Source of the DNA: Oopsacas minuta
Taxonomy: Eukaryota; Animalia; Porifera
Length of the DNA stretch: 64,000 nt
Direction of reading: 5' to 3'
Assembly (NCBI GenBank): GCA_024704765.1
Contig: JAKMXF010000133.1
Location: 496,001-560,000 of the forward strand
The stretch's first letter is position 1, and every line of letters starts with the position of its first letter. Below are positions 1-64,000 of the stretch, in pieces. A program made the position numbers and the translations under genes. A model generated the notes under the pieces. The model was not told the origin of the DNA. It worked only from the letters and a program-made list of their open reading frames with translations, and did not search any database.

Positions 1-393
1 TATTATTGTTTTACATAAATATCTCTACAACATTGCCTATAAGTTGTATCTCCTTTCAAGAATTATGTATTGGGTTACATTGGAAATATATCCAAGAGTG
101 ATTACTGGCTAACAAAATTCATTACTCCTGCAATAAAAGATCAGGTTTTAAGCCACACCTTACATGGTGCAACAAATTTGCCCTCAAAATTCCAAAAACG
201 AAGTGGCATCGCGTATGGTGGGATTTATAATTAACCTGTTTTGATGGATCATTTCTTGCATTCGAATTGACCAATCAGTTTCATCTCCTTATGGTTAGGC
301 ATGTTAAATTTGATATAAATTAATTCAGATAGAATATTCTGAATTTATTTTTGTATTTATTTGATCTTTTCTAAACAACTTTCCATCCCGTCT

Positions 394-1387
394 ATGTTTA
401 AGCGTAACAAGGTATAATTAAGTGGCTAATCTTAATATACGTATTTCATGAATTTGTTATTAGATTCCTGTGACAAGGACAACAAGCTATACCAGGAGTG
501 GTAGGATATCCATGTCTATGAAGTTGATATTACAGAAACAGGGTTATGTGTTAGAAAAGAAATTAGCTTCTGGAGCTTTTTCTAAAGTACAAGTTGCGCA
601 TTCTCTTTCCAACAATCGGTAAGATTGCAATATTAAAAAAATTTGTTTATACTGATTTTCATAATTCTTACCCTTTAGATCAGTTGTTGTGAAGATAATT
701 GAGAAAAGTTCACTTGAAGATGAAATCTGGGATCAATTCGTCCCGAGAGAGATCGATACGATTTGTAGAATCGAACATCCTCACATTATTCGAACTCACG
801 AAATTCTTCAAACAGAAGTACAGATATTTATCGTGATGAAAGTAGCTAATGGTGGGAATCTATCTGACTATGTAGCTAAGAAGAAATATCTACAGGAGTA
901 TATTGTACACCGTTTATTTGGTGAAATAACAAGTGCTTTGAAGTATTTACACAATAAACTAATCTACCACAGAGATCTCAAGCCAGAAAATGTTCTTTTA
1001 GATGGAAATTTTAGATCTAAACTTGCTGATTTCGGATTTTCAAGAAAGGCAAGTTTTTCTAAACAGAAATTAGAGACTTATTGCGGTTCTTTTCTCTTCG
1101 CTTCTCCTGAGATTTTACGTAACAAACCGTATGAAGGTGCTACGTCAGATATTTGGAGTTTGGGAGTTATTTTATACTTAATGCTGACAGGAGCAATGCC
1201 TTTCTCGGAGAAAGAAATATGGCAGATTGATTCCGACAATATTCCTACACTTATCCATTTCCCTCACTGGCCTCGTGTTAGCCCTCTAGCTGAGAACATG
1301 GTTAGACAACTGCTAGTATTTATACCTGAGACTAGATTCAAATTACTGGAGATAGAAGATCACTTATGGATGAGGAAACACACTTAA
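394..1387 (+). CDS. Testis-specific Ser/Thr kinase-like (TSSK family, CAMK group); 3 exons (394-411, 464-618, 679-1387)
   Basis: Spliced reading gives MFKRNK|IPVT...GYVLEKKLASGAFSKV...NNR|SVVVKIIEK...PREI...HRDLKPENVLL...DFGFS...TYCGS...SPE...DIWSLGVILY. GT-AG introns keep frame. Motifs resemble TSSK1/2. The 5' micro-exon is less certain. Confidence 0.75.
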
Positions 1388-1826
1388 AACTTGTTAAAGC
1401 CAAGTACTGTTGCTCCAGTACTGAATGGGCATACCTTTACCAAACTACCGCCTCTCAATCAAATTCTCTAGTATTTATATTTTTTCTAATTCTATGTTTG
1501 ATGGAAATATTTTGACATAAACACTTCTATTCAAAAGATACTCATTACTTGATTACCGGTAAATGGCTAGCGATTAGTTAATATTATAAATTTATGGACA
1601 CATTCTGAAACTCAATAAGAATCAATCTTACTTGATCTTATAATGACTGAACAATCACATACAATCAATTGACGTTGTGTCTGCCTATGAAACTCAATAC
1701 AACTACAGTATCGTCCAGTAATGTGGATGTATCCTGCAAAAATACTTAGTAACGATAGGCCCTTGACCTTAAGCGCCCTATATCTATATATTCAATTATC
1801 CTCTAAGATGTATACTTTATATAAAA

Positions 1827-14232
<12,406 letters not shown>

Positions 14233-14460
14233 AATTGTGTATATATTTGATAAATAATTAGGCAACTGTAGTTACTTGTTCTAGTTTGATAAGTATATGG
14301 ATGGTCATTTCATCATCGCTATATCTCATTATTTTGTCGCTACATAAGGCATTGATTCATTGATGATATAAACTACAAACCACTCGAATTTGATAGTAAA
14401 ACTTGTGAAGTACGTGCGTTAATTTCCGTTAGAATCTTATCTGATATATGTACGTTTATT

Positions 14461-14484
14461 AATAATAATAATAATAATAATAAT
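14461..14484. repeat. (AAT)8 microsatellite just upstream of the GNL1 start
   Basis: Eight perfect AAT units read directly. Confidence 0.95.
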
Positions 14485-14502
14485 AAAGATTTATATAAAA
14501 TA

Positions 14503-16720
14503 ATGCATCGCAAAGAACCTTTCAGTAACAAAAAGAAGAAACACCAACTTCAACAAAAACGTCATAAGAAGCAAACTAAAAATGACAAACAAACAGAGGT
14601 AATTAGACCTACAATGATATTCACTCCGGACAATCTCTCCGAGGTAGACCCAGCTTCAGACAACCCTTCTACACCCCTAGACCCTGAAAATGGAGATGAT
14701 AACTTCTTTGCTGATTCAGAGGACGAACTACAGGCAACTAATCATAAATCACTTTTATTCTCAACCAACGGTGTACACAAGCAAACACAGGGACCTGATA
14801 CAGACTTACAATTTGCTACACTAAAATTAAAACCTTACTCACTCACGAAATTTCACACTCAACCTGGTCTAAAAGAAAGCGTGAACAATCGTTTCCAGTT
14901 ACATTTTGTGAAAGAGACTGAGGAAGAGATTATCGCTAGAAAGGAGCTAGCAACTAAACCAATTACATTTGTTCCTGAGAAACAATTAGAAATATCTGTA
15001 GACGCTATTTACCCTCCTGGTACTATACTGGATATCCCTAAACGCCCTTCCTGGAGTACTAACGGTACTCGGGTAACTGTAGAGGCAGCTGAAGAGAAAA
15101 TGTTCGAAGCATATCTGGAGGAAATATATTCTAAATTCCCAATGGATTATCTGTCTTATTTTGAGCACAATCTTGAATCTTGGAGAGAATTATGGAGAGT
15201 GCTAGAGATATCACAGGTAAATACTTGTAGTCTTTGCTTTTAGTTTCATGTCATATAGGAGAGCATACTCACCAACATTATAACAATTTTCTCGGGATTA
15301 TATTTGCAAAATTTGTGGATTTTCGAATTTTCACTAGAAATCCAAGTTTTACTTCCATAAATAGCCATTTTTTCAGAATAAACTTCAGGCAATTTTTGGG
15401 AAGACAGACTGTATGCTTATACATTTAGAAACAAATTCCTAATAAACAACCTTATATTTCCAGGTAGTAATGCTGATAACAGATGTAAGACATCCAGCTT
15501 TACACTTCTCTCCATCTCTATACTCTCATGTAGTTAAGGACCTGAACAAATTCCTGGTACTTGTATTAAACAAGTCAGACTTAGTACCAGCTAGTGTAGC
15601 TATAGCCTGGAAGCATTATTTCACTAAGAACTTCCCAGGTACACACGTCATCTGCTTCTCAGCTTATCCTGACGATAAAGCCTCATTGGAGCCACAGAAG
15701 AAAATAAAACTTAGATTTCCAAGACACAGGAGAAGACTTCTATCAGAGGCAGTAGGGGTAGAAGAGCTGTTCCAGTCTGTGAAAGAGATTTATTCAGGGA
15801 AACGAGATCTCTCTGATTTGAAGAAACCAGATAATGCAGGTTATCAGGATAGTATATCGAGTGAATCATCAGGTGATGAAACTACCACTAAACCCTCTGA
15901 ACAAATCAAGAAACAAACCAAACAACCAGCTTCCAGACCTCCTCGAGCTAATATCCTAACTATTGGTATGATAGGACATCCTAACGTGGGTAAGAGCTCT
16001 ATTATAAACGGGCTAATGGGTCGTAAAGTAGTGAGTGCTTCCAAAACACCTGGTCATACAAAACACTTCCAAACAATATTCATAACAAACACTGTCTGTT
16101 TATGTGACTGTCCTGGCCTCGTGTTCCCATCTCTAGTCCCGAAACAGGTCCAGATATTGTCCGGTATGTACCCTATATCTCAGCTAAGAGAACCTTACAC
16201 TCCTGTAGGATATTTGTTTGCTAGATACCCTGCTATAATAGATCTACTCAGATTAGAGCATCCTAGAGACTCCCCATGTAAGGAGGGGGCTGCTAAGCAG
16301 GAGGTAGAATGGACCCCTCTTGACCTATGTGAAGCTTGGGCACTGAAGAGAGGGTTCTACACTGCTAAAGCTGCCCGCCCTGACATATATCGTGCTGCTA
16401 ACCACCTGCTAAGACTTGCTACAGATGGGAGAATATGTTTATACTTCAGACCACCTGGATATACAGAGCAACAGGAGCAATGGGCTGAACACCCTGAAAC
16501 CGTATCATTATTGAAAATGCAGCGCAGATCTCTACAGGAATTAGAGAGGAAACGAATGATGGATAATCATGCACCAGTATTAGATGATATAGCCATTGCA
16601 GAGATGATGATAGCTAATAGCAAACCGTTTAATAACCGAAAGAAAAAACCACCCCGTGAACCGGGAGAAAATAAATTTGCTATTCTGATGAATGATAGTG
16701 AAAATGACGATTCTTCTTAA
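14503..16720 (+). CDS. GNL1: Guanine nucleotide-binding protein-like 1 (circularly permuted GTPase); 2 exons, intron 15217-15463
   Basis: MHRKEPFSNKKKK N-terminus; SYFEHNLESWRELWRVLEISQ|VVMLITDVRHP; NKSD; IGHPNVGKSSIINGLMGRKVVSASKTPGHTKHFQT; DCPGLVFP. G4-G1-G2-G3 order. Confidence 0.92.
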
Positions 16721-17100
16721 TTTAGCTTACTTTAGATAATGATTCAGTAATTTCTTATTTCCGTTTCCAAGATAATCATTTCGAGTTGTATCATTATTAT
16801 CTTTAGTACACATATTTCATTTTGTTTCGCTGATATTTTCATATATACAACTATGCGGTTTCTATTTTGCCGATTACAAGGGACAATTAATGAATTAACT
16901 AAATTTACTTACATAAATGGGCATGTTCTCTAAATTTCTCTACTGATGGACTGCTAAAGCATAATACATCTTATTATGTAAAAATTTGTGACGAAGTAGC
17001 TATTTATAGATTATGCATGCATTATTTAGCTATAATTTCCTATTAATATACTTATACATTGCAATTATTGAACTAAACCGAATTTACTATTCTAAGAAAC

Positions 17101-19937
17101 ATGTCTTCTTCTGCTTCAAGACTTAAGAGTCATTGTAAGACTGGAGGAGAATTAATAATCGTACGAGTAAGGAATGACACTGGCACTAAACGTATACAGA
17201 TAAAGCCATCAGCTAGCTGGGCAGATCTGCTATTACAAATCAGAGCAGTATTCTCATTGCCTAATGAGACATTCACAATCTCTATCGATCCAAAAGGTGA
17301 GTCCAATGTAGCTGGAGAATTACACAAGCTATTGTCTCAGTTAGGAGTTGTGAATGGTACTCTACTCTATTTAAAGGTTACAGGGGGTAGTGTTGATATG
17401 AGAGAGAATGAGAATGAAATGGATAGTGCATCTCCTATGGAACTATCTCCTACTTGTAAGTTTGATTATGCAGTAAAATAGCATAATTCTGAATTAATGT
17501 ATTTCTATTTTATAGTGAATGGAGAAACTATGATAAGTAAGCAACAGAACTCTCAAGCAGTCATATCACCCCAAACATACAAACCTGCTTACATTCGTAG
17601 CCTCTCTCTCAAGGCTTCTTTATTTGAGGATAATGTTGACAAGAAACTAGCTTCAGAGTCTGGGCTAATAGCTAGACAAAGAGATCCTAGTGTGTGCCAA
17701 CACGGGGCCAGAGGACAGTGTATAAACTGTGCTCCTCTAGAACCATACAACCAGACATATCTGGAGTCTCATGATCCTCCTATAAGACATCTATCTTTCC
17801 ATTCATATCTACGTAAGCTTGCTGGTGGAGCTGATAAAGGTAAATTCGTATCTCTTGAAGATCTCAGTTTCAAACTTAAACCAGGCTGTACTGAGCATCC
17901 TTCCTGGCCGAATGGAATTTGCTCCAAGTGCTCTCCGGGCGTGGTTACACTCAAGAGACAGGAATATAGACACGTAGACCTTGTACAATTTCAGGTATGA
18001 CTCTTTTTATTGTATCTTAATACAGTCAACTCCCGTTATACCTAATCTCAAGGAACCGCGATAATTTCTTTGATATAAGCGGAACTCGATACGACCGATG
18101 AAATTATGTTACTTTAACGGTTTAGATAATATTTGTACAATTTCAGACTTCGATATATCAGTGTTCGATATAACGAGAGTTGACTGTAGTCTTAATTATA
18201 GCAAAATATCTAACTGAGCTATTCACATAGGATCCTTCAATAGTAGACAGATTCATCTCTTACTGGCGTACTACAGGCTCTCAGAGAATAGGTTATCTAT
18301 ACGGACAATATGAAGAGTATAACGGAGTACCTCTAGGTATAAAAGCTACTGTCCTGGCTATATACGAGCCTCCTCAGATATCAACCAGAGACTCAGTAGA
18401 GTTATTAGAAGACTCAAGAGAGTCTGTTGTAGAGTCACTGGCTGATTGGTTAGGGATCAGGCGTGTAGGGTGGATATTCACTGATCTAGAAGCTTCTCTT
18501 GAATCAGGGAAAGTTCATTATAAGAGACATATGCATACATTCTTCCTGTCAGCTGAGGAATGCATTATGGCTGCTAACTTCCAGAATAAACATCCTAATC
18601 TGTGTAAGCTGGCTAGTATGGGGAAGTTTGGTAGCAAATTCGTTACTGTGTGTGTGGAGGGTAACCAGGATAATGAGATAGAGATGAGAGGATATCAGGT
18701 AAGTAATATATACTCACGATGTGTCGTAGAATAATTAATTTAATCAATCATGTTTGTGCATACAGCTTCAGTGGTATTCGCCTTTTAGCAAGGGATATTC
18801 GTGCTAAATACTATTTGCAAATAGGCGAACTTCACCGTATTGAGCTTCCCTGATTTCACTGAAATATTTCGTAATTATTCATCGAATAATGTTTGCCCAG
18901 TATAGATAATTTCAACAATAAACTTATAGAAACATACTGTCTCTACTTATCTCATATTTTAGGTATCTAACCAATGCATGGCTCTGGTAAGAGATGACTG
19001 TCTAGTCCCATGCTTAGACGCCTCAGAGCTCGGTTACATAAGAGAATCTACCAGTAAGCAGTACGTACCAGACGTATACTACAAGACTACTATACAGAAG
19101 AGAGAGATTACTCTAATAGGAAAACCTCTACCTATGGACTTTATGTTATTAGATATTCCTGTATCTGCGCCTATGTCAGATCAACTACAGCAGGGTATGA
19201 AGCTACTGGGGAGAGCAGATCCATTCCCTATAGAGAATAGAGAATCTGCTAGACAGCTACAGAACAATAATACTCTCATAGCTCATCTATCTGCACAGCC
19301 GCCTAACCAATTTATAGGGACTATAGCGGATTTCCATCTGCTGTTCTTTTTAACCGTGAGTTGGTAAATATCATAATACTACAATGGGTATTGCTTATAA
19401 GAACACTGATTATAAGATAATACCGAAATCAAGACCATATAGTCTATAAAACGGTTCTCGTATACACATGCATTTTGTTACCCAATAGTGTTCTTACAAA
19501 TAATTTATAAGTATAAAACCACTGAACTGTTCTATATACTATTTAAATTGGATTTACAGTTTTCAATGAAGAAAATTAAAATTTTTATTTTCGAAATTTA
19601 TGCACCGAGTCAATATAATTCTTCTAATTTGCATACTCACCATCCTTCTACTCTACAGACAACAGACCTAACAGACTTAACTCCACACCTCCCTGAACTA
19701 TGTGATGGTATCCGTCGTGAAAACGTTGTACAGGTATACAACTGGAAAGAGAGTAACCCAGCTTGGAGGACAATAGAAGAATGTGTCCGTATTACGTCAG
19801 AGACACTCAGTCCCCGTTCTATGCAGCAGGGACCTCCCACATACCCCTCAGGTTCTGTCCTGTGGTCTTGTAAAGAGTGTACATTCTTCAACTCTTCAGG
19901 AGATCAAACCTGTTCCATGTGTGGTACTAGGAAATGA
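17101..19937 (+). CDS. NPLOC4: NPL4 (p97/Cdc48-Ufd1-Npl4 adaptor) with C-terminal RanBP2-type zinc finger; 5 exons
   Basis: UBX-like N-terminus (VRVRNDTGTKRI), CQHGARGQCINCAPLEPY, HLSFHSYLRKL, CTEHPSWPNGICSKC, QRIGYLYG, AIYEPPQ, RVGWIFTDL, FLSAEECIMAANFQ, SKFVTV, DFHLLFFL, and WSCKECTFFNSSGDQTCSMC. Confidence 0.93.
18023..18186. mobile_element. MITE family A, best-preserved copy (164 bp; Tc1/mariner-pogo-type), in an NPLOC4 intron
   Basis: TA|CAGTCAACTC...GAGTTGACTG|TA: 10-bp perfect terminal inverted repeats flanked by TA, no coding capacity. Confidence 0.85.
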
Positions 19938-20106
19938 TAATTGAGTATATTAGTTAGCATGAAACCTGTTTATTGAAAAGCTTATTGTGTCTCTTCTCAG
20001 TTGTTAAATAATTTTTCTCCAAAATTCTCTTACAAAAACTCCTACAAATATTTTCTATAGAAATGTATATGCTATATTTATTACGTTACTATTTGGAGTT
20101 ATTTGT

Positions 20107-21384
20107 ATGGAATTTAGTGACAAGATTTGCTACACTCGAGAAGATGGAGTTGCTACGTTCAGACAACAGCTGGCAGATGAGGAGGAGACTACGCCACGAG
20201 CTCTGTGTGCTGTCAAAACTCTGATATTCTTCCTTAAAGGTAGCAAGGATCCTACTATTTCACAAGTAAGTATATATGTATTTTCACACGGATATATGTA
20301 ATTCAGAGTTTGCATGATTTCGTATTATGGATTGCATAGATCCTTGAGTCTCTATTGGAAATGCAGAAGCTGATGGAAGGAGCTACTAATAGTATTAGTG
20401 TTACTTCTGGGTGTGAGATATTTCGCAGATTCATAACATTAGTGAGTATGGACGCACTAGACGCAGAGGAGTGCAGAGCTAAAATGATTCACAGAGGGAT
20501 TGTCTTCTATAAGAGGTGTTCAGAAGCGCAGAATATAATATCTAAACTAGCTCTACCATTTATCCGAGATGAAGTTCGTATATTAACTCATTCATATTCT
20601 AGAGTAGTGTACAGCTTGATAAGTGCTGCTACACAAGCTCGTAAGAGGGTTAGAGTTATTGTTACGAGGGCTGAGAAAGCTCCTGATACAGGGGACGATA
20701 CTACTTCTGTAGCTAGAGGTGAGAAGATGGTTGAGATGCTAAAGAAGATTGGAGTACCATGTGCTCTAATACTAGATTCTGCTGTTGGTTATACCATGGA
20801 TAAGGTAAATTGAGATTCATCCTTTAATATTAATGAGAGCTGCTTTTATCCGAGTTTCAAGTTCCGAAAGTAATTTGCCATTTGTTCAGAATTCCAGAAA
20901 TGGCTTTCATTAATATTAATAAATATTTATTGTCATCAACTCCCCGTCATATCGAATATATAGAAATACCCGCTTATATAGAAGTAATCATCGCGGTACC
21001 TTGAGCTTCAATATAACGGGGGTTGACTGTATATTGTAGGTAGATCTAGTACTGGTGGGAGCAGAGGGTGTGGTAGAAAATGGAGGTATAATCAATCAGA
21101 TAGGATCCTATCAAGTAGCAGTACTAGCTAAGGCTTGTAACAAACCATTATATGCTGCAGTAGAATGTTATAAATTCATCAGGATGTATCCTTTGAAACA
21201 GGACGATTTGAGTGATCTAAACCCCTCAGGAGCTGGTACTCTGGAGAAGAACAACTCTACCCTCCCTGTCTCTAACCCCTGGGTAGATTATACCCCTCCC
21301 TCTTATATCTCTCTCCTCTTCACCGATTTAGGAATATTGACACCATCTGCTGTATCTGATGAGTTAATTAAACTTTATTCATAG
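20107..21384 (+). CDS. EIF2B1: Translation initiation factor eIF-2B subunit alpha; 3 exons (introns about 20266-20339 and 20806-21039)
   Basis: [33 protein letters not shown]|[63 protein letters not shown] match the family. Confidence 0.93.
20936..21029. mobile_element. MITE family A copy (reverse orientation), in an EIF2B1 intron
   Basis: tcaactcccc...ggtaccttgagcttcaatataacgggggttgactg|ta is the reverse complement of family A internal motifs and terminus. Confidence 0.65.
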
Positions 21385-21510
21385 CATCTTTTAAATAGTT
21401 AAAATTCTATGGAGAGAGATCAATGTATTTGTCAAGAGGATATATAATATTTATTTAAGTAATTTGGCTTATCTAGTGAACCAATATTTCTTGCACTATT
21501 AGCTTTTAGC

Positions 21511-23049
21511 ATGTCAACAATACAAAGCTGGCTTAGCAAGGTATTCCACAGATCTCCTAAAGAATATCGTGTACTATTCCTAGGGCTAGATGCTAGTGGT
21601 CGTACTACTACATTATACAAGCTAGTGCTTGGTGAAGTAGTAACTACTATTCCTACTATTGGATTCAATGTAGAGAATTTTACTTACAAAGATCACACAT
21701 TTACTGCATGGGATGTTGGAGGCTGTGATAAGATAAGACCTCTCTGGAGACATTATTTCCAGAATACGCAGTGTGTTATATTCTTCGTAGACAGTGCTGA
21801 TCGTGAGAGAATAAATGAATGTGAATGGAGTCTTGGATTACTACTGACTGAGGATGAGCTCAAGAATACACCTCTGTTAGTATTCGCGAATAAACAAGAT
21901 CTACCAAATGCTATGAGTGTAGTGGAAGTGACTGAAAAGCTAAGTCTTAAAAAGGTAACTGATCGTCCATGGTACGTACAGGCTAGTTGCGCTCCGACAG
22001 GAGATGGTCTATATGAAGGGATTGAATGGATGATAAGTGTTCTAGATAACCAAACACCTATTGCTAATAAACAAAGTATTTCTCCAAAAAAAGCTGGAAA
22101 CAGAGATGCAAAGAAGGATGATTTAGATCAGATATTGGAGAGCTGGTTGGAGATAGAAGATAATACTGATGATGAGTTTATAGCTGCTCTAGAAGACTAC
22201 ACACTAGATAATTGGGATCACAGAACTCATCTCAGATTAGCCTGGATATATCTCACTCGTCACGGGAGGAGAGAAGGAATGAAAAAGATTTTCTCTAGCA
22301 TTAAGAATTTTATTGATAACAGTCCTAGAGCAAGGAAAACAACCTTCCATGAGACTATGACGTATTTCTGGACACATATGGTACACTATGCTATCGAGGC
22401 AACTAAAAACCCAACGAAAGACTTCAAAGGATTCCTGTTAATGAATCCGCAGTTAGCAAACGGAGGACTTTTCTTAGAATATTTCACTAAAGATTTAATG
22501 TTAATGAAGATGGAGAGTCGTAAACAAGTAGTACTCCCTGATATTAAGCCTCTACCTAGCATAATATCCTCAACTAAACCTCACTCACAATTTATTCTCC
22601 CTGTGGTTAAAAAGCAAACTCTGACTGATGCTGAGTTTCTAGAGAAGTTTGAAGAGAAGTCTCTTAACCAGTGGGGCCTGGAGGAGGAGATCAGAGCTGT
22701 ATATGTGTGTTTATTTATGAAAGGAAGGAGACAGGGTACTAAACTGGTACACAGTGGGATGGAGAAGTTTCAAGGTAGTGGCTACAACCTGACAGCAACA
22801 TACTTCTGGATACAAATGGTATGGTATTACATGTGTGTAGAAGGTATTGATAAAGTAGCTGGTAGTGAAGATCCTACTTCTACGCATGTCGATTTCTCTA
22901 CTTTCATTGAAAAGTATTCAGTAATTCTAGATCGTAAACTTCCTCTTAAATACTATTCGAGTAAAGTATTATATGATGATCCTAAGGCTGCTGTAGAGTT
23001 TGTTCTACCGGACAAGAAGCAGCTACCATCTATCATACCTAAGAAATAG
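21511..23049 (+). CDS. Atypical ARF-family GTPase fused to two tandem copies of an uncharacterised about 130-aa domain; intronless
   Basis: N-terminal about 180 aa is ARF-like ([46 protein letters not shown]). The C-terminus has two internally similar repeats: DDEF...W.H..H.R...Y...FW..M..Y...LPD.K.LPSII and TDAEF...Y..T.TYFWIQM..Y...[11 protein letters not shown]. Confidence 0.85.
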
Positions 23050-23546
23050 AGCAATTATTTTGACATTTTATTTATGATTAGATTGAATTCGTGTGTTAAA
23101 TATGTATCATAAATTTGCAAGAAGAATATATTTTTATAATCTGAGTCATAGCATATCTATTTGTGAGATATATGGTTTAAAATCCTGTTAGGAGGTTCTA
23201 CAGAGGTTCTCTTATCTTATCGGAGTGTCTGTTATGGAGAAGTTACAATATATGTCTAATTATCTATGGATGTGTGTAGGATAATTATTGCAACAATTTT
23301 TTTTGAATTATGTGGACAAGAGCTAGAAGTGATCTAAGAGTAAGGTTGCATTTATTTTACTGTAAACCTCTCATATTATATTACCCGTATAATCGGTACT
23401 TATAAAGCCAATCACAAGCTCAATTCCATTAAAATTTACTGTTAATCACTTCCAAAAAACACTACATATATCTCCTTATATGAATTCATTTGTTGAATAT
23501 TTGTATATTTTAAGCTAGCAACAAGATTAGGAATTAGGAATTTAGA

Positions 23547-25499
23547 ATGGAGCTAGAGAATATCGTAGCTAACACAGTACTAATGAAAGCAAAGGAGAGC
23601 ACACGTGATGGGAAGGGAAGGAGTAAGAGATGGCGTAGTATGCTACAATTTTCAGAACCTACTGATTGTGAATACCTTAGAGATACATTAGAGCTTAGTT
23701 ATGATCAAGTTGTCAACCAGCAACCAATTGGAGAATTGCTATTTGAAGAATTCTGTGATACTGATAATCTATTAAGTAGTTGTTGGAAATTTATCCGCAG
23801 GTTAGAAGACTACAGAACACTCCCTAATGAAAAACTCAAGGACCATGCTCAACAGATATTTGAGGAGTTTCTTACCCCACAGCCTAAGCTAATCTCTCCT
23901 CCTGAACTTGAGGCCAATGAGACTCTTTGCAATTCTGGAGCCGAGGCGTATCCAAATGTAATTAACCACTCTCTTCTTGAGGTCAGTAAATAGTGATTGT
24001 GTTTACAGACAACTCTTGTTATATCGAACACGGATATATCGAAGCCTGAAATTGTACTAACATGGTCAAAGTAACATAATTCCATAGGGTATATGGAAGT
24101 AATTATCGCTATCCCTTGAGCCTCGATATACGGGAGTTGACTGTAGTTTTATCTTAATATCTAAGTATTATTGTTTTCTGAGTAGATCTTATCACCTGAG
24201 GTTATAGAAGAGACACGAGTCTCTATTTCAGAAGCAGCTACTTCTAGATCATTCAACAAGATAGAGATTGAACTGAGGTCTTACTTCATTGGTGAACCTT
24301 TTCAGCTGTTTAAAAAGAGCAAATATTTTCTAAGATTCTTACAGTGGAAGCATTTAGAAAGACAATCTGTATCTGAGGATAAATTCAGGATATTCCGTGT
24401 ATTAGGGAAGGGAGGGTTTGGAGAAGTATTTGCTGCACAGTCTAAGATATCTGGGAAGATGTATGCTATCAAGAAGCTAGAGAAGAAACGAGTCAAGAAG
24501 AAGAAAGCTGAAGACTTAGCTCTGACTGAACGTAAAATATTAGAATTGGTAGACTCACGGTTTGTTGTAAACTTAGCATACGCTTACGAAACAAAAGACA
24601 GTCTCTGTCTAGTGCTTACCCTAATGGGAGGTGGAGAATTGAAATACCATATCTATGAGATAGGACATGCAGGGCTACCGTTAGAACGAGCTGTATTCTA
24701 CGCAGCTGAGATAGCTGCTGGATTATCACATTTGCACGATAAACGGATTCTATACAGAGATATGAAACCTGAAAATATTCTCCTAGATGAAAGAGGTCAC
24801 GTCCGTATTTCAGACTTAGGTCTAGCTATACGCGTACCTGAGGGTACAAAGGTAAAAGGTCGTGTGGGTACAGCTGGGTACATGGCTCCTGAGGTGTTGA
24901 AGAATGAATCTTACATATTCGCGATTGACTGGTGGGGATTAGGATGTGTCATATATGAAATGATAGCGGGTAGACCTCCATTTCGCGAAAAGAAGGAGAG
25001 AGTGAACAAAGATACACTTGATAATCGTGTGCTACATAAATCACAGCAATACACTCCTAAATTCAATGTAGAGGCTAGTCTCATATGTACAAGGCTGCTG
25101 GATAAGAATCCATCTACACGATTGGGTGGAAAGAGAGAAGTATTCGAGGATCCGTTTTTCAACACAATTCACTGGCCACAGCTAGAATCCGGTAAGCTTG
25201 AGCCTCCATATGCTATTGATCCACGAGCAATATACGCCAAAGATGTAATGGACATTGATCAGTTCTCATCAGTACGTGGAATTAACCTTAATGATAATGA
25301 TGTACGTTTCTATGAGAAATTCTCAATAGGTGCAGTCCCGTACGCTTGGCAGAGAGAAGTAATTGAAACAACTGTGTATCATGATCTTAACCAATTCCCA
25401 GTAGATGGGTCTTTAGTGCCCGTAGCATATGGACGGGGGCGACGCAACAATGGAGGTGGCTGGAAGTCTCTGTGTTGTTGTTGTTTTGGTGATTCTTGA
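23547..25499 (+). CDS. G protein-coupled receptor kinase (GRK4/5/6-like); 2 exons, intron 23982-24185
   Basis: MELENIVANTVLMKA N-terminus, RGS-homology region (QQPIGELLFEEFC), RVLGKGGFGEV, YAIKKLEKKR, YRDMKPENILLD, DLGLA, GTAGYMAPE, AGC tail, and a C-terminal CCCC possible palmitoylation cluster as in GRK4/6. Confidence 0.93.
24006..24143. mobile_element. MITE family A full copy (reverse orientation), in the GRK intron
   Basis: TA|CAGACAACTC...GGGAGTTGACTG|TA with internal gcctgaaattgtac and cccttgagcctcgatata, reverse complements of family A motifs. Confidence 0.8.
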
Positions 25500-25985
25500 A
25501 ACTGATATTTCATCTCGTCGATTGTTAATCTTAATTTCAAAAATACGTTTTGATTCTATTTTATATGTTTTATTACATAACAAACAACTTTAAACGATAC
25601 ATAAAATTATTTATTATTAATATTATTTTGTCCCCGCCTAATGGTTGTTTGTATATTTCTTTTATCGCCTCTATTTTTGCTAATTAGGTTTAATTATCTA
25701 TTGTATTAATTGTATTAAATAGTTCATGTTTTGAATTTAGTTAATGCTCAGGTGCTGTTAGAACGCTTCCAGGGGAGAGGTATTTAAATGTGGCAACCCC
25801 CATTCATATATATTTCGGTTTATTTCATATGTGGAATATACGAGTTAAAATATTTCAATAGGACATTTCTAACCAGCAACAAAGGTTAAGGAATTTGTGT
25901 GTAGAAACGGTTGTTGGTTAGAAAATTCTTTACAGTAAATACTCTTACTATTGTGTGATATTTGCAATATTTAGCTCTCTAATTA

Positions 25986-27650
25986 ATGGCTGAAGAACGG
26001 AGTTTACCAGATATACGAATGACCGATGAGGGAGACAATAAGAATCCTGAACCTATAAGTACAGTAAAACCAAAAGATACTCTATTCGGAAATGAATCTG
26101 ACGTTACTCTTTTGATAAGATATCAAGCTAGTATGGTGCTAGCTGGTGTAGGAGATGCTCTTGGGTATAATCATGGTAGATTTGAATTTTGTGATTCAGG
26201 AGATTTGATAATGAAAGATATTGAAAAGAAATATAATGGCATTGCTAACTTAAAACCTAACGAGAGATCAGAATTCATGTTATCAGATGATACTATCATG
26301 CATATTGCTACTGCAGAAGGACTAGTTAAATCTTGGGAGAATGAGTTTGAACTTTTGACCATGATTGCTATTGAGTATGTCAATTGTATGAATGATATGG
26401 GAGGACGTTCTCCTGGTGGATGTTGTATGGGCGGAACAGATATGATCAGGAAATCTTTGGATAGTGATAAATCCTATGAAGAAAATCCTCCTTTTGTAAC
26501 CCCGTATAACAGAAAGAAAGGCGGGTGCGGAGCTGCCATGAGGAGTGCACCCATTGGACTACTATATTCACATGAAGAACAGATGGATCAATTGATGAAG
26601 GTAAGTGACAGTGCTTTACTTAAATCAGTCAAATATCAAAGTGTAAAAAGGTATGACCATGTGTAGGCTCGAACTCGGATTTTGCTTTCATTATATTTTA
26701 CGGATTCATTTGGGTCGAAAAAGATAACCGACCCAGGCAGGATTCGAACCTGCAGTCTCCTGATTCGTAGTCAGACGCGTTAACCGTTGCGCCACTGGGC
26801 CTTATAACTCATATTAATCAATTGGAGAATATAAAAGCAAATTCTTTTTACCTTCACTTTTTCCGAATTCTAAGGTGGCAATTGAGGCTGGTCGAATGAC
26901 ACACAATCAAACAAGTGGATTTCTAGGATCCTTAGCTACAGCTCTATTGGTACATCTTGCGATTAGAAAAGTTTCTCCTATCAGCTGGGGACGAATAATC
27001 CTCAAACAATCTCAAAGAGTATTGCAATATTGTACTGAAAATGATCAATATCATAAGGATATATCCCATATATCTGGAGATTGGGGTTATTTCCAAAAAA
27101 GTTGGGAGAAGTACCTTTCTAGGAGGAATATATTGATCAATGATGGCCCTATTGATTTTAAATTTGATTATTGGAATGGAGATAATCCTGATATACCTTC
27201 TTATAAAAACCATGACAAGTTTGTTACAGAGGTAGTTTTGTGAATATAGTAATTGCTTGACATTTGATCTTATTTATACTTTTCTAGATATCGTATGCTG
27301 GATGGGGAGGTAGCAGTGGGCATGATGCTCCAATGATTGCTTATGATGCTGTATTGTATGCATTGCAAGTTAGAGAGAGAGATGGAGTTGTAAAGGGTTG
27401 GGAGAGTGTATGTGCTTTTGGTATGTTTCATTGTGGAGATAGCGACAGTACAGGAATTATATCAGGAGCTATTTGGGGCGCGATGTTTGGTTTTGAAGCT
27501 TATAAAGCAAATCATGAAAGACTTGAGTATAGGCAACAGTTATGCAATCTAGCAGAACAGTTATATTTTAGGAGTGAGAAGTTATTAGTTGATGATCCAC
27601 TGAGACCTGTTAAACATGATGAACTTGATGTTTGTAGTGCTGAAATATAA
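25986..27650 (+). CDS. ADPRH: ADP-ribosylarginine hydrolase (ARH1); 3 exons (25986-26600, 26875-27231, 27288-27650)
   Basis: Y.ASMVLAGVGDALGY, SDDTIMHIATAEGL, GGCGAAMR, VAIEAGRMTH...GFLGSLATAL, WGGSSGHDAPMIAYDA, MFHCGDSDSTG.I.GA..GA. Confidence 0.92.
26729..26801 (-). tRNA. tRNA-Arg (anticodon ACG), inside ADPRH intron 1, antisense
   Basis: Minus strand GGCCCAGTGGCGCAACGGTTAACGCGTCTGACTACGAATCAGGAGACTGCAGGTTCGAATCCTGCCTGGGTCG: 73 nt, anticodon loop CT-ACG-AA, T-arm GGTTCGAATCC, A and B boxes, and a T5 Pol III terminator at 26722-26718. Confidence 0.95.
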
Positions 27651-27914
27651 AAATGTAATTGATACACAAGCTCCTGTTGATAATTCAGTACCAACAGATG
27701 AGTTACTTGATGAGGGTATCAGTATATAACAGCTGAGAGGTAACACGTAATTACCACGAATATTTTAGGTATACACAACCAAGATACACATACGGTACTG
27801 TTTTGTGTACATTTTCCCTGACTGCTCTGAGTTTATATTTGTATTTGTATTTATTGTTTCAGTAATTGTGCTTAAAATATAGGAAATGATTATTATCAAT
27901 GCACATAAATTATT

Positions 27915-29207
27915 TCAAAAATTTGAATTACAAGAGTTCTTCATATATTGTTTGATTTCTTTCACAAACTTCATCTCATCAATTGCTGTTTCGTAACAAC
28001 ATCTATCTTGTTTTCGTTCTTTCTTCAATTTGTTTCCAAGTATTTTCACAGCCCCAAATAATAGTGGATCTGTCTCAATCTTATCTAAACAGTATTCTGA
28101 AAATTCTTGATTTAATTGTCTTAACTCTGCTATTTCAATCTCTAACTTAGCTCCTTTCTCTCTTTTCTTTCTATCAAGTTTGAGTTTCATTCTGTCATAC
28201 AATAGATTATCAATGTATGAGAATTCTATTGATTTATTCAGTAACCTATCATCTATGTAATAATCATCTTTTAATGGCTGTGCAGCTACGTTTTGAGTGA
28301 AATATACAAAATCTTCTATTTGTAGATTCAGCTCATCTTTCAATAATATTAGAGATTCATCAAATTCCTCTGAAATAACAAAGAAATCAATCTCAGATTC
28401 CATCCAATTCAGGAATCTCTCCACTTCTGCAAGGTATATAGGTTCATTCTCAATTTCAGATCTCGTTATACCTCTTGGTATATCAAAATCACTCAATCCG
28501 AGATCAAAAGACATAGAATTCCATAACAGCTGCAATGGATTAATCATGATTTGACGTAATCTCGGTACATATCTTTGTGGTCTATCTAAAAAATCTTCAA
28601 ATGTTGCACCAACCCTTCTAAGCGTCTTAGCATATCCATAATAATTAAATCCTGACTGCATCTGTTCTAACGGGCGTCTTAATGTAGCCACAATAAATGT
28701 ATCTTCTCTCATGAATCTAGATAGAATATTTCTTCCATTATACCTGGAGTGTATATTGAGTATATCATATTTTCCATTTTGACAAGGTGGATAAAAGGAT
28801 TTGAAAGACTTATCAATTGTTCTTGGATAGAATTGGTGTAAATTTGGATCTTTAACCATTACAAAGCTTAATCCTCTACGGATTCCGAACCGATATAATA
28901 TACTTGAGAGTGTTGTGCTTCCTGTTTTATGGACTTTTAACAGAGCTATTGAAGTTTGTTCATCCTCATTTACCTCTGAGATTCTACACCTCATCATATT
29001 ACTTGTTGGATATGCAAATGTTGAGGTATTTTCTCCAGTTGCTACTACACCACTTGTAATGGTGTTAGGATAGAAATTGTTTTGAGTTGCCTCATAGCAC
29101 TGTAATAGTCTCGCATGATAGTAACCTAGTATTATTATCACTGTAATAAATAGAAGTGTTGTTACTACCCACTTTATCCTTGATCTCATTAACATCACAT
29201 TTTTCAT
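27915..29207 (-). CDS. Galactose-3-O-sulfotransferase family, type II membrane protein; intronless
   Basis: N-terminal TM, LLKVHKTGSTTLSSILYRFG PAPS-binding motif, HSRY, TLRRP.EQM.SGFNYY, NSMSFDLG, ISEEFDESLILLK. First ATG at 29207; the ORF-track start is TTG. Confidence 0.88.
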   Translation of the reverse strand: MKNVMLMRSRIKWVVTTLLFITVIIILGYYHARLLQCYEATQNNFYPNTITSGVVATGENTSTFAYPTSNMMRCRISEVNEDEQTSIALLKVHKTGSTTLSSILYRFGIRRGLSFVMVKDPNLHQFYPRTIDKSFKSFYPPCQNGKYDILNIHSRYNGRNILSRFMREDTFIVATLRRPLEQMQSGFNYYGYAKTLRRVGATFEDFLDRPQRYVPRLRQIMINPLQLLWNSMSFDLGLSDFDIPRGITRSEIENEPIYLAEVERFLNWMESEIDFFVISEEFDESLILLKDELNLQIEDFVYFTQNVAAQPLKDDYYIDDRLLNKSIEFSYIDNLLYDRMKLKLDRKKREKGAKLEIEIAELRQLNQEFSEYCLDKIETDPLLFGAVKILGNKLKKERKQDRCCYETAIDEMKFVKEIKQYMKNSCNSNF

Positions 29208-29612
29208 AAGACATAAACTCAAAATTTTAATATATACCTATCAAATGGAATCTCTCCAGGTATACAACCAACCGCTATACTCCTTTGTTCTTCATTAAAT
29301 AGAATTTATACAAGATCCATTTTTGTGATTTCCAATCCTGAATACTATAGTATTAGAAAAGTTGTTTCATCCAAATATATTGAGAGATAATGCACAATTG
29401 TATTTTATTACCTATGGCCAATGCTAGGACTACAATACAAAGGAACCTGCATAACCCAACACTCGTTGGGATGTGAAAATTGTGTCGGATTAGCAAACTG
29501 TCAGATTATACAAGTGTGGGGTTATCAGCTGGTTTCACTGTACTGCATGGGTAATAATTTCATTAACTAAGGATTTATTAAATTAGACATATTTCCTAAT
29601 ACAAATGTTAGA

Positions 29613-32600
29613 ATGAACCCATCAATAACTGTTAGTCGCCCTCAACTAACTACCCCAGCTGGCAAGGAGGAGAAGCTTAGTTCTAGCAGACATAACCTAT
29701 TGAAAATACAGAATGTCCCTAGCACTCTGAAAGCTAATCGTTCTTACATGACAAGTTCTCTTGTGAAGCAGACTAGTATTATTAACACTGGACCTAAGAA
29801 AAGTGTATTAGCTCGTGCTGGGAGCAGGATGTTTGCTCCTCCTCAGGTTAATACAAACAAATATTAGAATTTGGAAGAAATTTCCGAATTCTACTCTTAT
29901 TATTTTTATTCATTATATCAACAGATTAAAGACAGTGCTGGTACTGAGTTAACTCCTCAGAACTTACAGCTGAATTCAGAGCCTTATATTGAGTGAGTTA
30001 TTGGCCATGTTGGGGAAACACTTTGAACTTTGAATTTCTATTATGTAACAACTTATTTAGTAAGAGACCAAGTAATCAGCCTGATTCTCTACAAATGGTA
30101 CGTATTGAATTACTAAATTTCTAATACTTTTATGGATAATATTCATAGCTAGGTGAAGCTCTCTACTTACAGTCCATATATAATCCTCCACAGGGAGTGA
30201 CAAGTAAACTAGCATACAAGTAAGTTCTTTGTGTAATAATATTATTTTACATTCTAGCTAATCTATATCCCGATATCTGCAATTGGAGATACATAGAGTA
30301 CATGTACGTAGGCAGGCTTATTAACCTAAGAGGAGTAGGAGCATTGATATCATCTTACACCTCTCATAACCTTATGACATATCATTGGTTAGTCCTCAAG
30401 GGAAAAGATCAAATTTCATATATCATTTAAGCTTATTTAAATCATTAGTTGCAATAATGTCCTGGAAATTGGGAATATGAATTTGTATATTCTACAAAAT
30501 TTATTCTTATTATTTGTGTTAAATTCTGTTTGCAATGGCTTAGAGGTTTGTGTGGATAATTCGGATATTCACTGTTTGCATTATGAAGGTTTTACCTCAT
30601 GCACTATCAGAGGTACTAACACTACTGCTGTTTCAATGGGTATATTCACGTGTAGTGGTCAGTCTTTAATTAATATTGACTTCTCGGAAGTGATGAATAT
30701 TGAGGTTGATTTAAAGATTAAATCTTCGAAAACGGTTGCATTTATCTCAAGTGGTGTGTCGACTGTTATATTATTACGTGCTACGGCTATGAGTAATTCT
30801 GTTACTTCGATTCAACAAACTCAGGTTATTTTTGATTTCACTGTTGCCACGAATTTTACTCAATCCTTCCCCAATTTAGACTCAGTTAATTTTCAAAATC
30901 CGATTTACTCACAAATTCCCACTTTTGTTCATAATGACAAACTGACTTCCATTGTCGTTAAGCGTGCTACCTTTCCTGTCGATGGAGATTTTGCGGTTTC
31001 TAGCGAATTTATCGGGGGTCTAACTCTACTTCGAATATTCGAATGGACAGACAGTTCAATTACATCCATAATCCCGGCTGCATTCTCACACTTGAATCAA
31101 CTGAGTAGTCTAAAACTTTCAGATAACAAAATCACTCATTTAAGAAAATTCAGTTTTCAAGGATCACATCTACCCGTTCTGCTCTACCTGTGGTTAAGTG
31201 GAAATGACATTTCTATAGTTGACGATCTGGCATTCGATAACCTTGCATTAAATCAACTTTATCTAGACAGCAATCCGCATTTTCCATTAGAATCTCTTGT
31301 TAACATATCAAGTCTACAATCTCTCAGTCTTGCTAATAATGGATACGATTATTTTTCTCCAGATTTAATTTACAACTTAGACTTCCATTCCTTCAACCTC
31401 GCAAACAATCCATTCAACTGCAGCTGTGCCCTTCAATGGGCTAATATCGCACAAATATTTATTACATTTAACGATGCGCTATGCACACTTCCATCTCAAT
31501 TTAACGGTCTGCCTATAACAGATCCTGCTCCCTATGCAAACTGTACTCAGTCATTATCCTATCAATGTTTCAACCACTCAATATTATGCATGGGTAGCTC
31601 ACAATGCATTAATACTCCCACTAGTGCATATTGTTCTTGTGTCCACGTAGGAGATAATTATGGATATTCTCAGCTTGCAAAGGATTGTATTGTCCTGTTA
31701 GATGAATGTGCAGAGTTACATGATTGCGATCAGATCTGTACTGACACGATTGATTCATACGAGTGTGATTGTAACCAAGGATTCGATCTTTATGAACAAA
31801 CTGAATGCATTGATGTAAATGAGTGTTTGAGTAGCAACGGGTTTTGTCAACAGGAATGCATCAATAATGTTGGTAGTTATGAATGTGGATGTTTTCCAGG
31901 CTATGAATTAGATACGAACATTACCTGTATTGATGTTAACGAGTGCATTATTAACAACGGAACCTGTGAACAAATCTGTACTAATATGATAGGCAGTTAT
32001 CAATGCGGTTGTTATGATGGTTACGAATGGAATGTGAATAATACTTGTGTGGATATTGATGAGTGTGAGACAGCTGTGTGTGAATCAAAATGCTTTAACT
32101 CAATCGGTACTTATAAATGTGGATGTTTTCCAGGCTATGAATTAGATACGAACATTACCTGTATTGATGTTAACGAGTGCATTATTAACAACGGAACCTG
32201 TGAACAAATCTGTACTAATATGATAGGCAGTTATCAATGCGGTTGTTATGATGGTTACGAATGGAATGTGAATAATACCTGTGTGGATATTGATGAGTGT
32301 GAGACAGCTGTGTGTGAATCAAAATGCTTTAACTCAATCGGTACTTATAAATGTGGATGTTTTCCAGGCTATGAATTAGATACGAACATTACCTGTATTG
32401 ATGTTAACGAGTGCATTATTAACAACGGAACCTGTGAACAAATCTGTACTAATATGATAGGCAGTTATCAATGCGGTTGTTATGATGGTTACGAATGGAA
32501 TGTGAATAATACCTGTGTGGATATTGATGAGTGTGAGACAGCTGTGTGTGAATCAAAATGCTTTAACTCAATCGGTACTTATGCATGTGGATGTTCTCCA

Positions 32601-35600
32601 GGGTATAACGAAATAATAGATGAAGGTGGTGGAACTAGGTGTCAGGACATTAATGAGTGTAAAACATCAAATGGTGGTTGTTCTCAGTATTGTTTCGATA
32701 CAAAAGGTAGCTATTATTGTGCTTGTTATATTGGTTTTGAAATGAACACTGAAATCAACCAATGTATTGATATTGATGAATGCATTATTGGCAGTCCCTG
32801 TGATCAGATTTGTATTAATAACATAGGAGGATACTCGTGTGCATGTAATAATAATAGTTATGTAAAGGTAGCCAATGGCGGATCTGTACTATGTACTCTA
32901 TCTCATGGTATGATGCATACTGCCTCTCTATTTCTCATGTTTATTATGTTTATTGTATCTCTATTTATTGCTGTTTTGTGATTTCATACATCGTATTCGG
33001 AATATGAATTTAGTATTTGGTACGATATAATTGAGCTTATATATTATCATGATCTGTAAATATTATTACATTTAATGAGCTAACTTGAATTATAGCCAAC
33101 TCCCTTTATATCGAAGTTCAAGCCACCGGTTAATCGGGCCAACCTTGCTAATCGGTGATTTGGCCAGGAACAGAACCATACAAGTAGCGTAAAATTTATC
33201 CGCTTCATCGGGTCAATGGCCTAGCCCCGATGTGACCCTATTAAGCAGAGTCTACTGTATGTTACTTTGAAGTTTTTAAGGACTTCGATATTTCCAAATT
33301 AATCTTACTATGCTGAATTGTAAATTCCCCTAAAATTCCTTCAGTTTACCATATGAAAATATTCTAAAAATGTGATAACTATTAATTAATAATTATTATT
33401 CTTAGAAGGTCAGTATATGCTGCAACCTCAAGTATGACAGAGGGAGGCACCGCAGCCTTCCAGGACTCTTACTACGGAGATGATTTAGTTGGAAGAATCC
33501 AACCGACATTACTAGGAGCTGCAACATGTTAGTATTAACTAAACACAAATATTTTATCTTTATATGATGCCTTGTGATTCTTGTAATTTATCTTATACAA
33601 GTACATTCCTTAAATAATAATACCCACTACACAATTGAATTGACTGTTCTGTACAAGTTGTAGCATATAAATGTGACTCTATTCAATAGCAGTCCAATTG
33701 ATACAAGATGAAGTGGAAGAAGAATTGACGAAAGACGATTTAGAAAAAATGGTGAGAATTTATTTATTTTAATCATAGATTGTATTAAATTTGCAAATTA
33801 CAGTGAAACAAGGATTTACCGAATGCTTCGTCAAATCTGCATATGTTGATGGGGATATGCTATATTTGACGGGAGTCCATCGTATTTATATATTATGATT
33901 CTAGGTTGAAATCTCATTGGAAGAGACAGAATCAATCTGGCTATTTGACATAGAACCTACTGTATTCTCTACAGAATCTGAAGAGGCTGCGAGTATACAG
34001 GAAGCAAATGAGAAATATATAGAGGTACATTTACGGTATAAGAATTTACAAATATGCTCATAAATAATTGAGTTTATTATTTCCCATGATAGCTTAAAAA
34101 GTTAAAAGAAGGGAATGATAGATATTTCGCTCGAGGTATGCAAACATTCAACTTCGACCAGAAAGATAAATCTTTCCAAACATCACATATTAGCACTCAG
34201 GTACACTAATTAGATTCCAGTAGATTTTTACAATAATGCTATAATTCTACTCTGTTATGTAGTCAATTGGAGTAATGGCAACTACTTGGGATAATTATGA
34301 TCAATTTGAGAGAGTACGACTGCTAGAAGAAGGTAGTATATACCTTTAAGTTATGTATTTAATACTAATATTCTCAACAATTAATATTCTCAGAGGAAGC
34401 TGAATTAGCAAGCAGTGTAATCCCCAGTATAACTGTAAGTGCTACAGCTAGTAAAGCAGTTAGCCGTGCAACTAGTAAGCAAGCTAACAGGCCTAGTCTA
34501 CACTCCAGTAGAGCTCCTTCTGTTATGGACAAGACTCAAACTGTTCCTATTGTAGGGAGTATGTCACAACTCTGTGAGTTATAGTTTAAAATACTTCTAT
34601 AAATTCAATTTAATTCACGTATTTAGCTTCCACCTTGCTTGAGAGTAGTGCATTGCTACAGAGCACTATAGCTGTTGGGAATAAGAATACTCGTACTGAT
34701 CTTAAAAACAAGAATCCTGATTCTACAGAAGCTGATACACAAGCAATGGAAATACTAAATGTAATTATTTGGCAATTCTAATACAAATAATTGTAAGATG
34801 TAACCCTCCTTAATTAAGACAATTCTTTGTAGTCAGATTCTCTGAAGAATTCCTTGTCTGTGATGGAGAAAGCAATAATGATGAATACTTATCAACCTAT
34901 GCAAGCTATCTTCAGAGATCTTGTAGAGTTACCTGGTACTATCATATAATACTTCCTATTACTGGACGTACATTTTATTTCCTAATTTAGCAAAGAATAC
35001 TGAAGTTACTGAGACTGCTACAGAATTGGATCAGAATATGATGGATACAATGGGACTATCTCGTCCCCGTACTAAAGACAGACACAGAGCTGAGGATATA
35101 TCTCCCAAACTGAAACTGTTATGGACTTTTAAATGTGACTATTTGACAGGCTATATGCCTCTATGTATTGAATTTAATAAAGAAAATACTGTTAGTATTA
35201 TCTTATTTCTGTATTGAATATTCTTTTATTTATTGTCATTACTAGGATATTATTGCTGTTGGATATATTAGTTCAAAACCTGATCAAGATAACCAACATA
35301 CAGGAATGGTTTGTTGCTGGAGCCTAAAGAACCCAGAGGTAGTGAACGTGAAGGAAATATTTATTTAGTGAAATAGAATGTTATTATTATATATGATTTA
35401 GTTTCCAGACAGGACTTATAAGTCTAGTGCGGGTGTATGCTCTCTCAGCTTCTCTTCTGTACATCCAAGTATTCTAGCGGTTAGTGTCACCTAGTTACAA
35501 TAATTATTAACATGTTAAGTTATATTTCTCATAGGCTGGTCTCACTAACGGTCTTATCTCTATCTACAATATAAGGAAGACAGATCCTCTCCCTGCTATT

Positions 35601-37022
35601 GACTCTAGGTATAAATTTATGCTAGAAATCCTAATACGTATTAAGTTTCTATAAATTTATCTTTCATGGTTTTAAAATTATTTCAATAGTACTTGTGCTG
35701 CTAAACATACTGCAGCAGTTTGGCAGGTTGAGTGGGTAGAAAGAGAGACAGTCTCTGGTGAGGAGAAATCAGAGTTTCTGGTATCTTCATCAGCTGATGG
35801 ACGTATTTCCCAATGGACTATTAGAAAGGGATTTGAATGCACTGGTAACCCTCTATTACATTTACTAAATTAATAATTTCATTTTACGTGTACTGTTAGA
35901 ACTAATGTCTCTAAAGAGAGCTATCAGTAAACAAGGAGACAAAAAGTCTACAGCTACAGGTAGGACCAAGCAGTCTAGTGCTCGAATTTCTAGATTTACA
36001 CCAGGACTCTCGTTTGCTTTCTCTAAAGAAACCTCTAATATGTGAGCGCATATTTATTAATGTTCTATCTATTACTTGTATTTCCTTTAGTTATTTGGCT
36101 GGTACAGAAGATGGTTTAATTCATCGCTGTTCTTGTTCGTATACAGAGCAATACCTCAAGTCATTTGATGGACATACTGTATGCTATTATCATATCATTA
36201 TCCTTTACGCAATTTTATTCCTATCTTGTTACAGGGTCCTATATCTCGTATCAGATGGTATCCTAATCATCCTGAGTACTTCCTGACATGTAGTTCTGAT
36301 TGGTCACTCAGAATATGGAATACTTCATCTCCAGTCTCCCTCTTCACATTCACTCATCTACAAGTACGTTATACGTCTACCTATTGCTATATCATTCTAT
36401 TTGTATCTACTGGCTAATATAGGAAGACATATTTGATGTTCACTGGTCACCAGTGAGACCTACACTATTTGCTTCAATCACAGAATCTTCTCTTGAACTA
36501 TGGGATCTGTCTATCTCTGTGTGAGTTATAATCTCCATATATGTATATATAGCTCTGTCTTGTTTAGATCAGTTATTATAATCTATACATCTAGTTTAGA
36601 TCCCATACACAGTTCAAGCCCCGTTGATGGCATTACATGCTTTAATTTCACTCTCAACTCAGAGGTAATTGAAATAAATCTTTTCTGAGAGGTTATGTCC
36701 TATAACATTAAAATTACATCTCTTATTCTCAGTGTATATTACTTGGTGATTCAAAAGGAGATCTACACATGTTCAAGATGCAACAGATGCCTCCAGTTCA
36801 AACCGTGAATACATTACATATACTATTACATAATGCTTGCATTTGCAAAATGACAATGTTGACAACATATCATCTTAACTACATGTATTATATTATTCAT
36901 GTTTGCCACAATAATGTTACTAATTCCTTGATTATTTTTCATCAATATTCACATATCTATCTATTTAGGTTGAAACAATGTTGAAGACATTAACTGGGAC
37001 AGATTTAGAAGATACGTTCTAA
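29613..37022 (+). CDS. DNAI4: Axonemal dynein intermediate chain DNAI4/WDR78 (WD40), many short exons; intron 4 (30220-33405) hosts another gene
   Basis: Exons join in frame: IKDSAGTELTPQ, AYK/RSV, LTKDDLEKM|VEISLEETE, GNDRY..RGMQTFN, MATTWDNYD, LLWTFKC, GMVCCWSLKNPE|FPDR, KHT..VWQVEW, SSADGRISQW.IRKG, YLAGTEDGLIHRCSCSY.EQYL, LGDSKG. All match recalled WDR78 motifs in order. Confidence 0.88.
30477..32981 (+). CDS. Intronless LRR + LRR-CT + about 11 (cb)EGF cell-surface protein, signal peptide, C-terminal hydrophobic (GPI or TM) tail; nested in DNAI4 intron 4
   Basis: 834-aa ORF with LxxLxLxxN repeats, NPFNCSCALQW cap, repeated D(I/V)(D/N)EC...C.N..G.Y.C.C..GY modules, and the terminal hydrophobic stretch SLFLMFIMFIVSLFIAVL*. 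Confidence 0.88.
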   Translation: MNLYILQNLFLLFVLNSVCNGLEVCVDNSDIHCLHYEGFTSCTIRGTNTTAVSMGIFTCSGQSLINIDFSEVMNIEVDLKIKSSKTVAFISSGVSTVILLRATAMSNSVTSIQQTQVIFDFTVATNFTQSFPNLDSVNFQNPIYSQIPTFVHNDKLTSIVVKRATFPVDGDFAVSSEFIGGLTLLRIFEWTDSSITSIIPAAFSHLNQLSSLKLSDNKITHLRKFSFQGSHLPVLLYLWLSGNDISIVDDLAFDNLALNQLYLDSNPHFPLESLVNISSLQSLSLANNGYDYFSPDLIYNLDFHSFNLANNPFNCSCALQWANIAQIFITFNDALCTLPSQFNGLPITDPAPYANCTQSLSYQCFNHSILCMGSSQCINTPTSAYCSCVHVGDNYGYSQLAKDCIVLLDECAELHDCDQICTDTIDSYECDCNQGFDLYEQTECIDVNECLSSNGFCQQECINNVGSYECGCFPGYELDTNITCIDVNECIINNGTCEQICTNMIGSYQCGCYDGYEWNVNNTCVDIDECETAVCESKCFNSIGTYKCGCFPGYELDTNITCIDVNECIINNGTCEQICTNMIGSYQCGCYDGYEWNVNNTCVDIDECETAVCESKCFNSIGTYKCGCFPGYELDTNITCIDVNECIINNGTCEQICTNMIGSYQCGCYDGYEWNVNNTCVDIDECETAVCESKCFNSIGTYACGCSPGYNEIIDEGGGTRCQDINECKTSNGGCSQYCFDTKGSYYCACYIGFEMNTEINQCIDIDECIIGSPCDQICINNIGGYSCACNNNSYVKVANGGSVLCTLSHGMMHTASLFLMFIMFIVSLFIAVL
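31884..32585 (+). repeat. Three near-identical 234-bp coding tandem repeats (78 aa, two cbEGF each)
   Basis: Unit starts tgtggatgttttccaggc at 31884, 32118 and 32352; a fourth partial start is at 32586. Differences seen: one synonymous ACT/ACC and the final AAA/GCA codon. Confidence 0.95.
33095..33258. mobile_element. MITE fragments (family A left end followed by the right end of another element) in DNAI4 intron 4
   Basis: ccaactccctttatatcgaagttcaag resembles the family A left end. ttaagcagagtctactg|ta is a CAGT-type terminus followed by TA. Confidence 0.45.
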
Positions 37023-37206
37023 TCAACCCGTTCACTTATCCAGCTATACCTACGGAACTACTGTAATATCACTTATGTTATTCCGTTATTTAATCAAATG
37101 AAAGAGTTTCTATGTCGTTGTAGTTCATTTTTAGTTTGAAATTTATAATCTTATCATTTTGCGCTACCATTTAAACATTTTTAACCTCATCTCCACAGCT
37201 TATATA

Positions 37207-37355
37207 CAGTAAAAAGTCGGGTACAACGAAACTTACGTAATAACGAAGTGATTCTTTTCACCTAAAGTTTGAAAGTAATTGATTTTACTTCGCTTACTGC
37301 TTACAACGAAAATGACACAGGGTCCCGAGCACTTGGTTATAACGAGAACTTACTG
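37207..37355. mobile_element. MITE family B (TA-flanked), between DNAI4 and the Syk-like gene
   Basis: TA|CAGTAA...TTACTG|TA termini with internal acaacgaa/ataacga repeats. Confidence 0.6.
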
Positions 37356-37395
37356 TAGTATGTTTATGTAATTATTATATGAGTTAGCACGGAAT

Positions 37396-48172
<10,777 letters not shown>

Positions 48173-48704
48173 TTTTTCGATTTTTAAGGATTTTCACGCA
48201 TTCATTTGTTAATATATTCATGTATTTTAACACTACATACATACTTACATACGTATACAACAGATGTGTGTGTATACTGTTTTGCATTTCTTTATATTTT
48301 CTGTATATTTATATGCTATAATTATCTCAAATACTCGTAATTACTCTAACTAAACCGTTTATCGATCTATACGATGTGATAATCTATGTTGACAATCTTT
48401 CCCTACTCAGCAGGTCTCATATCCTTGGTTTTCCATGATTTCTATCAAAAAGAATTGTTACTCTAAGTTATCCCCTATACCAATTTTGAGTTTTTAACAC
48501 ATTCTGTGGAGCCCTCCCATAGGCTGCAATACAAATTTTTAGACCCCTTGATGTCGCACCTGGGCTACCATGGGTCCATGAACTCAAGGCTCTAAGGTTT
48601 CTTATACGTTGTTCATTTTATTCTACACTCTCAAATATTTCATTGCAATTATTTGTATGATTAAAGTTTTTTTGGTTTATACTTTTATAAAAGTGTGGAA
48701 CTGA

Positions 48705-51700
48705 ATGTCTGGAGCAGATCAGAAGTTACCACAGAAAGAAGCTAGCCTCTTCAAAAAGGTTTTACGAGCTTATGAACAAAAGCAGTACAAAACCGGACTA
48801 AAATACGCCAAACAAATTCTACAGAATCCTAAGTGCGAACGTCATGGAGAAACCTTGTGTATGAAAGGTCTCCTGCTCAACTATTTAGGCAAGAAAGAGG
48901 AAGCTCTGGACAAAGTTAAGAGAGGGCTAAAATGCAATCTGCAAAGTCATGTCTGCTGGCATGTGTATGGACTGGTGCATCGGTCTGAGAAGGAATTCGG
49001 CACAGCTATCAAGGCATATGTAAATTCACTGAGAATTGAAAAAGACAACCAAACTGTGTTGAAGGACTTAGCTATATTACAAGTTAGTATTGATATCATA
49101 TAGACTCTATAACTGTTATGATTTATTAGTAAACACATTCCAAAGGTACATATCCGTGACTTTGAAGGATTCTGTGATACAAGGCACAAACTTCTAATAC
49201 AGAATGGAGGTCGTAGAGGTTCCTGGATTGGTTACGCCCTGGCTTGTCACCTGTTGAATGACTATGAAACTGCTCTACAAGTACTATCTACGTGTAGAGG
49301 TACAGAGGGGGATCCTAATACACCACCTAACAGACCAGATCCTGCAGCTAGTGAGGTAACCTATTATATTATTAGTTAGTGAATAAAACATATGTTAATT
49401 TCATTTATACCGTCAACTCTCTGTCATATGGAAGCAGGGAATTAGATTGACATAACCAATGTAATTTATATTACTTTTGACGGTTCGGATTCCAACCATA
49501 TTTGTACAATTTCAGACTTCGATATAAGTTGATGCACTTTATACTTTATATTATATAAGATGAGATGCTATGAACTACATCTACTGATTGAAGCAGGTCA
49601 CAAGGAAGAAGCTCTATCTTTTATAGAGTCTCAATCTAAGAATATTGTTGATAAAGTATGGCTATGGCAGACTAAAGCAGAGCTTCTAATAGAATTTAAT
49701 AGACGATCTGAAGCTCAACGTCTCTACACACAGCTACTTGCTTCTAACCCGGATAACATAGCTTATGTAGAGGTATAATGATAATTCTATAACTGATGTA
49801 TCCAAATAGTTATAGGGTCTATTTGTAGGGTCTAGAGAAATGCATAGAAGTATTCAGCTCTGAAGCTAAATTGGAGTTGTATCGTCAGTTGAAAGAGAAG
49901 CACAATCGATCTCAGATAATCCTCATACGCACTATGTCTATACTCCCGATTGGCCCAGAGTTGGAGGGACTATTAGACAAGTTCTTGCGTAAGAATCTCA
50001 ACAAAGGAATGCCTCCTCTCTGGAATACACTAAAATTCATGTGTGCTAGTGACCCAAAAAAGGCTATTCTAGTGGATAAGCTTGCTACTGGGTATTTGCT
50101 GAACTTAGAGCAGAATTGTAAGTTCCATCCAGATGACAGAGAGTTCGAACCTCCTACAACATACTCATGGACTCTCTATTTCTTAGCGGGGCTACGTGAC
50201 TGGCAGGTAATTATTATTAATTAATCTTTTACCAGCGAGTGAAAGTTAAATTTTCCTTAATTTCTAGACATTATTCATCTGAACTAATTTTAGCCAAATA
50301 AGTAGATATTCATTTTAAGTTACTTAATGTTTCGGCTATGTTTATCATTCTGTCTTGTAATAATGTCTTCCATTATGTTACTTATATATCGTAATCCACC
50401 ATCAACATATATTAATCTGTATATTCAGTATTGTGTCTCTTCTGGTTAATAATTACGTTATACATTTCACTTCATTACTACTTTGTTGTATTACAAATGG
50501 CAAGAAGAATGGTATTTGATTATACTTTCTACATCCAAGGTGTGCTAATTAATTAATTGCGTCAGTAACAATCCTATTTAGCGTGAGTGATGCTAGTTGT
50601 ATGTTATTGAATCCTGGAGTTATCTGAAATCGAGTTATAAGTATACTATTCTCGTTAATATGGGATTCAATCACCAGTCCGTTACAGAATGTCGGTTAGC
50701 TAGCATTTACATGTGATTTTATATAGGAAAAACACTCATCAGCCCTGGAGCTGATTAACAAACTGATAGAACACACTCCAACACATATAGAGGCTTACAT
50801 GCTGAAGGCTCGTACAATGAAGCGAGCAGGAGATCCAATAGAAGCTGCTAAAGTTATAGACGAGGGTCGGAGTCTAGACACAGCTGATCGGTTTATCAAC
50901 AACAAATGCGCTAAGTACTTATTACGAGCTGACCAGGTTGATTTAGCTATTGAGAGAATGACAGAGTTTATTCGAGAAGGTCGAAGTACACTAGAACATC
51001 TGGATGATTACCAAACCAGTTGGTTTCAAATTGAGCTGGCTAGAACTTATATACGGCAAGATAAGAGAGGACATGCTCTTAGGTGCTGTCACCAGATAGC
51101 AGGTCATTTTGAAGATTTCTTTGAGGATCAGCTTGATTTCCATGCTTACTGCATACGTAAAACTACACTAACCTCCTATGTAAGCTTGTTAAGATTTGAA
51201 GACAACCTCCGCAGCCATAAGTTCTATTTTCAAGTAAGTTATTAGATATAATTCAGTTACACTAGGGTAGCCATGATGTATGTTTAACGAAGCACTGAGG
51301 TCATGAAGGTAATTTTGTGAAAACAGTTACTGGAAATGTTTTAATGAGTGATTTCGCCGGTTCGTTACTTGGCTCTGAGGTGTTTAACATGGAGTATAAC
51401 TAATGACAACTCTATTATTAGGTAAATAAGCTGAAAACGGTCAAATAGATTTGAATTTTTGGGAAAAAGGTGCTCCGGTTAGGAAGGTTCTTGGAGGTCT
51501 GTTTGAATGTACATAATTCCAACAATTGCTCATATGATCCAGTGCATTATGACTAACTGCAGTCTAGATATGATAAATTCTTGAAAACACGCTTTCTCTC
51601 ATAGGCTGCGATAATGGCAATAGAAATATACGTAAGTTTGCATGACAGAGCTTATCAATCTCAATCAGAAGAATTTGATGAACATATGACACAAGATATG

Positions 51701-52471
51701 ATCAAGAAGAAAAAGAAGAAACAGTTGAAAGAGCAAGCCAAGAACAAACAAAAAAGTAAAACCGCAAGTCAGGATGTAGGAAAGAATGATTCTATTTCAG
51801 ATGATAAGGAACAAGACAAATTCGAACCTAGCAAACTAGCAAGCACTGCTGACCCATTAGGCGAAGCGATGAAGTTTATAACACCTCTACAAAATTTCGC
51901 GATAGGACGCATAGAAACACACACACATGCATATGAAGTGTACAAACGTAAACATAAATATTTATTGATGGCACAAGCCATAAAGAGAGGAATGAAAATA
52001 GACCCTGACAACCCAGCTATACATACCTGCATAATAGATTTTGTACTACAGATATCTTCATTACCAGATATGGATAATACATTGATCACCAAGATAATAT
52101 TTATGGAGAAATCAAAAATGTTAGCAGGTTCTGATCCATTCACTTATACAAATGAATATCTCAGTAAACATCAGTTCTCTCTACCACATATCGTAGCTGG
52201 TATACAATCCATGCATCAGCTACAGCCTGATAATCTTGAGCAAAATTTAGAGAATATCATAACACTAGATGATGACTTACAAGGAATTACACTGGAGATT
52301 TGTGTTAAAGTCTGTAAACTGCTTGAAAGTAAAACTTTTGGTCAATGTACCACTCAGCTGAAGGAGTATAGAGAGAAATGTAGAAAATTATATCCACTTG
52401 CTCCGTGCTTTAACCCGATCCCACCTCTAGCGAACTCTGTCGAACCACCAAAAATAGAACATGTCAATTAA
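48705..52471 (+). CDS. NAA15: NatA auxiliary subunit NAA15/16 (TPR); multi-exon
   Basis: [54 protein letters not shown]|, [64 protein letters not shown]. Confidence 0.93.
49410..49530. mobile_element. MITE family A, degenerate copy, in an NAA15 intron
   Basis: ccgtcaactct left end; atatttgtacaatttcagacttcgatata is identical to the segment in the 18023-18186 copy. Confidence 0.65.
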
Positions 52472-52504
52472 TTATGAGTTGAAATTAATTATATATATAC
52501 ACGT

Positions 52505-52563
52505 TATCCCTCCTGACGCTACCTGAACTAATGTGTGAAGCATGCTTCGTCAGGGATACTGTA
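52505..52563. repeat. Small imperfect inverted repeat downstream of NAA15 (MITE remnant or 3' UTR hairpin)
   Basis: tatccct(c)ctgacg ... cgtcagggata arms around an inner palindrome gaagcatgcttc. Confidence 0.5.
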
Positions 52564-52873
52564 AATATTTGTTAACATTCATTCAAGTAGTCATGTTGAC
52601 ATTCACATAGGATAGTTTGATTTAGTTAGAATTTGTTAAATATATAGTGACATTTTATTATTCACTCTCTGTCAATTTATTATCAAATATCTACTCGTCT
52701 TTCGAGCTGTTCTGCCCGAAATTATATTTACTCTACTGGAAGTTATTTCTTGGATCTTTTTTTGCATTCCTCAGTGTTGTCAGGGTGGGGTTCTCGTAGG
52801 TAGAACTATTCGATTTATGCAATCATATAATTCTCACATTATGTCTACAACCTACGTTTTGCCTCCTTGGAAT

Positions 52874-53683
52874 CAGTGGCGGCGCTAGGAATTTCTTCAA
52901 GGGGGGGCGGTCAAAGTGGTTGCCAATACATAGGGATCTAATTGTTTACTTATTCACGCCTAGGGTGTAGAGTAAATCATCCACTCACATTTTGGATTGA
53001 GAGGATACTCTTTAGGAATATTGTATCAGTGCTAGACTGTCTACATATTATAGTATATCAAAAAATTGAACTCAAGTAGGTTTATGTGTAATAGGAACTG
53101 CGACAAATACTTAAGTTTTTCGGCCTTTCCTTTGCTTGTCCTGTTTTGATAAGGCCAATCAATACCAATGCGGGCACAAACGCGTTGTTAGGCAGATTCA
53201 GTCTGTCATGATCGGATAACTCGGCAGTTTTCCAATAACAGTTCCAATGTCATTCGTGGTCGCACCTCCATCAGTCATCGTTGGGTTGTGATTCCTGTGG
53301 CTACCATTTCGGTCATTTCTGTTTCTGCTGTCTCGGCGTTGGTGATTAGATGCCTACAGGCTGTGGATCGTAAAAGTCACGAAGTTTGCGCTTCATCGTA
53401 TAAAAATTCTTCTAATGGCAGTAACAAAACTGGTTAAAATTGATTGTTATAATAATATATACAGGACTACTTTGTTATGTTTACTCGCTTATAGTAAGTC
53501 TTCAATAATAACAAGAAAAGCAATAGTAATATATTGTTATTCATTAAGTACAATTGTTTACAAATTCCAGTTAGCGGGCTTCATTTGACCGATTAGTAGT
53601 AAGTCTACAATCAAATCTTTTGGATATTTTCTGTGACGGGAGGGGGGGCGACCGCACGTTCGCCCCCCCGTCCGCCGCCACTG
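52874..53683. mobile_element. 810-bp non-autonomous hAT-type DNA transposon
   Basis: 11-bp perfect TIR CAGTGGCGGCG / CGCCGCCACTG. Exact 8-bp target-site duplication CTTGGAAT at 52866-52873 and 53684-53691. Subterminal G7/C7 hairpin at about 53642-53669. Frameshifted minus-strand remnant MKRKLRDFY...NDIGTVIGKL/ELSDHDRLNL..NAFVP/DWPY. Confidence 0.9.
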
Positions 53684-54615
53684 CTTGGAATACAAATAAG
53701 GCTACGCAGAAACTCTTCATATACATGCTATAGTTTAATTTTATTATACTATAGTGTGTATATGAAGAGGTTGATTGTCTAGAGCTGACTTAATGGATGA
53801 ATCATACTCTATACATTCATTTGTCGGCTCTCTATATTCCTTGCAGCTTGCATAATTATACAACTGTGCAAATATTTGTAAAACCATAGCAGTCACTTAG
53901 TGTATTGAATGCTCCAAGTATGACAAAGCGTATCAATCATCGCATCTGGCTCATTGATCATTAATTTGATTGAAAGTAATCGGTATGATCAATGTAGTCC
54001 CCAAACTTGATTGTTTGGTAATAAGTGTTTATGTTTTGCAGTGAGTAATGCAATGTCTAGGAATTTATGTCTGTCGCCTCAACTCAGCAATATTGTAGTT
54101 TCAAATCTATATCTCCACTGAGTTTGCAACATGGACACTTAGAAGTATACTTATTGCATTGATACAAAATGTAGCTCAATGTGGTTTGAACTCCAATGCT
54201 ATTCGTGATTTGTTAATATTTTGTATATCACAAATACTTCAGTAGCCTTTACTTCTGTACTGCCAATTTCATTTCAACTCCAGACTTTAATTCGCTGCTC
54301 ATAAATTGTGATGAGTATTAACTTATACCAGCCCAAAAACAGCAACATAAACACAACAAACAACATTCCTGTTTTGGCTTCTTCACATCAGAAGTAATAC
54401 ATTCTTCAATCTCATCACTTTCGTATACGTATCTGCAATAATGCTATTAATATTTTTCGTTGCTTCAACCATGGTATACTTCTATTTTATTCTTCTCATA
54501 TACTCAGATATAAATACAGTTGCATTTTCAGTGAGCTAATGATTCAATACTTCATTTCTATTATACTATCTTCTAATACTTATTCTATTTCTCAATTCAA
54601 CATTTTCAATATACG

Positions 54616-55824
54616 ATGCAAACTTTGAGGCGTATTGTGAAATCAAGTGAAGACCGTGAGAGAGGTCAACAAATGAGACAGACTATTTTATCTGCCACAA
54701 GACTAAGCGAGAGTTTTCGCAAAGAAACAGTAAAACTTTCAGAACACGTTTGGAATTTCAACAGTTTCCAATCAAGTGGGAGTCCAAATTTTTCTAAGAA
54801 ACATGATCATTTACGACAACCTACACTAATCCAATGTCAATTAGAATTATTCGTCAACCACGAAGCTTCCCCTTTCCTAGCTTGGTCCAATTGTGAAGAG
54901 CTTGAAACAGAGGACACTCCCAGTCCTTTCAAGGGACAACCAACTAATACCCCGCTTGGTATTGTCTGGTTACGAGGTGCTACTGTCCGCAAGCGCGGTA
55001 TGGAAGTATTTGAAGTTATCTGTAAGGAGAATTACGAAACGAAGCGATTGCTGGTTCTAACACAGAGTGAAGCTAACTGTGAATTCTGGGTTGAAGACAT
55101 ACGGGGAGCTGTTATAGGTGAAAAACAGCCTACACCGAAAATTAACTTCTACTCACTCATGTACGGGAAAGACAGTGATGGTGAAGAGGAAGATATTCTA
55201 CAAAAAGAGAATAATTTTCTTCGCTTGACAAAGCGTAGACGGACAGGAAGGAAAGGCCACACTTCTCCAAGTTGGACCAGGAGAGGTAGCTCTATTTCTA
55301 CAAACAGTTCCTCACCATCTGAGTCCTCTTGTCTCGGGGGTAACAGTCCTCATGTAGAACGTCTCAGTACAAATATCAACACCTTTCCTCCCACTAATAT
55401 AAACAGGAAATCATTCGATGCCTCTCCACTACTTTGCAAGCTCAGAAACTATAAATCTAGTGATGAAATACACTCTTCAGATGATACCATCTCAATTACT
55501 AGCTCTCAACAAACTTTTCAACGGTCTAGGACTAGAATGAATATTGAGACACGTAAGAGCACTACTTCAACTCATTCTTCCTTGTCTAGGACGCCCTCTG
55601 TGGGGGATAGTTACTCCACAACATCATCTAGTCATTCTAATACCCGTATTTTGCTAGAGGGATTAAACATAAAAGAATCCAAAGGGTTCTTAGCAGGGGA
55701 AATCGAAGCTGAACTTCAAAATAAAGGAATAGCATTATCAGCTAAGAACAGTCCTAGAGTTTGTCGACCAAAACATCTGCGTCCGGTTCCACCCCCATCT
55801 GACCGAAAAGAGACAGTCGTTTGA
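54616..55824 (+). CDS. Intronless protein with a PH-like domain and a Ser/Thr-rich low-complexity C-terminus
   Basis: 402-aa ORF. PLGIVWLRGATV...FEV...LLVL..SEA..EFWVEDIR matches the PH-domain C-terminal strands and Trp helix pattern. Product call is tentative. Confidence 0.5.
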   Translation: MQTLRRIVKSSEDRERGQQMRQTILSATRLSESFRKETVKLSEHVWNFNSFQSSGSPNFSKKHDHLRQPTLIQCQLELFVNHEASPFLAWSNCEELETEDTPSPFKGQPTNTPLGIVWLRGATVRKRGMEVFEVICKENYETKRLLVLTQSEANCEFWVEDIRGAVIGEKQPTPKINFYSLMYGKDSDGEEEDILQKENNFLRLTKRRRTGRKGHTSPSWTRRGSSISTNSSSPSESSCLGGNSPHVERLSTNINTFPPTNINRKSFDASPLLCKLRNYKSSDEIHSSDDTISITSSQQTFQRSRTRMNIETRKSTTSTHSSLSRTPSVGDSYSTTSSSHSNTRILLEGLNIKESKGFLAGEIEAELQNKGIALSAKNSPRVCRPKHLRPVPPPSDRKETVV

Positions 55825-56456
55825 TCAATTTTACACAAAAATGTCTTGCACAACATTTCAATTGAAGATCCTCTAGTTATGATTATAAAATGTGTTTCGC
55901 GACCACCTAACCGTAACTAGTGTCAAAATTTTATAAGTATATTATCTCAATTCACTTACCTTCTTTATATCTTGCATTTACAGACTATATCAACTATAAT
56001 TCTTTATTATCTGTTTGACAATTCAATAAATTGCGATGCTCTTATTAAGAATAGAATATTTAACTACATTCCAATTGCCTTAGATAATGTTTGAGACAAT
56101 TTGATTAAAATTCTCATAAGGCATGGCACCATCTGCTCACTAAATGGACATTACAATCTCGCATATCAAAATAATTTTAAACTGTTTCAACTGATTCAAT
56201 TGTTGCCTCTTTGTGCTAATTACAAATACAATTGTACTTTCCATTGTGGTATAATACCCGATTGTAGATATAATCTCTCTCACTATTTGGTGCAATACTG
56301 GAGAATTTATTGTTTGTACTATAATTATTACTGTCAATGTAATGTTTCTACTTCTTTTCCTAATAACAATTATCAGTTCAATGCATATGGTCTATTACGC
56401 TGTACTAAACTCTACCATCTGGCCACTTATAGAATTCCATCCATTAGTCTCGCAGT

Positions 56457-57692
56457 ATGCTGAAACAATTGTCAGGCATACGAGTACTTGATCTCACCCG
56501 CATTCTAGCTGGCCCTTATGCATCTATGATTCTCGGAGACCTCGGGGCTGAGATTATTAAAATCGAACGTCCAATTGTTGGAGACGAGACAAGGAGGTTG
56601 GGCCCTCCCTTCCTAGGCCCTGAGAGTATTTACTTCCTGGCTATCAATAGGAATAAGAAGAGCGTTGCAGTGGATATCACCATTGAAAAGGGCCAGAATA
56701 TTATACAAGATTTAGCTACAAAATCACATGTACTTATTGAAAATTTTGTTCCTGGAAAACTCAATCAATTTAATCTTGATTATCATTCTATTGCTAAGAA
56801 AAATCCTAATCTGATTTACTGTTCTCTCACTGGATTTGGCCAGACCGGTGCATACGCAACTCGCCCCGGGTTCGACCTGTTAGCTCAAGGTATAGGCGGT
56901 CTACTTAACGTCACAGGTCCCGAGGGGGGAGAGCCTATCAGACCTGGGATTGCTCTTATCGATATTATAACTGGATTATATGCTAATATTTCTATCTTAT
57001 CTGCTCTCAGAGAAATTGAAATGAATAATTCAAATGGTAAATGGATAGACTGTAATCTTCTTGCTTCTCAGCTTGCTGTACTATCAACTCTTGCAGCTAG
57101 CTATCTAAATACGGGAGAAGTTGGCAAGAAATATGGCTCAGCTCATCCCAGTATAGTCCCCTATCAAGCTTACAAAACAATTGATGGCTACTATGTATTG
57201 GCTTGTGTCAGTGATAAAAATTTCTTTGAATTATGCGACGTATTAGAATTGGGAAAAATTAAGTATAATGCGAAGTTTAAGACGAATAAAGATCGTGTAG
57301 TGAATAGGTTAGAGCTACTTTCGCTCATGCAAGACAAAATGAAAATGAAGAGTAATAGTGAATGGGGGATAGTGTTGAGACAGGTTGCATTTGCACATGG
57401 ACCAGTTAATGATTTTAAAGCAGTATTTTCTGATCCAAATATTATGCAAATGAATTTGATACAAACTTGTATGCATGCAACTGCTGGAGAGTTAAAAGTG
57501 GTCGGCTCACCGATTAAATTCTATGATAATAATAACCAACAGTTTTCAGCTCAGGATTCGGATAGCACTGCTCTACCACCCCCAATACTTGGAGAACACA
57601 CAAGAAAAGTATTGACAGATGTATTAAACTATTCACAGAACCACATTGATGACCTCGTTAGAGATGAAATTATTCAAGAATCCATCTTGTGA
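56457..57692 (+). CDS. CoA-transferase family III (CaiB/BaiF), SUGCT-like; intronless
   Basis: LSGIRVLDLTRILAGPYASMILGDLGAEIIKIERP..GDETR, YFLAINRNKKS, ENFVPG, YCSLTGFGQTG.Y..RPGFDL, HPSIVPYQAY, PP.LGEHT. Confidence 0.9.
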   Translation: MLKQLSGIRVLDLTRILAGPYASMILGDLGAEIIKIERPIVGDETRRLGPPFLGPESIYFLAINRNKKSVAVDITIEKGQNIIQDLATKSHVLIENFVPGKLNQFNLDYHSIAKKNPNLIYCSLTGFGQTGAYATRPGFDLLAQGIGGLLNVTGPEGGEPIRPGIALIDIITGLYANISILSALREIEMNNSNGKWIDCNLLASQLAVLSTLAASYLNTGEVGKKYGSAHPSIVPYQAYKTIDGYYVLACVSDKNFFELCDVLELGKIKYNAKFKTNKDRVVNRLELLSLMQDKMKMKSNSEWGIVLRQVAFAHGPVNDFKAVFSDPNIMQMNLIQTCMHATAGELKVVGSPIKFYDNNNQQFSAQDSDSTALPPPILGEHTRKVLTDVLNYSQNHIDDLVRDEIIQESIL

Positions 57693-57749
57693 ATGAAAAT
57701 TTGAGTAATTAAATTTTGGCTATAAATTATTTATTGGAATTCCAATTGC

Positions 57750-60200
57750 TGGTTAAACTATTCTCCCATTCTCGTGGCCTTTTAGAATTTATTGAATGAG
57801 CTATTCTTAAGTGTTCCTATAGACTATTTAATGACCACAGCATACTACACTTTTCAAGCTATTGTTTATGTATATTGTTCCATTCCTCATGAATAGTTAT
57901 TTAAAATTTACTGATGGAATGTAGGCAATAGTAAGTAAGTCACCTCCCTTTACATTTTATGTAAAAATTTTATCGTATGGCTTTGTAATTCTCGTTTTAT
58001 TACTTGTTGTTGGGTAATAATAATCCTTAGAAAATATTCGTACATAATTATTTCCGAATCTCTGGAATTGAATAGTTCGGCTTCCAATTGCTCACTGGAA
58101 ACTAACAATTCTATTCGGAATCTATTCTATCAATTATTGGATATTTCTATGGTTAATTCATTTTACTAATATTTCCATCTTGAATTAATATATTCAGTTT
58201 ACCTTTGCACTGTTTAGCTAAGTAGAGATAGCAATTATTCCTCTGTTATCGCATTCATTTATGGTGTAGTATTTTCGCTGATTAATATATTAGTTGATTG
58301 GATAAATGTAGATGAAATATCTCAGAAGTAAGGTCTTATGAGTGAAGATTATTTTAAGATATCTGCCATACAAGCTGGTAAACTCTACACGTGAATGTAA
58401 TTACTTTTATTTCATTTAATATATTAGTTGATTATTTTACCAATTTAATATCACCCGCAGTGTTTCCGATAATTTTATGAAGAATCAGACTAATTTCTAA
58501 TTATTTCCATAATTTGTATTCTGAACGCGATTTAAAACCCAAATTTTGTATCGCCTGAATCAGCAATTGATAGTATGATTAATTAACTTTGGTTTCAACT
58601 TCTATGCCAGGTCAACATTCCACTTATAATTTATTTATATTCAACCTCCTAACTAATTAAGTGGTATTCTTGATTATTTGCTTTGATATATCTTTATGCA
58701 AACAAGTGAAACAACTTATCTAATTGTATAAGACTCCTGTTCGTAGATTCACCAATTACATTACACTTAACATGTAACTTGATTAATATACATTATCCTG
58801 TTATATTTTGACACGATAGTTGTCCCAATTAATAAGCTCAGCTGTTTCTATAATATTCTGTAGAGTAATTGTGGACCAATTCATATTAGGTCAGTATATC
58901 TACAAAATCGCGCATCTTCATCATCACTAACATTGGCTTCACACACTCCATCTTTGATATCGCAATTTTCTGCGATAATAATTATTGTTAAAATTTCTAA
59001 TTGAAAAATTTTATTGTTCTTTTTACTTGATATAAAACTTTATATGGTTTTATGTGTTAAATATTATGTAAATACAAATGAACCCTCGTTCAAAACATTT
59101 CATTTCTAACCTAAGTATAATTGAGTTATTGTGATTAAACAGTATTAGTGTAATATCTACATTTCTCATGTGTATGGCAAAATGTTAGTAATTTGTTAAG
59201 TTTGAGGGAGAACATGTCATTACTTTATTCTTTGTTTATTTTGAATTTCAATTATGTTTCTTCGTCCATAGAGAACACCTGATAAAACACTTGGACATTG
59301 TACAGGTCGCATTGAGCATACTATCCAAAGATTGTGCTAATTTTATTAAGCTACCATTTTTGGTTATTATTTTCAGGACATCTGCCTAGACACGAAAATC
59401 AAAATTTATTTGTAATTATCCATAACATTACATAAAAAAATATTTATGTCTCAGATATTAATCATAGTGTATTATAGTTTGGAATATTTGTGGAAACTAT
59501 GTATCCTATAGAATCTGGTTGTATTGTCTTGAAGGAGCTGGGGCTAAACAGATAACCCCAATGTGATTAGGAATATTTTTGTTAAAAGGACTTTGTTTAT
59601 TCAATTGTTTCCCTGTCTATTTTGTCTGGACAGCTCTATCTATCAAATATTACAAGCTATTTTTGGCGAAATAATTAACCTTGTTAGTATATGTCTTCTA
59701 CAGACCTGTCTAGTTATATTAGTATAGTTCTCTCAATTAGAGTTGTCCCTTAAACATGACTGAACTCTCTATCTCACTTGCTGATTAGATTTATAAGAAT
59801 TTGGCAATAACTGATACATAGACACGGCTAGACGTTAACTATGCATCTATAATTGGCACTTACAATGTATTACCAAAGATACTTATCCTTCGATTGCTTA
59901 GTTCTCTCTTGAGAGAGAACAATGGGGATTTGTACAAATTAATAACTATTCTATTCTATAATATCTGCCTCTCATCTAATACCGATATAATTGGTATTAT
60001 CTAATAAACTCTGGGATACATCATGTTTGTGAAGCTATTTTATCAAATTTATCCAATTATCTAAAACTTAATGTTTACTACAAGCAGTATCATAGTTTTA
60101 ACTTTTTACCAATTGAATATATTGCGTGTTAACCAGCTGATATTCTGTAATACCATTATTCTTTATAAATATTGACTCTACTCATTCCAAGTTATAATAC
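57750..60200 (+). pseudogene. Possible decayed class C (glutamate/GABA-B-like) GPCR
   Basis: Stop- and frameshift-riddled segments in class C order: LLIRFIRIW (TM3-like, about 59778), C + hydrophobic run (ECL2/TM5, about 59965), LMFTTSSIIVLT/FLPI (TM6-like, about 60071), TLLIPSY (TM7-like, about 60175). Recognised by eye in AT-rich DNA, so weak. Confidence 0.3.
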
Positions 60201-61807
60201 TAGATGTATCATACTTCTAATCATAGCAATATAACGAACAATACACTAGTTATGACCTGGCTATTACAGGAATATTGCAGGAATAATCATAGTCAACTCG
60301 GCTTAATCGATACACTTTTCCAAGAAGGATACACACCCAATGATAATGTACACAAAATTTGGTTTAATCAGGGTATCTGTATATTAGGACAAATTGCCTG
60401 GAACGAACTCTATTTCATACATCATTTGGGAAAATTTATATTATACTTATTGTAGACAATAAAATCTAGAAATCTGAAGTAATGTCTAGTAGACAGAATA
60501 GCTGAACATATTAGGAAATACATAGATAGGCTATAGCTACAAAGTTCAAACCGGGGTTAGTATTGATATGTTTATTCGTATAAGAATGCATTACATTACA
60601 TTTATCAGTGATTTCTCATTGATTGGTAATCATTAATTCAGGTGTTAGTTACATTAATGTTCTTAATGAGAATTAACCTAGACTGAAGAGTGAAAACACG
60701 CTTACAGGGATATAGCGAAAACACGAGTATAACATAGTATACTTAAACTTACAGATATTTAATACAAGTAGCAGGCAAATTGAATTGGTCAGGTTATGCT
60801 GTGTATGTTTTGTACCAACTCCTACGGGCTACCGCCATAAATTCCTGCGGAATAATTATAATAACTTATGTTAGAAGTTTCCCATGGAACTATAAATCTA
60901 TGATCCGAATCAAGAAATATTACACCGATTTAAATCCTGAAACCCTCGACTATCCATCATCTGTTATTGAGCTATTAGTAACTTTAATTAACAATAATGG
61001 AATAGTAAATTTGACTGGTGTGAATATCTGACCTTGAATAATAGGAATTCTTATAGTAAATGACGGAAGAATTTATGTTTAAGGTACCAAAGAAAAGCTT
61101 TTCATATCATTTCGTTATTCATTTCATTTTACCTGAATTCTTGTACTCCATTGAATAACTATCCATGCGTGTAATGTAATGTTTCTCATTGAATGCTAAG
61201 ATATTGGAATTTGCTCTCTGTCTAGTTATTTGATCTGAACTGAGCTTTCTTTATCAAATTTCGAGTAAGCTTCCAGAATTCTCTGAAATAACACTCAGAT
61301 TAGATGTCTATTAATCTGGAAGGTTACTTACTTGGAATCTCAATGTATTACATGCTCTTCTAATCTTTGGCAATAAGATGAAAGAAAAGTCCATGTATAA
61401 TTAATGGACATATTAATAATATTCATTACTATGTATTTGTATAAAATAATAATATTAATAATATTCCTAAGCTACAATGTGACTCTCTCCTTGTGCTCTA
61501 ACTACAAAATGTTAGCTGAGAATTTATCCCAAAACTGATATGAATTTTTAGAAACCTGCTACAACAATTCTTCCAAATGCTTGACTCTCAAATGGTAGTT
61601 GAGTATGTCACAAGCGTATAAAATTGTATGGCTCTGCTTACGTAAAAATGCATAGAATTGCTGGAGATTTATGAACCACAAATTCTAATTACTTATTCAC
61701 ACATTCAGATACTGTACAATTAATTATCAACATAAAGATACCTTGTTTTAATTCTTGATATCGTAACGAAGATAATATATATTTTTATCCAGTTTATTAG
61801 AAGATAA

Positions 61808-62671
61808 ATGGCAGAGAGGAAGGCAGTGAACAAATACTACCCACCCGAATGGTCTCCAAGCAAAGGGTCCATCAATAAATTCAGGAAATCGCACCCTCTC
61901 CGCGACAGGGCCCGCAAACTCCACAAAGGAATCATGATAGTTAGATTCGAATTACCCTACAACATATGGTGTGAGGGCTGTGGGAGCCATGTAGCCATGG
62001 GGGTGAGATATAATGCCGAGAAATCAAGAACTGGATTCTATTACACTACTCCTATTTATAAGTTTCGTATGAAATGTCATTTGTGTGACAGTCACTTCGA
62101 AATTCAAACTGATCCTAAGAATTTTGATTACGAAGTAATCTCTGGCGCTTCACGGAAGAATGAGAGATGGAATCATGTAGAGGGAGAAACGATAGCTGTA
62201 GGAGATAGCGAGGAAAAAGAGAAGATTAATACAGACCCTATGTATGCTCTGGAGCATGTAGTTGATGATAAAACCAAGGGAGAATCATATAACCCAAGTT
62301 TGAAAGAAATTTATAGATCTTCTCTGTGTATGGACAAAGACTATGCGGTAAATTCTCTAATTAGGAAACATTTTAGAGGTGAAAAGAGAGAGTTACAAGC
62401 ACAGGAGAAAATTGATCAAGCCTTGAAGGAAAAATGTTCAATTGATATACCACTGTTGCCAGAAAACCCAAAAGATATTAAATTAGCGAAAACAATAAAA
62501 TTTGGTCAAATTAAGAAAAGGAAGAAGATTAAGTTGAAATCTCAGAATATTTTTGGTAAAATCCGAAATGGCAAATTTGATAAATTCCAATTGATACCCA
62601 ATACAAAATCTGCCACAACTTCTCCCTCAATCTCAAAACTCAAGAAATCCGAACTTGTACGCTCTTCATAA
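61808..62671 (+). CDS. YJU2B: Splicing factor YJU2B/CCDC130; intronless
   Basis: MAERKAVNKYYPPEW...SHPLRDRARKL..GI.IVRFELPYNIWCEGC..HVAMGVRYNAEK...YYTTPIYKFRMKCHLC..HFEIQTDPKN.DY. Confidence 0.92.
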   Translation: MAERKAVNKYYPPEWSPSKGSINKFRKSHPLRDRARKLHKGIMIVRFELPYNIWCEGCGSHVAMGVRYNAEKSRTGFYYTTPIYKFRMKCHLCDSHFEIQTDPKNFDYEVISGASRKNERWNHVEGETIAVGDSEEKEKINTDPMYALEHVVDDKTKGESYNPSLKEIYRSSLCMDKDYAVNSLIRKHFRGEKRELQAQEKIDQALKEKCSIDIPLLPENPKDIKLAKTIKFGQIKKRKKIKLKSQNIFGKIRNGKFDKFQLIPNTKSATTSPSISKLKKSELVRSS

Positions 62672-63142
62672 GAGATGTTAATATATTTTTCAATAATGTA
62701 TGATTAAATTACTGAAGCAGTTCTTCATGGATTTTGTTAGTTGCATTTATGTGTGTCTTATTTAATACATTTCACAAACGTTTACAACTCCTCTTCTATC
62801 TGGTTTGTTTTTTATCATGTTGCAAAACAGGCTATTTATTTGTCTTTTACATGACTTCCCCTTTTCTTAATTAAGAGACAACATTGAGTCTGTTCCGCTC
62901 TGTTAATTAATCAAGTTCCCTAAAAGGTGCTAAGAATTTATGTTGCTGCAGGAAAGAGATTGAATCTTCATTGATATTATCCCTGGTCGTAGTCTGTCTT
63001 GTTGAATATTATGGGTACTTTCACCTCACGTTATTTCGGTATATAGAAATAGAAAATACCAGCTTACATCGTCGATAAATTGTTATCTGTACAAGTTGGT
63101 AAATACACTGCGTATTATTTGTTCTCTGCAATATCTAGCCAA

Positions 63143-64000
63143 ATGCAAAATTTGCATCTAGCCCCTGACAATGATGAAGATGACTTGTACATCTTTGAAG
63201 ATGCTCAGCATCAAGATCTTGATTTAGACATGTTAGATCAAGACGAAGGGTTTCAGAAAGCAGTAAAGACCAGCTATGCTAACAGACCCCCTCTACCTGG
63301 TGCTCTAAGTGCAAGAGGACTCCCTAATACCGCGGCGAAAGGGGCTCCGGAAGGGACAGCAGCTGGGAATAGGGAGGGTCCCGCACGCCCTATGACAGCG
63401 ATCAGAGGGGCCGGGTTCACTAGTACAACCAGTCAACCCGCTATCGTTGGATTCAATGAGCAGACCATGGCACCCATCAAGGATAAATCTGAAGAAACTC
63501 CTGAAGATGCAATCAAATTGTTAGAAAAGAGGATAAATGAATTACTGGAGGAGAGTGCTATTCTAGAGAGCAGAGGACAACATAAGGAGGCACTGGACAA
63601 GGCGAAAGATGCCGCGAGGAAGGAACGAATACTCTGTACACAACGAGATCAAGCTTCTTTCAGCGATCAGATCAATCTAGACCTCACATACTATGCCCTA
63701 TTCAATCTAGCTAACCAGTACCGATCTAACCAGCTATACTCCGAAGCACTTAACGCCTACCTTATGATAGTAAAGAACAAACTATTCAATAACGGAAGCC
63801 GTCTCAGAGTGAATATGGGTAATGTATATTTTGCTCAGAAGAAATACCTACAAGCAGTTAAGATGTACCAAATGGCATTAGATCAAATATCTGATCAGCA
63901 TCACAAACACATAAGAGCTAAAATCCTAAAGAATATAGGATCTGCTCTACTGTCTATGGGTAGATATCAGGACGCTATTACCTCGTTTGAACAAGCAATG
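63143..64000 (+). CDS. IFT88: Intraflagellar transport protein 88, 5' part, runs off the window end; missing from the ORF track because it has no stop
   Basis: MQNLHLAPDNDEDDLY, RPMTAIRGAGFT, PEDAIKLLEKRINELLEES, ALDKAKDAARKER, INLDLTY..LFNLANQY, NMGNVYF...Y.QAVKMYQMALDQ. Open 286 codons to the window end. Confidence 0.93.
   Translation, partial: MQNLHLAPDNDEDDLYIFEDAQHQDLDLDMLDQDEGFQKAVKTSYANRPPLPGALSARGLPNTAAKGAPEGTAAGNREGPARPMTAIRGAGFTSTTSQPAIVGFNEQTMAPIKDKSEETPEDAIKLLEKRINELLEESAILESRGQHKEALDKAKDAARKERILCTQRDQASFSDQINLDLTYYALFNLANQYRSNQLYSEALNAYLMIVKNKLFNNGSRLRVNMGNVYFAQKKYLQAVKMYQMALDQISDQHHKHIRAKILKNIGSALLSMGRYQDAITSFEQAM

Follow-up and report, generated by a model that had tools for sequence, protein, structure and literature searches.

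The 64,000-nucleotide window from Oopsacas minuta, i.e. the whole stretch of DNA that was analysed, contains at 21511..23049 (+) a reading frame for an Arf-type GTPase that continues into two copies of a helical domain. This locus raises the question of what such a protein is, whether the gene truly belongs to the sponge, and by which route it arrived there. The earlier note had called the helical domain uncharacterised, which needs correction in so far as the family has already been named and described as Arl17 (PMC8358228). Our preferred explanation as a whole, to which we assign a probability of roughly 75%, is that the gene encodes an Arl17 protein, in which a GTPase switch would carry its own C-terminal effector.

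The Arl17 gene is a single exon with an uninterrupted ORF of 512 codons plus stop, corresponding to a single-exon product of 512 aa in GenBank, and the description of the gene as intronless was hence correct. It is located on the 814-kb contig JAKMXF010000133.1 of assembly GCA_024704765.1 from O. minuta (Hexactinellida). The last exons of an intron-bearing eIF2B-family gene (20355..21384, +; PF01008 IF-2B) lie upstream, with only 126 bp between their stop codon and the Arl17 ATG, and a GRK-like gene with RGS and protein-kinase domains (23547..25499, +; PF00615 RGS, PF00069 Pkinase; 582-aa product) follows downstream. The gene order NPL4 – eIF2B – Arl17 – GRK was also found in three other assemblies, presumably from other hexactinellids as judged from the synteny, and the syntenic orthologues in these assemblies are 510-512 aa long with the frame intact in all. 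Contigs of genomic DNA from four runs in Logan bridge Arl17 and both neighbours, one of them spanning 21086-25900 with introns. No RNA run containing the gene was found in the search of sequencing runs.

A contaminated assembly, decay to a pseudogene, or a pair of genes taken for a single one could also underlie the locus. Such an artefact is very improbable, given the animal eIF2B-family gene so close by on a long contig, the single genomic contigs bridging the region, the same arrangement with an intact frame in three other assemblies, and protist transcriptomes that yield complete ORFs with the same Arf fusion. Nor was there any sign of two separate proteins, the ORF being continuous in the four syntenic orthologues. 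Among the sponge orthologues synonymous sites are saturated (pS ~0.78), and pN amounts to 0.04-0.18 in the domains and 0.23-0.47 in the linkers. The resulting pN/pS of ~0.05-0.23 in the domains further speaks against a dead gene and indicates that sponge Arl17 is under strong purifying selection. Its GC3 and codon use are native to the host genome. Because the synteny in three other assemblies, the strong purifying selection and the native codon use coincide, we conclude, as far as sequence data go, that sponge Arl17 is a single-copy, functional resident gene encoding one polypeptide.

The fusion of an ARF GTPase to a tandem pair of helical domains, as first noticed in the sequence, was borne out by domain searches. 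Residues 8-176 (21532..22038, +) match the Arf family (Pfam PF00025, E 1.9e-65), and residues 219-352 and 372-509 (about 22165-22566 and 22624-23037) align with each other as two copies of a ~139-aa domain (29% identity, 50% positives, E 1e-19). When the C-terminal region was used alone it retrieved Arl17-type fusions, with E down to 1e-105, from rotifers (including Adineta vaga), green algae, amoebozoans and fungi, and the similar ARF fusions in fungi and protists mentioned in the earlier note were thus confirmed. The same Arf-plus-domain architecture is found in 209 full-length relatives, and a profile search with the domain gave 3,401 representative clusters, the best 150 of the 3,401 all being Arf fusions with 1-4 copies.

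Arl17 was named by Vargová et al. (2021, Genome Biol Evol 13:evab157; PMC8358228) and consists of an Arf-like GTPase with 1-3 copies of a domain for which no homologue was detectable, except that it occurs alone in bacteria. The C-terminal domain was used as a feature for assigning membership, the eukaryotic distribution is patchy and the function was stated to be unknown (PMC8358228), as it still is in a 2026 review; the earlier note had arrived at the same patchy distribution and unknown function. The family was inferred to go back to LECA, with very frequent losses, it tends to be divergent, its monophyly lacks statistical support, and in Holozoa it was reported only in rotifers, with Adineta vaga named, as a case of HGT (PMC8358228). 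The sponge protein has the Arf-family GTPase and two copies of the Arl17 C-terminal domain, an undescribed domain with stand-alone bacterial homologues. Because it has relatives of the same architecture as well and matches the published description, it is an Arl17 family member and not an unnamed system. Its layout is best explained as an Arf1-derived GTPase domain followed by a flexible Lys-rich linker and tandem Arl17-specific helical domains.

In canonical Arf proteins Gly2 is N-myristoylated, switch II reads DVGGQ, and the P-loop has the pattern GxxxxGK[ST]. To describe how Arl17 deviates from these, residues were counted in 97 family members (5 sponge and 92 other sequences). All five sponges and 58 of the 92 others have Ser at residue 2, and none of the 97 has Gly there. 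The sponge P-loop G-L-D-A-S-G-R-T (residues 25-32; 21583..21606, +) has Arg31 instead of the canonical Lys; Arg occupies this position in 5/5 sponges and 26/92 other sequences, and Lys in 54/92. Switch II, D-V-G-G-C-D (residues 68-73; 21712..21729, +), has Cys72 where Arf1 has its catalytic Gln71, with Cys in 88 of the 97 members and Gln in none. The guanine-specificity motif N-K-Q-D (residues 127-130; 21889..21900, +) is intact in all sponges and well kept elsewhere (N 85/92, K 90/92, D 92/92). Residues 3-11 (21517..21543, +) form a helix in the AF2 model, with an amphipathic stripe of I4, W7, L8, V11 and F12 that was read from the sequence. According to Foldseek the GTPase domain is 65% identical to Arf1, with an rmsd of ~1.1 Å to GTP-form Arf1 structures, and from this comparison the modelled conformation is GTP-like. 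Its pN is 0.11-0.17 among the sponge orthologues, with pS saturated.

The GTPase domain thus retains NKQD, the switch-I Thr and DxxG, the motifs for binding guanine and Mg/phosphate, and is devoid of the catalytic Gln, the canonical P-loop Lys and the myristoylation site. With this combination of kept and lost features it most likely works as a conformational switch that binds nucleotide and hydrolyses it slowly or not at all, and it would probably be recruited via the N-terminal amphipathic helix without a myristoyl anchor. The P-loop Arg could also abolish nucleotide binding altogether, and the GTPase domain would then be a pure scaffold.

The Lys-rich linker (residues 181-214; 22051..22152, +) is the fastest-evolving segment (pN 0.35-0.47) and probably disordered, with model pLDDT of 53-57. 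It leads to copy 1 of the C-terminal domain (residues 215-353; 22153..22569, +), which is all-helical and has a complete H-x-x-H / H-E-T / P-D set. A second, short linker (residues 354-371; 22570..22623, +; pLDDT 55-58, pN 0.23-0.37) precedes copy 2 (residues 372-510; 22624..23040, +), which has the same fold (pLDDT ~94-98). The motifs quoted earlier are all present in copy 1: W235-D-H-R-T-H-L-R242 (22213..22236, +) at the start of a 34-residue helix, F279-H-E-T-M-T-Y-F-W287 (22345..22371, +), which matches bacterial Y-H-E-T-M-T-x-x-W, and L342-P-D-I-K-P-L-P349 (22534..22557, +) in the extended tail. The corresponding segments of copy 2 are W388-G-L-E-E-E-I-R395, G424-Y-N-L-T-A-T-Y-F-W433 and L499-P-D-K-K-Q-L-P506, and the three His positions are occupied by L390, E393 and N426, in agreement with the His loss described before.

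This loss is peculiar to the sponges. Position 390 is His in 91 of the 92 other Arl17 sequences and L or F in 5/5 sponges, and at position 426 sponges have Asn where 82/92 others have His. In copy 1, D236 and H237 are invariant in 97/97 sequences, H240 is retained in sponge- and protist-type members and in bacteria, F286 is invariant, and W287 is found in 91/92 non-sponge sequences; the P and D of the L-P-D motif are invariant in eukaryotic as well as bacterial members. Each Arl17 type has at least one copy with the full His set, namely copy 1 in the sponge and protist types and copy 2 in the rotifer type. Constraint on the sponge gene is strongest in copy 1 (pN 0.04-0.06), and a pN of 0.12-0.18 indicates that copy 2 is still under purifying selection despite its lost His residues.

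The C-terminal pair would be the built-in effector of the GTPase domain. The polar set of copy 1 that is kept from bacteria to eukaryotes (H237, H240, R242, R253, H280, E281, T282, D344) makes a ligand-binding, metal-binding or catalytic site likely, and copy 2 would probably be a structural pseudo-partner. To regard one unit as active and the other as degenerate is a reasonable reading of the sequence, with the restriction that the degeneration is lineage-specific, since other members keep H390. H237/H240, where the 34-residue helix starts, and H280/E281, where the next helix starts, could by the secondary structure sit at opposite ends of the helical hairpin, in which case the site might form between copies or between subunits.

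The AF2 model of the copy 1 domain is of high quality (pLDDT 94.6, pTM 0.88). For the full-length model the pTM is as low as 0.62, and how its domains are arranged is accordingly uncertain. Neither copy matched Pfam or NCBIfam, a search of the C-terminal region against PDB sequences gave only a chance antibody match (E 0.13), and Foldseek with copy 1 against solved structures gave no match (best E 0.84); no characterised domain was thus found in the C-terminal region by these searches. A saposin-like fold was considered for copy 1 and is not claimed, as its best Z of 5.2 in an exhaustive VIA search falls within what is stated to be noise for helical models.

Stand-alone bacterial homologues of the domain, mentioned in the earlier note, were found in 337 species genomes by a genome scan with an alignment of bacterial members. 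Archangium minus provides the one cultured genome among the bacterial loci. A single-sequence word search with copy 1 gave only eukaryotic gene fragments and no bacterial relative. The copy 1 model superposes over its full length on bacterial hypothetical proteins of 130-150 aa (TM 0.84-0.88), and eukaryotes and bacteria have the motifs FHHRDHLRLAW, YHETMTxxW and PDxxxLP in common. A MarR regulator adjoins the bacterial gene in 12 of 80 loci examined (15%), mostly in two phyla; MarR genes were found at 12/159 adjacent and 1/284 non-adjacent positions (Fisher p 3e-5, uncorrected for shared ancestry). In five of nine linked Chloroflexota loci the two genes run in the same direction and overlap by 4 bp, and in Terriglobia they are divergent. 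The MarR-linked domain proteins are 39-89% identical.

Other recurring neighbours (PMT_2 glycosyltransferase, a debranching-enzyme-like protein, RecQ, glutamate dehydrogenase, prephenate dehydratase, AspRS and an ABC transporter) were each confined to one clade and are read as inherited synteny. Neighbourhoods of single stand-alone proteins were inconsistent, and two such proteins were exons on probably fungal contigs.

The stand-alone bacterial form thus appears to adjoin MarR-type ligand-responsive regulators and is in some loci likely to be co-transcribed with them, and because of this link the domain may handle or sense a small molecule or stress signal. In Arl17 the activity of the domain would then be controlled or positioned by the Arf-type switch.

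The origin of the sponge gene was approached with trees and AU tests, all based on a quick search and including only Arl17-type sequences. A clade of sponges and rotifers was rejected (ΔlnL 135, p-AU 4.5e-9), indicating that sponge Arl17 is not derived from that of rotifers. The glass-sponge ancestor may have taken Arl17 from a protist, e.g. an amoebozoan, in a transfer separate from that into rotifers, and domesticated it later; we give this history slightly less than even odds. It would account for the reported absence of Arl17 from densely sampled Holozoa except rotifers (PMC8358228), for the gap between the sponge sequences (73-80% full-length identity) and protists (at most 53%) with no intermediate animal sequences in the search results, for the amoebozoans Stenamoeba and Cavostelium being the best non-sponge matches, and for the lack of introns. 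In free trees the sponge clade is likewise placed on a long stem among protist sequences, away from Pigoraptor. However, this position is a polytomy, also after addition of fungi, and there is no supported donor clade. The gene has neither a supported nesting within a donor clade nor a foreign composition or structure, its composition and codon use being native, and its syntenic position has remained fixed across divergences with saturated synonymous sites. The intronless state was discarded as evidence for HGT, as long single-exon genes are common in the O. minuta genome; elsewhere in the window the ALG12-like, WD40 (NLE1-like), sulfotransferase and CoA-transferase genes each consist of one long ORF as well.

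The transcriptome of Pigoraptor chileana (Filasterea), on the other hand, contains a full-length Arl17. A tree constrained to unite sponges and Pigoraptor had a log-likelihood 9 units above that of the free quick tree and was not rejected (p-AU 0.71), although non-rejection is not equal to support for the clade. This result counts against a transfer, and of the earlier suggestion of horizontal acquisition only the possibility is left. It is in line with vertical descent from holozoan and animal ancestors, the gene being kept in glass sponges (and Pigoraptor) and lost repeatedly in other animals, a history whose chances we put at just short of one in two. The inferred LECA age and very frequent loss of the family (PMC8358228) and the fully native look of the sponge gene (selection, codon use) point the same way. 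Vertical descent nevertheless requires many independent losses, in other filastereans, choanoflagellates, three sponge classes, ctenophores, placozoans, cnidarians and bilaterians. Moreover, sponges and Pigoraptor are both long branches that may attract each other, and the Pigoraptor sequence stems from a culture transcriptome and is a possible contaminant.

Arl17 is one of three Arf-family paralogues that are inferred to be of LECA age and yet are absent from every model organism. A conserved, syntenic and constrained glass-sponge copy alters the published picture of rotifers as the only animal or holozoan carriers, and together with the Pigoraptor sequence it reopens the question whether Arl17 was present in the animal ancestor. 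Entry points for biochemistry are the family-wide loss of the catalytic Gln, the P-loop Arg, and one complete plus one degenerate His/Glu copy in each protein, as well as a fold without a solved relative, several hundred soil-bacterial homologues, and a domain that is unannotated in family libraries. In a more far-reaching scenario, which we regard as unlikely, Arl17 would be ancestral to holozoans and survive among animals only in glass sponges, and its H-x-x-H / H-E module for a small molecule or metal, wired to MarR in bacteria, would have been captured by a hydrolysis-deficient Arf switch. If true, a paralogue as old as LECA that no model animal possesses would be a self-contained sensor-switch protein in eukaryotes.

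Compared with Arl17 as published (PMC8358228), the sponge protein has the same N-terminal Arf1-like GTPase, the same tandem, non-identical copies of one helical domain, and likewise a C-terminal domain without a Pfam or HHpred match. It differs in its host, a glass sponge, where the only holozoan or metazoan carriers in that paper were rotifers, and in copy 2, which has lost all three His, including the one kept in nearly all other members. Arl17 was described as tending to be divergent, whereas the sponge GTPase domain, by its identity to Arf1, is not strongly divergent overall. The rotifer genes (Adineta, Rotaria), a published eukaryote-to-eukaryote HGT, are also two-copy Arl17 genes in animal genomes. 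They are, however, only 35-37% identical to the sponge gene over the C-terminal pair, group apart in a fully supported clade whose sister is the amoebozoan Ceratiomyxa, retain the P-loop Lys, and have the full His set in copy 2 and not in copy 1.

Arf1 and Arf6 have the GTPase fold (60-65% identity), the switch-I Thr, DxxG, NKxD and the N-terminal amphipathic helix in common with sponge Arl17, which in contrast lacks Gly2 and has Cys for Gln71 and Arg for the P-loop Lys. They are also single-domain proteins of ~180 aa, in contrast to the 512 aa of sponge Arl17 with its 330-residue C-terminal extension of two domains. TRIM23/ARD1 and other multidomain Arf-family proteins resemble Arl17 in having an Arf-type GTPase linked covalently, within one polypeptide, to what is presumed to be an effector module. 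The Arf domain of TRIM23 is C-terminal and preceded by RING, B-box and coiled-coil domains, whose functions are known; in Arl17 this N-to-C order is reversed and the partner domain is duplicated. The bacterial stand-alone proteins of 120-160 aa (Acidobacteriota, Chloroflexota, Dormibacterota, Myxococcota and others) are single-copy, lack a GTPase, are 28-38% identical to copy 1, and only a minority of them are adjacent to MarR, but they have the fold of copy 1 (TM 0.84-0.88) and its motifs H-x-x-H-L-R-L-A-W, H-E-T-M-T-x-x-W and P-D-x-x-x-L-P.

The gene at window 21511-23049 (+ strand) consists of one uninterrupted open reading frame encoding 512 residues, in which Pfam recognizes an Arf domain (residues 8-176, E 1.9e-65); neither Pfam nor NCBIfam gave a match for the protein outside that domain. 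When the two C-terminal copies (copy 1, residues 215-353; copy 2, residues 372-510) were aligned to each other, about 135 residues were 29% identical and 50% similar (E 1e-19, single comparison), and the internal duplication is thus real. The ORF, the Pfam match and the copy-to-copy alignment bear out an earlier note, which had described an Arf domain followed by two domain copies in one reading frame. The motifs it quoted were all found where it had placed them, and so was the loss of histidines in copy 2, where the positions are occupied by L390, E393 and N426. The same protein is encoded identically on contig JAKMXF010000133.1 (814 kb) of NCBI assembly GCA_024704765.1, with a single-exon 512-aa product as annotation. 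That contig belongs to the Oopsacas minuta (Hexactinellida) genome project, JAKMXF000000000, whose paper makes no mention of ARF proteins or horizontal transfer (PMC10280926).

Residues 205-512, used alone as the query, retrieved 209 proteins, almost all about 500 aa long and with an Arf domain. Their sources are bdelloid rotifers, two sciarid flies, many protists and green algae, where one Chlamydomonas protein bears the label 'ARLP2, atypical'. Arl17, proposed by Vargová et al. 2021, consists of an Arf1-derived GTPase and, C-terminal to it, one to three non-identical copies of a new domain of about 100 residues, which has no HHpred match and also occurs stand-alone in bacteria (PMC8358228). 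An Arl17 paralogue was inferred for LECA, the distribution is very patchy and the function was described as 'completely unknown' (PMC8358228); a 2026 review still calls it unknown. Since the sponge fusion protein has the architecture that defines Arl17, it is a member of this named family and not a new system. The interpretation in the earlier note was essentially right, except that the system it described has had a name since 2021.

A profile of 44 domain copies, searched against 1.84 billion representative proteins, matched 3,401 clusters at E ≤ 0.001, 1,322 of them at E ≤ 1e-10, and the multidomain proteins checked among the top matches were all Arf fusions with one to four copies. Forms with three copies, about 700 aa long, come from fungi (chytrids, ascomycetes); together with the many protist relatives they match the fungal and protist fusions mentioned in the earlier note. 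One protein of 1583 aa (P0290) combines an Arf domain and one Arl17 domain copy with a complete Rad50/SbcC-type ATPase with zinc hook, and is probably two neighbouring genes merged in one gene model.

The full-length AlphaFold2 model had a mean pLDDT of 90.5 but a pTM of only 0.62, with both linkers at low confidence. Modelled alone, copy 1 (pLDDT 94.6, pTM 0.88) is all-helical with one 34-residue helix. No convincing match was found among solved structures, the best Foldseek hit having E 0.84 and the best VIA hit Z 5.2, which is below the noise level for helical models. The whole of copy 1 superposes on hypothetical bacterial proteins 130-150 aa long (TM 0.84-0.88). Stand-alone bacterial domains, also mentioned in the earlier note, came up when one genome for each prokaryotic species was scanned: 337 genomes have relatives, and no Pfam or NCBIfam model matched these. 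Soil lineages (Acidobacteriota, Chloroflexota, Dormibacterota, Myxococcota, Actinomycetota, Verrucomicrobiota and Pseudomonadota) account for most of the best 80 loci, and one locus is thaumarchaeal. It comes from a bin of Candidatus Nitrosopolaris (Nitrososphaerota; L023) and places the stand-alone domain in at least one archaeal genome bin; the other 79 loci are bacterial.

Copy 1 and the bacterial relatives have in common the motifs F-H-H-R-D-H-L-R-L-A-W, Y-H-E-T-M-T-x-x-W and a C-terminal P-D-x-x-x-L-P, which define a conserved polar set of H237, H240, R242, H280, E281, T282 and D344. The complete His set resides in copy 1 in sponge-type and protist-type Arl17 and in copy 2 in the rotifer type. 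Only in sponges has the other copy lost all three, including H390, kept in 91 of the 92 other sequences. This distribution would fit the earlier note's proposal of one competent and one degenerate unit.

Around the 80 loci, a MarR-type regulator was the only neighbour family recurring across phyla. It was found at 12/159 adjacent versus 1/284 non-adjacent neighbour positions (Fisher p 3e-5, uncorrected for shared ancestry). In Chloroflexota it runs in the same direction as the domain gene in 8/9 linked loci and overlaps it by 4 bp in 5/9; in Terriglobia the two genes are divergent. The pairing also appears on an independent metagenome contig, where a glyoxalase-family gene comes next. The MarR pairing hints at a domain role tied to a small molecule or stress.

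Several lines of evidence say that sponge Arl17 is a real, resident and apparently working gene. The order NPL4 – eIF2B-family – Arl17 – RGS/kinase (GRK-like) – ADP-ribosylglycohydrolase – Gal-3-O-sulfotransferase recurs in three other assemblies (L001, L002 and L005), an MMR_HSR1 GTPase preceding NPL4, and this block (window about 15470-29222) has been kept despite saturated synonymous divergence. Genomic DNA contigs from public runs extend unbroken across Arl17 and both neighbours. The window protein shares 80% and 73% identity with the two orthologues that were aligned over their full length (P0002 and P0006). Between the window and two orthologues pS was about 0.78, which is saturated, while non-synonymous differences per site amounted to 0.04-0.06 in copy 1, 0.11-0.17 in the GTPase, 0.12-0.18 in copy 2 and 0.23-0.47 in the two linkers, indicating strong purifying selection on copy 1, the GTPase and the His-less copy 2 alike. 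The GC3 of 0.33 and the RSCU correlation of 0.80 against the window's other long ORFs both lie mid local range, and protist transcriptomes yield complete ORFs of the same Arf fusion.

Two short, very high-copy dispersed repeats lie in the eIF2B-family and GRK-like introns (window 20956-21031 and 24004-24130). Their contig word depth is in the thousands versus about 100-240 in the flanks, many contigs break or join there, and such features are typical of MITE-like elements. One sequencing run (X5, organism B) contains DNA about 97% identical to the coding parts of window 20286-25480 that fails to align over intergenic 22967-23439 and 25481-25900; organism B probably represents either a divergent population of O. 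minuta or one of its close relatives.

The intronless state says little about origin, because the ALG12-like, NLE1-like WD40, sulfotransferase and CoA-transferase genes of the window are also single long ORFs. The ALG12-like mannosyltransferase (- strand, 476 aa) and the NLE1-like gene (+ strand, 495 aa) are arranged head to head at window 44179-47211, 114 bp apart and each uninterrupted, which shows that long genes without introns are nothing unusual in this genome.

In the 2021 survey no Holozoa outside rotifers had Arl17, the presence in rotifers was explained by HGT, for which an amoebozoan donor was suggested, and the main text mentions neither sponges nor Pigoraptor (PMC8358228). In our trees the sequences from rotifers and sciarid flies group together apart from the sponges, with full support and with the amoebozoan Ceratiomyxa as sister, in agreement with that suggestion (PMC8358228). 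The fly sequences (P0080, Bradysia coprophila LOC119076212 on a 13-Mb contig; P0084, Pseudolycoriella hygida) are rotifer-type and nest deep within the rotifer clade; sciarid flies are a further animal lineage with Arl17, probably via a separate transfer. All five sponge sequences group in one clade that has full support and a long stem. A single clade of all animal sequences was rejected by the AU test (ΔlnL 135, p 4.5e-9). We conclude that sponge Arl17 arose independently of the rotifer acquisition.

The deeper placement of the sponge clade is an unresolved polytomy, and the named sequences closest to it outside sponges come from the amoebozoans Stenamoeba, Cavostelium and Pyxidicula. A full two-copy Arl17 was also found in Pigoraptor chileana (P0012, EukProt EP01137), a filasterean and thus a unicellular holozoan near animals, and a grouping of sponges with Pigoraptor was not rejected (AU p 0.71), scoring 9 log-likelihood units above the free quick search. 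Ancient HGT and vertical descent with many losses are about equally likely for sponge Arl17. What is new is a second, independent animal lineage carrying Arl17, a holozoan protist sequence that makes vertical descent conceivable, and several family features of sequence and structure that invite experiments.

Such features are seen in the GTPase domain, which shares 65% identity with Arf1 and whose model fits Arf1 structures in the GTP form with a deviation of about 1.1 Å. It retains the switch-I Thr, the DxxG Asp and the NKxD motif. The position of Arf1 Gln71 holds Cys in 88 of the 97 family members and Gln in none; glutamine is not mentioned in the main text of the 2021 paper (PMC8358228). 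The P-loop Lys is replaced by Arg in 5/5 sponges and 26/92 other members, and residue 2 is Ser in sponge Arl17 and Gly in no family member. Judged from these residues, the sponge GTPase would be a nucleotide-binding switch with impaired or unconventional hydrolysis. It would also have no myristoyl anchor, and membrane binding may still occur through the amphipathic helix predicted at the N-terminus (residues 3-11). Sponge Arl17 differs from Arf1, then, in being without the catalytic Gln, the P-loop Lys and Gly2.
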